A DNA stretch of 64,000 bases from the IMG/VR virus record IMGVR_UViG_3300021964_000016; one strand, written 5' to 3'. This document shows, piece after piece, positions 1 through 64,000 of this stretch; position 1 is the stretch's first letter; every line of letters begins with the position of its first letter. The translations under genes and the position numbers were made by a program. Under the pieces are notes generated by a model. The model did not search any database. It had not been told where the DNA came from and saw nothing but the letters and a program-made list of their open reading frames with translations. The stretch comes from a virus.

Positions 1-46
1 AAGTACTGAGGAATGAACTTAATTTTACTGCCATCTTTGTTTCCTA

Positions 47-2989
47 TTATGCCTGTGCCTCTGACCAACGCAGAAGAACAGACGCTTCAGAAGTTCCTTT
101 AGTCAGGAACACGTTTATAACAAGAACGTCTGACCCGTCTGGATACTTGAAGTCTCCTCCTAGTGGAGCACCAGTCAATTCTTTTAACTTACTCAAATCT
201 AGAGAAGAAGTAACACCGTCTGCCTTACTGGTATCAGCGGTAAAAGCGAATACCTGTTCGCCTGGAATTGCATAAGCAGCTGCGCCAGTCCAAGTAATAT
301 TTGGACCGTCCACCACCTGAGCAAACGATGGTTGTCCTCCTTGAGATTCAAGGTTGAGTCCTTGCCAAGTAGCATCCACAAAATTCTTGGGGTTCAAAAT
401 ACCTTGTACAATACACTCACCCTGAAGAGCACCAGAAGAAACTGTAATTTGAACCTGTTCCAAAAGTAGTTGTGATCGATTTAAGAGTTCTTTTGCACCT
501 AGACGACCCGTCAAAGAGTTTGCCACACTTGGTGCGAGACGAATAGCAAATGCAGCAACTGGAGTTGTCCCAAGGTTAAAGTTTTGTCTTGCATAGTTAA
601 ACAAATAACCACGATCTAAGTCAAACCCACCGTCCATCACAAGAGCACTACCCCAGTGAGAGAGTGTTGGCGAACACGTGTTTGAAATCTCAATGATTCC
701 AACGTTGTTGTCATGGGAAGCAGCAGGGCCAGCAGTTAAGTTATTGGTGGAACCCTGTTGATACTGCACCAATGTCGCAGATCTTGTACAACCTGTAAAG
801 TTACCCGCACCTTGAGTGACACTCTTACCTGTATAGGTAATGATTTCGTTGTCAATAAGGAGAGTTCCCGTGTCAGAGAATTCTAATAGTTCTGCTACAG
901 GAATCGTTGTGTCACTATCAGTAATTGCAGCGGTCAAGTGTGTTACTGGCGTGTCGTTTTCAATACTATAACGAACAGGCAAGTTACCAGAACGCATATA
1001 TGCTTCGTTGTTAATATTGTTATTCTTCATTCGATGGACATATACCCACTTACCATCACTACCACGAATCATGAAGTGAATAAATCCAGCACCATACCAA
1101 GAGTATTCAATACCAATCATCTGCATCTTGCCAGCGTCAAGGGTTGATCCAGAAGGACCATTACCGTCCATTGTGTCAAGATTCCAACGTGATTGTGGAA
1201 CACGTTTTTCTGTGATCTTAGTCATCCTAACACCACTCGCTGTAATACCACGATAATCTGGCGTTACATACATCGAGGTGTCGTTTACAACTTGTGTGAC
1301 AAAATGCGTCATACCACGAATAATAACCCTATCACCTGCTCTTAACTGTTCGGTGAACCGAGTAGAACTACCAGTAACCGCAGTGCTATTATTGGTGACG
1401 GCAATAGTTCCTGTAATTTGTCGAGCAGAAGATCTTTGAACACAATAAACGTCTTGTCCATTAAACTCAAAGAAGATTCCATTCTGATCGTCAAACATAC
1501 CAGCACGAACAGCAGAACCAGTCCAAGACTCAACATACACCTTTGTTACTTCATCCAGTGCTGCTGTAGTATCGCCAAGGACAGATTTAGAATTAACTCT
1601 AAAGGTATAGTCGTCAACAATGCTCTGCACTGTATAGGTGTCTTCGTAACCTGAAGTTGCAATGCCCTCAAGTTTTACTTCTGCTTCTGGTTGAAGACCA
1701 TGATCGATGTCATCTGTTTTGACAGTAATAGTCGAACCAATACCTGTGCTATCAGCGGTTATACTCTGTACGTCATAGTTTGGTTTAAACAGTGTACCAG
1801 AAGACCACAAGAATCCTTTACCAGATTGATATCGGAAATACTTTTTGGTTTGTCGAACCACTGTCGCTGCATAAGTTGGTGTCTTTGTCGAAAGAATAAC
1901 ACCACCATCATTCGGTCGGTGCAAAATAGTTGCGTTAGAAAACGCATACAATGTTGCAGAAGCAGGGTTTTCTACAGCAGCACCACCACGGGCAGTATAC
2001 TTTAAAGATGTCAGGGATGGAGTAGACTCAATAAAGAATGGGCCAGTGGCCAAAGTATTATTGGTTCCAGAATCCATAATAACATGAATGTTAGTGCCTG
2101 GAATAAGACCATGAGGGTTAGTGAAGTTTAACCGTATTGTTGTTGGATCTCCACTATCACCGCTTTCTATCTGAGCAGAAGAAACTGGGATAGAAGCACC
2201 AGCATAAAGTCCGCCACGTTTTGCTAGAGATTCTTCAGTATACAAAGATTGCCCACTGGAGGTTCCTACAAGTCCACGAGCAAAATATTGCACTGTTTGA
2301 GTGTCAGGAACAGAATCAATTAAGAAATTTCCGTCTGCTCGACTGAATCCGCTAATCCCTGAATTCAAAGAAGAAACATTGACAACATCGCCTTTAGACA
2401 AACTATGATCGGAGTCTACGAAAGAAACGGTAATTAAACTATTGGTCGAACTGGTTGTAGTGTAGTCTGTTGTAATATCATCAACAGAAAGGTCTACACC
2501 CGCTTCTTCATAAGCAGATGGATATCCTTTAACTGTTCCATAACCTGCCCATTTAGTAGGTTGAAGTCCGTATTCAAAGTCAGCATCGATTTGAGAAAGA
2601 GGATTAGACACACGCATACGTTCAATAGCGTCTGTACCGAACTGATAAGGACGAATAATCGCTCCGTCACCCTTGAAGTCCTCTACATAAATTTGCAACT
2701 TATCTGTTGCAGACATAGCACTAGTGTCTGCTTGCAGAGTAAACGTAGTGTATCCATCGTATGCTTGATCGATGGTATACCAATCGGGGTCAGTAAGGTA
2801 TCCGCCTGCTGTAAAGGTAGCAGTTGTACCAGCAAAGGTTGGTCCTGCAAAGTTGTAGATAATGGTGTTGTCGGTTACGTTTGTGATTAAAAGCAACTTA
2901 TCAAGCGTAAAACATCCAGGAATAATCACTGTGCCTACTCCAGAAGCACCTGGAGTGAAGATGTATTTGTATGCTAATCGTTTACTCAT
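47..2989 (-). CDS. Virion structural / tail-fibre-associated protein (980 aa)
   Basis: Long G/S/T-rich beta-type ORF in the fibre cluster; resembles large structural proteins of marine T4-like phages. Confidence 0.65.
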   Translation of the reverse strand: MSKRLAYKYIFTPGASGVGTVIIPGCFTLDKLLLITNVTDNTIIYNFAGPTFAGTTATFTAGGYLTDPDWYTIDQAYDGYTTFTLQADTSAMSATDKLQIYVEDFKGDGAIIRPYQFGTDAIERMRVSNPLSQIDADFEYGLQPTKWAGYGTVKGYPSAYEEAGVDLSVDDITTDYTTTSSTNSLITVSFVDSDHSLSKGDVVNVSSLNSGISGFSRADGNFLIDSVPDTQTVQYFARGLVGTSSGQSLYTEESLAKRGGLYAGASIPVSSAQIESGDSGDPTTIRLNFTNPHGLIPGTNIHVIMDSGTNNTLATGPFFIESTPSLTSLKYTARGGAAVENPASATLYAFSNATILHRPNDGGVILSTKTPTYAATVVRQTKKYFRYQSGKGFLWSSGTLFKPNYDVQSITADSTGIGSTITVKTDDIDHGLQPEAEVKLEGIATSGYEDTYTVQSIVDDYTFRVNSKSVLGDTTAALDEVTKVYVESWTGSAVRAGMFDDQNGIFFEFNGQDVYCVQRSSARQITGTIAVTNNSTAVTGSSTRFTEQLRAGDRVIIRGMTHFVTQVVNDTSMYVTPDYRGITASGVRMTKITEKRVPQSRWNLDTMDGNGPSGSTLDAGKMQMIGIEYSWYGAGFIHFMIRGSDGKWVYVHRMKNNNINNEAYMRSGNLPVRYSIENDTPVTHLTAAITDSDTTIPVAELLEFSDTGTLLIDNEIITYTGKSVTQGAGNFTGCTRSATLVQYQQGSTNNLTAGPAASHDNNVGIIEISNTCSPTLSHWGSALVMDGGFDLDRGYLFNYARQNFNLGTTPVAAFAIRLAPSVANSLTGRLGAKELLNRSQLLLEQVQITVSSGALQGECIVQGILNPKNFVDATWQGLNLESQGGQPSFAQVVDGPNITWTGAAAYAIPGEQVFAFTADTSKADGVTSSLDLSKLKELTGAPLGGDFKYPDGSDVLVINVFLTKGTSEASVLLRWSEAQA

Positions 2990-3009
2990 TATTAATAGTT
3001 CCCTTTAAT

Positions 3010-6000
3010 TTATCCTAGAGCAACCGCAAACGCAATTGCTTCGTTGGTTGACGCAAAACTTGCTGAGTCGGCATTGGCACCTGCTGGTCCAGTTTCTCCT
3101 CTTTGTCCTATGGAAGAATATACTTGCCACGTGCTATTTATATAAATGAACTCAATGATACTTTGTCCGAGATCAAGTTCAAAATCATCAGCATACCCCT
3201 CAATCGTGCTTCCGTTTCTTCCTATAATTAGGGAGTTTGTAGAGAAGTTACCAACATCTATGATCTTAACATAATCGCCTGTAGATGGCGATGCTGGGAG
3301 AGTAACAGTAAAACTTCCACCAGTGGTATCTGCTGCAATTCTTTGAGAAGAAGTTGCTGTTACGTTACTGGTTACTGCGGTATAGTTAGTAGAGAAAACA
3401 CGGAAGTCCGAATCAAATCCAAGATAACTACCGCGCAAGGCACCAAAGTTAAACGTACCCAATTCAAAAGAAGAATCGTCAAAGTTGATTGTTTGATCTG
3501 GTACAGAACTATCTAATCCATCTTGAATCAGATTTGTGAAAACATACCACTCACCGTTTGTCGCGTCTCTTACAAAACCGCTTCGGCGAATAGTAGAACC
3601 ACCATCTGTCGAATATCTACCGACGACACCCATATCAACAGTATCTTGAGAATTACTGTCGGCAACTTTGATGATCGCATTTGTAATACGAAGGTCGTTC
3701 TGAGACGTAATATTTTGTGTCCCTTGAACAGTAAAGTCTCCGGTAATGACCAAATCGCCGTTAATAGTGGCAGCACTAAATTCTACTGAATCTGATGTGC
3801 CAACACTTTGTCCGATAGAAATAACACCAGTGCCAGAACTATATGATACACCAGTTCCAGCAGAGAAATGCGCCCTTGTTTCAGATGCACTTGGTCCTTG
3901 GTAAGATATGATTCCAGTAGCAGGATTATAGGAGAGACTTCCGTCTCCTCCACCGTCATTTACATCGATAGCATTCTTAGCATCAGAGTCTGCACGAGCA
4001 GTTGTGTAATACAGATTAGAACCTTCGCTAAGGTTTGTTGTGCTAGAAGCACCCAAATCACTATCAAAGCGAGAAGTCGTGTAATATAGATTACTTCCTT
4101 CTATTAGATCGCCAGTATTGTGATTGCTAATGTCTGAAACAGTACCAGTTACATCACCAATGAAGTTGCCATTCGCTTGAACATTACCAGTAGCAAATAT
4201 ATCAGTACCACGAAGGTTTCCACCGATACCAAGACCACCAACAAGAACTAAAGAACCATTGGTTTTAGCAGTGGAGTTTGTGGAAGAAAATAGTTTTATA
4301 TCACCATTACTATCCATGGACACAAGTGCTGTGCCCCCAGATAAATCGTATGGAGATTCTCCAACATTTTTTCTTATTCTTAATCCGAAGTTATTAGAGG
4401 GATACCCAATAACCATCTGGTTTGAGTCAGCAGTTCCAGTAACACCAATATAATGCCTGAACTGATTTTTTATCCCAAGGGCAATTGCTGTAGAAGTATT
4501 CGCGCTATCGTTGGATGCAAATAAAAATGTGGTATTTTGAGAGTCTCCATAAAACGAGTTCTCGTTATAAGACAAACCACCGTAGTTTTGCTGGTATGCA
4601 ACGGTTGACCCAAGAGTTATACTAGTGCTAGCAGAAAGAGTACCAGAAGAAATGCTTGTTGAAGAAAGGGTATTAATCTTAGCAGAATCATAGGTCAAAT
4701 CCTGCCCAGATAATTTGGTTATATAACCACCTTGTACATCGACACTATCAGCAGTGATTAGCGCAAATACAACATTGTCAGTAGTTCCGACTGATTGACC
4801 AATCGCAACCTCACCATCGATAATTGTTACACCTGTACCACCAGAAAAATGTGCGCGTGCTTCAGAGGCAGAAGGACCAGTATAAGTAAAGACACCACTG
4901 GCGGCATCATAACCAAACGAACCATCGCCGCCTGCATCAGTAGCAGATACCGCATTCTTTGCATCAGAGTCTGCACGAGCGGTGGTGTAATAGAGGTTTG
5001 TTCCTTCTGCTACATTGGTTGTGGTTTTTGTAGCAAGTCTAACATCAAAGTCGCTATCTGACCTTGCGGTTGTGTAATAGAGGTTAGTTGAACCTTCTGA
5101 TAGTTGATCTGTATTATTGTCACCAAAGTCACTATCAAAGCGAGCAGTCGTGTAATATAGGTTAGTTCCTTCAGAAACATCGGTAGTGGATTTGGTCGCT
5201 AATCTAGTATCAAAATCTGTATTAGCGCGAGCAGTGGTGTAATAAAGATTAGAACCTTCCGTTAAATTTGATGTGGTTTTTGTAGCAAGTCTATCATCAA
5301 AAGCACTATCCGCTCTTGCAGTGGTGTAATAGAGGTTTGTTCCTTCGCTAAGATTTGTAGTTGACTTTGCAGCGAAGTCAGTATTAAAATCAGAACTGGT
5401 ATAGTGTTCACCTATGGTTACAGAAAACTGTCCTGTCGCTGAGTCATACGAGAGGTCTCCAGCAGCAGAAAAGAGTCCTTTAATTTGAGTAGCAGAACGA
5501 TCTGAGTCTGTGTAAGAAATAACGCCAGTGTTAGCATCATACGACAGGTCGCCAGTAGCAGAAATAAGCAACCTTACAGCAGAGTCTGTTCTTTGACTAT
5601 ATGAAAATTCGCCAGTAGAGGAATTGTAACTCAGATCGCCCGCAGCAGAAAACAGACCCTTGATTTGTGCAGCGGTTCTATCAGAATCAGTATAACTAAA
5701 TGTGCCAGTGGAAGAATTGTAACTCAAGTCTCCGCCAGCAGAGAAAAACCCTCTTATATCTGCTTGGGTTCTCTGTGTGAAACTGAAAACCCCGTTTACG
5801 GAATCATAAGTTAGGTCTCCACTCGCATCAAACAGACCCCTAATTTGTGCAACGGTTCTATCAGAATCTGTATAAGAGATGACACCAGTTGCAGAATTAT
5901 AACTTAGATCGCCATTAACAGAGATAGCATTTTTAGCGTCACTATCTGCTCTTGCAGTGGTGTAATAGAGGTTAGTGCCTTCTGTTAAGTCTGAAGTAGA

Positions 6001-6894
6001 CTTCGTTCCAAAGTCAGAGTCAAAGTCAGAGGTTGCATAATTTGTTGTTTCTGTAAAAGAAAAATCACCAGTGTTGGGGTCATAACTCAGATCTCCAGAA
6101 GCAGAAAATAAACCCCTAATTTGTGCGGGGGTTCTATCAGAATCAGTATAACTTATAACACCAGTGTCGGGGTCATAACCTATATCACCAGAACCTGATA
6201 AAGCATGTCTGGCATCACTGTCAACCCTTTCGAGGGTATAATATAGATTAGTTCCTTCAGTAAGATCTGATGTAGACTTCGTAGCAAAATCAGAATCAAA
6301 ATCTGCTTTTACATAGGACGTTACGCCAGATAAACCAGAACCGTCTCCAACAAACGAGTTGGCGGTTACTGTGCCAGAAAAGTTTGCGGAGTCGCCGCTC
6401 AACAAACCTTTTACTGTCATACCTGAAAGAGTTATATAAACTCTTGCGTTAGTGGATGCGCTTTGAGAAGCAGCGTCTGCTGCTCCGCCATCAGGAACGT
6501 CTAAGTAAAACCCAATTCTTCGAACACCAGTGCTATCAGCAGAATCAATAGAAGCGAGCCAGAGTTCGTCGCTTAGATGCCCCATACCAGATTGTATGGT
6601 GTTCGAAGTATACTCGGTGACAAACTTTAATTTGACAGTATCTTCTGGCCAGGAGACAAACTGAGAACCAGAACCACCGAGAGATAGAGTTTCTAATATG
6701 ACTACAGAATCAAAAGACGTACTGGTATTAAAATACTTGGATCCAGTTATAGTTTGACCAGTAGACTTTGTTACATATTCGTTTGAACCAGTTTTTATAT
6801 CTGTCAAGTCAGAGTCTAGGGCAAGGAAGTTGGAATCCATCTCATCAAATGTAAGAGCACTGCCCTTATTATTTCTTAATGTGAGATCTGCCAT
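3010..6894 (-). CDS. Tail fibre protein with 'STxDLxEGTNLYYT' and 'SAxGDLSYDxxTG' repeats (1294 aa)
   Basis: N-terminal LTLRxxKGSALTFDEMDSNF anchor, many EGxNLYYT repeats, C-terminal ADTTGGSFTVTLPASP fibre module, AIAFAVALG terminus typical of marine myophage fibres. Confidence 0.75.
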   Translation of the reverse strand: MADLTLRNNKGSALTFDEMDSNFLALDSDLTDIKTGSNEYVTKSTGQTITGSKYFNTSTSFDSVVILETLSLGGSGSQFVSWPEDTVKLKFVTEYTSNTIQSGMGHLSDELWLASIDSADSTGVRRIGFYLDVPDGGAADAASQSASTNARVYITLSGMTVKGLLSGDSANFSGTVTANSFVGDGSGLSGVTSYVKADFDSDFATKSTSDLTEGTNLYYTLERVDSDARHALSGSGDIGYDPDTGVISYTDSDRTPAQIRGLFSASGDLSYDPNTGDFSFTETTNYATSDFDSDFGTKSTSDLTEGTNLYYTTARADSDAKNAISVNGDLSYNSATGVISYTDSDRTVAQIRGLFDASGDLTYDSVNGVFSFTQRTQADIRGFFSAGGDLSYNSSTGTFSYTDSDRTAAQIKGLFSAAGDLSYNSSTGEFSYSQRTDSAVRLLISATGDLSYDANTGVISYTDSDRSATQIKGLFSAAGDLSYDSATGQFSVTIGEHYTSSDFNTDFAAKSTTNLSEGTNLYYTTARADSAFDDRLATKTTSNLTEGSNLYYTTARANTDFDTRLATKSTTDVSEGTNLYYTTARFDSDFGDNNTDQLSEGSTNLYYTTARSDSDFDVRLATKTTTNVAEGTNLYYTTARADSDAKNAVSATDAGGDGSFGYDAASGVFTYTGPSASEARAHFSGGTGVTIIDGEVAIGQSVGTTDNVVFALITADSVDVQGGYITKLSGQDLTYDSAKINTLSSTSISSGTLSASTSITLGSTVAYQQNYGGLSYNENSFYGDSQNTTFLFASNDSANTSTAIALGIKNQFRHYIGVTGTADSNQMVIGYPSNNFGLRIRKNVGESPYDLSGGTALVSMDSNGDIKLFSSTNSTAKTNGSLVLVGGLGIGGNLRGTDIFATGNVQANGNFIGDVTGTVSDISNHNTGDLIEGSNLYYTTSRFDSDLGASSTTNLSEGSNLYYTTARADSDAKNAIDVNDGGGDGSLSYNPATGIISYQGPSASETRAHFSAGTGVSYSSGTGVISIGQSVGTSDSVEFSAATINGDLVITGDFTVQGTQNITSQNDLRITNAIIKVADSNSQDTVDMGVVGRYSTDGGSTIRRSGFVRDATNGEWYVFTNLIQDGLDSSVPDQTINFDDSSFELGTFNFGALRGSYLGFDSDFRVFSTNYTAVTSNVTATSSQRIAADTTGGSFTVTLPASPSTGDYVKIIDVGNFSTNSLIIGRNGSTIEGYADDFELDLGQSIIEFIYINSTWQVYSSIGQRGETGPAGANADSASFASTNEAIAFAVALG

Positions 6895-6940
6895 TATTAG
6901 TTTTCCTTGCTAAACTCAATATAAAGGTGCAATTAATGAG

Positions 6941-6960
6941 GGGGGCGATGAGTCGCCCCC
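6941..6960 (-). terminator. GC-rich hairpin, probable intrinsic terminator after the 126-aa gene
   Basis: gggggcga-tgag-tcgccccc inverted repeat; U-tract weak. Confidence 0.5.
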
Positions 6961-6991
6961 AACTAAACTAGGTTCAAAACCAAACTTTGAA

Positions 6992-7372
6992 TCAGCTTGG
7001 TGCTTCGTAAGTCAAAGAAGAGATGGTGATCGTGTCGCCAGCACCGATAGCAGTAGACGACAAGACGATGTCACCACCACCACCAGTAGCAGTAACAGTG
7101 CCATTGAAGCAAGAATCGCCCGCACCGTCGAACACAGTAAACTTACTTACAGTTCCTGCATTACAGTCACTGTCGCCTTTAATAGCAGCAGCAGTAGCGA
7201 TACCATTAGATGCGGCACCGAATGCAGTAGCACTGAAAGTTAGAGTAGCGACAGCAGAGTCGTTCACCGAACCGTCTTGGAACACAATGGTTCCTGGTCC
7301 GCTGACGTCAATTTTGTCTACTACGAGATTAGCGATGTCATTGCGAACATCAGTTGGATGAGTAACAGCCAT
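6992..7372 (-). CDS. Small virion structural protein (126 aa)
   Basis: AGGAGA SD upstream; A/G/T/S-rich beta protein ending 'GDTITISSLTY'. Confidence 0.6.
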   Translation of the reverse strand: MAVTHPTDVRNDIANLVVDKIDVSGPGTIVFQDGSVNDSAVATLTFSATAFGAASNGIATAAAIKGDSDCNAGTVSKFTVFDGAGDSCFNGTVTATGGGGDIVLSSTAIGAGDTITISSLTYEAPS

Positions 7373-7384
7373 TTTTTATTTCTC

Positions 7385-7528
7385 CTAAAACGTTTTATTT
7401 TTTTGATCTTTAGATCGGTCTACAGTTTTTTCTAAATTATCACTAGGCGAAGTTTTTTTGGTTTCTTTTCTAATGATGTCTGCAACACCAGAAAGTTTTC
7501 CTGAATCGCCTTTTGCTCGTATACCCAT
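7385..7528 (-). CDS. Putative small basic protein (47 aa, MGIRAKGDSGKLSG...), not in ORF track
   Basis: Open frame filling the gap between two genes; ATG directly abuts a TATAAATA box, so translation is uncertain. Confidence 0.35.
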   Translation of the reverse strand: MGIRAKGDSGKLSGVADIIRKETKKTSPSDNLEKTVDRSKDQKNKTF

Positions 7529-7536
7529 TATTTATA
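7529..7536 (-). promoter_or_regulatory. T4-type late promoter TATAAATA
   Basis: Exact consensus in intergenic DNA. Confidence 0.7.
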
Positions 7537-7554
7537 TCCCTTTTGCTTTACAAA

Positions 7555-7905
7555 TCACTTCGTTACACTTTTAGAAACCATAAGTTTGCCTTCTAAAACC
7601 CTTTCGACTAGAGTGTCTCCACCTTGTTCATATTCTATCTCGATATCATAGACATATCTGCGCCGAGTTAAAGTTTCTGTTTGAGTATTAGTCAAACTAA
7701 ATTCTATTATACCATCTGATCTGGGTGATAAGAAACTGACAGAAAAACTAACTGCCTCACTAGAGTCTGCATCATAACTTCTATTAAGTTTTCCTCTGGC
7801 AGTATAATCTGTCAGATCTCTTTTGGTGCCGTCAGATTCAAGTAGTTTCAATTTCCACTTGGCATCTGCACCCTGATCTACTTCTAAGTCTTCGTATTGC
7901 GCCAT
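7555..7905 (-). CDS. Small virion protein, BppU-N-like baseplate/fibre adaptor (116 aa)
   Basis: 'DQGAD...DLTDYTARG...LTNTQT..L..RRYVYDIEI...RVLEG' pattern common in myophage structural clusters. Confidence 0.6.
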   Translation of the reverse strand: MAQYEDLEVDQGADAKWKLKLLESDGTKRDLTDYTARGKLNRSYDADSSEAVSFSVSFLSPRSDGIIEFSLTNTQTETLTRRRYVYDIEIEYEQGGDTLVERVLEGKLMVSKSVTK

Positions 7906-8060
7906 TATCGATTAACCTGCTTCTAACGATATTTATTTATATAAATTAGTTGGAGACAATCTTACTCAGAAGAATTATAATTTTTCGAATATTTTTGCGC
8001 CACTATCGATTACCCTGCTTCTAACGATATTTATTTATATATTTAGTTGGAGACAATCTT
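7897..8060. repeat. Tandem ~66-bp direct repeat (7897-7963 and 7995-8060), each copy with a TATAAATA late promoter (7934-7941, 8032-8039)
   Basis: ttgcgcca(t/c)tatcgatta(a/c)cctgcttctaacgatatttatttatata..ttagttggagacaatctt seen twice. Confidence 0.85.
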
Positions 8061-11000
8061 TTTCTTTTTTGATAAAATTGAGGAAACACCATAGGAACTA
8101 GTAGAATTAAACTCTATTGTACCAGTATCTTTCCTCGATTTAATTATAGTTGTTCTTGGTTTCTGTACCGTGAAACTTCCAGCAAGAGGAATAAGCGCAG
8201 AATTTCTGGTAATCGTTACAGTAGCAACCGTAGAAACATCCTGTGCTTCTAGTATGCCAACAGCATTTATACTCCTTCGGGCAACAGAGGTAACAGAAGA
8301 TTCTCCTGCCTCTAAAACAACAGAAGAAGAGATAACCCTTTCAGCAGCACAAACTACTTGAACATCGACGACTGAAAGTGAACCGGAAGCAACGAGAACA
8401 CGCTCAGAAACACCAGAGACAACTGAAGTTCCAGATATTACAGAATTTCCACCTTGGTCGTCAATTTCTCTTTCTGCATTACCAGCAACAGATTCTTCAC
8501 TCTGTATGTTACCAGAGGCGACCAGAACACGCTCGGCGATGCCAGATAAATTTGCTTCTTGTGACGTTAATGCGCCAGAAGAAACCAGAACACGTTCGGC
8601 AACACCAGAAACGGTTACATTTCCAGAGATAACAGAGTTGCCACCGTTATCGTCTATCTCACGTTCAGCGTTACCAGCAACAGACTCTTCGCTCTGGATG
8701 TTACCAGAAGCAACTAGGACACGTTCAGAAATACCAGAAACAGTTACATCACCAGAAACGACAGAGTTGCCTCCTTGGTCGTCAATTTCTCTTTCTGCAT
8801 TACCTGCTACCGACTCTTCACTCTGAATGTTGCCCGATCCAGTAATAATACGTTCAGATACACCTATTATTATCGAGTCAGAAGCAAATATCGAATTACC
8901 TTCGTTATCGTCTATCTCGCGTTCTGCATTACCTGCTACCGACTCTTCACTCTGAATGTTGCCCGATCCAGTAATAATACGTTCAGAAACACCTGTTATG
9001 AGAGAATCTGTGCTTACAAGACCGTTACCACCTTGGTCATCAACAACTCTCTCTGCATTACCTGCTACTGATTCTTCACTCTGAATGTTTCCAGAAGCAA
9101 CCAATACACGTTCGGCAATACCGGAAACTAAGGATGAATCAGAAACTAATGTTCCTCTACCAACTTTTGTGAGTTCTGCTTCGCCAGATACTACTGCCTC
9201 TTGAGACGCTACTGCGCCAGAAGCAACAATGGTGCGTTCAGCAACACCCAATATTGTTGAGACACCAACTGACAAGGCATTGCCACCTTGGTCATCAATT
9301 TCGCGTTCTGCATTACCTGCTACCGACTCTTCGCTTTGTATGTTTCCAGAAGCAACTAGGACACGTTCAGAGATACCAGAAACAACTTCTTCTTGAGATG
9401 CCAGCGAACCAGAGGCAACCAATATGCGTTCAGCAATACCAGAAACTGTTACGTCGCCCGAAGAAATAGAATTACCTTCATTATCGTCTATCTCACGTTC
9501 TGCATTACCTGCTACTGATTCTTCGCTCTGGATGTTACCAGAAGCAACTAGGACACGTTCAGAAATACCAGAAACAATAGAAGTTGTTACTGTTAGAGAA
9601 TTGCCACCTTGGTCATCTATCTCACGTTCTGCAATACCAGAAACCAGAGAAGCAGTAACTGTAAGGGAATTACCACCTTGGTCATCTATCTCACGTTCGG
9701 CATTACCTGCTACCGACTCTTCACTCTGAATGTTGCCCGATCCAGTAATAGTTCTTTCAGAGACACCTACTATTATCGAGTCAGAAGCAAATATCGAATT
9801 ACCTTCGTTATCGTCTATCTCGCGTTCTGCATTACCAGCGACAGATTCTTCGCTTTGGATGTTTCCAGAGGCGACAAGAACACGCTCGGAAATACCGAAG
9901 AAGACTTCTTCTTGGGATATTAATACACCAGAGGCGACCAATACCCGTTCAGCAACGCCAGAAACAGTTACATCACCAGAAACGACAGAGTTGCCTCCTT
10001 GGTCATCGATTTCTCTTTCTGCATTACCAGCAACAGATTCTTCACTCTGAATATTACCCGAAGCAACTAGGACACGTCCAGAGATACCAGAAACAAGGGA
10101 GTCAGTAACACCGAGAGAATTACCACCTTGGTCGTCTATCTCTCGTTCAGCATTACCAGAAACAAAAGAACTTGTTACTATTAGGGAATTGCCACCTTGG
10201 TCATCGATTTCTCTTTCTGCATTACCAGCGACAGATTCTTCACTCTGTATGTTACCAGAGGCAACGAGAACACGCTCAGAAACACCAGAGACAACTGAAG
10301 TTCCAGATACTAAGGAATTTCCACCTTGGTCATCAACAACTCTCTCTGCATTACCAGCAACAGATTCTTCGCCCTGTAAAGAACCTGAAGCAACCAACAC
10401 ACGTTCAGAAACACCAGAGACAACTGAAGTTCCAGATACTAAGGAATTGCCACCTTGATCATCAATTTCGCGTTCTGCATTACCTGCTACTGATTCTTCA
10501 CTCTGAAGAACACCTGAAGCAACCAACACACGCTCGGATACACCAGAAACAACTGCTTCTTGAGAAGTTAAAGTGCCAGAAGATACCAAAGACCTTTCAG
10601 CAATGGCGGAAACAGTGGAAGATCCGGAAACAAGAGAATTACCACCTTGATCGTCCACTTCACGTTCTGCATTACCTGCTACTGATTCTTCACCTTGTAG
10701 AGCACCAGAAGCAACCAACACACGTTCAGAGACGCCAGAGACAACTGAAGTTCCAGATACTAAGGAATTTCCACCTTGGTCGTCGATTTCTCTTTCTGCA
10801 TTACCAGCGACAGATTCTTCACTCTGTATGTTACCAGAAGCAACTAGCACACGCTCGGATACACCAGAGACAACTGCTTCTTGAGAAGTTAAAGTGCCAG
10901 AAGATACCAAAGACCTTTCAGCAATGGCGGAAATAGTGGAAGATCCGGAAACAAGAGCATTGCCGCCTTGGTCGTCCACAACTCTCTCAGCAACACCAGA

Positions 11001-12920
11001 TATGACAGAAACACCAGTTACTAGTGCGTTTCCACCTTGGTCATTGATTTCTCTTTCTGATGTGCCAGAGACAACCACTTCCTGAGTTGTTAAAGCACCA
11101 GAACTTGTGATTACACGTTCAGCGACACCAGATACAGTTTCTTCTTGAGATACTAATGTTCCGGAAGTAACCAGAACACGCTCTGCTATACCAGATACAG
11201 TTTCTTCTTGAGATACTAAAACCCCAGAACTTGTTACTATACGTTCAGAGACGCCAGAGATAACAGAAGATTGAGCAGACAAAGTTCCCGAAGGAACCAT
11301 AATTCTTTCACCAACGCCATCTACAATTACATTGTCGTCAGACTCAACGCCAGAAACAACAGAAACAATTGATCGTTCAGCGTCACCTGCGACTACGGCG
11401 ATACCAACTTCGTCAGCAGTTAGTTCTGCTTCTATTACAATCGTTTTTACAATAGATACAGATATATCTGAATTATCTGCTTTAGGTGAACCAGAAGAAT
11501 TTATGGTCCTTTCAGCAACTCCAGATACTATACTGTCTGAGGTTACTAACGAGACCGAAGAAGCGATAACACGCTCTGCTATACCAGATACGGTTACATC
11601 TTGCGATACTAAAACCCCAGAACTTGTTACTATACGTTCAGCGACACCAGATACAGTTTCTTCTTGAGATACTAATGCACCAGAACTTGTGATTACACGT
11701 TCAGCGACACCAGATACAGTTTCTTCTTGAGATACTAATGCACCAGAACTTGTGATTACACGTTCAGCGACACCAGATACAGTTTCTTCTTGAGATACTA
11801 ATGTTCCGGAAGCAACCAGAATACGCTCTGCTATACCAGATACGGTTACATTTTGAGACACTAATGTGCTAGTGCTGTTAATTACTCTTTCTGCAACACC
11901 AGATGCTATAGAATCTGTAACAACGAGAGAATTACCGCTTTGGTCGTCTATCTCTCGTTCACCAACGCCAGCAACGGATTCTTCACTCTGAAGAACACCT
12001 GAAGCAACCAACACACGTTCAGAGACACCAGAAACAACTGCTTCTTGAGAAGTTAAAGTGCCAGAAGATACCAAAGACCTTTCAGCAATGGCGGAAACAG
12101 TGGAAGATCCGGAAACAAGAGAATTGCCACCGTTATCGTCTATCTCGCGTTCTGCATTACCAGCGACAGATTCTTCACCTTGTAGGGCACCAGAAGCAAC
12201 CAATACACGTTCAGAAATACCATCTACTGTAGATGGCGAATCAACTAAAGTTCCAGTGCTATTAACGATCCGTTCGGCAACAGCAGATACAGTAGAAGAA
12301 CCAGAGGCAACAGAGTTTCCTCCTTGATCATCAATTTCTCTCTCACCAATTCCAGCAACAGATTCTTCACTTTGTATGTTACCAGAGGCAACGAGTACAC
12401 GTTCAGAAACGCCAGATACAGTTGAAGCACCTGTAGAGAGAGCATTACCACCTTGGTCGTCGATCTCTCGTTCTGCGTTACCAGCAACAGATTCTTCACC
12501 TTGAAGAGCACCAGAACCAGTAATAACACGTTCAGAAACGCCAGAAAGGTCGGAAGTTTGAGATACTAGAATACCAGTACTGACAATTATTCGTTCAGCA
12601 ACAGCAGATACAGAAGAGGAACCAGAGGCAACGTTGTTGCCGCCTTGGTCGTCGATCTCTCGTTCTGCATTACCAGCAATAGATTCTTCGCCTTGAAGAG
12701 CACCAGAAGCAACTAGGACACGTTCAGAGATACCAGAAACAGAAGAATTTTGAGACTGTAAAGAGCCAGAAGCAATTGATGCGACCAATAATGTAGCAAC
12801 ACCAGAAACGCTAGAAGATTGCGACTGTAGTTCTACGGTGAGGGTGTTTATGTCACCGATATATCCATCAGCAACATACCCGTCTACTACATATTTGTCT
12901 AGGGTGGCAGAGGAGGCCAA
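8043..12920 (-). CDS. Giant acidic Ser/Val/Gly-rich repeat protein (1625 aa, ~21-aa period), probable fibre/whisker
   Basis: TTG start; dozens of SG(V/I)(A/S)ER... and AGNAEREIDDQGGN modules; located in fibre cluster. Confidence 0.65.
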   Translation of the reverse strand: MASSATLDKYVVDGYVADGYIGDINTLTVELQSQSSSVSGVATLLVASIASGSLQSQNSSVSGISERVLVASGALQGEESIAGNAEREIDDQGGNNVASGSSSVSAVAERIIVSTGILVSQTSDLSGVSERVITGSGALQGEESVAGNAEREIDDQGGNALSTGASTVSGVSERVLVASGNIQSEESVAGIGEREIDDQGGNSVASGSSTVSAVAERIVNSTGTLVDSPSTVDGISERVLVASGALQGEESVAGNAEREIDDNGGNSLVSGSSTVSAIAERSLVSSGTLTSQEAVVSGVSERVLVASGVLQSEESVAGVGEREIDDQSGNSLVVTDSIASGVAERVINSTSTLVSQNVTVSGIAERILVASGTLVSQEETVSGVAERVITSSGALVSQEETVSGVAERVITSSGALVSQEETVSGVAERIVTSSGVLVSQDVTVSGIAERVIASSVSLVTSDSIVSGVAERTINSSGSPKADNSDISVSIVKTIVIEAELTADEVGIAVVAGDAERSIVSVVSGVESDDNVIVDGVGERIMVPSGTLSAQSSVISGVSERIVTSSGVLVSQEETVSGIAERVLVTSGTLVSQEETVSGVAERVITSSGALTTQEVVVSGTSEREINDQGGNALVTGVSVISGVAERVVDDQGGNALVSGSSTISAIAERSLVSSGTLTSQEAVVSGVSERVLVASGNIQSEESVAGNAEREIDDQGGNSLVSGTSVVSGVSERVLVASGALQGEESVAGNAEREVDDQGGNSLVSGSSTVSAIAERSLVSSGTLTSQEAVVSGVSERVLVASGVLQSEESVAGNAEREIDDQGGNSLVSGTSVVSGVSERVLVASGSLQGEESVAGNAERVVDDQGGNSLVSGTSVVSGVSERVLVASGNIQSEESVAGNAEREIDDQGGNSLIVTSSFVSGNAEREIDDQGGNSLGVTDSLVSGISGRVLVASGNIQSEESVAGNAEREIDDQGGNSVVSGDVTVSGVAERVLVASGVLISQEEVFFGISERVLVASGNIQSEESVAGNAEREIDDNEGNSIFASDSIIVGVSERTITGSGNIQSEESVAGNAEREIDDQGGNSLTVTASLVSGIAEREIDDQGGNSLTVTTSIVSGISERVLVASGNIQSEESVAGNAEREIDDNEGNSISSGDVTVSGIAERILVASGSLASQEEVVSGISERVLVASGNIQSEESVAGNAEREIDDQGGNALSVGVSTILGVAERTIVASGAVASQEAVVSGEAELTKVGRGTLVSDSSLVSGIAERVLVASGNIQSEESVAGNAERVVDDQGGNGLVSTDSLITGVSERIITGSGNIQSEESVAGNAEREIDDNEGNSIFASDSIIIGVSERIITGSGNIQSEESVAGNAEREIDDQGGNSVVSGDVTVSGISERVLVASGNIQSEESVAGNAEREIDDNGGNSVISGNVTVSGVAERVLVSSGALTSQEANLSGIAERVLVASGNIQSEESVAGNAEREIDDQGGNSVISGTSVVSGVSERVLVASGSLSVVDVQVVCAAERVISSSVVLEAGESSVTSVARRSINAVGILEAQDVSTVATVTITRNSALIPLAGSFTVQKPRTTIIKSRKDTGTIEFNSTSSYGVSSILSKKKKIVSN

Positions 12921-12954
12921 GGCGAATCCCTATTTTTTTATTATTATCCTCTAT

Positions 12955-13626
12955 TTAGGGGGTTTCAATTTCCTCGATTAGCATTTCTGACATTTTTCTA
13001 CCAGTTTCATCACAATTAAACATGAATGCCATTGTACATCTCAAAGAATTAGTACGAGCGGCATGGTACAGTAACTTATCAGGTTCATCATATGTACCAT
13101 AATATCCATACTTACATTGCCAACCTTGCACGTCTGGTATTATAATGTGTTCTTTTGTCAATGGATCTATATGCTCCCATTGCCCGTCGCCAGTTTCGGA
13201 CCAAGTAAAGATAATATTGTATCCAGGAGCATTAGCATTATTATGCCAACCTATAAACCCACCAGGAGGATAAATGGCACTCAAAGCGCGATTTCTTGCT
13301 CCAGACCAAGAACAAAGAGCAGAAACAGAATTTTCAATCTCTTCTAATATTCGGATCTTTTCTGACGCGTCATTGTATTCAAACTTTCCTACTTGAATAT
13401 CAACTCCTCTTAGCATCTCAGGATACCCATCATGCTCTCTACCTTTCCAAACAATGTGATCAAGATAATCTTTGTTCAACCAATCTTCTGCGTTTTCTTC
13501 TCTAGGAATGTTCCTAAGTTTATCCAGATCTATAGACTGTACCGTATTTGATATTGAATGTAAGATACCTTGCAAAGTTTCATTAGCGATATTTACTGGG
13601 TTCATTCCAGGTTTTAAAAAACTCAT
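12955..13626 (-). CDS. Cupin / 2OG-Fe(II)-oxygenase-like protein (223 aa)
   Basis: YPPGGFIGWHNN...LYHAART..R: HxN...H...R jelly-roll pattern. Confidence 0.5.
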   Translation of the reverse strand: MSFLKPGMNPVNIANETLQGILHSISNTVQSIDLDKLRNIPREENAEDWLNKDYLDHIVWKGREHDGYPEMLRGVDIQVGKFEYNDASEKIRILEEIENSVSALCSWSGARNRALSAIYPPGGFIGWHNNANAPGYNIIFTWSETGDGQWEHIDPLTKEHIIIPDVQGWQCKYGYYGTYDEPDKLLYHAARTNSLRCTMAFMFNCDETGRKMSEMLIEEIETP

Positions 13627-13627
13627 A

Positions 13628-14380
13628 TCAAATGATCTCTATGTCAGATATTTTTCTAGATGCTTTGGCGGATAAATGTATCAACGAAGTTCCCTCTGGC
13701 ATTGGGTGGGTGTGTCTGTTAAGGGAAGTCCAATAGTTCCACCTTAAATCTTCCTCAAAAATGCCAACCTTTAGTTCTTTGTACTTAGGTTCTTTCTCAA
13801 CCAACCACCAAAGAGTGAACTGATCCCAGCATGCTAGTTCTCTGGGGTAATTTTCGGTGTCCCAAGTAACCCCATCTTCTTTGGTCGGCCACCATTTATT
13901 AGCATGTTGTTTGACGTATAATTCGTACCAATCTTTCATAAACTCCATGATAATGTCAGTTTTTTTATACAAACAAACAGCACCGCAAAGAGTGAAAGTT
14001 CCTCCAGGAAATTCCGTGTCCATAAATATATGCCATCTATCTCTAGGCAACCCTGTGAACACCATATCATTATCACCAAGTTCTTCAAAAACATTGGCAA
14101 TATTTTCACTGATACATGTCATATCGGCGTCGATATAAAAAGTGTTATCATAGGGGGTTTGTGACATACCCCAGAGTTTTGCCCTGTAGTGGTTATCGCA
14201 AATAATTAAATGATCTGCTTCCTCTGCCCTAGAGTCTAAGAACCTCTCTTCGGTAACAAGACAAATGTTTGCTTCTGGGTAATAATCTTTTATATCAGAA
14301 ATAAGATTGGTTGCCCAAGAATAATATATTGGTTCGTTTGACGCAACGATCAGATATCCATTATTTTGATTCGGTTTCAT
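13628..14380 (-). CDS. GT-A fold glycosyltransferase (GT8-like, 250 aa)
   Basis: TPYDNTFYIDAD DxD motif, WDQ motif, 'RWNY...IH' C-terminal pattern. Confidence 0.75.
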   Translation of the reverse strand: MKPNQNNGYLIVASNEPIYYSWATNLISDIKDYYPEANICLVTEERFLDSRAEEADHLIICDNHYRAKLWGMSQTPYDNTFYIDADMTCISENIANVFEELGDNDMVFTGLPRDRWHIFMDTEFPGGTFTLCGAVCLYKKTDIIMEFMKDWYELYVKQHANKWWPTKEDGVTWDTENYPRELACWDQFTLWWLVEKEPKYKELKVGIFEEDLRWNYWTSLNRHTHPMPEGTSLIHLSAKASRKISDIEII

Positions 14381-14852
14381 TCAAAGCAAATCCAATACCA
14401 AGTTCTTCCATCATAATAAGTTGAGCATATATGTTCAACTCTACTATATTTTTAGATCTGCGCATTTTACTTTTCAGATCTTTATTTTTGGTATTTTTTA
14501 TTTCGTCAATTTCGAGCATTTTTATTTTAGCATCGAAGAGTTTTTCAAGTTCTCTTGCTTGATCTTCTGCCTTTCTACGATGATGCTCTTCGTCTTTCTC
14601 TTGCGCTTTGCGCTCTCTTCGCTCTTTTGTGTTTTGATCGATCTTTTCTTCGCCGACCTGATCAAGAAGTTCTTCGTAATCTGGATTTGGGTCTCCATCT
14701 ACATCAAACTTCCTCACAGTCAAGACCTGAGAAATTTCTCTACCTTGCGTATCTGTGATCACGAGAATTGCTTCAGCTCGATCTTTACTCTCATCGTGCC
14801 AAAAAGCATTGTCTAACCATTTTCTACTGCTATATGCCATAATATTCTCCAA
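14361..14852 (-). CDS. Hypothetical protein, possible fibre assembly chaperone (163 aa or ~158 aa from MAYSS)
   Basis: Charged coiled-coil; directly downstream of two fibre paralogues. Confidence 0.5.
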   Translation of the reverse strand: MENIMAYSSRKWLDNAFWHDESKDRAEAILVITDTQGREISQVLTVRKFDVDGDPNPDYEELLDQVGEEKIDQNTKERRERKAQEKDEEHHRRKAEDQARELEKLFDAKIKMLEIDEIKNTKNKDLKSKMRRSKNIVELNIYAQLIMMEELGIGFALNETESK

Positions 14853-14886
14853 GTGTTGACATAATTTATTTCGATTTTATATATAG

Positions 14887-17322
14887 TTAAGTTTCAGACA
14901 CCCTACAATATAGAGTGTATGTTTCTATCGTCTCAGTTGCAGCAACAAGGGTCTGTCCTGCAAACTGAGAAGAATAAGTATCTGAATAGTTTCTAGAACC
15001 AGAATATCCGATTGCCGAGATAAAAGTCCTTTGTCCAGTATATTGAGCAGAATAGTTACGGGAACCATCATATTGCCCAACTACTGATGCATAGTTTCTA
15101 GAACCACCGTATTGATCAACCACAGATGCATAGGTTCTAGAACCACTATAGGCACCAGAATACGTTCTTGAACCAGAATAAGCAGAAGAATAGTTTCTAG
15201 AACCAGCAAAATCTTGTGCAACTACTCTGGTTCCAGCATATTGGGCAGAATAGTTTCTAGAACCAGCAAAATCTTGTGCAACTACTCTGGTTCCAGCATA
15301 TTGGGCAGAGTAGTTTCTAGTTCCATCATACTGCCCTGTTACAGAAGCATAGTTTCTAGAACCAGAATAAGCAGCAGCATAGTTTCTAGAACCACCATAT
15401 TGACCAACTACTGATGCATAATTTCTAGAACCGTCAAAGTTCGCTGGGTTATTTCCAGTAAAGTTTCCTGGAGTCACCACAACCAGAGGACCCAAACGTT
15501 CGCCTGCGTAGGTACCAGCATAGTTGCGAGAACCAGCAAAATTATTAGGTCTGACGCCCTGAAAGGATCTTCCGCCCAAGAAATTTTCTACTCTAACCAC
15601 CGTTGCGTCGAAAGTGCCTGGTTCTGCGGGTCCCGCTACTGGCACGACTCTCGTACCAGCGAAGTTCGCAGGACCAGAAAAGTTTGCTGGGCCAACTCCG
15701 TCGTATTTTCTTACACCAGAAAAGTTATCTACGCTGACAGATGGGTTCTTGCCACCACTATCAAATGTCACTGAAAAGTTTGCGTTATATCCTCTGGTAA
15801 AAGATCTAGATCCAAGATAATTTGTAACACCAGCGAAATTTTGCGGAACTACTCTTGTTCCCGCGAAGTTCCTAACACCCGCATAGCTTCCTGTATAAGA
15901 AACGCTGTATTGGACGTTTGGTGATATAAAATTTTGTACAATTGTGCCTGCAAAGTTGGCAGTATAATTTCTGCTTCCGCCAAAGTTATTTGCATAATAG
16001 GTAAGTACGACATTTTCTCTTGTCCCAGCATACACCGCAGGACGGGTACCAGCATATGAAGCAGCATAGTTACGGGAACCACCGTAAACTCCAGCATAGT
16101 TTCTGGAACCACCATATTGTCCAACTACTGATGCATAGTTTCTTGAACCAGAATAAGCAGCAGGTCCGTAATTACGAGAACCAGCAAAATCTTGTGCAAC
16201 TGTTCTGTCTCCAGCATATTGAGCAGAATAGTTTCTAGAACCAGCGAAATCTTGTGCAACTGTTCTGTCTCCAGCATATTGAGCAGAATAGTTACGAGAA
16301 CCATCATATTGTCCAACTACTGATGCATAGTTTCTGGAACCGCCATATTGTCCAACTACTGACGAATAGGTTCTTGAACCAGAATAAGCACCAGAATAGG
16401 TTCTGGAACCAGAATAAGCAGAAGAGTAGTTTCTAGAACCAGCAAAATCTTGTTCAACTACTCTGCTTCCAGCATATGAAGCAGCATAGTTTCTTGAACC
16501 AGCGAAGTCCCCAGTATACTGTTGTTCTGATAAAGTGTTTCTTGTATCAAGTGCTGTACCGCGAGCGACCCAAGTACCAGTCTCTCCATTACCAGTAGGA
16601 GTTTGAGAGGAAGGTAGTAATAAATAATCGCCAACACCAGAATGTTTTCTGGCATACAAAACAGATTGCCTTAGAGAAATCTTTTGATCCGAGTCAGTAA
16701 ACTCTTGAACTGCCATCGGAGAAGTAGATTTAATTTCTATAATATTATATGTTGGTGAAGAAGGTTCAACCGCTGTTTCCCTTCTCCAAATACTATAGGT
16801 ATTTGCTGTTCCGTTTGTTAATGTATCAGAAAATACATCAGAGTCCCATTTTTTCCAGTCTCCACTAGGCGCAGAAGTTGCAACTCTGAAAGAAAGTCCT
16901 GGATATTCGTTAGAGTGTAGTTCCTCTGCTACTCTGGTTGACCATCGTAGGAAAGCAACATTGCTCATTTGGTGTAAGTTACCAGAACTGTCTGCTGCTA
17001 TTGGAAGGTCGTTATAAGGAATGGCAGCAGAGTCATCTAACTGATATATTGTAGTTGTGGTAGAACCAGTAGACAAAGCACTAGCAGGATGAGTCCCTAT
17101 TGCTTCGTTATAAAATGTATCAGTGAAACTACCAATGCTGGTAGAGGAAGTTGCATTAGCAGCAACAGAACCATTATATCGACTTGACTTATTGGCGAAA
17201 GATTCAACTACCTTTATACCTGCCTGATACCCAAACCATTCTTCAGAAGCAACAGAAATCCCCTGAAAGTCTCCAGAGTCGTTTTTCAGAGCCAATGGTA
17301 TGGATTTGAAAAAGGCAGACAT
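14887..17322 (-). CDS. GSRNY-repeat fibre protein A (811 aa)
   Basis: Globular N-domain, long (F/Y)xGxRNY repeat region, C-terminal ETYTLYCRVSET. Confidence 0.7.
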   Translation of the reverse strand: MSAFFKSIPLALKNDSGDFQGISVASEEWFGYQAGIKVVESFANKSSRYNGSVAANATSSTSIGSFTDTFYNEAIGTHPASALSTGSTTTTIYQLDDSAAIPYNDLPIAADSSGNLHQMSNVAFLRWSTRVAEELHSNEYPGLSFRVATSAPSGDWKKWDSDVFSDTLTNGTANTYSIWRRETAVEPSSPTYNIIEIKSTSPMAVQEFTDSDQKISLRQSVLYARKHSGVGDYLLLPSSQTPTGNGETGTWVARGTALDTRNTLSEQQYTGDFAGSRNYAASYAGSRVVEQDFAGSRNYSSAYSGSRTYSGAYSGSRTYSSVVGQYGGSRNYASVVGQYDGSRNYSAQYAGDRTVAQDFAGSRNYSAQYAGDRTVAQDFAGSRNYGPAAYSGSRNYASVVGQYGGSRNYAGVYGGSRNYAASYAGTRPAVYAGTRENVVLTYYANNFGGSRNYTANFAGTIVQNFISPNVQYSVSYTGSYAGVRNFAGTRVVPQNFAGVTNYLGSRSFTRGYNANFSVTFDSGGKNPSVSVDNFSGVRKYDGVGPANFSGPANFAGTRVVPVAGPAEPGTFDATVVRVENFLGGRSFQGVRPNNFAGSRNYAGTYAGERLGPLVVVTPGNFTGNNPANFDGSRNYASVVGQYGGSRNYAAAYSGSRNYASVTGQYDGTRNYSAQYAGTRVVAQDFAGSRNYSAQYAGTRVVAQDFAGSRNYSSAYSGSRTYSGAYSGSRTYASVVDQYGGSRNYASVVGQYDGSRNYSAQYTGQRTFISAIGYSGSRNYSDTYSSQFAGQTLVAATETIETYTLYCRVSET

Positions 17323-17324
17323 GA

Positions 17325-19568
17325 TTAAGTTTCAGAAACTCGGCAATATAGTGTATATGTATGTATAGTTTCTGCGGTAGAGGTTAAAGTTTCGCCCGCA
17401 AATTGACTAGAAAAAGAACCTGTATATTGCCCTGTGAATTGAGTGTTATATACTCCAGAATATTGTCCTGTAAAGTTTTTTATCCTTACGCCAGCAAAGT
17501 TTCCAGGCAGAGGTCCCAAGAATTCTCCTTCATAATTTCTGACCCCAGCATAAGAACCAGAATAGGTTCTGGAACCAGAATAAGCAGCAGAATAGTTTCT
17601 AGAACCAGAGAATTGTTGTACAGCAGGTCTTTGTCCGGAAAAGGTTTGGTCTTTTTGTCTTGAACCAGCATAATTCGCAGAATAGTTTCTTGCTCCACCG
17701 TATTGTCCAACTACTGATGCATAATTTCTAGAACCGCCATATTGCGCAGAATAAGTTCTTGAACCAGAATAATCAGCAGAAAAGTTTCTAGAACCAGCGA
17801 AAGTTCCAGGAATCGTGACCAGTTCCTGTCGAGAACCTGCAAACTGGAATGGCCCGCCAGTGAACTGTGCAGATCTTGTTCCTGTGTACTGTAATACTCG
17901 GACTCCAGCAAACTGTTGGGGGTAGGCAGGGTTTGTTCTTTGTCCTGAAAATACACCAGGAACTGGTTCTAGATCAAAAACATCAACCGTTCTTTGCCCT
18001 GCGTATTGTTTGGGAGCAACACCATCATATTTAACAATGGACGAGCTGTAGTTTACAACTCTTTCTGGTTCAACTGGTGGTCCAACTACATCAACACCAA
18101 CAAAGTAATCTGTATATCCTCTGGTAAAAGAATCTTCACCAGTAAAGTTCGTAGGTCCTACAGTCCTTGTCCCAGCAAAGGGGAATTGACGACTTCCTGC
18201 GAATTGTCCTGTGAACTGTATAGATCTAGTTCCTTCAAACTGAGCAGAAATAAATTGAGTATTGGTGACCTCCCTAGTTCCTGTAAACTGTCGATCACCA
18301 TTAAAGTTTCCTGGATTGGCCACCCAAGTCTGTCTACCACCAGTATATTGGAAGGTGTAATTTCTGGAACCGCCATACTGTCCAACTACTGATGCATAGT
18401 TTCTGGAACCGCCATATTGCGCAGCATAGTTTCTTGAACCACTGTAAGCACCAGAATAGTTTCTGGAACCAGAATATCCGATTGCCGAGATAAAAGTCCT
18501 TTGTCCAATAAATTGCGCAGGAATTTGCCTAACCCCTTCGTATTGAGAAGCATAGTTCCTTGATCCATCGTATTGTCCAACTACGGATGCGTAGTTTCTG
18601 GAACCGCCAAAAGAACTACTATAACCCCTCACTCCTGTGAAATTTACTGTCCTAACCCCAGAATAATCCGCAGAGAACGGGGCAACAGAAAATCCTGTAT
18701 ACTGCCCAGTAAAATTACCAGTATACTGCCCTGTGAATTGAGTTGTAAATGTGCCCAAATACTGTAGAATTTGTGTGGTGTTTCTAGTATCCAACGCAAC
18801 ACCACGAGCAACCCAAGTACCAGTGTATCCTTGATCTGCTGGAGTTCCGTCAGAATCAGAAAGTAAAAGGTAATCGCCAAGACCAGAATTTTGCTCAGCA
18901 TGACGCATAGCAAAATATGCAGAACGAATAGCATTGGTGTCAGACATTTCCTTAATGTGGTGTTGGTCAGAATCCTTTAACTGTAATGTATAAAAGGTTG
19001 GAGGAGAGAACGGACCAGTAGTAGATCTTTTTCTGTATAGATTATACGCTGTCGAACCGTTAGTTAAAGTGTCTTCAAACACCGAGGACTTATAAGTTTC
19101 ATAAGTTCCACCAGGACTACTCCCACTCAACCTAAAGCAACCTCCATCTTCGTTAGACAGAGCATTACTCAGTAGTCTCTTCCCCCAGCGTAAAAACGAG
19201 TCCGAATCCATCTCATAAATGTCGCCGCTAGAGTCAGCAGCAACTGTTCGATGCCATTCAGCAAAAGCATCTACAGAATCACCTTTATTTTGATAAAGAG
19301 TAGTTGTGGTAGAACCTGTAGAGAGAGAACTTCCAGGGTGAGTGCCAACTGCTTCGTTATAAAACGTATCAGTATAAGTGCCTATGGAGGAATTAGTTGC
19401 ATCTGTAGAAAGGGCACCATAATATGCAGAATCTCCAACCGGAAATTCTGTTGGTATTAATAGAGAACCTTGTTGCCCATAATAACTTTCTTGCGAAGAA
19501 GGGATGGCATTCATGGCACCACCGCCTAATGAAGAAAGTGTTAGCGGTATAGATTTTACTAACGACAT
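17325..19568 (-). CDS. GSRNY-repeat fibre protein B (747 aa), paralogue of 14887-17322
   Basis: Shared KSIPL, DTFYNEA.GTHP, GTWVARG.ALDTRNT and TYTLYCRVSET motifs. Confidence 0.7.
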   Translation of the reverse strand: MSLVKSIPLTLSSLGGGAMNAIPSSQESYYGQQGSLLIPTEFPVGDSAYYGALSTDATNSSIGTYTDTFYNEAVGTHPGSSLSTGSTTTTLYQNKGDSVDAFAEWHRTVAADSSGDIYEMDSDSFLRWGKRLLSNALSNEDGGCFRLSGSSPGGTYETYKSSVFEDTLTNGSTAYNLYRKRSTTGPFSPPTFYTLQLKDSDQHHIKEMSDTNAIRSAYFAMRHAEQNSGLGDYLLLSDSDGTPADQGYTGTWVARGVALDTRNTTQILQYLGTFTTQFTGQYTGNFTGQYTGFSVAPFSADYSGVRTVNFTGVRGYSSSFGGSRNYASVVGQYDGSRNYASQYEGVRQIPAQFIGQRTFISAIGYSGSRNYSGAYSGSRNYAAQYGGSRNYASVVGQYGGSRNYTFQYTGGRQTWVANPGNFNGDRQFTGTREVTNTQFISAQFEGTRSIQFTGQFAGSRQFPFAGTRTVGPTNFTGEDSFTRGYTDYFVGVDVVGPPVEPERVVNYSSSIVKYDGVAPKQYAGQRTVDVFDLEPVPGVFSGQRTNPAYPQQFAGVRVLQYTGTRSAQFTGGPFQFAGSRQELVTIPGTFAGSRNFSADYSGSRTYSAQYGGSRNYASVVGQYGGARNYSANYAGSRQKDQTFSGQRPAVQQFSGSRNYSAAYSGSRTYSGSYAGVRNYEGEFLGPLPGNFAGVRIKNFTGQYSGVYNTQFTGQYTGSFSSQFAGETLTSTAETIHTYTLYCRVSET

Positions 19569-19581
19569 TATGAAACCTTAA

Positions 19582-20256
19582 TTATGGGTTTAGCAACACA
19601 GAACTTCTATTGTATACGTTTGGTATCCTAGCATTTACCTCGTCAATAGCACCATGAACAGTATTGGCAGAAATCTCGCTGGCGGTTATGCTTCCTGTGC
19701 CACTAGATGGAAGGGTGATGCTACCACCGACTGTCACATTACCACTATCAAATGTCATCGCAGTAACAATGCCCGATTTAATTAAAACGTTGCCTGAGTT
19801 GTTAGTCAGAGAACCCCATTCCACAGCGTTGTCTTTAAGGACAATACTGCCTCCATTAGCATCAAGATTTACATTACCTTCAGCATTCAGTATAATTTCA
19901 TTAGCAATGACCTCAAAGTCATCTGAACCTGCAGTAATATTTTTTGCAGATGCATCGAATACTGCTTCAATCTCGTTGATTGCGCCAACAACCGTCTTTG
20001 CTTGTGTGGTTAGATCAGCACCAGAACCACCACCAGATCCGTGTAAGTCTGAATCGAGTTCGTTTAATGCATCTACCAGAGTTCCAGCAGTAAAATCGTC
20101 AAGACCACGAAGAGTTTTATTGCCTCCTGGACCTATTGCTGAATCGAGATAACTTAGATCTGAATCGACATTATCGCCATAGTAATTCAGGTCTTGAATT
20201 AACTGCTGGAAAGTGTCAGTAGTTTGAAAAAGTGGGTGTGCGCTATCAAATGCCAT
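19582..20256 (-). CDS. Fibritin/whisker-like virion protein (224 aa)
   Basis: Repeated TLVDALNEL / TVVGAINEI / TVHGAIDEV segments; N-terminal TDTFQQL anchor. Confidence 0.55.
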   Translation of the reverse strand: MAFDSAHPLFQTTDTFQQLIQDLNYYGDNVDSDLSYLDSAIGPGGNKTLRGLDDFTAGTLVDALNELDSDLHGSGGGSGADLTTQAKTVVGAINEIEAVFDASAKNITAGSDDFEVIANEIILNAEGNVNLDANGGSIVLKDNAVEWGSLTNNSGNVLIKSGIVTAMTFDSGNVTVGGSITLPSSGTGSITASEISANTVHGAIDEVNARIPNVYNRSSVLLNP

Positions 20257-20488
20257 TTTGCTTTCCTACCAATCCTTTTATAAGATCTTTGAGTTCTGAG
20301 ATCTCGTCTTTAAGAGAAGCGAATTCGCTTTCTAGTTTCAATTTATTTTCTTTTTGTTCGATTGAAATCGCCTTGCGCCGTCGCGCAAGACGGATCTCCT
20401 CTTCATTGGTATTTATAACAGTTCCAGTAGCAAGGTTCTTGTATAAACTACTAGAACCTTCTACCTTTTTAAAATGCGCTTCAGACAT
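20246..20488 (-). CDS. Small conserved coiled-coil protein (80 aa)
   Basis: KVEG..SLYK...TG.VINT pattern usually found after DUF4815 genes; translationally coupled. Confidence 0.6.
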   Translation of the reverse strand: MSEAHFKKVEGSSSLYKNLATGTVINTNEEEIRLARRRKAISIEQKENKLKLESEFASLKDEISELKDLIKGLVGKQNGI

Positions 20489-23400
20489 TATATCAGAGCA
20501 ATAGCGCGAATGTTACCTAACACTGGTGCTTGACAAGTATTTGTCGATTTAAGCACAACCTTCAGTTGGAAAGAGGTGAAATCGGGAAGAGTACCTGTTT
20601 CCCCTCCGATAAGATATCGATATTCCGTAAAGGTAATATTTTCGTCATTATTCACCCAAGGTGAAGGCGCAGGATCGTTTTGAGCAGTTGCTAAAATCCA
20701 AGAATTCTCGTACATATTCTCGTCCGCTTCAGCACTTGTCCTATAGTATAGATCAAAACTTGATTGTGGAGGTCTATACATGTCCAAAAGAACTTTAATT
20801 CCGTTTGCTGCTTGTCCTAACTGCACGATCTTAGTTATGTGCTTGGAAGGAGTTGTTCCCAGCGTTGGGTGAGACTCACGGATATAACCTTCAGGACGAT
20901 TCTCAGCTACTCCTGCTGCGTCTGAATCGATCGGTTGATTGTCAATAACGTTATTCATAACGACCATACCGATACTTTGCGTATCAATTATAGGCGAAAC
21001 GTCAGAAACATACCCAGAACTCACACCTCCTCGGAAAAGGTCTCCACCAAAAGTCGACTTTTGATTAGTGGTCAACGTTGCGCTAACCACAATAGAAGGT
21101 GCTGAAAGAACAGAATCTTCTTGATTTTGATTGGCAACATATTTTGGTGTTTTAAAGAAATATGGCAAAGTATTTGGCATAGTTGTATTGGTATTGTCTA
21201 TATTAAACCGTACATCAACACCTTGTGTTTGCGAGATTTTAGAATGAGAAGTTCCGCTAACAAAACTTGCGTTGTACACAATACCAGTGTTTTCAAATTC
21301 GTGATCTTGGAAATTCAACAATGCGCGGTCAATGAAAAATCCTCTATTACTTGCAACAGAATCGCTTCCAAAAGTTCCCACTGAGGTGAAGGCACTATCG
21401 AGAGAAATATAATATCCTGCTATATCTGGATTTATGACTTTGTTCGCGGAATCCATTATACTAGAACCAAACACACCGTTATACTTGGCCGCAGAATCCA
21501 GTCCTGTTATTGCTGCTAGGTCTCCCCAGCCAAGTCCATGCCCAAGGTGGTCTACTCGCAATCTGTTAAGATTATCTGAGTCTACACGCAAACTCGAAGC
21601 ATAGTTATGGATATGCCTTTCGAGCGGTTCATTATAAAAGTTTGCTCCACCTGTTTCTTTAAACTTCGCGGTGTAAATCCGATATGGCATGTCTTGATTT
21701 TGTTTTGGCGTCCAAGTAGAACCATTCTGAGAAAGGAATAATGAACCTTTCGATGGTTGTTTTGAAACCCTTTTAGAAGTAGAACCCAACACAAGATCAT
21801 AGGTTGTCGCAACATATGCTTCGTACTTATCGCACTCTGCTAAAAGAACAAAGGCATATTCTTCTCCTGAGCGCAAAAATACTGGTTCTTCAAACTCAAA
21901 GGTTACTGGATGAGCAAGAACAGAAGCCAAAGTTTCAGTCTGTCCTGATATAGCAGTCCTAACAGCAGCAGCAGTTTTATACACTCTGTGTTGTTCGCTG
22001 ATCACGTCTCTATCAGGAACACCACTACTTACTGTCCTTAGTTGCAATTGTAGTGGAACCTGAGTATCTGATACGCTAGGTGCGCTTCGAATAAACGTGT
22101 CAATTTTGGTTACAAAAACTCCAGGAACACCAGCACCACCGTCGACGGTGAATGTTTGTGCAAGGGGATCCCTTGGTCTCCAATCTTCGCTAACTCCAAT
22201 AAGTTCTTCACTCTCAGTAACATACTCATCTTGAACAGTAACCACCCGAGTATGCGCAAAGGTTCTTTCTCTTAATGAAATTCTTCCCCATGCGCTATAA
22301 GAAGTTGATGCACGGGACAACGCCCCATCAGGGTTATACGTTGATATGTCTAAAAGTTTAACCTGATGCGTTCCACAACGGAACTTCCAACCCATTTCAT
22401 TCAACGCATTAACAGATTTTACCGAACCATATTGTTTTGCATACTTGCGAGAATTTGCAATCCACTGATTCCATTCTTGCTGAGTGTTGAATTGCGTAGA
22501 AAGGGGAATAGGAATCACAGAATTATTAGGAATCCAGAGTTCAAAGAACAATTCTCCGTCGTTATCAGATATCAAAGTTCTTTCAGCATCGCTACCGAAT
22601 GGGTGACTTTTCAAACTTACGTTTGTTTGCGCAACTCCTCTTCTGTGATCGCCAGCAGAAATAGAAGAGTTATACTCAGTTTCTGTTCTACTTCGAACCC
22701 ACTGATTCATTTGTATTCCATTCATGTAACACCAGTAACGAGTGTTCGGGCGCATTCCTTGTGCCTTAGCAAAAATTCTTCTCTGCCTCATGAAAGGTAC
22801 TGAAAGAATAGCAACAGTTCTGTCACCAAGATCGCGAGTGAACGTTTGATCGCTGACAACCTTAGTTCTGACGCTCTGCGTGACTCGATATGTCTCTGTT
22901 CTAGTTCCACCTTGTAAGTCTACCAAATCAAACCAGTTGTCTTCAGTTTGTTGGTTATCACGACCAAGGGCAGTATTGCTAGAACCAAGGAGCGCACCAA
23001 AAAGTCCAGCAGGTCCAGTAGGTTCTGTTCTAGGGCGAGGAACCCAGCGAATAATAACAGAAGTTCTGGAATAAGTAAAAGTTCTTGGTACTAAAGGTTC
23101 ACCAATTCGACGGATTATAGTACCGCCATTAATATGCTTGTCTGGCAACCTTCGAGTATCGAACCAAATATCTCTTGATGGGTTCAAACGAAGAATACCT
23201 TCTCCCATGAAGACGTTAAATGGGTTTACATTATAATATCCAAATTCTTCATAGTTTCCAGTAGATTTCCAAGAAATCATCTCATTTTTCATACTCGTGT
23301 CTAAAACGTCTATGTAGTCTAACATAAGGTTTTCACCTTTCTTGATTATGTTAGATTTTGTTACACCACGAGAAGAATATAGATTGGCAGAGTCATAATT

Positions 23401-26178
23401 AAACCCAATATTCTCTGCTTCTAACTTACAATGCATAGTGAAGTTACCCTCATCTAAAGATGAGGTAGCAAAAGACGCATCGTCTATAAAGCTGTTGTTA
23501 ATAATTGAGGCAGTGAACGCATAACCTTTAGTGAAATCGTCTACAAAGAAACCAGTCTTGGAGCGGATATTACCGTCAGCATCAAGTTCTACGAGGTTAG
23601 ATGCTTCCTGTTCAAGAGCAGTCAAAGAAACAGTTTCTTCAAGACGAGCAACTCTTCTCTCAATATCGTGTATGTCGTTCATTTTAAACCCACGATATTG
23701 TCGACGGTTCCAGGACAGGTCAGAAGAACTCTTAGTGTTTCCTCCAAGAGCAACATCAAACAGAACCATTTCTCCCTTTTTCTCTCCTGGAGGTACTGGT
23801 TGTAAAGATTCTTCTCCTTGGTTTACTGCAACCACTGGGCGAAAATCGCCGTCATATTTCAAAACCACATGGTCTAGTCGGTGATTATAAAATTGAACAC
23901 CGTAGTTTATTTGATCGTCGTTTCTTGGCAACCTAAAACGATCTCCAGAAGTCATTGCACTAGAATCAGGATCTAGTTTTGATCGGAAGTCTAGGTAGTT
24001 GTGTAATGGATATATTCGACCGCTTTTATTAGAAACATAATTCGGAATATCGCCGTAGTCAAACCAAGTAGAATCTTCTATGTCATAAGAATTAACAGAG
24101 AAAAAGTCTCCGCCCGATCCCCAAGTAAAGTATGCGACCTTGGCTCTTATATCTGTAACGGCAGCAGCAACCCCGTCTGGGATTAATTTTACAGGTCCGT
24201 AATAATTGTCTCTTTGCCCTGGATCAAAAGCGACTTGGTGCAGAACATTTGAACCAGCACTATCACTATCGTATGCTGCAATCAAAGAAATACCATCATA
24301 CAATTCATTAGCAGTAATAGAAAGAGGATCAATAGTAAAGTCACTATCTGGCGAAGTACGAGAAAAATCGAACCAATTTTCTGAATATGTTTTAGACTTT
24401 GGTGATGGGTCATCAACGCTCACATAATAGAAAATTTCATATCGAGAAGTTGTCCCACTTAGAGTACTAATAGTAGCTGTGTTTCCAACTACTGATATTT
24501 TACCGTCAATATTCTCTACGGTATTGTTATCCTTTCTAATCGCGATCCATTGCGCCTCATCTGTAAAAGATTCGTCAGCAGCAATTGTGATAGTCACTAC
24601 ACCACCACTTGCCGTTTTACTCGTCTGTTCTTGAACAGTGAAATTATCCACACTGACTTGTTTGACCCTTCCTCCAGGGACTTCAAAAAGACTGGTATTC
24701 GTTTCTGGAGAAGTTACATAAGTCTGATTATCTTCCCTCAATGGTTTTACTGCTTTTGCAAAATCGGTAGAATCTCCGATAGCAAATACGTCTCTAAAAT
24801 TATTCGCGCCAGACATTTGTATGTCGAAAAGGTGCATTCTGTATCGAGCACTGTCTATAGCAGAACCTCTGTCGACAAGAGATTTCACTCTGGTATAACC
24901 AATAACAGCCGAATCCGCATCAAATAGAGCAATTTTCTTTTGATTTGTTATTGCGTTCTCAAAATCACTATCTAAGTTGCCCAGAGAACTATCGCCTGAA
25001 CTTAGGTTGTCAAAGGCAACGTAGTTTTTGTAAGAAACATTAATGTTTTGATCTGAGTCGGTAACAAAAGAAGTTGGTTTCGGTACAACTAAACTTTTTC
25101 CGACTTTATGCTCTAGGCGGAATCCATCTAAAAATGCTAGTGGACGCACCCCTAACTGTTCAGCAGGAATGTCATAAATCATTTGAGCACTGTCATCGCC
25201 TTCTCTAAATTGTATCTCAAAGTCGTTGACAATAAAGTTTCCATGAGTATCATGGTGGCGATGTGCTAGTCGTTTCTCAAATTGATTAAAATTGTCAGTT
25301 CCTTCTTTTATTTGTACGATTTTAGAAGCACGAACAGTTGCAAAGGAAACAAAATCTTCTGCTACTGCAACCGCGTCTCTCGTAGACAAAGTCATCTGGA
25401 TTCTATATCGATCGGCACCAGGAGCAGACAGATTAGGTCGAGTTCCTTGATTGTCGTACAAAGCATCGTCATCAGCGGTAGTTACCACATCTTGCGTTAC
25501 TTCAAACCCTACTTCTGCATCAACATAAGAACTGTATTTTGATATTGCTAGAGTTTGTTTAGGAACGTATACAAAGTGTCCTTGAACGTAAAATTCTGCT
25601 CTTTGTACAGAAAAGAGGACACCCTTTCCAGTAGAGTTTATCGCCGAACCGCTATGTTTTGTTCGAACAGTAAGACTATTACTACCGTTTACTAACGTTT
25701 CTGCATCATCAAACGTTAAAGATTCGGTTTGAACGTCTGTGGAAACACTTTGTTGATTAGCAGAGACATACCTTCCATACAAGATATGAATCGTACTCTC
25801 ACCCGCGTTATCGTCTTTCGCTTCTTGAATATAACTTATTTGAAACTTTAGTCCGCTCGTTCCTGTTTTTGATTCGCCTGTAAACTCTAACCCAATATAG
25901 TCGGCGGCATCAAGGGCAAAAGATGCGTCTGTGACGATAACATAATCAACGATGTCAGTTCCAGCACCAGATGATTTCGGAGATATAGCAGCACCATCCA
26001 TGAAGATGTTGTTTGCCATTCTGGTGATTTGAGTTTGTAAAATAGTCTGTAACTGATTGAGTTCCCTCGCTTGGAGAGCACGTCCAGAATTGAATAGAAC
26101 CTTATGGTATCCAGCACTATCTTTAAAATCGTCCCTATATGTATCAGAGAACGTTGTTGATGTAAACTGATTAGGCAT
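20488..26178 (-). CDS. Large virion structural protein, DUF4815/VrlC-like (1896 aa)
   Basis: Y.DDF...GYHKVLF.SGRALQARELNQLQTILQ N-terminus; KTGFFVDDF; RDPLAQTF; SLFLSQNGSTW; FQLKVVL..LRAIAL-type C-terminus. Confidence 0.85.
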   Translation of the reverse strand: MPNQFTSTTFSDTYRDDFKDSAGYHKVLFNSGRALQARELNQLQTILQTQITRMANNIFMDGAAISPKSSGAGTDIVDYVIVTDASFALDAADYIGLEFTGESKTGTSGLKFQISYIQEAKDDNAGESTIHILYGRYVSANQQSVSTDVQTESLTFDDAETLVNGSNSLTVRTKHSGSAINSTGKGVLFSVQRAEFYVQGHFVYVPKQTLAISKYSSYVDAEVGFEVTQDVVTTADDDALYDNQGTRPNLSAPGADRYRIQMTLSTRDAVAVAEDFVSFATVRASKIVQIKEGTDNFNQFEKRLAHRHHDTHGNFIVNDFEIQFREGDDSAQMIYDIPAEQLGVRPLAFLDGFRLEHKVGKSLVVPKPTSFVTDSDQNINVSYKNYVAFDNLSSGDSSLGNLDSDFENAITNQKKIALFDADSAVIGYTRVKSLVDRGSAIDSARYRMHLFDIQMSGANNFRDVFAIGDSTDFAKAVKPLREDNQTYVTSPETNTSLFEVPGGRVKQVSVDNFTVQEQTSKTASGGVVTITIAADESFTDEAQWIAIRKDNNTVENIDGKISVVGNTATISTLSGTTSRYEIFYYVSVDDPSPKSKTYSENWFDFSRTSPDSDFTIDPLSITANELYDGISLIAAYDSDSAGSNVLHQVAFDPGQRDNYYGPVKLIPDGVAAAVTDIRAKVAYFTWGSGGDFFSVNSYDIEDSTWFDYGDIPNYVSNKSGRIYPLHNYLDFRSKLDPDSSAMTSGDRFRLPRNDDQINYGVQFYNHRLDHVVLKYDGDFRPVVAVNQGEESLQPVPPGEKKGEMVLFDVALGGNTKSSSDLSWNRRQYRGFKMNDIHDIERRVARLEETVSLTALEQEASNLVELDADGNIRSKTGFFVDDFTKGYAFTASIINNSFIDDASFATSSLDEGNFTMHCKLEAENIGFNYDSANLYSSRGVTKSNIIKKGENLMLDYIDVLDTSMKNEMISWKSTGNYEEFGYYNVNPFNVFMGEGILRLNPSRDIWFDTRRLPDKHINGGTIIRRIGEPLVPRTFTYSRTSVIIRWVPRPRTEPTGPAGLFGALLGSSNTALGRDNQQTEDNWFDLVDLQGGTRTETYRVTQSVRTKVVSDQTFTRDLGDRTVAILSVPFMRQRRIFAKAQGMRPNTRYWCYMNGIQMNQWVRSRTETEYNSSISAGDHRRGVAQTNVSLKSHPFGSDAERTLISDNDGELFFELWIPNNSVIPIPLSTQFNTQQEWNQWIANSRKYAKQYGSVKSVNALNEMGWKFRCGTHQVKLLDISTYNPDGALSRASTSYSAWGRISLRERTFAHTRVVTVQDEYVTESEELIGVSEDWRPRDPLAQTFTVDGGAGVPGVFVTKIDTFIRSAPSVSDTQVPLQLQLRTVSSGVPDRDVISEQHRVYKTAAAVRTAISGQTETLASVLAHPVTFEFEEPVFLRSGEEYAFVLLAECDKYEAYVATTYDLVLGSTSKRVSKQPSKGSLFLSQNGSTWTPKQNQDMPYRIYTAKFKETGGANFYNEPLERHIHNYASSLRVDSDNLNRLRVDHLGHGLGWGDLAAITGLDSAAKYNGVFGSSIMDSANKVINPDIAGYYISLDSAFTSVGTFGSDSVASNRGFFIDRALLNFQDHEFENTGIVYNASFVSGTSHSKISQTQGVDVRFNIDNTNTTMPNTLPYFFKTPKYVANQNQEDSVLSAPSIVVSATLTTNQKSTFGGDLFRGGVSSGYVSDVSPIIDTQSIGMVVMNNVIDNQPIDSDAAGVAENRPEGYIRESHPTLGTTPSKHITKIVQLGQAANGIKVLLDMYRPPQSSFDLYYRTSAEADENMYENSWILATAQNDPAPSPWVNNDENITFTEYRYLIGGETGTLPDFTSFQLKVVLKSTNTCQAPVLGNIRAIALI

Positions 26179-26189
26179 TTCTTATTTCC

Positions 26190-27719
26190 TTAAAGGTCTA
26201 TTACAATCTTAATGTCTTCTGTCTGTTCATTATCTCTGGTAACTGGTGACCTGTTGTCTATATAGATCACTTCTCCAGAGAAGTTGTTTACCTCAGCAGG
26301 GCGAAGAACGGGTTGCCCTCCAGCTGGGTTGGGGATAACAGAAATACCACTACCTCCAGCACCAACAGAAACAGTGTCAGAATCTGTGAAAGGTTTAAAT
26401 CCCGTTTCTCTTGTTTGATGAACATACAAAATATCGTTCGTCTCGTCAAAATAATCTAGGACTGCTCTTGCGTTAGAAACACTACCTATAACAGTTTCAT
26501 CACCAAGAATATTGGAATAATTCAACCCGCCCGCAACATACAATTTTTTAAGCGCATTAAGTGTAACATCGCTTGCAGCAGAATCTCCAGAAAACCCAGG
26601 ATATTGTGCAGAATCTTTTAGTGGGTTTTTAATAATCCCTATTTGACGGAAATCGTTAGTTACTTGGAAATCGTTATTTTCTGTTCCGTCTAAAGTTGCG
26701 TTAAACATTATAGCAGAAGAGTTTAAATCTTTTATGGGGTTTCCTCCCATACCAGAATCATTAGCAATAATTGCGCGCAGTTTTGCCCCAGTTCCGCCAC
26801 CTCCAGATACAGTAATAGAAGCATCAAAATAATTTTTGCCGAAAGTAAACGTGCCTACACTGTCCCCGTCAGTAGAGTCTGCCTTCATAATTACTTCATA
26901 TATTGATCCATTATGAATACGAGCAAATGCTTGCGCTGGAGTAACATCAGAATCTAATTGAGCAGAATCGAACTTTGTTAACGTATTTCTAGAAATTGGT
27001 GTAATGGTTATTGTCGGTTTAGAAGTAAAACCAGAACCACCGCTGTCTACTGCTATTCCGATGATTTGTCCTGGAATCGCATTGTTTTGTAATCCAAATT
27101 GTTGTCTACGAGAAACTGATAAATTATCGAAAGGAATATTTGTTTGAGAAGAGTCTAACACCTTTTCAACAGGCATGTAAGCAGAAGTAATATATTTTCT
27201 GGATTCCGCTGCGCCAATATTGTACATGAACTTCCAGATATATCCATCGTCACCAGCAGAAAAGGGGTTTCCTGAGGTGTCTATTGGTTTATACAGAGAT
27301 TGTCTAGGAATTGCTTGAGAGGTATACCCTTTTTGAAGGCAAACATAAACATTATCGTCGTCAGTAAGAACGTAATACGGGTTTTGAATATCGCCAGAAG
27401 CAGAAATCGTTGTATTAGAATTATACTCATCGTCCCATGCTTCATAAAAGTTACCAGCAGTCCAACTGTGCCTTGGTACAACATAGGAAACGTCCGGAAC
27501 CAATTTCATTGACTGGATAGATGCTTGAAAATCTTTAACGGAGCGATTGCTTGGAGTTGGTGCAGGTGGTTCTACGTCAGAATCCCATTCCTCTGATCTT
27601 CCAATCGCCAAATAAAATCTATCCGAGTCTTGCCCTGAATCTAATCCAACGTTTTGGGTGCTGTTATAGAGATCAGTTAATATATCTCTTTTTAGACTTT
27701 CAGTTATAGTAGCGGCCAT
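26190..27719 (-). CDS. gp8: Baseplate wedge subunit gp8
   Basis: YLAIGRS, VVPR..W, DGYIWKFMY, NDFRQIGII.NP, SGEVIYIDNR.P.TR..EQTEDIKIVI motifs. Confidence 0.9.
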   Translation of the reverse strand: MAATITESLKRDILTDLYNSTQNVGLDSGQDSDRFYLAIGRSEEWDSDVEPPAPTPSNRSVKDFQASIQSMKLVPDVSYVVPRHSWTAGNFYEAWDDEYNSNTTISASGDIQNPYYVLTDDDNVYVCLQKGYTSQAIPRQSLYKPIDTSGNPFSAGDDGYIWKFMYNIGAAESRKYITSAYMPVEKVLDSSQTNIPFDNLSVSRRQQFGLQNNAIPGQIIGIAVDSGGSGFTSKPTITITPISRNTLTKFDSAQLDSDVTPAQAFARIHNGSIYEVIMKADSTDGDSVGTFTFGKNYFDASITVSGGGGTGAKLRAIIANDSGMGGNPIKDLNSSAIMFNATLDGTENNDFQVTNDFRQIGIIKNPLKDSAQYPGFSGDSAASDVTLNALKKLYVAGGLNYSNILGDETVIGSVSNARAVLDYFDETNDILYVHQTRETGFKPFTDSDTVSVGAGGSGISVIPNPAGGQPVLRPAEVNNFSGEVIYIDNRSPVTRDNEQTEDIKIVIDL

Positions 27720-27731
27720 TTCCTTTACCTA

Positions 27732-28535
27732 TTATGCTAATGTGATGCCAGTATCTGTAATCAGATGCCAAGCAGAGTCTGACCAGATTAAAGAACAAGC
27801 AGCGTGTTGAGCGACTTGTATTGTTGTTCCACCCGCCAAATTTGCTGGGGTGATCGTAGCAGTACCAGTATTGATATTTACAAACTTTTTCTCATCTCCT
27901 ATCGTTACACCGTCTGGTAGGGCAACCGCAAAAGGTGTAGATGATTTGTTAAGAAAAGAAGTTGGAAGTTTGACGCTGGCAGTAGATCCTGTAGTTGTAA
28001 TTGTTTCAGTAGTAAACACAAGTCTGCTGTCTACATGAACTACGCCGTTGTTAAGTGGATGAAGATGAAGATCTACATCGCCTGAATCCCCCGTAACCCC
28101 AATGACAACTCCATAAGAAGAATCGCCGTTTTTAACTTCAAAATGATTAACTGCGTTTGGAGTACCATTAAAAGAAATAATTGGGTTATCGTTGCTATCG
28201 TGAATGTCATCGGTAATGACGTCAACCAACGTTTTGTTGGTCAGGATATCTGTCGTGTCCTTTAATACAACGGTGCCAGTAGCATTAGGGAGAGTGATAG
28301 TTTTATTACTACCTGAAGTAGTTGCTGCAACTAATTTTGTATCGTATGTCCCATTTTCAAAAATAATTGAACCGTCAGAATCAAAACTGATGTTTGTGGT
28401 CGAAGAGACAGAATCCCCAAACAGCAGAAATAAAGACCGAAAATTTGTATTGATCTTATCTGCTGCCTGACGTAAAGTATCGCCAGTACCATCATTGGCA
28501 GTAGTACCGTTGTTTAAAATTTCTCTGGTTGCCAT
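27732..28535 (-). CDS. gp9: Baseplate wedge tail-fibre connector, gp9/gp10-like N-terminus
   Basis: GTTANDGTGDTLRQAADKINTNF motif; start taken at MATRE. Confidence 0.75.
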   Translation of the reverse strand: MATREILNNGTTANDGTGDTLRQAADKINTNFRSLFLLFGDSVSSTTNISFDSDGSIIFENGTYDTKLVAATTSGSNKTITLPNATGTVVLKDTTDILTNKTLVDVITDDIHDSNDNPIISFNGTPNAVNHFEVKNGDSSYGVVIGVTGDSGDVDLHLHPLNNGVVHVDSRLVFTTETITTTGSTASVKLPTSFLNKSSTPFAVALPDGVTIGDEKKFVNINTGTATITPANLAGGTTIQVAQHAACSLIWSDSAWHLITDTGITLA

Positions 28536-28564
28536 TTCCAAAATTTCCGTTTATTTGTATTGAC

Positions 28565-28572
28565 TATTTATA
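28565..28572 (-). promoter_or_regulatory. T4-type late promoter TATAAATA
   Basis: Exact consensus upstream of gp9-like gene. Confidence 0.75.
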
Positions 28573-28592
28573 AGGGTTTTATTCAAAATCAA

Positions 28593-29918
28593 CTATATGT
28601 CGCCATTATATCCCAAAATAGGAGCAGAGTCGCCGTTACCGAGTCCGTCACTATCAACAGAATGCAAATAACTGAAATGCCAAACATCTTCGTCTATCAA
28701 ATTGATTATATTAGATAGGTCAGCATAACTATCATCAAGAGTTCTAGCATTTATATCATCCGCGTCAGCGAGAGAACCATATTGCGTGTCCCAATTTGCA
28801 ATTGTTCTTGGGTGGAACATATCGTTTGGTCTGGTTCTAATTCTATATCCATCCGGACCAGGAGCAATCTCAGTAACAGAAGAGGTTAGAAGTCCCTTTG
28901 TTTCTTGTTTTGTTGTTATATTAGTTGTTTGCACAATTAATACTGGTGGAGGCGGTTGGATAAGAGCAGGTGGAACCAACCCCAACCCCAAATCAAATAC
29001 TGAAGTTATGTCTACCTTTCCTGCAAGGTACATACCTGCTGGGTGAATGAAAGACTTATATGCTCTTTGCCAAACATTAACGGAAAGTGGTGTAGATATC
29101 AGCAATCCATATAACTGGAAAAACCTATTGTCAGTTATTCTTTTATCCGTAACATCAGAACCAATTGCTGTGTTAGAAGTTTTTTCAGATTCAATTCTAA
29201 GTTTTTTTCCTTGATATAGCAAAGCGTTACTAGCAGCATAATTAAGAGAAACATCAGATGCATATGAAGTTGGGTTGCCTTCTGCATTAACTGCCCAAGA
29301 AGGAGTAGAGGTAGTTTTTAAAGAAACCTTTTTTTCAAAATAATTTAATTCGTAGTCTACACCTTCAACAATTTCTATGAATTCTCCGTCATCTTTTTGC
29401 AGAAAGACTGTAACTACTGCGTCCGGAAATGTAAAAGAAAAGTTATTACCTGTTGTAACCCCACCACCAATATACTCTAGCGTTTCTAATCTGGGGTCGC
29501 CCACATTAAATACTCTATCTCTCCCATATTCTACTTCAATATCTACTCCATAAAATATCCTAAAAAACTGTTTTATAGAATATTCTGTTCCTTTAGATCT
29601 ATAGAGTATGTTTGAGTATTGTATTGCTGATCTTTTATCGTTGAACGTTTCAAAATAAGGTTCGCCGAGTAAAAGTTCGCTTGCGATAAATGTCAAAAAT
29701 TCAGTTTTTGTTTGTACTACATCACGGGATATTAGGAGATCTTGAATATTTGAAACAGGGTTATCCCCTGCTTCAAGACTTTTATAATACTCTTCCAAGA
29801 ACTTTACTAAATTTGGGTACTTATCGTCGAAATGAGACGGCAAAGCATTAAAAACTTCATACCGATCAAAGTCTAGGTCGTATCGATAGATATCGGATGT
29901 TGTCTTGTCAATTGACAT
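28593..29918 (-). CDS. gp7: Baseplate wedge initiator gp7-like
   Basis: LP....YP.LV.FLEEYY, YRSKGTEYSIKQFFRIFYG, DN.FFQ.Y, FIHPAG motifs; follows gp6. Confidence 0.75.
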   Translation of the reverse strand: MSIDKTTSDIYRYDLDFDRYEVFNALPSHFDDKYPNLVKFLEEYYKSLEAGDNPVSNIQDLLISRDVVQTKTEFLTFIASELLLGEPYFETFNDKRSAIQYSNILYRSKGTEYSIKQFFRIFYGVDIEVEYGRDRVFNVGDPRLETLEYIGGGVTTGNNFSFTFPDAVVTVFLQKDDGEFIEIVEGVDYELNYFEKKVSLKTTSTPSWAVNAEGNPTSYASDVSLNYAASNALLYQGKKLRIESEKTSNTAIGSDVTDKRITDNRFFQLYGLLISTPLSVNVWQRAYKSFIHPAGMYLAGKVDITSVFDLGLGLVPPALIQPPPPVLIVQTTNITTKQETKGLLTSSVTEIAPGPDGYRIRTRPNDMFHPRTIANWDTQYGSLADADDINARTLDDSYADLSNIINLIDEDVWHFSYLHSVDSDGLGNGDSAPILGYNGDI

Positions 29919-29923
29919 GCTTG

Positions 29924-31834
29924 TTACTCGGTGTCAGTGATAACTGCTTTGGAATACGATTCTTCTGCATCAAACTTTACAATACTGTTTCGGACTGAAG
30001 TCACAACAGATTTATTTGCAGGAATAGCATAAAGTTTTATGTAAGATCTTCCCCCTGGAATAGATTGAACATTTAATCCAGTTATAGTAACTGTTCCAGT
30101 AGTTCTATCGTAGGAACCTATATTGTCTACTACGACGTCACCAAAAGAATCGACTATTTCTAAAACGTTAGAAGGTCTAACTTCAAATACTGCGTCTTGT
30201 CCTTCGCCAGAAACACGAACTCTTTCGTTCAATTTGTTTCTTATAAACACTGTTTTATTTTTGTAGGTAAACTCGCTGGTATAGACAGTTTTTGCTTGTT
30301 GTACAACAGGGTCTCTTATTGCGACTGGGAATTTTACAACATAATCTTTTATCTGTGTCAATTGAGGAAATACCCTTCTATTAAGAACAATTTCCGCGCG
30401 AGAAGAGAGCACAGAAGGATCAGTAGCGTCAATATCGGTTAACAGGTTTGACAAACGAAATACTTTACCAAAACTTCCAGTATTTTCTGCAAAATATTCT
30501 TCTACAGAAGTGTTCACAGCTGCTCGTATGTTGGATTGAGTCAATCCTGTCAAAGCAGGATTAAACTGGAAAAACACTTCAGTCGCAATATAAGTTTCTA
30601 CTGGATCTTGGAACCTTAACTGAAAAGATGTTATAGAATATTGTTCTGCTAACTCTAGAATCTTTTGCCTAGTATTAGAAATTGTTTGCGAACTTAGTCC
30701 TGCTTTCCAGACTATAGAAACATATACTGCTCCAAAATCTGGGTCAAGTTCGTCTTGTCCTCCCCAAGATTGTATGTCACTAATAAAAGAAGAATATTTC
30801 TTTAGTATGAGTGCGGTGTAATCGTTAGCAGTTACCATTCTGTTTTGTGAAGAAAATTGATATGGGGCATTTTTTCTTATAGATTCAATAGACTCAACAG
30901 CAGTACCGCCAGAGGAACTTGTCACCGTTTCGAGATTAACTGTATCTAAATTGGGGTCTACGAGATAACTTCCAATGTAGATGTCAGAAGCAAGAACAAG
31001 ACTTTGTATTCCATTTGCTGTTTCTCCGCTATTTCGAAGATAATTAACAGCAACGACGTTTCCTGCCTTTGGTGAAACACCGAGAGTTGTTCCGTTACCA
31101 AAAGACAACTCATAAAATCCATTAGGGGATTCTCTAAGAACATACAACCTAGATTCTTCATCAATCGTTGTAGCGTCAACTAGGTTTTGATAAACAGAAA
31201 ATTCTGAACCTCCGTCTACCTCAGAGGATGCCTGATCTTCAAACACCCTGACAATGGCAGTGCTTATGTCAACTTCTTTGTCGGGGATAACATAAACAGT
31301 ATCTAATGAAGACCCAACCAAAAAGTCTTGTTGTCTCTCTTCTCCTTCGTAGACGAAAATTGTCCCATCAGGGTCGCCCGCAGGATAAAATTTATACGTC
31401 CCATTTTCTAAAAATGCTTCAACAGTTACCCTATTACTAAATGTATAGTCTACCTCGTCTTTTGTTCCACGAAGGACCAACTCACCAGGAAGTAATTTGA
31501 CCTGAGTCGCTAAATTGCTAACCGAGTTTGGAGTTATTGAAAAATTAATAGTGCACTCAGAAGATTTTTTAGAGTCCGGAATATATCCCAAAGATTCCGC
31601 TAAAGAGACAACAGAAGGTCTTAATTGTGCTGTGACTAAAAACGACTCGTTTAATGCAAAATTGGTCAAAAGTGCATTATAATGAGTGTTATATGCAAGA
31701 ACGTCTAAAATATTGTTTATACCAGAACCGTCGAAATCATAATCATTAAATTGCCCACCATCTTTTAAAAAGTTCTTTAAACTTTCTTTAATGGCATTGA
31801 AGTCTAATTCTGTTGATTTTATTGTGGTTGCCAT
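29924..31834 (-). CDS. gp6: Baseplate wedge subunit gp6
   Basis: LDFNAIKESLK..L, FNDYDFDGSG..ILDVLAYNTHY, ESFL.TAQLR.SVVSLA..LGY.P, QNRMVTANDY. Confidence 0.95.
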   Translation of the reverse strand: MATTIKSTELDFNAIKESLKNFLKDGGQFNDYDFDGSGINNILDVLAYNTHYNALLTNFALNESFLVTAQLRPSVVSLAESLGYIPDSKKSSECTINFSITPNSVSNLATQVKLLPGELVLRGTKDEVDYTFSNRVTVEAFLENGTYKFYPAGDPDGTIFVYEGEERQQDFLVGSSLDTVYVIPDKEVDISTAIVRVFEDQASSEVDGGSEFSVYQNLVDATTIDEESRLYVLRESPNGFYELSFGNGTTLGVSPKAGNVVAVNYLRNSGETANGIQSLVLASDIYIGSYLVDPNLDTVNLETVTSSSGGTAVESIESIRKNAPYQFSSQNRMVTANDYTALILKKYSSFISDIQSWGGQDELDPDFGAVYVSIVWKAGLSSQTISNTRQKILELAEQYSITSFQLRFQDPVETYIATEVFFQFNPALTGLTQSNIRAAVNTSVEEYFAENTGSFGKVFRLSNLLTDIDATDPSVLSSRAEIVLNRRVFPQLTQIKDYVVKFPVAIRDPVVQQAKTVYTSEFTYKNKTVFIRNKLNERVRVSGEGQDAVFEVRPSNVLEIVDSFGDVVVDNIGSYDRTTGTVTITGLNVQSIPGGRSYIKLYAIPANKSVVTSVRNSIVKFDAEESYSKAVITDTE

Positions 31835-32358
31835 TATCGTAACCTATTCAAATTTATGGTTGTTGTGACAGTTTCTTCGAAACTTATGTTTTTGATGTTC
31901 AAGTCCAGTTTTATCCTCAAATCATTAGAAGAATACCTAAGAAGATCAGAAGAACCGCTCTCAATAATTTTTTCTCCTTGAAGATAAGTAATATTTTTTA
32001 CTTCAACTCTAGGTTCCCAACGCTGTAGGGTTTTGGTTATTATTCTTGTCACAAAAGGTTCAGAAACTTTGGTACTGCTTTCAAATAAGAGAGATCTCAA
32101 ATTTCCACCAAAACTGGGTTCAAAAGGTTTTTCTTGGGTATTGGTTAACAATATATTTTCGACAGACTGTAGTACAGCAGCAACATCAGTTTTTTTATAA
32201 ATGTCGCCTTTAAAATCTTGCCCAACACCAGAACTGTCGTAACTGGTAGGTGTCCCTGGTTTGGCTGTAAAAGACAAATCAACGTCTGAGTTGAATTTTG
32301 TCTTTCCTGTAAGTAGAGTTTTATTTTTTAACCCTGGAAGTACTCTATTCAGTGCCAT
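31834..32358 (-). CDS. gp25: Baseplate wedge subunit gp25
   Basis: AVLQSVENILLTN..EKPF.P.FG..LR.LLFE, WEPRV; start taken at MALNR. Confidence 0.9.
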   Translation of the reverse strand: MALNRVLPGLKNKTLLTGKTKFNSDVDLSFTAKPGTPTSYDSSGVGQDFKGDIYKKTDVAAVLQSVENILLTNTQEKPFEPSFGGNLRSLLFESSTKVSEPFVTRIITKTLQRWEPRVEVKNITYLQGEKIIESGSSDLLRYSSNDLRIKLDLNIKNISFEETVTTTINLNRLR

Positions 32359-32385
32359 CGGAGGTTCCAATTAATTTACTTCATT

Positions 32386-32393
32386 TATTTATA
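32386..32393 (-). promoter_or_regulatory. T4-type late promoter TATAAATA
   Basis: Exact consensus upstream of gp25. Confidence 0.75.
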
Positions 32394-32399
32394 CGCCAA

Positions 32400-34769
32400 T
32401 TAATCAGATATCTCTACCAAATCGTCCTCAGAAAGTATTCTTCTATTAAAGTACGTTCCAACTTTCATTTGAAAAGAAGTTTTAAAACTTGTGTCTACAG
32501 TTGGCATAACCACAATTAACTGCTGAGACAATATTCCGTCTGGGCGAATAAAGTCGTAATCTAAACTTAATTGATCGTAGAAGAAAGTATCTCTAATATA
32601 CAAAGAGAGGTCAAAGGTGGCACTGTAGTCAATCTTGCCCCTTGAGTTGAACAGCGTGTATACAACAGCGCGTCCTTCATACTTCAATTGATTGATTGTT
32701 GGTCTGCCTGTGATCAAAGAAATTTGCGTCGAACCGCCATCTTCTTTTCTATAGGGTTCTCTCCAATAACGAGCAGTTGGTTGTTCTTTTGATGCATCAT
32801 ATGCTTCCCTGATACCGCTGGCAGGGTGATAATATCCTTCTGTAACTTGTAGTCTATGTCGACCAAACTCATTAGAGGAGGCAATACCTTCCATCAACCA
32901 AGCATGCAAGTACCACTGCCTTGCTAAGTTTTGTCTTTGATCAAACAGCGGCACAAAATCTAGTGAAGTTTTAGATCCAGGTGCACCGAGGAATTTAGAA
33001 ACAGTACAAGACTTAGATAGTTTTGTGTTGCTTGTTATTGGTGTGCTGTTTTTATCTGGATTATAAACTGGATCTGCCAAAATAGTTCTGACAGAAGAAA
33101 CTTTGTTCTTTGGCAAAAACGTTTTAGAAGACCTTTCTACAGGGTTCCCGAGTAGACTGTATCCAAACTTTGCTGTAGGTTGTGCCTGTCCTGTCCTCTT
33201 AATTTCGTATGGGGCAGGAGGAAGCGGCAACGTATAGTGAGGGTGTATTCTGTTTTCGTCAAGAAGAGATTGAATACACTTGGCGCCATCGGTCTGTTTC
33301 TCTGGCGAAGTTTGTGCATCGTTAGCACCGTCCATCGTACGCAATTTAGAGCGAATCTCTTGGGTGGTTGGTGTCCAGTTAAAGTAATACGTGTACGAAT
33401 CAATCTTCGCAATCTTATCTTCGATCGTGTTATCTTCGTCAACAAGTACCTTACGAACAGCAAACGGAGACGTCTTCAAGTAAACGTCGTTCCAATCTCC
33501 TGTTGTTGAATAGTTTGGCGAAACGTTAGCACCCACCCTGCCTTCTATTTGCGGTCCAGCAGTGTTTGTGTCGTCGACGTTCCATCCCCAGTCAAATTGA
33601 TAGGTTGGGTCAGATGTTAATGTAGGCGAACCATCGTGTGCTGTTGTGCTTGTCGGATCATATCCAACTGCATCAACAGTGCCAGGTACATTACCACCAG
33701 GGTCTGCCACTGGTGAACTTACTGCCTGAAATGCATGGAAACAATACTTAGAAGTATCTGCCTTAGTAGCATAACTCGATCGATGTGCCCAGTGAGACTC
33801 GTCTGCGTACAGAGCAAACTTCGCTGTCCACGCCTCCAGAGCGCGTCCTACAAGGTTTCCTTGGAATACCGTAGCACTACCATTATCGTCGTCTGGACCT
33901 GTGTAGAGAGACCCTACGAAGTGCATATTAGACCCACCGATCTTTCCTGTTGGGGCAACAACCGTTACATCTTTCGAAGAGAGCACTGCCTGATTTCCTG
34001 ACGCAACATGCCAACCGTCCTCTGCTGTCGCCCTCACGTTTCTACCAGCATTGACGATATGATCTTTTTTCGCGATAACTCTAATGTCTTTTTTACCAAC
34101 AATCTTTACATCGCTAGAATAAAAATCAAACGTGTCTCCCCAAACTTTTGTGTCCTTGTTACCACGAACAATTGTGCTATGGGTATCACCAGTTTCAGTA
34201 ATTAACGAACCATGAGTTGACTGATTGTAATTTGCGCCGACGTTCACGTTCATAGTCCCGCCAACTTCAACATTATAGTTTCCATTAACAACAAGGTTTA
34301 GGTCTCCGTCATAGGTTAAATTTCCTTGACCAGAAACTACTAATTCGTGATCAGCACCAGCAACCTGTACTTGGTGCGACCTAGAGACCACAACAACAGA
34401 ACCGTCCTGTTTAAGTTCTACTCCAGCACCTGTGTGGTGCTTCAACAGTATTCTTTCGTTCCCTGGAGTATCGTCTATTTCAAACGAATGTCCAGAGGGA
34501 GTGGTGTTTGCTTGATTAAATGGGTAGATTGAAGGCGAAGCATAAGGAACGTCAAAGTTTACGCCAAGAGTAGATCCACCTAAACGAAGGTCGTTTATTT
34601 GAATACCACGTGCTGAAGCACTTACACTAGGAGAGAACCAGTTAGAACGGAGAGGGTATTCGCCTGTTGGATCTGACATACCGTCTCGAGAGATACCAAC
34701 GCTGAACTCTCTTTCAACACCGTTTTCTTTTGCCAGACGGTCTTCAATTTTGTTATTTGTTGTTGTCAA
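32400..34769 (-). CDS. gp5 C-terminal part (spike beta-helix) with degenerate peptidase M15-like C-terminal region
   Basis: DPTGEYP, YPFNQ..TPSGHSFEIDDTPGNERI..H..G, VxG/VGG beta-helix repeats; C-terminal KLSK..TV...VTEGYY...GRA...YDQL. Confidence 0.8.
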   Translation of the reverse strand: MTTTNNKIEDRLAKENGVEREFSVGISRDGMSDPTGEYPLRSNWFSPSVSASARGIQINDLRLGGSTLGVNFDVPYASPSIYPFNQANTTPSGHSFEIDDTPGNERILLKHHTGAGVELKQDGSVVVVSRSHQVQVAGADHELVVSGQGNLTYDGDLNLVVNGNYNVEVGGTMNVNVGANYNQSTHGSLITETGDTHSTIVRGNKDTKVWGDTFDFYSSDVKIVGKKDIRVIAKKDHIVNAGRNVRATAEDGWHVASGNQAVLSSKDVTVVAPTGKIGGSNMHFVGSLYTGPDDDNGSATVFQGNLVGRALEAWTAKFALYADESHWAHRSSYATKADTSKYCFHAFQAVSSPVADPGGNVPGTVDAVGYDPTSTTAHDGSPTLTSDPTYQFDWGWNVDDTNTAGPQIEGRVGANVSPNYSTTGDWNDVYLKTSPFAVRKVLVDEDNTIEDKIAKIDSYTYYFNWTPTTQEIRSKLRTMDGANDAQTSPEKQTDGAKCIQSLLDENRIHPHYTLPLPPAPYEIKRTGQAQPTAKFGYSLLGNPVERSSKTFLPKNKVSSVRTILADPVYNPDKNSTPITSNTKLSKSCTVSKFLGAPGSKTSLDFVPLFDQRQNLARQWYLHAWLMEGIASSNEFGRHRLQVTEGYYHPASGIREAYDASKEQPTARYWREPYRKEDGGSTQISLITGRPTINQLKYEGRAVVYTLFNSRGKIDYSATFDLSLYIRDTFFYDQLSLDYDFIRPDGILSQQLIVVMPTVDTSFKTSFQMKVGTYFNRRILSEDDLVEISD

Positions 34770-36262
34770 AACTTCTTCTCCATAACGTCTGGATCTTTTT
34801 CAAGTGCATCTATCTCGGAATTAGTTTCTTCAAGTTTTGCTAAAATATCATCTGGTGTAAACCCTGCTTGATTAATTGGGTCAGTGTACAAACTTAATTT
34901 ATTAAAGTTGTTGAAAACGTAAGTCCGAACATCAAACCCTGGATCTTCTTGTGTTGGGTCTATGTCCATATGCCCGAGTGCCTGTCCTCCTGGGAACTGA
35001 CTAAAAAATACTCTCATAATTTGATAAAAAGTATTATACTGAGATCTACTAATCGATCTTGTAGAAGCAACTTCGTAAAGGTTTGATGCTCCAGTAGAAA
35101 CGTTCAACCCCCCAACGAAACAGATTCCTATTGAGTGTTCGTCATGTCCATTTAGGTCGCAATGCTTTCCTGCTTTATTCAAAGGGACGCCCCTCTCAAC
35201 AGAACCGTCTCTACGAATAATAAGATGATAAGCATTATCACCTGCTCCCGTTAGTTCTGTGAGTTGAGAAGCACTAAGGTTGGCGTTTGTGAAAGTCTCT
35301 GACCAATGCACTATGACTTCGCTTATGCCTCTCGTGATGCTAGACATCTCTGCCTCAAGTTCTTCTATAGAAGAAATAAAAGAACCTTCTGCGTCTATAG
35401 TATCTACGTCAATAATATATGGGTTTGGTCCTGGCAAATCGGTCGTGTTGTCAATAGTTCCCGCGATGGTGCCCCTAGTTGACGACATCAAAGACTGCAA
35501 AGAACCAGTACTAGCATTAGTCCCGCTTGCTGCTTTCACATAAGAAGCAGCAAAGGTATCTCTCTGAGAAGGACTTAGGTCGTCAAGGTCTACATTACCC
35601 AAAGGATCTGCCACAGAGGTCACAAGGTCTTTGATTTCTGGATCTGTGAGAAGGGGGGCAAAAGAAGGAGGAAGATCAGTGAACAGATTTATTTCGCCAG
35701 AACCTTTTAAAAAAGTGGCAACAACTCTTGGTGATATATTAGATAATTCTAACGGAGAGAGCAAGGTGCCCAAAGAAGCATTAATAGACGCTACAACATC
35801 TCCTGTAATTTGTTCTGCTATTTGAGCAAGAGATCCACTGATCCCCAAAGAACCCAAAACTGCGCCAACCCCTCCTGTGACTTCAAGTAATCTTCTTTCA
35901 TAGTAATTAATAAAACTGTTTAATGCGTCTGCAATAACCGTATCAAGGTTTAATATTCCTCCTCCAATTTGCCCAAATACAGAATTGGACTTCAATACAT
36001 CGATCAAGGTGTTTTTGTTCATAGAAGGGGTGAAGGGAAGCATCAAGTCGGCAACTGTATCATAAATTTCTCCAGGAATATTCCCAGGAATATTTGTATC
36101 GATACCTCGCAAAGCATCAGAAATAATCTTTACAATTTGTGTTCTGACAATATCGGGCATCGACCCACCAGAAAATATACCAAGACTGCTCGACAATCCT
36201 GAGGCATTTCTTATACCTTCAGCAATGTACTGGTTGTAAGTTGATTGATTAAGAATTGCCAT
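34766..36262 (-). CDS. Virion-associated N-acetylmuramoyl-L-alanine amidase (Amidase_2, T7-lysozyme-like) with long N-terminal extension
   Basis: VIVHWS, YHLIIRRDGSVERG, G.H..GH...SIGICFVGG, GHMDI...DPGFDV. Confidence 0.85.
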   Translation of the reverse strand: MAILNQSTYNQYIAEGIRNASGLSSSLGIFSGGSMPDIVRTQIVKIISDALRGIDTNIPGNIPGEIYDTVADLMLPFTPSMNKNTLIDVLKSNSVFGQIGGGILNLDTVIADALNSFINYYERRLLEVTGGVGAVLGSLGISGSLAQIAEQITGDVVASINASLGTLLSPLELSNISPRVVATFLKGSGEINLFTDLPPSFAPLLTDPEIKDLVTSVADPLGNVDLDDLSPSQRDTFAASYVKAASGTNASTGSLQSLMSSTRGTIAGTIDNTTDLPGPNPYIIDVDTIDAEGSFISSIEELEAEMSSITRGISEVIVHWSETFTNANLSASQLTELTGAGDNAYHLIIRRDGSVERGVPLNKAGKHCDLNGHDEHSIGICFVGGLNVSTGASNLYEVASTRSISRSQYNTFYQIMRVFFSQFPGGQALGHMDIDPTQEDPGFDVRTYVFNNFNKLSLYTDPINQAGFTPDDILAKLEETNSEIDALEKDPDVMEKKF

Positions 36263-37175
36263 CAGATGGAGTCTCGTTCAGCGGAGAAATATAGTCAAGA
36301 ATTGCTCTACGGTTTTCTTGAGAGATAGTTAGTCCGTTATTTGCTTGAGGCGGATATGTGTTATTCAAAGTAACAGGTCCAGGAAGAGTTCCGTCAAACA
36401 TTCCGTTGTCTCCGTCAAGGGATTGTAATAAGGTGTTAATACTCTGTGGTTGGCCAGAATTAATGATAATAAATGGATAGTTGTTTCTTTCGTTGTCTAA
36501 TCCGTAGATAGTTGCATCGTTAAACTCAGATGGAGTTGTTGAGGTAGCAGCTGCTTCAGCGTTTCTTTTAGTAGAAGTTTCTTTATAAGAACTTGTCTTG
36601 GTTGGAGAAGAACCTGACCTTATTATCGTATCATACCACCAATGCCCAGATTCGTCGCCATCTCCAGTAGGAGTATCGCTAGAAAAGTTCCACTTATATC
36701 CTTGGATAACATCACTTCCGTCTTGAGTTTCGTTGAACGTTCCCTTTTGAGAAGTTGTAGCAACCAAAAAATGTTGTCCTGCGATAGTGCTTGCATCTGC
36801 TTCTCTTGATGTTGGCGCAAATTCGTCTCCGACAATAGCATTTCCTGGATTATCTTCGGTGGAAGGAATTTCCATCTCACCATGAATATAAAGAATACCA
36901 GTACCATAAGTTATATGGTCTATGTCTGGAACTTCTTCAGTAACTGCTTGCCAACCATCTTGTCTTTGGGCAACGTTTGGGTCGCTCGGGTCAGCAGTGT
37001 TTAGACTACCAAATCTCTCAAAATCTCGGTTAGAATATCTGCCAATATTTGACATATTGGCGATGAACCATTCTCGAATTCTAGCAGCATGACCTTCTCT
37101 GAGGTCGTCCAATCCGACGCGATCATAGAGGTTGCGAATGTAACTTGAAATTTCAGATAAGTTTAAGAGTGCCAT
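36249..37175 (-). CDS. Hypothetical protein in split gp5 locus (308 aa)
   Basis: Translationally coupled between gp5-N and amidase. Confidence 0.6.
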   Translation of the reverse strand: MALLNLSEISSYIRNLYDRVGLDDLREGHAARIREWFIANMSNIGRYSNRDFERFGSLNTADPSDPNVAQRQDGWQAVTEEVPDIDHITYGTGILYIHGEMEIPSTEDNPGNAIVGDEFAPTSREADASTIAGQHFLVATTSQKGTFNETQDGSDVIQGYKWNFSSDTPTGDGDESGHWWYDTIIRSGSSPTKTSSYKETSTKRNAEAAATSTTPSEFNDATIYGLDNERNNYPFIIINSGQPQSINTLLQSLDGDNGMFDGTLPGPVTLNNTYPPQANNGLTISQENRRAILDYISPLNETPSDGNS

Positions 37176-38089
37176 TACCTTGCCCCAAGTCCTTTATATA
37201 TTTCTTCTGCTTTAGTTTCTGCATCTGATTGGCTGCAAGTTGTAAGAGGGTGCACATAATACTTAACTAAAGCAGCAACTTGGCCATTGCCCTTGGTTTC
37301 TATTCCGTCTATCTTTTCACCAGTTAGGTTTCCCTTTATCTCTCGTGCGCGCGATATTTTTGTAAGAGCAGTAGACCTTGTGCTTCTCATTTCGTGCATA
37401 ACATAAATTAATTGACCTTCAAAATCGTTTATACTTCGAGAGGGAGCAAGTCTGTTTGTGTATGCAACAAACCTAGAATAACGAGGCGTATTTAGTGGCC
37501 AACCAGCAAGTCCAAAACCATTAGAATTTTGCGCGGGGTCCAGTCCGCTTATTTCTTGTAAGACCCCAGTGATAGAACTTGCCTGCTTTGCGTTTAATCC
37601 ATTGTCAATAAAAAACCTAGCAACGTCAGAAGCAGGAAGCGGTCCAGTATCATCAGGTTGTCTTGGATTATAGAAAACTGGGTCTTGTAGTTGTGCATTA
37701 GATTGTGTGAAAATGTAAGTAAAAGGATTGGTAGACGGGTCTTGCCTGTTGGCTGCCTGAACTGCTGATGGGTACTCTACTCTGGGGAGAGAACCCATAA
37801 CCAGAGGCAGTTGTGAATGTGCGCCATCTAAAAACATACCAAAAACTAAAGTTCCTGGAAGTATTTGACAATGAGTCCCTAACCCAGACCCGCCATAAGT
37901 ATCGCTTGGGGTCATAACTTGCGCCCAAGGCAAATCGTTCTGAGGGATATCGTTTACGTCTCTTGAATGAATACCGTGCACGCGAATTTTAATTCTTCCC
38001 TCATATCCATATGGAGGAGAATTGTCTATCACGGTGGCGACAAACCAACGAAAATCGTCGCCATAGTATTCTGTGTTTAAAGGTCTCAT
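37175..38089 (-). CDS. gp5: gp5 N-terminal OB-fold fused to a phage-tail-lysozyme-like domain
   Basis: FRWF.A.V.D.....GRIKIRVHGIH..LPWAQV..P..VFG.FLDG..SQ.P.VMG; C-terminal GL...QA..I.G....SGL.P...GLA.W...R. Confidence 0.85.
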   Translation of the reverse strand: MRPLNTEYYGDDFRWFVATVIDNSPPYGYEGRIKIRVHGIHSRDVNDIPQNDLPWAQVMTPSDTYGGSGLGTHCQILPGTLVFGMFLDGAHSQLPLVMGSLPRVEYPSAVQAANRQDPSTNPFTYIFTQSNAQLQDPVFYNPRQPDDTGPLPASDVARFFIDNGLNAKQASSITGVLQEISGLDPAQNSNGFGLAGWPLNTPRYSRFVAYTNRLAPSRSINDFEGQLIYVMHEMRSTRSTALTKISRAREIKGNLTGEKIDGIETKGNGQVAALVKYYVHPLTTCSQSDAETKAEEIYKGLGAR

Positions 38090-39468
38090 ACTAGTTTCGG
38101 TGGTCTGGTTGCAATCTTAGAAACGGAAGCAACGATTTCGTGAACCGTGCCTCTGAAAATATTTCTACACTTGTGTATTAAAAATAACCCAGAAAGGTCT
38201 TCATTGTATACTGTTCCGTCGTCTGTATCTACGTCTGAGTTAAGGAAGTCAATATAAACCGTATCCCCGACACTGACGCCAGAATTTCCATTACCTAGTT
38301 GCGCAAAAAACGATATGCCAGGAATTGTTATGTCAATCATATTCTTGTTAAACATACTTCTGACAGAGGGTGCTCTAAGTTTATTTAATGCTTCAGAAGC
38401 ATCTTGAACATCGTGGTAACTATTAAAAGAACCATATGTTCCAAAAGAAGTTATAGTGTTAAAATATCTTGCGTCCAACTGATCTAGAGTTCTAGTATTG
38501 TTACCGTATGTCAATTCTTGTTTTTCGTCAAAAACGTTTTGTTCGGCACCAAAAGGAATAGAACGCATAGTTGATAACCTTTCTAATTGGTCTGTTATCG
38601 CATAATGACGATCAAATTCTTGTCCCGTATAGGTATCTACAGTTTGCAATCTTGCACCAACAGCACCTTCGTGAACCATTTTCAATGTGTCTTGTATGTT
38701 TTCCACTCTCAACTTTTTCACGGTAACTGCTTGCTCCGCTAAGGGAAGAGCAGCAACTTTTTGTGCTCGTGCAGCAGAATATATTAAAGGTTTTTCTGGA
38801 TTAAAAGCAGGAGCATTCAACATGAACTCGAGACTACCAACCCTTAAAGTGTCTCTGCCTTCTACCTGATCATAGATTGTTTGCCAGATATAGAAAGGCG
38901 ACCCAATCATAGTAGTTGCTCTTTGCATTAACCATTCAGCAGATTCTAAGGGACTAATATAAGGTGTAAGAACTTTTACAGGTTTCTGCATAGAAGTCCA
39001 GGCACCCATGTAAGAGATGTCAACATCAACGTCCAAGTGATTTTTTAAGATCCCCATAGCAATATTTTCAAGTTTTCCTGTGTATGCTCTGGAAATTTTG
39101 ATATTTGCATCTCTGTAAGCATGGGGAGAAATACAATTCAAATGGTAGATCTCAGACCTATCACCAACTTTGTTGGTTTGTATGATAGAGACTATATTCA
39201 TAATCATAGTGAATCTTAAATCACCAACTGATTGATCTGCTGCTTCAACAGTAAGACGTATTTGTTCTGACCCGCGAATCTTAACTTCATCGAATAACCC
39301 TATGTCGTCCATACACACAATCTGTGCGGTAACATACGGTCTTTCTATATCTTCAAAAAAAGAAAGTTCTCCGATATAGTTTGTGATGTTATATTCATCT
39401 TGCAACCTTTCGGCGAAGATAGTTGCCTCACTGATCTTAAATTCTTGAGAATTTACATTCTGCGTCAT
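38086..39468 (-). CDS. Baseplate hub protein, gp27-like
   Basis: FFEDI..P...D..G, P.ES..WL, I.IPG....VGD, LSGLFLI...R..F motifs; position before gp5. Confidence 0.65.
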   Translation of the reverse strand: MTQNVNSQEFKISEATIFAERLQDEYNITNYIGELSFFEDIERPYVTAQIVCMDDIGLFDEVKIRGSEQIRLTVEAADQSVGDLRFTMIMNIVSIIQTNKVGDRSEIYHLNCISPHAYRDANIKISRAYTGKLENIAMGILKNHLDVDVDISYMGAWTSMQKPVKVLTPYISPLESAEWLMQRATTMIGSPFYIWQTIYDQVEGRDTLRVGSLEFMLNAPAFNPEKPLIYSAARAQKVAALPLAEQAVTVKKLRVENIQDTLKMVHEGAVGARLQTVDTYTGQEFDRHYAITDQLERLSTMRSIPFGAEQNVFDEKQELTYGNNTRTLDQLDARYFNTITSFGTYGSFNSYHDVQDASEALNKLRAPSVRSMFNKNMIDITIPGISFFAQLGNGNSGVSVGDTVYIDFLNSDVDTDDGTVYNEDLSGLFLIHKCRNIFRGTVHEIVASVSKIATRPPKLV

Positions 39469-39470
39469 TT

Positions 39471-40340
39471 TTATCTCAATTTCAACAACTGGTTGAATTC
39501 TGTCACAACCTGTAACACGACTGGTTTCTTCAGAACTTTTATGGAACGAAGTTCTTCATTAAAATCTCTCATTCTTTGAAAATAGGAAATTGATTGATAT
39601 GACGAAACACTGTTCCATTGAAAACGGTAATCGGGGGGTCCATTATAAGTTGGGTACACCCAGTTTCCATCTGCGTCTTCATAATGGTGTATAGCATCCC
39701 ATTGATTATACGCTCTATGAATTTCGGTTCTATCATACCTTTTTAGGTATTCGTCGTTGGTTAAAGTTGGTGAAAAATTAGTAAACCCAGAAGTATTAAC
39801 TGCTTTCGCGTCATTTTCAGAAATAGCATACATAAAGGATTCTTCAGCAGGAATGCTTTTTATATCAAGATACAATGTTGCTAAGTTTTGATCAATTCGA
39901 AGTATTTTTGCTGCTACTTTATTGACAGGAAAATAAACCCATTTGCCTGAAGAAAATCCAAGAGACCTTGACATAGGTTTATTCGTTACTGTTTCTTGAT
40001 TAAACGAAGTACCAGTTGTTGTTATCGCGACATTAGGGTAATACTGCTTTGCTTTGTTATAAACCTGAGAATTGTCTATTGGCCAACCACAACGACGGGT
40101 TTTTTCGTTTATGAGAAAGAACGTCCAATAAAAATCTGTGGTGCCATACAACTCAAAAGAAATTTGATCTGGTCTTTGGTGATCTTTTATTTGATAATTT
40201 TGATAGTACGCATCAAATTCGCCCAATTGCTCAAACGCATCAATGTATACGCTTAAATTTTGATAATTTACAGGAAGTTCTCCGTCACCAAAACTATATG
40301 GAACTTTAGGGAACTTTTGAAAAAATTTAGTAACTGCCAT
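39471..40340 (-). CDS. gp53: Baseplate wedge subunit gp53
   Basis: FF..FP.V.Y, Y.I....RPDQISFELYG...YW.FFLIN, WP, NE..R.IK.LK. Confidence 0.9.
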   Translation of the reverse strand: MAVTKFFQKFPKVPYSFGDGELPVNYQNLSVYIDAFEQLGEFDAYYQNYQIKDHQRPDQISFELYGTTDFYWTFFLINEKTRRCGWPIDNSQVYNKAKQYYPNVAITTTGTSFNQETVTNKPMSRSLGFSSGKWVYFPVNKVAAKILRIDQNLATLYLDIKSIPAEESFMYAISENDAKAVNTSGFTNFSPTLTNDEYLKRYDRTEIHRAYNQWDAIHHYEDADGNWVYPTYNGPPDYRFQWNSVSSYQSISYFQRMRDFNEELRSIKVLKKPVVLQVVTEFNQLLKLR

Positions 40341-41095
40341 TAGAAACCTGCCTCAATATCTGCCCTGCTGAGTGCTTTAGATTCAGTAAGGGTGAAGTTT
40401 ATATCGATTTCTGAGAAATAAGAATTACCGTCTTTAGACTTAAAGAAGGTCTGTGTGCTGGCGTTATAGTTTGAAGAAAAAGAATCGATGTATGCTGGGG
40501 CGATTTTTGGTCCAACCACCTTTCCATCATAAATCATTTCAACCTCAAATCTATCAGGGAAGTTATATCCTAAACTTAGAGTTGTATCGCCAACCGTCGT
40601 TTCAATATCGGTTGGGTACATTTCTTTTCTGAAAAACTGTATTATTTCTTTTATATTCTCTGCTTCTTCTTCAGAAGTAGGAACAAACTTAAAGGCAAAA
40701 GCGAAACTTCTGAGAGAAACCTGCTTAAATAGAGCGCGAGTGTTTGGGTTTGGAGAAATCCTATTTCTTGCTGCTGCAATTTGTCCTGCTTTAGAACTAA
40801 ATTTGCTTATGATATCTCCCAAAAGTTTTTTCTGCACATCTTCAGAAAGTAACGATTCACTAGCGGCACCTTGATCAGTTTGACCTCCGGCAATTGCTGC
40901 GCCAACTGCTCCAAGATCTGCGTTTTCATATTCAACCTTATCTCCTATTTGTAAACCCTGTGGAAGATAAAGTTGAACTTGTTCGATCGCATTCTGGTTT
41001 TCATCTCGCCGAATAGGGTTTTCATCTTTGTCTACTAAAGTAAAACGAAGTTCTCCCAAATAGGAAGTCCTGTCTACTGGAAATACGAGTGCCAT
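40340..41095 (-). CDS. gp48: Baseplate tail-tube cap gp48
   Basis: LYLP, NPN...LF..V.LRSF.F.FKF.P.SEEEA..I..II.FFR..MYP. Confidence 0.85.
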   Translation of the reverse strand: MALVFPVDRTSYLGELRFTLVDKDENPIRRDENQNAIEQVQLYLPQGLQIGDKVEYENADLGAVGAAIAGGQTDQGAASESLLSEDVQKKLLGDIISKFSSKAGQIAAARNRISPNPNTRALFKQVSLRSFAFAFKFVPTSEEEAENIKEIIQFFRKEMYPTDIETTVGDTTLSLGYNFPDRFEVEMIYDGKVVGPKIAPAYIDSFSSNYNASTQTFFKSKDGNSYFSEIDINFTLTESKALSRADIEAGF

Positions 41096-41104
41096 TTTCT
41101 GCCT

Positions 41105-41136
41105 TCTAAATAAGGATATCCGTTCAGTTATTTATA
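41105..41136. promoter_or_regulatory. Divergent late promoters for gp48 (TATAAATA, minus, 41129-41136) and gp4 (TCTAAATA variant, plus, 41105-41112)
   Basis: Boxes in the 44-bp divergent intergenic region. Confidence 0.6.
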
Positions 41137-41139
41137 CCC

Positions 41140-41646
41140 ATGGCAAACAATTATAAAGGAAAATATAAAGTCAAGAACATTTCCAAATACAAAGGAAATA
41201 CACAAGAGGTGGTCTATAGGAGTTCTTGGGAACTTGCTGTAATGAAGCATCTAGACAGTAACCCAGAAGTCTCTAAATGGAATAGCGAAGACTTTGTGGT
41301 GCGGTATTACTATGACGTGGATAAAAAATACCACAACTATCACGTGGATTTTTGGATAAAATACAAAAACGGGAAGGTGTTATTGGTTGAAGTAAAACCA
41401 AAGAAACAGACTTTGCCACCTGCAACAAAGAATCCAAGGTCTAAAAAATCGTTGAACGAAGCATTTGCTTGGATAAAGAACTGCAACAAATGGGAAGCAG
41501 CAGGAAAAATTGCCAAAGACAATGGATACTCTTTTCAGGTTTGGACTGAAGAAGAACTCAAAAAGATGGGTATTCTAAAGAAGCAACCAGGAAAACTAAA
41601 GAAGTTAAAACCGCTAGCACCTTATAAAAAGAAAAAGAAACCTTAG
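41140..41646 (+). CDS. gp4: Head completion protein gp4 (TnsA-like endonuclease fold)
   Basis: YKGKY...N..KYKG....VVYRSSWE, WNSE, Y.VDF, LVEVKP.KQT.PP, N..KW.AA. Confidence 0.93.
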   Translation: MANNYKGKYKVKNISKYKGNTQEVVYRSSWELAVMKHLDSNPEVSKWNSEDFVVRYYYDVDKKYHNYHVDFWIKYKNGKVLLVEVKPKKQTLPPATKNPRSKKSLNEAFAWIKNCNKWEAAGKIAKDNGYSFQVWTEEELKKMGILKKQPGKLKKLKPLAPYKKKKKP

Positions 41647-43601
41647 ATTGCTCTTCCTCTAAATGCTGCTCTACGGTCTGTTCTGTCACTTTTATCAGTA
41701 GCAGATGGCATTGGTCCAGCGTTAATGGTTTGATTGCTGACGGTTGTGTTAGTGTTCGGTGCATTAATAGCGACTGGAGCACTTGGTTTAGATTCTTCTG
41801 CCTTTGCAGCATCCAGTTTTGACTGTTCAGAAGACATAGTTTCAGAAAGAGAAACACGGTCTTGTCCAGGTTCTACTACTGGTGCAACTGAAACACTACC
41901 CATAGCAGCATTTGCTTCTACGCGCTTCGCCTTAATTGCGTTTGATGCTGCTGCGCCTTCATCGGTCATTAAGTAATCAAACGCTTCCATATCATCCATG
42001 CCTTCTAGTTTGGCATCTAGATCTGCTTGCATTTTATCTGCTTCTGCTCTCAATGCTTTGCTTTTTTCGGTATCAACTTTCTTGTCAGCAAAGGTGGTCG
42101 TTGAACCACCGCCAGATTCCGATACTTTGGTAGTTACTTTTGTTGTTACATTACCTGCGGAATCACCTTTCAACTTCATAGGTTTTTCATCATAGAAATC
42201 ATCGCTTCCTTCTATTGCAGCATCAAACCCAATGTCGTCCTCTAGCGCAGCATCGAATTTATCTGGACCTTTACTCTCTCTAAATTTATCCAGTTCAGCG
42301 CGTGCTGTTTTCAATTCCGCACGAATTTCTGCTTGTCTTTTATCCAAATCAGCAAACGGATAATCAGGGTCTCTTGAATCAGCAGGTACTCTCATACCCT
42401 TTGCCAACATTTCCTGTATAATAGTTTCTTTTTGTGCACTTATATCACGTTGTTCTGCTTGTAACGCACCTACTTTTTCGCTAAGTTCTTGTTCTTTATA
42501 GAAATCATCTGCTATTTTTTTGACTTTTACAGGTTTAGGTTCTTCTGTTGTCGTCGGTTTTACTTTTCCTGACGCAAAATCTTTCTTAAATTGTTCTTGC
42601 TGTTGCTTGACGACATCAGCAGAAGACGTTTTAACTGGAGAAGGCACGTCACCAATAGTTCTTCCACGCTTACCAGTCTCGGGATCAACTTCAGGTACGC
42701 CACTTCCTTTAAGGTCGTCAACTGCTGCTTGTCCTCTTTCACTAAGTTTGGCACCTTCTTTTCCGGAAGGAATCTCCATTCCGCGTTTAGTAGAGGTTTC
42801 CTCTTCTTCTTCACTTCCAAGTCCAAAAAACCCCAGAAACCCTTCCTTAACTGCGTTGATCTTGTCTGAGATATAATTTTTTACACTAATGAGAAAATCT
42901 CTAATACTGTCTGTCAATTCGTCAACAAAATCAGTAACAGAAAAATCTGAAAGTGCGTTTTCAATAGTCTCTAGACCCAACACTCCAGCAATTTTCTCCA
43001 CCACCCAGAGCATAGCGTCTATCGGAAGGGTTATGAGTTTAAGAACTCCGTCAATAAAACCCATCATACCTGCTATAATTTTATCGAACAGGGAACCTTC
43101 CTGTGCTTTGAAATCTTCGACAAAATTCATGACCCCCGAGACAAGAGCTGTAATCGCACCAGCAACAGCGATCATGGGCAAGGTGATTGCACCAAACAAA
43201 GTGGTAATAACTGCTGTGACTTTACCGACGGTCTTTAGAACGTTTCCAATAGAATCCATAACGTTCTTTTTCATTTCGCCAACAGGGTCCGATTTGAACC
43301 CTTCCATGAAGGCACCTTTTAGTGTAAACGGTTCTCTCTCGCTATCCTGTTGTTGCCCTACTTCCTCTTCCCTTTTTTTCTGTTTTGCTTGGGTCTTTTC
43401 AAAATCAAGTAATGCGTCAAACCCCTGCATAACAGCAGCAGGAACAGTTTGAACAAAACTGTTCATAACAGAAACAAGTTCTTGTATACCAGAGTTAAGA
43501 GTAGAAATATTATCGTTAATTTCAAAATTTGCTTCAAGGTTGAGATCAACATTCTGGTTGAGTTCTTGTAACTCTGTTACTACCGCTTCTAACGTTGCCA
43601 T
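41643..43601 (-). CDS. Tape-measure-like / baseplate hub protein (652 aa)
   Basis: Helical, hydrophobic A/G/I segments, charged tail; directly after gp51. Confidence 0.55.
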   Translation of the reverse strand: MATLEAVVTELQELNQNVDLNLEANFEINDNISTLNSGIQELVSVMNSFVQTVPAAVMQGFDALLDFEKTQAKQKKREEEVGQQQDSEREPFTLKGAFMEGFKSDPVGEMKKNVMDSIGNVLKTVGKVTAVITTLFGAITLPMIAVAGAITALVSGVMNFVEDFKAQEGSLFDKIIAGMMGFIDGVLKLITLPIDAMLWVVEKIAGVLGLETIENALSDFSVTDFVDELTDSIRDFLISVKNYISDKINAVKEGFLGFFGLGSEEEEETSTKRGMEIPSGKEGAKLSERGQAAVDDLKGSGVPEVDPETGKRGRTIGDVPSPVKTSSADVVKQQQEQFKKDFASGKVKPTTTEEPKPVKVKKIADDFYKEQELSEKVGALQAEQRDISAQKETIIQEMLAKGMRVPADSRDPDYPFADLDKRQAEIRAELKTARAELDKFRESKGPDKFDAALEDDIGFDAAIEGSDDFYDEKPMKLKGDSAGNVTTKVTTKVSESGGGSTTTFADKKVDTEKSKALRAEADKMQADLDAKLEGMDDMEAFDYLMTDEGAAASNAIKAKRVEANAAMGSVSVAPVVEPGQDRVSLSETMSSEQSKLDAAKAEESKPSAPVAINAPNTNTTVSNQTINAGPMPSATDKSDRTDRRAAFRGRAI

Positions 43602-43789
43602 TATCGCCCCATCGCCTTTCTTTGCTCGATTTTTTCGTTCTCTTCCCTAATATGCTCTATAAGAAGAGCAACATAAATCGCCCGTTCCCATGGGAGCATG
43701 TTTTCTAGTTCTGTTAACGAGTAATTGTGGTGCTGCATCAAGGCAAAATTAGTTTTATAATGATTGACCAAATTGTCATGAGACAGCAC
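43601..43789 (-). CDS. gp51: Baseplate hub assembly catalyst gp51
   Basis: YKTNFALMQHHNYSLTELENMLPWER.IY..LL. Confidence 0.9.
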   Translation of the reverse strand: MLSHDNLVNHYKTNFALMQHHNYSLTELENMLPWERAIYVALLIEHIREENEKIEQRKAMGR

Positions 43790-43791
43790 TA

Positions 43792-44511
43792 CTAAAAAAA
43801 ATCGGATAACCCCTTTAGTTGTAATTCGTTTTCAGTACCGCATTTTTTACAATTAAAAACCGCATCATGTTTCAACGCAGGCATACCTTCCAAAAAAGAA
43901 GTCAATTGCTTCAATTGCGTTGCAGTCATAGACTGTATAAATTCCATCAACTCTTCTTCGCTTTGATCTCTTGCGTCAATTCTCTCGTTTGGTGTAAGAA
44001 CTGCTACTATAGATTTACAAATCATTTTTAAAGCAGAACCCATGTCTTTTTCTGCGTTTTCTACATCCCCGTTGAGTAAAGTAGAATATGTTGGATATCT
44101 CATTTCAACAGAAATACCATCAGTAATTTTTATTATATTCTTACTTTTTGGGACTTCTACGTTCAACGTATCGAGATCAATATGGTATTCGTTTGCCTCT
44201 TTACACTCTTGATTTTTGCAACGAATCATAATAGTTGAGGTTTCCCCAACCGACTTTGCTCTCAACTGAGTGAACATGTATTCAATGTCAAACGTTGCCA
44301 AATCAGAAACATTAATATTAGCACTCGGGTCTAGGCAAGAAGAGATAGTATCGCTCATTGCCTGTAAACACATTGAAGTGTCTTTTGACTCAAATGCTTG
44401 AAGAAGAACCTTTTCTTCTTTTACCAAATATGGTCTATACTTTACTCTTTCTCCAGTTGAAGGAATAGTCATATTAAAGTTTAGCGTTTCATTGACACGT
44501 GGTAATGCCAT
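43792..44511 (-). CDS. gp26: Baseplate hub subunit gp26
   Basis: IPSTG..VKYRPYLVKEEKVLL, FDIEY.F.QLRAKSVGE, CxxC zinc motifs, GL.DFF end. Confidence 0.93.
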   Translation of the reverse strand: MALPRVNETLNFNMTIPSTGERVKYRPYLVKEEKVLLQAFESKDTSMCLQAMSDTISSCLDPSANINVSDLATFDIEYMFTQLRAKSVGETSTIMIRCKNQECKEANEYHIDLDTLNVEVPKSKNIIKITDGISVEMRYPTYSTLLNGDVENAEKDMGSALKMICKSIVAVLTPNERIDARDQSEEELMEFIQSMTATQLKQLTSFLEGMPALKHDAVFNCKKCGTENELQLKGLSDFF

Positions 44512-44526
44512 AATAATCTCCGATCA

Positions 44527-45096
44527 TCATTTAATCAAATAATTTGAAAATACAAAAGAAACAGTAAGTTCTAGTGCTGCTCCTTGTGCTTGGTTATTTA
44601 GTTCGACTTCTGTTATGGTAGTTGGATATGCTTTTACTAGTTCAACTTCATAAACCTTTTCTCCGTCAGGGACGTTTAAATTCCCTTTGTCTAACTGAAT
44701 TACAGTTACGCTTTTCGCATAGTCTGCGTGAAATCCAGCAGAATATGGGGGTGAAGGAGAAACTATACATTCCGACCATTCTTGAAAATATTTTCTGGCA
44801 CTATAGTCGTTTGTGAGATAAAATGTCAAGGAGACGTCAGAAGAAGAATACCCATTGACAACCTTTATCGGTTCCATTCCAATTTGCCTATCAAGGAGAG
44901 AGAAATTTTTGCCTGGTATTCTTGCAGCAGTACAAAGAAGGTTCATTTCTCTTGGGGGAATGGGGTCGGTGGCGATTCCCCCTCCAGGTTTAGGTGTTCT
45001 GGAAAGAGATGGCAATATAACAGAGAACCTATTCTGTGAGGCGATTCCTCTTTGGTCGTTGATCAACGAGCGGAGAGTGTCGGTTTTAAATGTCAT
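44527..45096 (-). CDS. Tail tube initiator / gp54-gp19-like protein
   Basis: G.A..NRF.V, LC..A.IPG, LTFY, YF..W, AYP..I...EL. Confidence 0.75.
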   Translation of the reverse strand: MTFKTDTLRSLINDQRGIASQNRFSVILPSLSRTPKPGGGIATDPIPPREMNLLCTAARIPGKNFSLLDRQIGMEPIKVVNGYSSSDVSLTFYLTNDYSARKYFQEWSECIVSPSPPYSAGFHADYAKSVTVIQLDKGNLNVPDGEKVYEVELVKAYPTTITEVELNNQAQGAALELTVSFVFSNYLIK

Positions 45097-45692
45097 ACTG
45101 GTTTCCTAGCAAGGATTCTGCTGTCCCTATAAACTCTACTTTGTGGTGCCTTCCTGAACAATGCTGTTGGAAGATGTACGGCAACTTCCCACTCATACGC
45201 CGGAACTAAGGCAACCTTGCCTAGTATTTGGTCGTATCTGTATCTTTTTACGCAAGGTCTGTGCGCCCTCAAAAACGTTTTACCCAAAAGATATGTGTAA
45301 TTAATTTTCAATCTAGTTCTATCAGTAAAAACAGGTTGAGTTGCTCTCGGTAATAAATTGTAATATAGTTTCTGTCTCAGGTCCACCGGAAGATAATGCA
45401 AATTCAACCCCAAAAATCCACCCTTATATTGCTCAAGCATAAACACTAGAGGGAACCTATCGTAATACGGAAGTTCTAGTCTGCCTTTGGGTTTATACCA
45501 AAACATGTACATTCTTCCGATAAAATAGTTTGCGGCGACTGGTAATCCTCGTTTTAAAGAGTTTCGTTCTATAGGTTCTTCTGCTATTTCTTTTATCTTA
45601 TCTAAAAACCAGTCTCGAGAACCTTTCGAGTTGGCATCCAACCCCTCTTCTTCGAGTTGCTGTTTAAATTTGTTGAATACGGATTCTTCCAT
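45093..45692 (-). CDS. gp2: DNA end protector gp2
   Basis: GRMYMF.Y.PK...LPYYDRFPLV, GFLGLNLHYLP..LR, PC.KRY, W..A..LPT..F. Confidence 0.93.
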   Translation of the reverse strand: MEESVFNKFKQQLEEEGLDANSKGSRDWFLDKIKEIAEEPIERNSLKRGLPVAANYFIGRMYMFWYKPKGRLELPYYDRFPLVFMLEQYKGGFLGLNLHYLPVDLRQKLYYNLLPRATQPVFTDRTRLKINYTYLLGKTFLRAHRPCVKRYRYDQILGKVALVPAYEWEVAVHLPTALFRKAPQSRVYRDSRILARKPV

Positions 45693-45697
45693 GAGTT

Positions 45698-45705
45698 TAT
45701 TTATA
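45698..45705 (-). promoter_or_regulatory. T4-type late promoter TATAAATA, 5 nt before the gp2 ATG
   Basis: Exact consensus. Confidence 0.7.
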
Positions 45706-45725
45706 CGGATTTTTTAAAAACCATG

Positions 45726-45748
45726 AAAAAGGGCACCGAAGTGCCCTT
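45726..45748 (-). terminator. Intrinsic terminator with UUCG tetraloop
   Basis: Minus strand aagggcac-ttcg-gtgccc-ttttt. Confidence 0.85.
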
Positions 45749-45753
45749 AGTTT

Positions 45754-45948
45754 TTATGCCTTGTCATTATCTTCTTTTTTCGAAGCAATATAGTACCAAT
45801 CTCCCGTAATGGGATTTTGTTTGTGAGTCTCAGAAAGTTTCTCCATGACGATCTTTACTTGCCTCGCCTTTACGACAACTTCTTCGATTTCATCTGCACT
45901 AGCAAACGTGGAAAGAAAACACAAGGCAATTACTGCCAAGTTTTTCAT
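45754..45948 (-). CDS. Small secreted protein: signal peptide + TonB-box-like motif (64 aa)
   Basis: MKNLAVIALCFLSTFASA/DEIEEVVVKAR; AAGGA SD; between hsp20 and terminator. Confidence 0.7.
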   Translation of the reverse strand: MKNLAVIALCFLSTFASADEIEEVVVKARQVKIVMEKLSETHKQNPITGDWYYIASKKEDNDKA

Positions 45949-45961
45949 TTTTGGTCCTTTA

Positions 45962-46381
45962 TTATCCGATTGGAATAACTTTTGGACGCTTCTCTTCTGG
46001 GATTTCTACTTTCAGGTCAATGACCAGTAATCCATCCACGAAGTCTGCTCCGTCAACAACGACGTGTTCTGAGAGTCTAAAGGTGCGCGTGAATTTCTTT
46101 GCAGAAATACCACGATGGAGATACTCACGATCACTTTCTCCTTCCCCAGTTTTACCTCCAGAGATTACCAAAATGCCGTCCTTGACTTCAACAGTCAGTT
46201 CGTCCTTTGAGTAACCTGCAAGAGCAAGTTCTACTGAGAAATTCTTTTCATCTTTTTTCACAACGTTGTGCGGAGGATAGAGTTTGTTATCTGCCATTTC
46301 TGACAGACGCTCGATCTCCGACCATACGTGGTCAAATCCGATGAAATGTGAACGTGGAAAAGAAAATGCTTTAGATACCAT
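45962..46381 (-). CDS. hsp20: Small heat-shock protein Hsp20 (IbpA-like)
   Basis: FIGFD, YPPHNVV, ELALAG, YLHRGIS..F.R.F.L, GA.F.DGLL.I.L..IPEEKRP..I.I. Confidence 0.95.
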   Translation of the reverse strand: MVSKAFSFPRSHFIGFDHVWSEIERLSEMADNKLYPPHNVVKKDEKNFSVELALAGYSKDELTVEVKDGILVISGGKTGEGESDREYLHRGISAKKFTRTFRLSEHVVVDGADFVDGLLVIDLKVEIPEEKRPKVIPIG

Positions 46382-46446
46382 AACGGTTCTCCTTATTAAT
46401 AAGCAAGATTGTTGTTAATGCGACCGGACTATCCGCATCGCGAGGG
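46382..46446 (-). promoter_or_regulatory. ROSE-like RNA thermometer in hsp20 5' UTR
   Basis: UCUUGCU-UAUUAAUA-AGGAGA SD-sequestering hairpin (46388-46408) plus a 5' hairpin (46420-46441). Confidence 0.75.
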
Positions 46447-46454
46447 TATTTATA
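46447..46454 (-). promoter_or_regulatory. T4-type late promoter TATAAATA for hsp20 operon
   Basis: Exact consensus immediately upstream of the ROSE leader. Confidence 0.75.
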
Positions 46455-46455
46455 C

Positions 46456-46480
46456 AAAAAAACCCCCCAAAATGGGGGGC
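46456..46480 (-). terminator. Intrinsic terminator after gp32
   Basis: Minus strand cccccc-atttt-gggggg-ttttttt. Confidence 0.8.
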
Positions 46481-46499
46481 ATAAGACCCAAATGGGGTA

Positions 46500-47414
46500 T
46501 TAGTCTGCGTTTGCTAACTTCTGGAAGTAAGAGAACGCATCATCATCTCCTGCGTCTCCTGCTTCTTCAGCAGTAGCAGCAGCACTACTAGGCACTTCAG
46601 GGGCAGCAGCAACAGGAGCAGGTGCAGGTTCAGCAACTGTGTCCATTGCAACTTCATGCTTGATAGTGCTCGGGGCGGATTGACCAAGAACTTCGTTCAA
46701 CTTGCTTTGAAGTTGTTCATAAGTCTTGTAATTCGCTGGATCAACAAACTGGTTGATATCATGCAACTGGTTTAAGACTGCTTGGAGTTGAACCTCATCG
46801 CCTTCAAAAAGAGGAGAAGGTGCTTTGAACTCTGAGCGGTCATAGTTACGATATCCTTCTACGTTACGAATCTTCAACTGGAAGTCAGCACCGTTCCACA
46901 GATCAAATGGATCGACTGGAGTCTCTCCTGGGAACTGTGGTTGCATAAGATCTTGAATTTTATCAAAGATCTTTTTACCGAACTGATACATAAAGACTTT
47001 GCCTTCATTCTCAGGGGCAGAAGGATCTGATACTACCAGAATGTTTGTAACGTAGTGAAGTCGACGCTTCTGCTTGCGAACAGTTTCGCGATCTTCTTCG
47101 TTACCCGAATTCCACAACTTGCTGTTGAGTTCACCAAGTGGGTCTTGCTGTCCAAGAGAGGTCAGCGACTTCTCAATGTACCACTTACCAGTTGGACCTT
47201 TGAACCCATGGTCCCAATAACGAACCCAAGGGACTTCGTTATCAGAAGGAAGGAATCGGATGATTGCGTAACCGTTGCCTGCCTTATCGACAGTAGGTTT
47301 CCAGATGTTCTCGTCTTGCTGTCGCTCGGTTTGTTGACCACCACCTGCTTCTTTAGCAGCATTGACGAGTTTGTTGATGTCGTATCGACGTGATTTAAGT
47401 GATTGTATATCCAT
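46500..47414 (-). CDS. gp32: Single-stranded DNA-binding protein gp32 (304 aa; start MDIQS)
   Basis: WKP.VDKAGNGYA.IRFLP, HGFKGPTGKWYIE.SLT.LG..DP, FGKKIFDKI, PFDLW.GADF.LKIR, acidic tail; AAGGA SD at 47414 start. Confidence 0.97.
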   Translation of the reverse strand: MDIQSLKSRRYDINKLVNAAKEAGGGQQTERQQDENIWKPTVDKAGNGYAIIRFLPSDNEVPWVRYWDHGFKGPTGKWYIEKSLTSLGQQDPLGELNSKLWNSGNEEDRETVRKQKRRLHYVTNILVVSDPSAPENEGKVFMYQFGKKIFDKIQDLMQPQFPGETPVDPFDLWNGADFQLKIRNVEGYRNYDRSEFKAPSPLFEGDEVQLQAVLNQLHDINQFVDPANYKTYEQLQSKLNEVLGQSAPSTIKHEVAMDTVAEPAPAPVAAAPEVPSSAAATAEEAGDAGDDDAFSYFQKLANAD

Positions 47415-47441
47415 TTGTATTTCCTTGTATGACTGAAATAT

Positions 47442-47483
47442 AACACAGTATTGATTATTGTTGAGCAACGTGTTTCGCTCAAC
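47442..47483 (-). promoter_or_regulatory. Putative gene-32 autoregulatory pseudoknot
   Basis: Stem guugagc/gcucaac with loop aacacg able to pair with ugtguu 12 nt downstream, then an A/U-rich leader. Confidence 0.5.
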
Positions 47484-47485
47484 TC

Positions 47486-47493
47486 TATTTATA
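47486..47493 (-). promoter_or_regulatory. T4-type late promoter TATAAATA upstream of gp32
   Basis: Exact consensus. Confidence 0.7.
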
Positions 47494-47506
47494 AGTATAG
47501 GCATTC

Positions 47507-48079
47507 TCAACGAGAAGTCAATACTTTTCCTTCCCGCTGTGCCCAACTAATTAGGACAACGCGACGACCTTGGAGCAACGGAGTTGCTTCATGGAAGTAA
47601 TATGCGGGAAAGATGATGGTCTCAAAAGGTTCAAGATCTACAACATAATCTTTCCCCAAAGGAGTCCATATTTTTAACTTGCCACCGACGAGGTCGTCAG
47701 ATTTTTCAATCATCGTGACGGAGGTAAACAAACGATTATGTGCGCTGCCAATCTCGTCTATGTCGTCTGTGTGACACAAAAATTGTTGCCCAACTCCCTC
47801 ATAACGTATAAACTCAAATTGCGCGAACCAAAGATCTTCAGGAAAACTAGGAGAAAGATCTAGTAAAAGTTCTCTAAGCGCAAGAGAAATGTCGGGGAAT
47901 TCTTTGTAAGTAAACGGTATGTTTTCACATTTTCTAGTTTCTGAAATAGAAGAAGATTCTAAATTCCTGTCATAAACTTGTGCGGGAGAAAGTTGCGGTT
48001 CAAGTTCTTTGAACTTTGTCAGGAGGGTCTCTTTTTGTTCTTCGTCAAAGATGAACTCTCTGATAAAATAATTATTCAA
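47507..48079 (-). CDS. 2OG-Fe(II) oxygenase (prolyl-4-hydroxylase-like)
   Basis: Y..GQ.F..HTD, R....GG.L, IIFP....HEA.P...G.R.VL.SW. Confidence 0.85.
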   Translation of the reverse strand: MNNYFIREFIFDEEQKETLLTKFKELEPQLSPAQVYDRNLESSSISETRKCENIPFTYKEFPDISLALRELLLDLSPSFPEDLWFAQFEFIRYEGVGQQFLCHTDDIDEIGSAHNRLFTSVTMIEKSDDLVGGKLKIWTPLGKDYVVDLEPFETIIFPAYYFHEATPLLQGRRVVLISWAQREGKVLTSR

Positions 48080-48314
48080 AAGGAAGTTCTGCCTTTCTTT
48101 CTATGTAATTTAAACTCATCGCCTCTGCTTCGAGTTTGCTCTTGATGACATTTGATACATATTTTTTTGAGTCTTCAAGATCTATTCCGTTTTGCTCGCA
48201 GGCATACAAGACAGCATCAATGTATGATAAAGATTTTTCTAAAGAAACCTGTTCGACAATTTTGCTAAACTTTGCTTTAGTCATAAACTCTAAAGGAGAT
48301 TCTTCAGTCGTCAT
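48072..48314 (-). CDS. gp33: Late transcription co-activator gp33
   Basis: KFS..VE.....SYIDAV...CE.N.ID.E.....S..IK.KLEAEA..LNY....LP. Confidence 0.9.
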   Translation of the reverse strand: MTTEESPLEFMTKAKFSKIVEQVSLEKSLSYIDAVLYACEQNGIDLEDSKKYVSNVIKSKLEAEAMSLNYIERKAELPFE

Positions 48315-48471
48315 CTGATGTCTCCTCTTCTTTTGATTCTACAGATATTATCTGTGCGACTTCCTTCAATTCAGCAATCAGGTTGTGAACTTCTTTATAT
48401 GGTCTAGACATTAAATAGTTGGTCACTGAATTGAAGGTTTCTGAAGGCAACCCAATTAAAGAGTCGTTCAT
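48304..48471 (-). CDS. Small hypothetical protein (55 aa, MNDSLIGLPSETFNSVTNYLMSRPYKEVHNLI...), not in ORF track
   Basis: Fills gap, ATGA overlap with upstream gene, YL..RPY.EV..LI motif seen in phage proteins. Confidence 0.7.
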   Translation of the reverse strand: MNDSLIGLPSETFNSVTNYLMSRPYKEVHNLIAELKEVAQIISVESKEEETSDDD

Positions 48472-49043
48472 TTGTTATATTCCTTTGCTAGTTCTTGCGT
48501 CCAAACCTGTCCAAGATCAGAATAATAGACGCCTTGTGTTCTTTTGATCGAACCATCTGAATGACGTGCTGGAGTCACACAAATATACTCCATTTTGCTT
48601 TCGCGTTTTGCACCATATTTATGGTCGAGATAAACACCATCTCGAACCCAAATACCAAGGTTTTTAACATACGTTTCGGCGACCTGATATTCTTGTCGCT
48701 GAGAAGATTCTTTAGAATCTTTTTGATGGCGGATACTTTTAAGTTTGTCTCGCCAAAACTTTAGATTCTCTTTAGAGTTATTGTACGATAAAGGATGATC
48801 GGGGTCAAGTTCTAGCACACGAGAATGCGCGCTTGGTTCTTTACCTGCGTTTTTCTTTGCCCTTGCAATAGCGAGTCGCTCTGCTGCTGCTTCGCGTTGT
48901 TCTTCGGTCATCTTGCGACGAGTGCGCTTGATCTTGGTGGGTTTAACGGTAATGCCGATCTCTTCAAGCATCGCCTGCTTCTTTGCCTCTTTCTTCGCTG
49001 CACGTTTCTGCGCTGGCGTGAGTAAGTGGTCCATATCAGACAT
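48468..49043 (-). CDS. Conserved hypothetical basic protein (191 aa)
   Basis: KR.R..M.EEQR.AAAERL..AR, L..DHPLS pattern found before gp33 in marine T4-like phages. Confidence 0.65.
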   Translation of the reverse strand: MSDMDHLLTPAQKRAAKKEAKKQAMLEEIGITVKPTKIKRTRRKMTEEQREAAAERLAIARAKKNAGKEPSAHSRVLELDPDHPLSYNNSKENLKFWRDKLKSIRHQKDSKESSQRQEYQVAETYVKNLGIWVRDGVYLDHKYGAKRESKMEYICVTPARHSDGSIKRTQGVYYSDLGQVWTQELAKEYNK

Positions 49044-49314
49044 TACGAATCTTTCCCTTATATTCCTTTAAGGTGGAAATGTTAAAAGACCTCCAACCGA
49101 CTTGATCGACGTCCCAGCAGACCACTAGATCGGGAGAGTTTGTAGGAGGATTAGGACTAGTTTCTTTATGGAATCTAGAGTCGATTTGACTAGAGACAAG
49201 AGTAGCATTCATCTCTCTTATTTCTCCGTCTTTTTTAGTAAAAGAAAAATTGACGATACCCGACTTCATATCGCCGATAATTTTTTCCTTTGTCGGTAAC
49301 TGATTCTTTTTCAT
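49036..49314 (-). CDS. WYL_2/SH3-like (DUF2693-type) small protein
   Basis: F.FTKKDG.IREM.ATL...V.WD....GWRSF. Confidence 0.75.
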   Translation of the reverse strand: MKKNQLPTKEKIIGDMKSGIVNFSFTKKDGEIREMNATLVSSQIDSRFHKETSPNPPTNSPDLVVCWDVDQVGWRSFNISTLKEYKGKIRNV

Positions 49315-49469
49315 GACACTTCCTTTTCAACAATGTACCATTTTCGGTTGGGGTATTGCCCTTCCATTTCTTCGATCATTTCAAGTGCGGCACTATAGGT
49401 GGGAAACCTGAGTTCTTTTTCATAATCGCACCCTTCATAGGTTACGATAAAAACAATCGCGTCCCTCAT
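49311..49469 (-). CDS. Small hypothetical protein (52 aa, MRDAIVFIVTYEG...), not in ORF track
   Basis: ATGA overlaps at both ends. Confidence 0.65.
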   Translation of the reverse strand: MRDAIVFIVTYEGCDYEKELRFPTYSAALEMIEEMEGQYPNRKWYIVEKEVS

Positions 49470-49621
49470 CGAGTTTTCCTTCCTTCGACCATCTGCGAGT
49501 ATTCATACTCACGCTTCTCGATCATCTCTGCAATATCACGAAAAACGTCTTTGCTGAACAGTCCTTCCTGCTCATACATGTAGTACAGATCTTCTAGGAT
49601 GATTTCAAGTAATTCATGCAT
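49466..49621 (-). CDS. Small hypothetical protein (51 aa, MHELLEIILEDL...)
   Basis: Likely start at internal Met overlapping the upstream stop. Confidence 0.6.
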   Translation of the reverse strand: MHELLEIILEDLYYMYEQEGLFSKDVFRDIAEMIEKREYEYSQMVEGRKTR

Positions 49622-49826
49622 AGCGAGTTGCCTTCTTGTTGATAGTGTAACCACGGATGGTGAACATCCCTTTGTTTTCCCAAGAGAGATTATACGCTTT
49701 TTTTCGGGCAAGGTCAAACACACCCTTACCAGCAGGCATGGACCAAACTTCTTCATCGTCGAGATAGATGGTGACGATGTTCGTGGACATATCGTTGACC
49801 ACGTCGATTTTACGCTGACACTTCAT
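49614..49826 (-). CDS. Hypothetical early protein (70 aa)
   Basis: GAGG SD, coupled to upstream gene. Confidence 0.6.
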   Translation of the reverse strand: MKCQRKIDVVNDMSTNIVTIYLDDEEVWSMPAGKGVFDLARKKAYNLSWENKGMFTIRGYTINKKATRYA

Positions 49827-50308
49827 TACGCTGCCTCTCGCGCCTGATACTCGGCATATGTCAACAGACTACCATCGTCTGCCATCTCATACATCAACTT
49901 GTAGTCTCCCTTCTGTCCACCTTCGAGTTGAACCCACTGCTCTAACCGAGCAGAAATATCTGTTTGGAACAACTCTGCCTTGGTGTAGCGAGTGGCGAGC
50001 AGACGACCGCCAGCAAAAGAAAGGTTGATGGGGGAATCCCACTCAGGAAGGTGGTCGGACTCCACATAGTCGACATCGTCGACCAGCACATCGGAAATGA
50101 TGTACTCCTGCCAAGATTCGTTGCGCTCGGTGATATGACGACGCAGAGTGTCCCAGATCTCGGAACCCATCGCCTGTTCGATGGACACGCCATGGAGCAC
50201 GTAGGTGTTACCACCCTTGGGTTTCCAGTACTGCGGGCACTCGCCCGTACCGTCCCAGTCGTGGGCACCGTAGTTTTCTAGGATTTGGGTTTGCATAACA
50301 ATTTTCAT
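49826..50308 (-). CDS. Conserved hypothetical early protein (160 aa)
   Basis: MKIV.QTQ..ENYGAHDWDG.GECPQYWK.KGG motif; GAGGAG SD behind early promoter. Confidence 0.75.
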   Translation of the reverse strand: MKIVMQTQILENYGAHDWDGTGECPQYWKPKGGNTYVLHGVSIEQAMGSEIWDTLRRHITERNESWQEYIISDVLVDDVDYVESDHLPEWDSPINLSFAGGRLLATRYTKAELFQTDISARLEQWVQLEGGQKGDYKLMYEMADDGSLLTYAEYQAREAA

Positions 50309-50313
50309 ATCAA

Positions 50314-50395
50314 TCTCCTCAACCAGAAATACTATTATCGCTCAAAACAGGCACAAAGTAAAGTTTGAAAAACTTGAATAAAATCAACAACTTAC
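50314..50395 (-). promoter_or_regulatory. Early sigma70-type promoter 1 (TTTACT-N17-GATAAT) with upstream GTAAGTTGTTGATTTTA box and conserved leader
   Basis: Shares an identical 25-nt -10/leader/SD block and the upstream box with promoter 2. Confidence 0.75.
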
Positions 50396-50601
50396 GAAAA
50401 CACCTGTTCTACGTCTTTATGATCTACGATAACAGTGTCTCCCGCTGCCCTGTAGACGCAGAGATCCTTTATCTCGTGGTCGAGGCGGACGTGGTGAGAA
50501 ACCCCACCACCGTATTTCACCCGAGACAGGGTGACTTTTCCGGAAACAGGGATGTCTCCGAGATAGGTTGCTTTGACTGATTCGCCTTCAAGATTCCACA
50601 T
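50392..50601 (-). CDS. Hypothetical early protein (69 aa, MWNLEGESVKATYLG...)
   Basis: GAGGAG SD behind early promoter. Confidence 0.7.
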   Translation of the reverse strand: MWNLEGESVKATYLGDIPVSGKVTLSRVKYGGGVSHHVRLDHEIKDLCVYRAAGDTVIVDHKDVEQVFS

Positions 50602-50606
50602 AGTAT

Positions 50607-50688
50607 TCTCCTCAACCAGAAATACTATTATGCTATAATTCTTGCATAAAGGCAAGTAGTAAAAACTACTGTAAAATCAATAACTTAC
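50607..50688 (-). promoter_or_regulatory. Early sigma70-type promoter 2 (TTGCCT-N17-CATAAT) with upstream GTAAGTTATTGATTTTA box
   Basis: Near-duplicate architecture of promoter 1. Confidence 0.75.
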
Positions 50689-51311
50689 ATTTTAGTTACA
50701 AATTCTACGTTTGGAGGTGTTTGTATTTTTGAGTTCGGATGCTTGTGGTACAGGAAAAATTTAATGTGCTTGAACTCGTTAAAGATATTTGCCCAGATAG
50801 GACGCCAAATGTCGAGCAGGCGAAGGTTGTTTCTGCCAGTTCGATCACTGCTCAAGACGGTATCAGTATAAGACCTCATGTTGTGGTCAAAGATAGAGTC
50901 AAACCCAAACATATGAATCTCGTCAGGTTTGTGTCTAGTAGAAACGTAATGTGTCGCCATGTGCCCGCAATTAAAGTTTGTTGCGCCTTGATTGCCCTTT
51001 CCGGCATAACTAGGGACGTGCGTATAGAACTCTCTTATCTGCGCTGACTTCATCATATAAAAACTAGGACGAGAATCCATCCACGCTTTAGGACGATTAC
51101 CGCAAACCCAATAGTATGCGTCAAGGTTTATAGAACCTTCGGTCAATGCTGCCATCATTTTAAAGTCGACAATACAAGTCGCGTACACATTTTGTACTTC
51201 AAACGGAGGTTGGTTGCAAATTATAAGTTTGCCTTCTCTCTTGTATCTAACGGACTCTGGCATCATTTGTGCCATGTCGCCATTGCCTAAAATATAAACT
51301 TTCTTAGTCAT
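50685..51311 (-). CDS. Maf/GT29-like Rossmann glycosyltransferase-related protein (208 aa)
   Basis: VYILGNG, ICN, VD..M, N.GH.A, I.MFGFD pattern. Confidence 0.55.
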   Translation of the reverse strand: MTKKVYILGNGDMAQMMPESVRYKREGKLIICNQPPFEVQNVYATCIVDFKMMAALTEGSINLDAYYWVCGNRPKAWMDSRPSFYMMKSAQIREFYTHVPSYAGKGNQGATNFNCGHMATHYVSTRHKPDEIHMFGFDSIFDHNMRSYTDTVLSSDRTGRNNLRLLDIWRPIWANIFNEFKHIKFFLYHKHPNSKIQTPPNVEFVTKM

Positions 51312-51972
51312 GATTCAATTGTCTACGAATTTCTTCTTTACCTTTCTGTCCCGTCCAGTGTTTTATAATTTGCTTAGACGGAACCCTCTCTTGTAGAATA
51401 TCCAATCGCAAAACATTAAAGCGATGCGGTGCTTCTGAAATATGTATAACGCGGTTCATGGCGTCCTGATTCAACAACCAATACAATGCTTCTTGATCTC
51501 CTCTGTGGATGCCTTCTTTTTTCACCTCATTAAACCAGTGTTCTAGGATAATAGGTCTCCCTTCAAACGCAACCACGCCAGTGTTGTACCACGGACCACA
51601 ATTTCCCTGTGGTGTCCAAGGAGACCCATTGGCAGTCCAAGGATGATCTATCACAGCAGTAAGTTTATTATGCTCAACATAGTTAAAGATACCTGAAGGG
51701 TCTGCCATGATCTCGCAGTCAGTATCAACCCAACAGTATTTTCCTTGGAACCAATGCTTCATCTTCCACATCGTTTCTACTTTGGAAAACCAACCGTTTG
51801 ACTGAACGCCAACCACAAAATTACAATTTTCCTTTGCAAACTTCTTACCTTCTGGCGAAAGTCCAAAGTCTGCGATAACTAGTTCGTCGTCGCAATGTTT
51901 GTGAAAGTTTTTGGTGAACCATGGTAATTGCCATTCTGTGTTTTTATCACAACCAGTTACAAAGTAATTCAT
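51304..51972 (-). CDS. GT-A glycosyltransferase (GT8-like, 222 aa)
   Basis: W.DTDCEI, YNTGVV, GDQEAL, HWTG.KGK. Confidence 0.8.
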   Translation of the reverse strand: MNYFVTGCDKNTEWQLPWFTKNFHKHCDDELVIADFGLSPEGKKFAKENCNFVVGVQSNGWFSKVETMWKMKHWFQGKYCWVDTDCEIMADPSGIFNYVEHNKLTAVIDHPWTANGSPWTPQGNCGPWYNTGVVAFEGRPIILEHWFNEVKKEGIHRGDQEALYWLLNQDAMNRVIHISEAPHRFNVLRLDILQERVPSKQIIKHWTGQKGKEEIRRQLNHD

Positions 51973-52616
51973 ATCAATTCATATGCCTCGCTGTAGTTGT
52001 GTTTTGCTTGACAACCCAGTTCTTTTTGTATGGTAGAAAATGAGTCGCGTGCCTCTACCGGCCAAGGATAGTATTCTTCTATAAAGTCAAAGTTGTTGTT
52101 GTTTATGAATATGTCAGTCGGCGCAGCGGCAACCTTCGCCTTTTCAATTAATTTTTCTGCTGCTTTTGGCGTCACTGCATATGCGTGCGCACCTGGAAGA
52201 TATTGCTTTGATATGAGTTTATTTTTGCCTAGTGTGCTGGGTGCTATCCATCTACCATAAGAAGGACGCCCAAAAGACAATACCCCATCAAATTGAACAT
52301 TAGGAATCTGGTCTACAAAATATGCATCATGTTCTAGAACAAGAAGAGTTTCTTTATCTTCTACTGATTTTTTCCAAAGTCTATAATGAGAAGTGAAAGC
52401 GGCAATACAGTTGTCAAAGCGAGAATACTCTTCAACAAACCCTCTGGTTCCTATTCCTTCTTTTGAGAGGAATTCTCCAGGGTTATCCTCTGGTGTAGTT
52501 GCTTCGAACTTTTCTACCTCAAATCCAACCCTACCAGCAGAACGAATACAACGCTCTGCTGCCTGTAAGGATTGCTCTATAGAACTAATTGTGATCACAT
52601 AACCTTTCATTATCAA
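51969..52616 (-). CDS. Glycosyltransferase family 25 (215 aa)
   Basis: YVIT, SHYRLWKK, LVLEHDA, GAHAYAVTP.AA.KL, A.P.D. Confidence 0.85.
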   Translation of the reverse strand: MIMKGYVITISSIEQSLQAAERCIRSAGRVGFEVEKFEATTPEDNPGEFLSKEGIGTRGFVEEYSRFDNCIAAFTSHYRLWKKSVEDKETLLVLEHDAYFVDQIPNVQFDGVLSFGRPSYGRWIAPSTLGKNKLISKQYLPGAHAYAVTPKAAEKLIEKAKVAAAPTDIFINNNNFDFIEEYYPWPVEARDSFSTIQKELGCQAKHNYSEAYELI

Positions 52617-53335
52617 ATTCCTGTGGTTGTCGATACTCCTGATTGCACTACGGTGTAGTATGGATAGACAACCTTTAGATCAGTTGGAAATAGTTGACGA
52701 CACATAATAGCGTCGTTTGGCCACATTCCAACTCTCTCCACCTCTTCCAAAAGTTTCTTGGCAAAATAAGGTTTAATGATGTATGCGCTGTTTCCAGCGA
52801 TTCCCATCGGTAGAGGTGGGTCAGTCGGTTCATCGATGACGGGTACTCGTTGAATTCCCTCCCCGTACTTCTCGATTAAACTATGGAACAATCGTCCCTT
52901 GCGCGTATTACCTCGCGGGTCATTCAACCCGACTGCGCCCCATTTGTCGGAGAGATCCTCAACAGAGAATTCCCTCACGAACCTTGCATCGTGCTCAAGA
53001 ACAAGAATTGGTCCTTCTTGTTCAGCACATAACTTCCATAATCGATAGTGACTTAATGCGCAAGCAACTACTCGATCTTGTGCTTTTGCTGGATAGTATT
53101 TCTTATACAACCCAGTCGTTAAATCTAATCCGTCTTGGTTAGGAGAACTTGGCCATGTCCAAGGAACCTGTTTGCCAAATACTTCCCCTGTATGATTATA
53201 TATATTTTTCGGTTGTGTCGCTTCAAAGAACTCAACAGCGATATTCGCGCAATGTTCTTTCACAGATTCAGCGGCAACCTCTGCTCTACTCACAGAAGAA
53301 TCATTGTCGCTCATTGTGATGATATATGCTCTCAT
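52613..53335 (-). CDS. Glycosyltransferase family 25 (start MRAYII)
   Basis: ACALSHYRLWK.C, ILVLEHDA, GNSAYIIKP..AKKLL, P.D. Confidence 0.85.
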   Translation of the reverse strand: MRAYIITMSDNDSSVSRAEVAAESVKEHCANIAVEFFEATQPKNIYNHTGEVFGKQVPWTWPSSPNQDGLDLTTGLYKKYYPAKAQDRVVACALSHYRLWKLCAEQEGPILVLEHDARFVREFSVEDLSDKWGAVGLNDPRGNTRKGRLFHSLIEKYGEGIQRVPVIDEPTDPPLPMGIAGNSAYIIKPYFAKKLLEEVERVGMWPNDAIMCRQLFPTDLKVVYPYYTVVQSGVSTTTGI

Positions 53336-53895
53336 TTTTGCCCTATGAATACGTGATCTTTCCAACGAGCAGAGCGTTCAACTCCAGGAGATATCCACTG
53401 AGCATCCGGACTTTGTTCCCATTCTTTACCATCATCAATCCAATCAGCAATCACCTTTAAGTCGCACTCTTTTGCAATTGCTTTAAACGAGTCTCTATAA
53501 AATCGCCAACAGTCTGGGTTGTCGTGAGTGGGTCCACTAGAAGGTGCGATAATCACCATGTAATGCTCTGGTTTGAGAACTCGAGTCAATTCTGCTGCTG
53601 CCCTAAATGGATTGTAGATATGCTCAAATGTTTGCCCCGATACAATAAAGTCTATCGAATTGTCTTCAAAAGGTAACTCATACGGTCCAGGCATTTTGTG
53701 AGTAACATTACCACCCTCGTTTATATCTGCGATGTAATAGTTTTCGCAAACATCTTCGAATATTGGTCGATAAGTGCGGTCTTGTCCAGGTTTTATATTT
53801 CTACCGCCAAGGTCTAGTATCGTCAACCCACTACCGAGTCGAGAACCTAAAAGGTCTCTCGCCCTCTTCATATTTTCTCTAGAAGAAGGGTGCAC
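53332..53895 (-). CDS. Class I SAM-dependent methyltransferase (Methyltransf_11-like)
   Basis: ILDLGG, LPFEDNSIDFIVS.Q.FEH, RVLKP, H..PDCWRF. Confidence 0.85.
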   Translation of the reverse strand: MHPSSRENMKRARDLLGSRLGSGLTILDLGGRNIKPGQDRTYRPIFEDVCENYYIADINEGGNVTHKMPGPYELPFEDNSIDFIVSGQTFEHIYNPFRAAAELTRVLKPEHYMVIIAPSSGPTHDNPDCWRFYRDSFKAIAKECDLKVIADWIDDGKEWEQSPDAQWISPGVERSARWKDHVFIGQK

Positions 53896-54515
53896 TATAG
53901 AACCTCTATACTGAATTGTGTTGTTGCACCTTCCTGAATTATTTTCAAATTATACTTCTTCACAAATTCGTCAACAGCAGCAGTTACACCTGCCTTGCCG
54001 TGTTTTTGAAATGGCCACTGATAGTCGTCGCCTAGAATCAGTCCGCCTGATTTAACAACTCTAAAAGAGTTTTCTAAGTCGCGCAGGCAACCTTCATATG
54101 AATGATCTCCGTCAACGTAGATCCAATCTAGAGAGTTTTCTTCTCGTTGGTCGAACCACTCGTCTGAAGACATTCGGTGTATATGTACGTTAGATAGTTC
54201 TTTAAACCTCTTTACGACTCCTCTATAGACCGAATCGTATTTTTGCTGAAACTGCTCTTCAGTATTCCCGCCACAAACACTAGAATACCGTTGCAAATAG
54301 TTTTCATAAGATCCATGTTCCGTACTTTCTTTGTATGGTTCTATGCTCCAAGAATCTACAAGGTGAAGTTCTGCTGGGTTTTTATTTGCAAAGTTTATAG
54401 AAGTGTTTCCCATCCACACCCCGATCTCTGCACCAACGGTTCCCTCTTTCACAAGATAGAGAATATCTTTTGAATCTCTGTTTGTAGTAGATCCCATCAT
54501 AACTATTTTCTCCAA
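53895..54515 (-). CDS. Class I SAM-dependent methyltransferase (Methyltransf_24-like)
   Basis: GAEIGVW.G, VD.W, DWIYVDGDHSYEG...DL, VK.GG.I.GDDY. Confidence 0.85.
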   Translation of the reverse strand: MEKIVMMGSTTNRDSKDILYLVKEGTVGAEIGVWMGNTSINFANKNPAELHLVDSWSIEPYKESTEHGSYENYLQRYSSVCGGNTEEQFQQKYDSVYRGVVKRFKELSNVHIHRMSSDEWFDQREENSLDWIYVDGDHSYEGCLRDLENSFRVVKSGGLILGDDYQWPFQKHGKAGVTAAVDEFVKKYNLKIIQEGATTQFSIEVL

Positions 54516-55195
54516 TAGTTCTTTTGTGCGCCAGTATCAAAGTCATACCCAAAGAAATCGATATCTTCTTTGTACCAGTCTGCCACGATCTGAATTGTTT
54601 TGTCGGTGTAAATATCTCGGTAGGTGCCTTTATTCAAATCGGTGACGTTACGTGCTCGAGACATTTCTGGAATATCGAAGTATGCACAAAGATCTTCGTT
54701 GAGATTTTCAAATCTCATCATGTCACATTTAAGATTGCCACTAGCATCGCAAACGTGATCGACAGCAGGAAACCAACCACGTATGGCGCGGTGCCAATAA
54801 TAATCCTTTCCGCCCCACTCAAATCGTTCCTCGAGGAAAGACTCGAATGAGTCGATTCGGTGCTTACCAATTGGTTCTTTCTTTTCAACCTCAATGACTT
54901 TCTTTGCAAAGAAGTAACGAGATACAACTCTGTCCCAGGGATTGCGTGCCACGGCGAATGCTTGATATAAGTTTCTGACTGCTGGTTTGATATCTCTCCA
55001 TCTCGCGTGTTCATTACCATGATGATCTCCACTTTTCCTCATCGCTTTATGAAGTTCTTTTGTGTATTGCTCTGACTTATGATTATTTGGAGTTGCGACA
55101 ACCAGATAAGGAGCAAGTTGAGGACTCTTGCGTATTGTCATTCCCGCACACTTGGGGATATGAATGAATAATCTTTTCTGATTCTCGAATACCAT
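54503..55195 (-). CDS. Sulfotransferase (Sulfotransfer_2 family)
   Basis: FIHIPKCAG (5'-PSB) and RNPWDR.VS (3'-PB) PAPS-binding motifs; RFENL; Y..D...FGY. Confidence 0.88.
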   Translation of the reverse strand: MVFENQKRLFIHIPKCAGMTIRKSPQLAPYLVVATPNNHKSEQYTKELHKAMRKSGDHHGNEHARWRDIKPAVRNLYQAFAVARNPWDRVVSRYFFAKKVIEVEKKEPIGKHRIDSFESFLEERFEWGGKDYYWHRAIRGWFPAVDHVCDASGNLKCDMMRFENLNEDLCAYFDIPEMSRARNVTDLNKGTYRDIYTDKTIQIVADWYKEDIDFFGYDFDTGAQKNYWRK

Positions 55196-55983
55196 TACGC
55201 AATGTCCTTCATCAATGCTTCGACGTTTTCCCCACTATTTGGCAACTTGTCTTTCAAGAAGAAATGAACGAAATTTGCCTCAGGGATATATTCGTCCTTT
55301 ACACCTTTATATAGTGCGTTCCATTTCCAGTCCATATCTTTGATATTCAGACCTTCTTTTTTCACCCACCAATTTAAAAGTGTTTGGTCGGTAGACCATT
55401 TCCAGTTTCCCATACCATCAATAAATTTTTGAAACTCGGGTCGCCCTAAAAATTGTCTCGCGGTTTGTCCTTTGAAATAAGGAACGATAGACTTATTCAT
55501 AATCATCATTCCCATATTATAAAATTTGGCACCCCAGTCTTGCCAGTCCCAGTCAACATTACCGAGACTAGCATACTGCATATTGGAGTAGTTCTTTATC
55601 TTCATGGCGTATGCACCAGAGATTGGCATGTCTCGTTCGACGCATGCACCAAAGTCATGTTCTGTGCCAAAGTCTTCAAAAATATTCGGTGCTTCCGAAC
55701 GAACATAGATGTCGGCATCTATGATTGCAATTTGATCATAACCTTTCGCAAAATAATCAAATGCGTTTTCTTTTTCATATATTGGCAAAAATCCTCCGTG
55801 CTTTTCGTACGACTCTACGGAGCGATTAGTTACAAAGATATCTGGTTTGATTCTTAAGATTGGAGTTTTCTGTACGACATGATCAATGCCGTACTTTTCG
55901 CAATAAGCGGCAACAGATTCTATGCAATGCTTATAGAGTTGAGAAGGTTTCCCAACAGATACTTGATAAATTAAACGTTTCAT
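55195..55983 (-). CDS. GT-A glycosyltransferase (GT8/GT34-like, 262 aa)
   Basis: YC.KYG.D, IIDADIY, YN.G, TDQTLLN, KWN, FVHF. Confidence 0.8.
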   Translation of the reverse strand: MKRLIYQVSVGKPSQLYKHCIESVAAYCEKYGIDHVVQKTPILRIKPDIFVTNRSVESYEKHGGFLPIYEKENAFDYFAKGYDQIAIIDADIYVRSEAPNIFEDFGTEHDFGACVERDMPISGAYAMKIKNYSNMQYASLGNVDWDWQDWGAKFYNMGMMIMNKSIVPYFKGQTARQFLGRPEFQKFIDGMGNWKWSTDQTLLNWWVKKEGLNIKDMDWKWNALYKGVKDEYIPEANFVHFFLKDKLPNSGENVEALMKDIA

Positions 55984-55998
55984 AATGATACCAAAGGG

Positions 55999-57552
55999 TT
56001 ATGATGTAAAAACCTTTACCCCATATTTTCGTTCAAACTGAGCAGCGTGTTCAACAGTATTAACCATCGGCATGCGTCGAATATTCAAAGAAGTGTTTAA
56101 CAACATAGGCACACCAGTTCTTTCATAATAGCATTCAATTATTTTCCGAAAAACCGATTTCGAATCTTTTGGCACTAATTGTACGCGACCAGTACCATCG
56201 ACATGAGTAACAGAAGAATACTGGTGTTTTGCCTTAGCAGCATATTGCATCCATCGATTCATTGGTCCTTCGAAATAATCTGCTGCATGTTCTTCTAAAA
56301 TAGCAGGAGCGAAAGGTCGATATTTCTGCCTACGTTTTACCATGTTAACTGTATCTTTAACATCGAATCTAACATCTGCAATAAGTGATCGGTTTCCATA
56401 TGCACGATAACTAAACTCTGCTGGACCGTTTGCGACTCCGCAATATCGCTCTTTGAGGAGATGATCAACAACCATTTCTGGGTCTAAGTCTCCTTCGATA
56501 CAGTGACCAAGATAAGGGTGTTCCCAATTAATTCTATCCTTGCCAGTATCTCTCATATAAGAAAAAGCAGCTGCACCGAGACTAGCACCTCCATCTCCAG
56601 GATTCAAATCTACCCACATATCGTCAAATAGTTTGCTCACCTCATTATTTGTGACAATATTCTGTGCAACTCCGCCGGAATAGCAAAGTTTGCTTCCGTA
56701 CTTTCTTGCCTTTTTCATAAACTCTAAAATAACGAGGGTTGTACATGCTTGAAGAGATGCAGCTGCATCCTCTACAGATTTACATTCTTTCATAAGCATC
56801 TGTACGATTTTTCGCAAGTACATTAACTTTAAGTCATAGAAATGTTTCCAGTTCACGTAACTTCCTTCTTCCCTTTTTTGTATTGCTTCTTCAATCAACC
56901 ATTCGGGAATAGAACTAAACATCTCATAAGTTTTTTCAGTATGAGTAGGTTCGCCATAACTCGACAATCCCATGATCACATATTCATCTTCGTTTGCGGT
57001 CAAACCGAGTCCGCAACCTTCTGTAAAGGCAGCATAAAGATATCCGATAGATTTAGGGAATGTTATCTCTTCAATAATATTAAAATTATGATCAAGAATT
57101 GCACCAGAACGATGCTCCCCAATACCATCAATTGTTACAATAACGCAATCTTCTTTATCGAAAGATTTTGGTCTTGTGGCAAAAGCAGCATATGCGTGCG
57201 AAATATGGTGCCCAGTAGGTTTTGCGTTTATTTTTTGAGTATACATCGAAGGATGTATGTTCTGTATAGGGCAATCCAATTTGAAAATATCAGGAAACTT
57301 TTTCCGAGTTAATGCAACTTCACCTCCACGAAGTTCTTCTCTCGCCTCCCAATCGTCATTCATTGTAACGATTAGGTTTTCTCCTTTATTCGGGTGATAC
57401 AATAAGTCCCACAAACCAGAGGGGATTCTAGAATCGTGCTTCACTTGAGTGAATCTTTCTGTCTGACTCGCAAAGACAATATTGCCTTGGTCATCAATCA
57501 ACGTCATGCCAGCATCGTGGAGTTGTGCTCCACTAATACCCAAATATTTCAT
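55999..57552 (-). CDS. O-carbamoyltransferase, NodU/CmcH/TobZ family
   Basis: HDA, ERF...KHD, HH.SHA, DG.GE, EY.IMGLSSYG, SGGVAQN, PGDGG.SLGAA, RA.GNRS, RPFAP, HVDGT.R.Q, LLNTSLN. Confidence 0.93.
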   Translation of the reverse strand: MKYLGISGAQLHDAGMTLIDDQGNIVFASQTERFTQVKHDSRIPSGLWDLLYHPNKGENLIVTMNDDWEAREELRGGEVALTRKKFPDIFKLDCPIQNIHPSMYTQKINAKPTGHHISHAYAAFATRPKSFDKEDCVIVTIDGIGEHRSGAILDHNFNIIEEITFPKSIGYLYAAFTEGCGLGLTANEDEYVIMGLSSYGEPTHTEKTYEMFSSIPEWLIEEAIQKREEGSYVNWKHFYDLKLMYLRKIVQMLMKECKSVEDAAASLQACTTLVILEFMKKARKYGSKLCYSGGVAQNIVTNNEVSKLFDDMWVDLNPGDGGASLGAAAFSYMRDTGKDRINWEHPYLGHCIEGDLDPEMVVDHLLKERYCGVANGPAEFSYRAYGNRSLIADVRFDVKDTVNMVKRRQKYRPFAPAILEEHAADYFEGPMNRWMQYAAKAKHQYSSVTHVDGTGRVQLVPKDSKSVFRKIIECYYERTGVPMLLNTSLNIRRMPMVNTVEHAAQFERKYGVKVFTS

Positions 57553-57570
57553 AACGAACCTATGAATTAA

Positions 57571-58023
57571 TTAATAAGGTACTTCTTCCATTCTAGACAT
57601 AAGTCGCTCAGCACGATTAGTCACTTGGCGATACCAAAGAGAATCACGACCTTCGGTTGCAGCTTTTTTCCAATCATGGTCAAGAATAGCAGCATTGAAG
57701 TTTTTAAATTTTGAAAGTCGAGTACGTCCCATATTGAACATCATATTAACCAAAATCTGCTGGACCTCATCAGGTAAGTTTCCAAATTCCCCTTTGCCGT
57801 ATAGAGCGTCACACTCTGCGATGGAGAGGTCGAGGTCTGCTTCGAAACACTCTCGGACTCTTTCTTCGGATACTGGCGTGCCCACATCAAGACCGTTCTC
57901 GGCGTCGGTTTCCAATACCAAATGCCCAACTCCGAATGTTGGATATCCAAGGTGGTCTTTGTAAATTTCATAGACAACACCTTCGTCGATTTTTAGTTGT
58001 TCGAATACTGCTTCTCTGTTCAT
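57571..58023 (-). CDS. Endolysin, T4-type lysozyme (GH24)
   Basis: L.IDEG....IY.D.LGYPT.GVGHL catalytic E/D/T; NM.FNMG; S.WY.Q...RA.RL. Confidence 0.92.
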   Translation of the reverse strand: MNREAVFEQLKIDEGVVYEIYKDHLGYPTFGVGHLVLETDAENGLDVGTPVSEERVRECFEADLDLSIAECDALYGKGEFGNLPDEVQQILVNMMFNMGRTRLSKFKNFNAAILDHDWKKAATEGRDSLWYRQVTNRAERLMSRMEEVPY

Positions 58024-58024
58024 T

Positions 58025-58732
58025 TTAATTTCCCTTTTTGAACATTTCTTTAGTCATTATATAGTCGCGAACGAAATCCGAACGAATAATATCTTTCCAA
58101 CCAAACTCAATTATAGAGAAATTTCTCATAATTTCTATAATACTTATAAACTCTCTCAGTCCGTTCTTATCGCCCTGCTTCACAAAGTCTGATTGATAGT
58201 AGTCCCCAGAAAAAATAATTCTAGAGTCCAGTCCAACACGAGTAATTACTGAGTCTAATTCATGAAAGGTCAAGTTCTGCATTTCATCAACGATGATGAT
58301 TGCGTTGTCGAAAGTTGTTCCTCGAATAAAAGAAGTAGAATGAAACTCTACGCTTCTCTGTTCTACAAGTTGCTGATATGCGCCACTAGTATCAAACAAG
58401 TCATCGCATATAGAAATATAAGGTGTAATAAAGGGAAGCAACTTTTCTTCTGCTGTTCCTGGTAAAAACCCGACTTCTCTGGTAGGAACAACTGAACGAA
58501 TTATGTGCACAGTTTCCCATGGGGTATTTTTATCAAGGACATCTTGCAGTGCTAAGTACAACGCAGTAAAAGTCTTACCCGTACCCGCACTGCCACTGAG
58601 AACTAGATGATCTCCATCTTTCCAAGATTCTCTAGCAACTTTTTGAGTTTCTGTTAAAGGGTCGAATACACCAAGGTCGTCTATACGCAACTTTCGTTGA
58701 GACTCAAACTTCTGACGTTTTGTTTGGGTCAT
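58025..58732 (-). CDS. phoH: PhoH-like ATPase
   Basis: GSAGTGKT, GFLPG..EEK, FIRG.TF, IVDE.QN, ITRVG..S, GD..Q.D, DIIRS. Confidence 0.95.
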   Translation of the reverse strand: MTQTKRQKFESQRKLRIDDLGVFDPLTETQKVARESWKDGDHLVLSGSAGTGKTFTALYLALQDVLDKNTPWETVHIIRSVVPTREVGFLPGTAEEKLLPFITPYISICDDLFDTSGAYQQLVEQRSVEFHSTSFIRGTTFDNAIIIVDEMQNLTFHELDSVITRVGLDSRIIFSGDYYQSDFVKQGDKNGLREFISIIEIMRNFSIIEFGWKDIIRSDFVRDYIMTKEMFKKGN

Positions 58733-58968
58733 TATGTTTTTATAGTATTACCACGACGGCCAGTGTTCTTCTTCATATTCTTAAGAAGATCTTTCCAACC
58801 ATCTGAAGTTTTAGATAAAGTGCCGTTAACATGAGTCACTAATGCTGCACTGCTCTTATGGACCTGTACCCATTCTCCTGCATCTACTTTCTCTTTCAGA
58901 GCAGTATAAGTACACATGACTTCTTTCTCTTCTCCAGTAGAAGTGTCTCTTACGTCGTAAAAAGGCAT
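58732..58968 (-). CDS. Small conserved protein (78 aa, MPFYDVRD...), FmdB-like without the zinc cysteines
   Basis: GGAGA SD before MPFY; typical gene upstream of phoH in T4-like phages. Confidence 0.6.
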   Translation of the reverse strand: MPFYDVRDTSTGEEKEVMCTYTALKEKVDAGEWVQVHKSSAALVTHVNGTLSKTSDGWKDLLKNMKKNTGRRGNTIKT

Positions 58969-59018
58969 TAATGGTTCTCCATAAAAGTAGTATATCACTG
59001 GGGGCAGCGACAGATTCT

Positions 59019-59046
59019 ATTATACTTATTTCTTTTAAAAAGTAAA
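59019..59046 (-). promoter_or_regulatory. Probable sigma70-type promoter TTTACT-N16-TATAAT
   Basis: Perfect -10 right after a terminator. Confidence 0.5.
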
Positions 59047-59055
59047 GCAAAACGA

Positions 59056-59078
59056 TGCCCTATTCGAAAATAGGGCAC
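59056..59078 (-). terminator. Intrinsic terminator
   Basis: Minus strand gtgccctatt-ttcg-aatagggcat then cgttttgcttt. Confidence 0.7.
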
Positions 59079-59097
59079 GAGATACTGATCACCTTCC

Positions 59098-59274
59098 TTA
59101 TTGGTTAACCGCGAGGGAGTTCTGAATTTCTAGAATGTAGTCGTCTAGAAACTGTCTCTTTTTTTCAACCTTATGTGCTAGTTCGTTTTTTCCTTTTCTA
59201 TTAAGTTTGTGGACGTAATGCCCTAACTCTGCGCTATCCTTGCGTAACCTTTCTAACTGATTTGTCGATACCAT
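59098..59274 (-). CDS. Small helical protein (58 aa, MVSTNQLERLRKDSAELGHYVHKLNRKGK...), not in ORF track
   Basis: AAGGAG SD, clean ORF filling the gap. Confidence 0.7.
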   Translation of the reverse strand: MVSTNQLERLRKDSAELGHYVHKLNRKGKNELAHKVEKKRQFLDDYILEIQNSLAVNQ

Positions 59275-59295
59275 AGGCGACTCCTTGGTTAAAAT

Positions 59296-59748
59296 TTAGG
59301 AAGTCATAATCAAGTTGGGAACTGCCTCCTTCACTGTTTCAACTGACAACCCTTTTGGCGGCGTCTTGGACAACATGTCGCAAAGCAGTTCCGCGTCAGC
59401 AGGGTGTACAGATTCTAGCACTCCAATAAACATAGTCTCCCTTTTTAGCGGGTGCATATGATCCGCTTTGAGACCTTTTACAAAGTATTGGAGTTTGGTG
59501 TTTTGCTTGTGCCAACTAGAAGGAAATTTGTCCTCTTCAGCAGGGGTGAATGGCGGACGTCCTTCTGGCAGAAGAAGTTGGATTCGATCATCAAAGAGGC
59601 ATCTAAGATAATCGGAAAAAGAAGAATACATTTTTGAGTATTCGCGAATCAATTCTACTCTCTTACTTTCATCAGACTTTTCGATGAGTTCAACGATTTC
59701 GTACAATTCCAACCTGGACTTCTTACCTTGTTGAAGTTCAGTTATCAT
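59296..59748 (-). CDS. Conserved hypothetical protein (150 aa)
   Basis: FD......LPEG.PP, L.YF.KG, KRE.MFI..LE.VHP.DAELL pattern of marine T4-like phages. Confidence 0.7.
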   Translation of the reverse strand: MITELQQGKKSRLELYEIVELIEKSDESKRVELIREYSKMYSSFSDYLRCLFDDRIQLLLPEGRPPFTPAEEDKFPSSWHKQNTKLQYFVKGLKADHMHPLKRETMFIGVLESVHPADAELLCDMLSKTPPKGLSVETVKEAVPNLIMTS

Positions 59749-59766
59749 AATCTCCTCGCTACAATA

Positions 59767-60198
59767 TTATATAGGATTATCAACATTACTACTTAGGTGT
59801 TTTCTAGAGATACGACAATTTATAATTCCATTGTAGTATTCGTCATTTAAAAGGACTTCTCTATCGAACTGCTCTTTTGCTTCGTAGTACGAGCAGTCAC
59901 CTTTGGTTTTACACAACCTGATTATTTCTCGTTTGAAAGCATCGGCACCTTTCTGTTCTAATAAAAGTTTTACCGCTTCAGAACTACCGAAATAACCTTT
60001 CCAGTCTGATTCTACTCGCATATGTTTCCTACGCTTTCGACTTTTAGTCACTGGCAGTGTTTTCTTTTTGTGAAAAAATTTTTTGCCGACATACTTCATA
60101 CCTGTTTCTATTTCAGTTATGACGTACACAAACCCTGTCCATTCTTGGAGCGATTCGTATTCTGGGTCAAAAACTTTTCCTTCGTAGTGCCAAGTCAT
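59767..60198 (-). CDS. GIY-YIG endonuclease, EndoII/DenA-like (start MTW)
   Basis: GFVY.IT....G.KYVGKK, ESDWK.Y.GSS, F.REI, E...QF...VL....YYN. Confidence 0.85.
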   Translation of the reverse strand: MTWHYEGKVFDPEYESLQEWTGFVYVITEIETGMKYVGKKFFHKKKTLPVTKSRKRRKHMRVESDWKGYFGSSEAVKLLLEQKGADAFKREIIRLCKTKGDCSYYEAKEQFDREVLLNDEYYNGIINCRISRKHLSSNVDNPI

Positions 60199-60320
60199 GC
60201 TTCTACTGGAGACGCGCACATAGGACAATACGCTGGTTCAGCATCACAATTTTCATCTAAAATTATTTCACAGTGAGATTCGCAGACGTCGCAAATAACG
60301 TCAAACACATACTCTTCCAT
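60195..60320 (-). CDS. Small zinc-ribbon/rubredoxin-like protein (41 aa), not in ORF track
   Basis: MEEYVFDVICDVCESHCEIILDENCDAEPAYCPMCASPVEA: two CxxC motifs, ATGA overlap with nuclease. Confidence 0.75.
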   Translation of the reverse strand: MEEYVFDVICDVCESHCEIILDENCDAEPAYCPMCASPVEA

Positions 60321-60322
60321 TA

Positions 60323-60754
60323 TTAATCTCTCGCTATCTTTCCTGTTTCGTACAGATATTCTCTATTAGTTATATGCTCTTGAGCAATGTCGTCTTTTGA
60401 TTGCCCGAAATACCTAACCCCGAGTTTGTTTTCAATCATAATTTCGTTCACGGGGCGGTATGCGTCTTTTGAAGCATCGTACACGATAAACTCTCCCAAG
60501 ATTCGACCATACTTTCCCTTTCCGTCTTTCCTAGTTCGAAGAACCGCTTCTTCACCCAAAGAGTTTACCAGATAATCTTTTGCGAGCAACCCACACTTTT
60601 TCTCTTCGAGGTTTCTCGTTCTAGACTCTGGAGTATCGATGCCATAGAGTCTAACCCTTTGTTTCTTTAACCAAACGCCAAACCCGAGATCGATATCAAC
60701 ATCAACCGTGTCTCCGTCGACAACCTTTATTACTTTGCAATTATATTCGAACAT
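60323..60754 (-). CDS. Thermonuclease (SNase-like)
   Basis: KVVDGDTVDV.IDLGF, RVRLYGIDTPESRT, GKYGRILG. Confidence 0.9.
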   Translation of the reverse strand: MFEYNCKVIKVVDGDTVDVDIDLGFGVWLKKQRVRLYGIDTPESRTRNLEEKKCGLLAKDYLVNSLGEEAVLRTRKDGKGKYGRILGEFIVYDASKDAYRPVNEIMIENKLGVRYFGQSKDDIAQEHITNREYLYETGKIARD

Positions 60755-60993
60755 TACAGCACCTTTTTAAGATGATAACCCACAGGTTGTAAAAGTTTGA
60801 ATGTATTTTTACAACCTTCTGTGTCAATAAACACAAAGTGGGTTTCGGATATTTTTTTAATTTTTTTAACCTTAAAGGTTTGTGGGTTTCCCTTGGATAC
60901 TTTGGTTCCGTCTGGTTGTTCTACTGTTTCTCCTGGGAAAAATATAGTCAACTCCCACTCGTCATGTAACCATTTTTTTATAGACTGCTTCAT
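60754..60993 (-). CDS. Hypothetical protein (79 aa)
   Basis: In-operon ORF coupled to neighbours. Confidence 0.6.
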   Translation of the reverse strand: MKQSIKKWLHDEWELTIFFPGETVEQPDGTKVSKGNPQTFKVKKIKKISETHFVFIDTEGCKNTFKLLQPVGYHLKKVL

Positions 60994-60996
60994 ATC

Positions 60997-61068
60997 TTAC
61001 CGTACACTAAAATACATGGTCACTTCGAACCCAGCACGGATAACGATTGCTTCTGGTTTGTTCCACAT
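60997..61068 (-). CDS. pqqA: Coenzyme PQQ precursor peptide PqqA (23 aa, MWNKPEAIVIRAGFEVTMYFSVR), not in ORF track
   Basis: Matches PqqA consensus MWxKP.....R.GFEVTMY...R including the E-x-x-x-Y pair; purine-rich SD (AAGGGG/AAGGT) upstream; fills intergenic gap exactly. Confidence 0.9.
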   Translation of the reverse strand: MWNKPEAIVIRAGFEVTMYFSVR

Positions 61069-61079
61069 ACCTTTCCCCT

Positions 61080-61589
61080 TTATGCGATAATACTTATTGA
61101 TGTTCTTTCGTCAGAAAGAACATCGACCTTGTGAGAAACTCCTTTTGGCATAAAAAATATATGCCCAGGTTCTACTATTTGTTCTCTTATTTCCCCTCGG
61201 TGCCCTTCTGCCCCCGAAATCTCAAACCAAGTCCATTTTGTGACACCAAGTATGTTAAATGCCCAAACCTCATAATTGTCAACGTGCCAACCAAGACTAG
61301 AGTTTGCCCCTTCGTGAAGTCCAATAAACATAGAAATGTTTATACATTTATGGTACTCCATCATCTCCTTAAAAACTTTTGGGAACGTCTTTTTATCTTT
61401 ATCGCACCAACCATAATGCCTATAGACTGTACTGGAGTCTACTCGACTTTTCATTTCTGAGTGCCATTTACCAGGAGCTTCTGACATGATATAGTCAGTA
61501 TCGGGAAGAGCATCAAACCATTTTTTGGGCATAGTCTGGTAAGAAGTCCCCCATTGTGCGTTTGGTTTATCATAATATTTAGGTTCCAA
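61080..61589 (-). CDS. JmjC/cupin-like 2OG-Fe(II) oxygenase (169 aa)
   Basis: LGWHVDNYEV...N..G.T.W, PG...F.PKG..H.V...R.SISI. Confidence 0.8.
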   Translation of the reverse strand: MEPKYYDKPNAQWGTSYQTMPKKWFDALPDTDYIMSEAPGKWHSEMKSRVDSSTVYRHYGWCDKDKKTFPKVFKEMMEYHKCINISMFIGLHEGANSSLGWHVDNYEVWAFNILGVTKWTWFEISGAEGHRGEIREQIVEPGHIFFMPKGVSHKVDVLSDERTSISIIA

Positions 61590-61590
61590 A

Positions 61591-62568
61591 TTATGCCGCT
61601 CCCCAAACCTCTTTCCAGTCTCCAGTTAATGCCCCGCGAGCATAATCTGTAGCACGGTTCTCAAAAAAGTTTGTGTGTGTTGGCGCGTTAATCATTTCTT
61701 CGACCCAAAGTAAAGGGTTCTTCTTCACTTTAAAGATACCCTTCATGCCCAAAGAGATAAGGCGACGATCTGCGATGTACCGAATATATGCCTTAACTTC
61801 TTCTTGAGTAAGTCCTTCCATTGGACCCATGGCAAACGCCAGATCGATAAACTTGTCCTCGAGTTCTACCATCTTTTCTGCAATAGAGTAGATCGTTGAT
61901 TTCAACTGATCGTTCCAAATCTCGATATTCTCTTCTATGTAGGTTCGGAATAGTTTGATCATAGACTCGGCGTGCATAGTCTCGTCGACGATAGACCAAG
62001 TTACAATCTGTCCCATGCCCTTCATCTTACCATGACGCGGAAAGTTGAGTAGCATGATGAAAGAACTGAACAGTTGCATACCTTCGGTGAAGGCAGAGAA
62101 CGCGGCGATATTAGCAGCAACAGATTCTTTGGTGCCGTTATTTGCGGAAAGGTTTAGAAAATACTCGTGCTTCTCTCGCATTGCCTCGTACTCGAGGAAC
62201 TCGTTGTATGTAGACTCAGGCATACCCAAGGTCTCTATCAAATGCGAATAAGCAGCAACGTGGAGTGCTTCTCTCGCGGCGAATCCCATAAGCATCATAC
62301 GAACTTCTGGTTGTGGGAAATAAGGAAGATAGTTCGAAACATATCCACCCGCAACATCGATATCACCCTGAGTAAAAAATCGAAAAATATTGGTCAAAAA
62401 TGCTCGCTCTTCAATAGTGAGTTTTCTTTGCCAATCCTTTACATCTTCTGCCATTGGAACTTCCGTGTGTAACCAATGAGACTGCTCATGTTTCAACCAA
62501 GCATCATATGCCCATGGATAGTTGAAAGGTTTGAAGTGGTCCCTGTTGTCCGTAATTGATAGTTGCAT
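61591..62568 (-). CDS. nrdB: Ribonucleotide reductase class Ia beta subunit
   Basis: KPF.YPWA, FFTQGD, REALH...Y, TEGMQLFSSF, VDETMH, NFFE. Confidence 0.97.
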   Translation of the reverse strand: MQLSITDNRDHFKPFNYPWAYDAWLKHEQSHWLHTEVPMAEDVKDWQRKLTIEERAFLTNIFRFFTQGDIDVAGGYVSNYLPYFPQPEVRMMLMGFAAREALHVAAYSHLIETLGMPESTYNEFLEYEAMREKHEYFLNLSANNGTKESVAANIAAFSAFTEGMQLFSSFIMLLNFPRHGKMKGMGQIVTWSIVDETMHAESMIKLFRTYIEENIEIWNDQLKSTIYSIAEKMVELEDKFIDLAFAMGPMEGLTQEEVKAYIRYIADRRLISLGMKGIFKVKKNPLLWVEEMINAPTHTNFFENRATDYARGALTGDWKEVWGAA

Positions 62569-62571
62569 GCA

Positions 62572-63126
62572 TTATCCTTTGTTTTCTGTTTTGTTGAACC
62601 AAGTTACTAGTACGATTCTATGACCATCATAAACTTTGCTCACTCCATGAGTCAAGTTTGGACCATAAACTAAACTTTCACCATCATCAACTTTCACCAC
62701 ATCCATTATAATTTGCTGACCATAGGGGGGAGCATCTTGTTCGCGAGAATGCCGCGCCACCTGATTTCCCATTGGTCTGCTCTTTAATTTATACTCTGCT
62801 CTAACTAAAGATTCTCCACCAACCAACTCCTTTGTTTTTAGTAAAGTAACAATTGTCAAATCCGAGTTGTTGTCTTCGTGCATTCTTGTAAAAGAATCTT
62901 TTTCATATTTTAAAAAATATGCCCCCTTATCTCCTGGCATCTTTGAATACTTTTTCAAAGTATTATAGAAACCGTATTGTAGTGGGGTTGGAACATCTCT
63001 TCTTTCAACATCAAACAAGTTGTAGTTTTGATGCCAAAAAACAGGAGAGAGACTTTCGTATATTTCTAGTGCTTCTTTTATTTCATCACCGGAAAGAATT
63101 CTTTCCTTAATATAACCACTCACCAA
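62572..63126 (-). CDS. 2OG-Fe(II) oxygenase (184 aa)
   Basis: Y...SF...HED, LT.V.LL, GG, HGV..V..G.R.VLV.WF. Confidence 0.8.
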   Translation of the reverse strand: MVSGYIKERILSGDEIKEALEIYESLSPVFWHQNYNLFDVERRDVPTPLQYGFYNTLKKYSKMPGDKGAYFLKYEKDSFTRMHEDNNSDLTIVTLLKTKELVGGESLVRAEYKLKSRPMGNQVARHSREQDAPPYGQQIIMDVVKVDDGESLVYGPNLTHGVSKVYDGHRIVLVTWFNKTENKG

Positions 63127-64000
63127 TTATCCCTCGCAAGCGATACACTCTTCATTATTAACGATAGCAACCATATCAATTTCTTTGATTGCTTCTCTTT
63201 CGATCTTCTTAGAAACGCGATCTGCCTTTCCAAGTTTTTCAGAGCGACAATAGTACAAAGTCTTCAACCCTTTCTTCCACGCCAAGAAATGGACAGCATG
63301 CAAGTAAACGATATTCGCGTCTGGTCTAAAGAACAGATTCAAAGACTGCGCTTGATCGATAAACTGTTGCCGATCAGCAGCGTGCTCAATAACCCAACGT
63401 TGATCAATTTCCATAGAGGTCTTGAATACGTCTTTTTCTTCTTGGGTCAGAAACCGAAGATGCTGAGCAGAACCATCGTTAGCAATAATGCTTGACCAAA
63501 TTTCATCATAGTCTTGCTTTGTTTCGCCCGACTGAATTTTTGCTTTTATGAGTTGATCCAAATATCGGTTTTTATTTAAATGTGAACCAGACAATGTATC
63601 CTGACGGTATGCGTTTGCTCGCCAAGGTTCTATAGAAGGAGAAGTATTGCCCATAATGATAGAGGAACTAGCATTAGGCGCAACAGCCATAACATGAGAA
63701 AATCTCTTTCCAGTTCCTTCTGCGTCTGGTGCTTCTCCTCGTTCTTTACCGATCTCGAGGTTTGCTTCATCGAGTTTCCTCCGGATGAGAGAAAATATCC
63801 TGTTGTTAGTAACCTTTGCCATGGCACAATCCCATGGTAGGTTTTTCTTTTGTAGATAAGCATGAAACCCAAGGGCACCGATACCGATCGAACGCTCTCG
63901 CATTGCGGAGAACTTAGCACGAGCAACTGTATCTGGCGCGTTGTCAATAAAAAATTGCAACACGTTGTCCAACATCTCTGCCATGTCTTTCAAAAACAAT
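63127..64000 (-). CDS. nrdA: Ribonucleotide reductase class Ia alpha subunit, 3' part (runs off window)
   Basis: ERSIGIG.LG, AVAPNASSS, SPSIEP, RQ.FIDQAQSLNLF, GLKTLYY, C-terminal CIACEG. Confidence 0.97.
   Translation of the reverse strand, partial: LFLKDMAEMLDNVLQFFIDNAPDTVARAKFSAMRERSIGIGALGFHAYLQKKNLPWDCAMAKVTNNRIFSLIRRKLDEANLEIGKERGEAPDAEGTGKRFSHVMAVAPNASSSIIMGNTSPSIEPWRANAYRQDTLSGSHLNKNRYLDQLIKAKIQSGETKQDYDEIWSSIIANDGSAQHLRFLTQEEKDVFKTSMEIDQRWVIEHAADRQQFIDQAQSLNLFFRPDANIVYLHAVHFLAWKKGLKTLYYCRSEKLGKADRVSKKIEREAIKEIDMVAIVNNEECIACEG

What the first reader, a model, noticed from the sequence alone, without database searches (positions are those of the whole stretch)
60997..61068. Hidden phage-encoded pqqA: a viral copy of the PQQ cofactor precursor peptide
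A 72-nt ORF below the ORF-track cutoff encodes MWNKPEAIVIRAGFEVTMYFSVR. It has its own SD and sits in the nrdAB operon (seen). It matches the proteobacterial PqqA pattern, including the Glu and Tyr (E-V-T-M-Y) that PqqE cross-links to build PQQ (established). No pqqB-E are present in this window. PqqA is consumed stoichiometrically, so a phage copy could be a minimal auxiliary metabolic gene that feeds host PqqBCDE and keeps PQQ-dependent periplasmic alcohol/methanol/sugar dehydrogenases running during infection. Alternatively it is a decoy that titrates PqqD/E (inference).
Basis: partly seen in the sequence, partly recalled or inferred. Interest (0 to 1): 0.9.

Follow-up and report, generated by a model that had tools for sequence, protein, structure and literature searches.

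The report
Phage-borne PQQ precursor gene pqqA
A marine T4-like phage carries a real 23-codon copy of pqqA, the small peptide that bacteria use up to make the redox cofactor PQQ, but none of the enzymes that convert it; viral copies of this gene were first reported in 2020, so this is a new example of a known kind, possibly from a new host group.

Summary
The minus-strand ORF at 61068..60997 (P0001, 23 aa) has a Shine-Dalgarno site and sits between co-directional genes. It passes the curated cut-offs of both PqqA models: Pfam PF08042 at 24.4 bits against 21.1, and TIGR02107 at 31.4 against 20. The cross-linked Glu15 and Tyr19 and the Trp/Pro/Arg leader residues are all present.

It is not a chance ORF. 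It is the only hit in the window's six frames (E 5e-15), against E 0.5 or worse in 80 related loci.

No pqqB-E or PQQ-dependent dehydrogenase was found in the window.

The same orphan gene occurs in 61 IMG/VR contigs, none with pqqB-E nearby, and unannotated in all cultured OM43/LD28 methylophages that the GenBank phage search returned. Here it belongs to an accessory cassette (pqqA, an 79-aa ORF, SNase) beside a SegE-type endonuclease gene. Syntenic relatives lack the cassette.

The peptide is closest to PqqA of marine Cellvibrionales (Halieaceae, Porticoccus), not of methylotrophs. This hints at a non-methylotroph host.

The most likely role is to supply precursor to the host PqqBCDE during infection. 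That is inferred, not shown.

Viral pqqA was already published (Lake Baikal viromes, PMC7678222), and this scan has found it many times on other DNA. I score interest as low to moderate.

The parts
60997..61068 (-). pqqA: 23 codons plus TAA. Glu15 and Tyr19 are the residues that PqqE cross-links. Trp2, Lys4, Pro5 and Arg11 are the conserved leader residues.
   Evidence: Translation. PF08042 scores 24.4 bits against a cut-off of 21.1. TIGR02107 scores 31.4 bits against a cut-off of 20, covering model positions 1-21 of 21. It is the only hit of a custom PqqA HMM in the window.
61070..61080 (-). Shine-Dalgarno-like purine run just upstream of the pqqA start codon.
   Evidence: Read from the sequence. 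All 60 viral pqqA copies with a readable start also carry a GGAG- or AGGA-type site 5-9 nt upstream.
61099..61124 (-). Perfect 11-bp stem with a 4-nt loop, inside the last codons of the JmjC-like gene and about 30 nt before pqqA. It is not followed by a T run. Role unknown; it could be an RNA processing or stabilising element.
   Evidence: Fold. The same stem with a different loop is present in relative L013, although the rest of that gene has diverged. The 161-nt region as a whole is not unusually stable (z -1.3).
60323..60993 (-). Rest of the accessory cassette: an 79-aa ORF of no known family (60993..60754) and a staphylococcal-nuclease-like gene (60754..60323).
   Evidence: Pfam: no family for the 79-aa ORF, SNase at E 1.9e-9. 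The block is 100% identical in nucleotides to L013, L023 and L063 through pqqA and the 79-aa ORF. It is missing from syntenic relatives.
59767..60228 (-). SegE-type GIY-YIG endonuclease gene that bounds the cassette on the downstream side.
   Evidence: PF19835 at E 6e-34. Present in 47 of 80 nrdB-related loci.
61080..61589 (-). JmjC/cupin-like oxygenase gene immediately upstream (context gene).
   Evidence: PF08007 scores 25.3 bits against a cut-off of 22. It is only 60% identical in the otherwise 96-100% identical relatives. It is present in relatives that lack pqqA.
61591..63999 (-). nrdB (62568..61591), a 2OG-Fe(II) oxygenase-like gene (63126..62572) and the C-terminal part of nrdA (63999..63127): the upstream genes of the same co-directional array.
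   Evidence: Pfam Ribonuc_red_sm at 2.2e-75, Ribonuc_red_lgC at 3.3e-50, and 2OG-FeII_Oxy_3 at 25.2 bits, just under its cut-off of 27.

Best explanation
This is a genuine, translated, stand-alone pqqA gene carried by a lytic T4-like marine myophage.

**Proposed mechanism.**
1. The gene is transcribed with the early/middle nucleotide-metabolism genes (nrdA, nrdB) and translated from its own ribosome-binding site.
2. The 23-residue peptide is picked up by the host's PqqD chaperone and PqqE radical-SAM enzyme, which link Glu15 to Tyr19.
3. The host's PqqB, PqqC and a peptidase finish the conversion to PQQ.

**Why it would pay.** One peptide is destroyed for each PQQ made. A short peptide and its message should run out first once the phage shuts down host transcription. 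A phage copy of the substrate alone would then be the smallest gene that keeps PQQ-dependent periplasmic alcohol or sugar dehydrogenases, and so energy supply, running during infection.

**What is shown.** The gene is real, it belongs to the family, it lacks partner enzymes in the phage, and it recurs in phages under selection.

**What is inferred.** Expression timing, acceptance of the peptide by host enzymes, the benefit to the phage, and the host. The host is probably a PQQ-producing marine gammaproteobacterium of the Cellvibrionales.
For: **Family membership.** Both curated HMM cut-offs are passed, over the full model length.

**Gene-like anatomy.** It has a Shine-Dalgarno site and is packed tightly among co-directional genes.

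**Recurrence in viruses.**
- A back-translated 8-residue core pattern finds 61 IMG/VR loci.
- Every one of them is an in-frame ORF of about 23 codons.
- Each has the Trp-x-Lys-Pro...Arg leader, which was not part of the pattern, and each has a Shine-Dalgarno site.

**Selection.** Outside the pattern, pN/pS is 0.42 with pS 0.66, and Trp, Pro and Arg are invariant.

**Orphan status.** 0 of 61 viral loci, and not the window, have pqqB-E within the fetched flanks. All 23 bacterial loci have pqqB next door.

**Link to PQQ-dependent hosts.** Of 12 GenBank 'phage' records hit by tblastn, 9 are cultured phages of OM43/LD28 methylotrophs, which live by a PQQ-dependent methanol dehydrogenase. All of these copies keep Glu-x3-Tyr.

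**Candidate host has the pathway.**
- The nearest cellular PqqA belong to Porticoccus (17 of 22 residues) and to Luminiphilus/HTCC2080 (16 of 22). HTCC2080 was the best of 401 sampled Gammaproteobacteria.
- HTCC2080 has pqqABCDE.
- It also has two PQQ alcohol dehydrogenases above the family cut-off.

**Timing.** The T4 late-promoter octamer occurs 11 times, but only between 3 and 47.5 kb of the window. None is near pqqA. This fits early or middle expression.

**Dosage.** Some sampled bacterial genomes carry 6-8 pqqA copies, which suggests that pqqA dosage matters.

**Prior report.** An independent report gave a viral PqqA the same reading (PMC7678222).
Against: - There are no functional data of any kind.
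- The host is unknown. Only 64 kb of the phage genome could be read, so pqqB-E or a dehydrogenase elsewhere in the genome is not excluded.
- The gene is absent from the 80 nearest nrdB relatives, including 7 fully syntenic loci. It is therefore dispensable for this phage lineage.
- The leader differs from cellular PqqA at two nearly invariant positions. Position 7 is Ala where 41 of 43 cellular peptides have an aromatic residue. Position 9 is Val where 42 of 43 have an acidic residue. This could weaken PqqD binding.
- The closest relatives are 100% identical in nucleotides across pqqA. They therefore give no information on selection within this lineage.
Confidence: 0.6

Rival explanations
1. 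**Decoy or inhibitor.** The phage peptide binds host PqqD/PqqE but is processed poorly. It would then titrate the pathway and lower PQQ synthesis, for example to redirect radical-SAM and SAM resources or to alter periplasmic redox.
For: - The leader departs from cellular PqqA at positions 7 and 9.
- Viral copies in general have lost the acidic residue at position 9: 11 of 27 viral peptides keep it against 42 of 43 cellular ones, Fisher p 7e-8.
Against: - Glu15, Tyr19 and the whole eight-residue core are kept in every viral copy seen, including the copies found by tblastn without a core pattern.
- The gene is enriched in phages of methylotrophs, whose only energy source needs PQQ. Shutting PQQ down would starve such a phage.
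- The viral and cellular samples are not phylogenetically independent.
Confidence: 0.1
2. **Neutral passenger.** This would be a recently captured, very small host gene that rides in a hyper-variable island beside a homing-endonuclease gene, without benefit to the phage.
For: - It is part of an indel cassette next to a SegE-type gene and is missing from syntenic relatives.
- The nearest relatives are identical in sequence, so they show no selection signal.
Against: - An intact ORF with a Shine-Dalgarno site is present in many unrelated phage lineages, with pN/pS 0.42 outside the searched motif.
- No flanking host DNA came with it. The only DNA match of 20 kb of window to 121 Halieaceae genomes is the 68-nt gene itself, at 75% identity. 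The capture is therefore old.
Confidence: 0.15
3. **Substrate of a phage enzyme.** The peptide would be modified by the neighbouring JmjC-like or 2OG oxygenases into a product other than PQQ.
For: The JmjC-like gene lies 11 nt upstream, and a 2OG oxygenase-like gene lies between nrdA and nrdB. The same adjacency is seen in L013, L023 and L063.
Against: - The JmjC-like and 2OG genes are present in relatives that lack pqqA.
- No neighbour family is shared across pqqA-bearing phage lineages. The one large cluster is a lineage-specific low-complexity protein.
- The peptide is an ordinary PqqA by HMM.
Confidence: 0.05
4. **Chance ORF.** The ORF would be a chance open frame, or the real gene would be the 97-aa plus-strand ORF (60797..61090) that overlaps it.
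For: Short ORFs are common: the window has 889 ORFs of 20 aa or more.
Against: - The HMM scores are above the curated cut-offs.
- It is the single hit in the window at E 5e-15.
- The plus-strand ORF starts with TTG, lies antisense to two conserved minus-strand genes in a region where almost every gene is on the minus strand, and was given no family.
Confidence: 0.01

Closest known systems
Virus-encoded PqqA of Lake Baikal methylotroph viruses (Coutinho et al. 2020, Microbiome 8:163, PMC7678222)
   Same: It is a stand-alone PQQ precursor peptide gene on a viral contig, read as an auxiliary metabolic gene that supports PQQ-dependent dehydrogenases.
   Different: - The Baikal virus is a freshwater virus predicted to infect Methylophilaceae, and its population also encoded a methanol dehydrogenase.
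- This window is a marine-type T4-like myophage with no dehydrogenase in the 64 kb read.
- The peptide here resembles Cellvibrionales PqqA rather than methylotroph PqqA.
Unannotated pqqA of cultured OM43/LD28 methylophages (Melnitz, MEP401/402, MEP301, Venkman, P19250A)
   Same: - An orphan ORF of 23-24 codons with the same core.
- Ala at leader position 7.
- A Shine-Dalgarno site and no pqqB-E nearby.
- Melnitz is also a T4-like (Kyanoviridae) myophage and has a 70% identical SNase-like gene about 3.7 kb from its pqqA.
   Different: - Only 12-13 of 22 residues are shared with the window peptide.
- The C-terminal tails differ.
- The genome positions differ.
- Their hosts are known methylotrophs.
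Cellular PqqA of the pqqABCDE operon in marine Cellvibrionales (Luminiphilus sp. HTCC2080, Halieaceae and Porticoccus MAGs)
   Same: - The same length.
- An identical 12-residue C-terminal half, including the rare Phe-Ser-Val-Arg tail. In a scan of one genome per species, this tail was found almost only in this group.
- 16-17 of 22 residues are identical, with 75% nucleotide identity over 68 nt.
   Different: - The cellular gene is always followed by pqqB (23 of 23 loci). The phage gene stands alone.
- The phage leader has Ala7 and Val9 where the cellular peptides have Phe/Tyr and Asp.

Membership tests
PqqA (Pfam PF08042 / NCBIfam TIGR02107) | Score at or above the curated family cut-off. | tested here: met
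   PF08042 scores 24.4 bits against 21.1. TIGR02107, an equivalog model, scores 31.4 bits against 20 and covers model positions 1-21 of 21.
PqqA (Pfam PF08042 / NCBIfam TIGR02107) | A peptide of about 20-40 residues with Glu and Tyr spaced Glu-x3-Tyr, the two residues that become PQQ. | tested here: met
   The peptide has 23 residues, with Glu15 and Tyr19. These are the same positions as in the HTCC2080 operon copy.
PqqA (Pfam PF08042 / NCBIfam TIGR02107) | A conserved leader (Trp-x-Lys-Pro, then aromatic-x-acidic-aliphatic-Arg) that PqqD recognises. | tested here: inconclusive
   Trp2, Lys4, Pro5 and Arg11 are present. The aromatic residue (41 of 43 cellular peptides) is Ala here, and the acidic residue (42 of 43) is Val. 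Which leader residues PqqD needs could not be established from the paper read.
PqqA (Pfam PF08042 / NCBIfam TIGR02107) | Genomic association with pqqB, pqqC, pqqD and pqqE. | tested here: not met
   None was found in the window. This is not disqualifying, because stand-alone extra copies also exist in bacteria: up to 8 matches per genome at dispersed places. The rest of the phage genome could not be searched.
PqqA (Pfam PF08042 / NCBIfam TIGR02107) | Conversion to PQQ by PqqE/PqqD, PqqB, PqqC and a peptidase. | not testable with these tools
   This needs biochemistry or genetics. The peptide is below the chain length that the complex predictor asks for, so no job was sent.
Viral auxiliary metabolic gene | Host-derived metabolic gene on a bona fide virus, recurrent in viruses and under purifying selection. 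| tested here: met
   - T4-like baseplate, gp32, late coactivator and PhoH genes are present.
- 61 viral loci carry the gene without pqqB-E.
- pN/pS is 0.42 outside the searched motif.

The most novel reading that the evidence does not exclude
The phage infects a non-methylotrophic, PQQ-producing marine gammaproteobacterium of the Cellvibrionales (OM60/NOR5 Halieaceae, or Porticoccaceae). Precursor-only pqqA carriage would then be a general phage strategy wherever hosts make PQQ, not a speciality of methylotroph phages. In addition, the altered viral leader (loss of the aromatic and acidic residues that are near-invariant in cells) would be an adaptation that changes how the peptide competes for PqqD/PqqE, not drift.
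Probability: 0.3. Interest if true: 0.5.

Novelty: new member of a known kind. Interest (0 to 1): 0.3.

Why it matters
PqqA is the one part of PQQ synthesis that is consumed. A phage that carries only this 72-nt gene shows how small an auxiliary metabolic gene can be.

It also shows what routine annotation misses. Gene callers skip ORFs this short, and the gene is unannotated in every cultured methylophage record examined here.

If the peptide feeds host enzymes, phages help sustain PQQ-dependent oxidation of methanol, other alcohols and sugars in infected marine bacteria.

This window would extend the phenomenon in two ways: to a T4-like myophage, and possibly to hosts outside the methylotrophs. 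It also shows the gene behaving as a mobile cassette beside a homing-endonuclease gene.

The basic discovery is already published, so the gain here is incremental.

Tried and rejected
- **Near-identical phage records.** A megablast of 6 kb of the window against GenBank phages found no match. The closest isolate by gp32 is 'Phage C48C1' at 60% identity, with no host given.
- **Whole-genome search for pqqB-E.** Not possible, because no genome is held for this window.
- **Tools that refused the 23-aa peptide as too short.** The search for related loci and the search for homologous proteins. I used DNA patterns and tblastn instead.
- **Complex prediction of the peptide with a host PqqD.** Not sent, because the tool asks for chains of 30 residues or more.
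- **Host assignment.**
  - The window has no tRNA.
  - A DNA search of 121 Halieaceae genomes returned only the pqqA gene itself.
  - G+C (40.8% in the window against 52.5% in an HTCC2080 locus) is uninformative for T4-like phages.
- **A conserved partner gene next to viral pqqA.** Clustering of the flanking ORFs found only lineage-specific synteny. The largest cluster is a low-complexity podophage protein.
- **Rfam.** Nothing meaningful around the gene.
- **Promoter and terminator scan.** It gave only weak sigma-70-like matches, no more than in shuffled sequence, and no terminator next to pqqA.
- **dN/dS from the nearest relatives.** Impossible, because their pqqA is identical in nucleotides.
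- **Two 'Acinetobacter phage MD-2021a' hits.** Rejected as viral evidence. The one record examined, CAKLQF020000010.1, is bacterial chromosome with fur, ppk and pqqB-E.

Full report
**1. The observation**

- A purine-rich ribosome-binding site lies directly upstream, at 61070-61080.
- The start codon is 11 nt after the stop of a 169-aa JmjC-like gene.
- The stop codon is 3 nt before the start of an 79-aa ORF.

Almost every long ORF in the window is on the minus strand and tightly packed. The small ORF fills what would otherwise be a gap in a co-directional array.

**2. What it is**

The peptide passes both curated PqqA models. Pfam PF08042 gives 24.4 bits against a gathering score of 21.1. The NCBIfam equivalog TIGR02107 gives 31.4 bits against 20, over the full model.

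- Glu15 and Tyr19, the residues that become PQQ, are in place.
- The leader residues Trp2, Lys4, Pro5 and Arg11 are also in place.

I built an HMM from collected PqqA peptides and ran it over every stop-to-stop frame. It gives one hit in the window (E 5e-15). It gives nothing better than E 0.5 in about 850 kb of related phage DNA. Chance is excluded.

**3. The carrier**

The window is part of a T4-like myophage.

- It has baseplate genes (gp5, gp6, gp8, gp9/10, gp25, gp53), gp32, a late-transcription coactivator, PhoH, Hsp20, lysozyme, nrdA/nrdB, a SegE-type endonuclease and a glycan-tailoring cluster.
- There is no close GenBank relative. The best gp32 match is 60%, to 'Phage C48C1', classified in Kyanoviridae with no host given.
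- No PQQ enzyme or PQQ-dependent dehydrogenase family appears among 62 scanned ORFs. tblastn with PqqB, C, D and E of strain HTCC2080 finds nothing.
- The rest of the genome could not be searched.
- The T4 late-promoter octamer occurs 11 times (3.2 expected), all between 3 and 47.5 kb. pqqA therefore lies in the early/middle region with the nrd genes.

**4. Recurrence in viruses**

A back-translated pattern for the eight core residues hit 61 IMG/VR loci.

- In all of them the match lies in an ORF of about 23 codons with the Trp-x-Lys-Pro...Arg leader, which the pattern did not ask for. Where the start is readable, a Shine-Dalgarno site is present.
- There are 21 peptide variants and 32 nucleotide haplotypes.
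- Outside the pattern, pS is 0.66 and pN 0.28, a ratio of 0.42. Trp, Pro and Arg are invariant.
- None of the 61 loci has pqqB-E in its flanks. All 23 bacterial loci used as a control have pqqB next door.

In GenBank phages, tblastn hit 12 records.

- Nine are cultured phages of OM43 or LD28 methylotrophs.
- One is a spring-water podophage.
- Two are labelled 'Acinetobacter phage MD-2021a'. The one examined is bacterial chromosome with pqqB-E, annotated alongside fur and ppk.
- The methylophage copies all keep Glu-x3-Tyr and are unannotated.

**5. An accessory cassette in this lineage**

Three IMG/VR contigs (L013, L023, L063) are near-identical to the window.

- Their flanking proteins are 92-100% identical, and pqqA plus the 79-aa ORF are 100% identical in nucleotides.
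- The JmjC-like gene just upstream is only 60% identical, the 2OG gene 81% and the carbamoyltransferase 67%.

I fetched the 80 best loci through nrdB, at 81-90% identity. None holds a PqqA-like ORF. Seven of them show the full synteny nrdA, 2OG, nrdB, JmjC, then SegE, DUF6433 and mostly PhoH, but lack pqqA and the 79-aa ORF, and mostly SNase too.

So pqqA, the 79-aa ORF and SNase form an insertion beside a homing-endonuclease-type gene. More distant T4-like contigs (L027, L028, L029, L036, L061) carry a similar pqqA in other places.

**6. Which cells it resembles**

I scanned one genome per species for the core plus the Ser-[Val/Ile/Met]-Arg tail.

- The scan returned 23 loci, nearly all Luminiphilus or Halieaceae (OM60/NOR5), plus Porticoccus and Cellvibrionaceae.
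- The window peptide shares 17 of 22 residues with a Porticoccus MAG and 16 of 22 with HTCC2080. It shares 12-13 with methylophage copies and with a small XoxF-bearing genome.
- Among 401 sampled Gammaproteobacteria, HTCC2080 was the best match, at 31.2 bits. The next best scored 21.9.
- HTCC2080 has pqqABCDE and two PQQ alcohol dehydrogenases above the family cut-off.
- A DNA search of 121 genomes of that family with 20 kb of window matched only the pqqA gene itself, at 75% over 68 nt.

This points to a Cellvibrionales host, but only weakly, because it rests on one 23-residue peptide.

**7. A difference from cellular copies**

| Leader position | Cellular peptides (43 distinct) | Viral peptides (27 distinct) | Fisher p |
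|---|---|---|---|
| 7, aromatic | 41 | 15 | 9e-5 |
| 9, acidic | 42 | 11 | 7e-8 |

The window peptide has Ala at position 7 and Val at position 9.

The samples are related by descent, and the hosts of most viral copies are unknown. This is therefore a lead, not a result.

The cellular sample includes one peptide each from the unpublished genomes G040 and G297. No sequence from them is given here, and no claim depends on them. The other unpublished genomes listed (G142, G309) contributed only rows in that table.

**8. Mechanism**

The best-supported reading is precursor supply. The phage provides the consumed substrate, and the longer-lived host enzymes PqqD/E, PqqB and PqqC turn it into PQQ.

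- This fits the intact core, the selection, the absence of enzymes on the phage, the enrichment in phages of PQQ-dependent methylotrophs, and the multi-copy state of pqqA in some bacteria.
- It is not shown. A decoy role, a neutral passenger and a substrate for the neighbouring phage oxygenases are weighed under the rival explanations.

**9. Novelty**

A viral PqqA was described in 2020 in Lake Baikal viruses predicted to infect Methylophilaceae, and was interpreted the same way (PMC7678222). A 2026 reservoir study lists viral pqqA, pqqD and pqqE (PMC13188868). The paper describing phage Melnitz mentions PQQ only as a medium supplement.

This scan has noted phage pqqA many times on other DNA: 107 notes in at least 71 genomes. 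None of those notes links it to Halieaceae.

This is therefore a new member of a known kind. What is new here is a T4-like carrier, a cassette structure beside a Seg-type gene, and a Cellvibrionales-like sequence.

Noticed in passing
window 61099-61124 (-): A perfect 11-bp hairpin with a 4-nt loop sits in the last codons of the JmjC-like gene, about 30 nt before pqqA, with no T run after it. Relative L013 has the same stem with a different loop, although the rest of that gene has diverged strongly.
   Followed up: partly
window 55999-57552, 61080-61589 and 62572-63126, compared with L013 and L023: There is mosaic divergence between near-identical phages. The carbamoyltransferase (67%), the JmjC-like gene (60%) and the 2OG oxygenase-like gene (81%) are far more diverged than their neighbours (92-100%). 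This suggests allele replacement by recombination. One boundary lies 10-20 nt upstream of the pqqA start.
   Followed up: partly
L200 (CAKLQF020000010.1 103210-113275): This record is filed as 'Acinetobacter phage MD-2021a' in the phage collection. Here it is ordinary bacterial chromosome (fur, ppk, pqqB-E, a dipeptidase). Its pqqA hit is not viral.
   Followed up: yes
L001 3995-4069 (Melnitz); L002 621-692 (MEP402); L201, L202 and L203 at 1501-1572 (Venkman, MEP301, P19250A): pqqA is unannotated in all these cultured methylophage records. In Melnitz, a 'hypothetical protein' on the opposite strand (locus tag ending _152) is annotated over it instead.
   Followed up: partly
viral loci L003-L063 compared with bacterial loci L064-L118: Viral PqqA leaders often lack the acidic residue two positions before the conserved Arg, which is frequently Lys instead. 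About half have Ala in place of the aromatic residue. Both positions are nearly invariant in the cellular copies sampled.
   Followed up: partly
window 3135-47493 (-): The T4 late-promoter octamer occurs 11 times, all on the minus strand and all in the structural half (3.2 expected by chance). None lies in the 48-64 kb part that holds the glycan-tailoring cluster, phoH, nrdAB and pqqA.
   Followed up: no
L001 7759-8031 (Melnitz) and window 60323-60754: The SNase-like gene of the cassette is 70% identical to a 'nuclease-like protein' of the OM43 myophage Melnitz, which lies about 3.7 kb downstream of Melnitz's own pqqA.
   Followed up: no
genomes G377, G227 and G005: Some sampled gammaproteobacterial genomes hold many dispersed pqqA matches: 8, 6 and 2. 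The small 1.5-Mb genome G005 has two copies about 3.4 kb apart, the second followed by pqqB and pqqC.
   Followed up: partly
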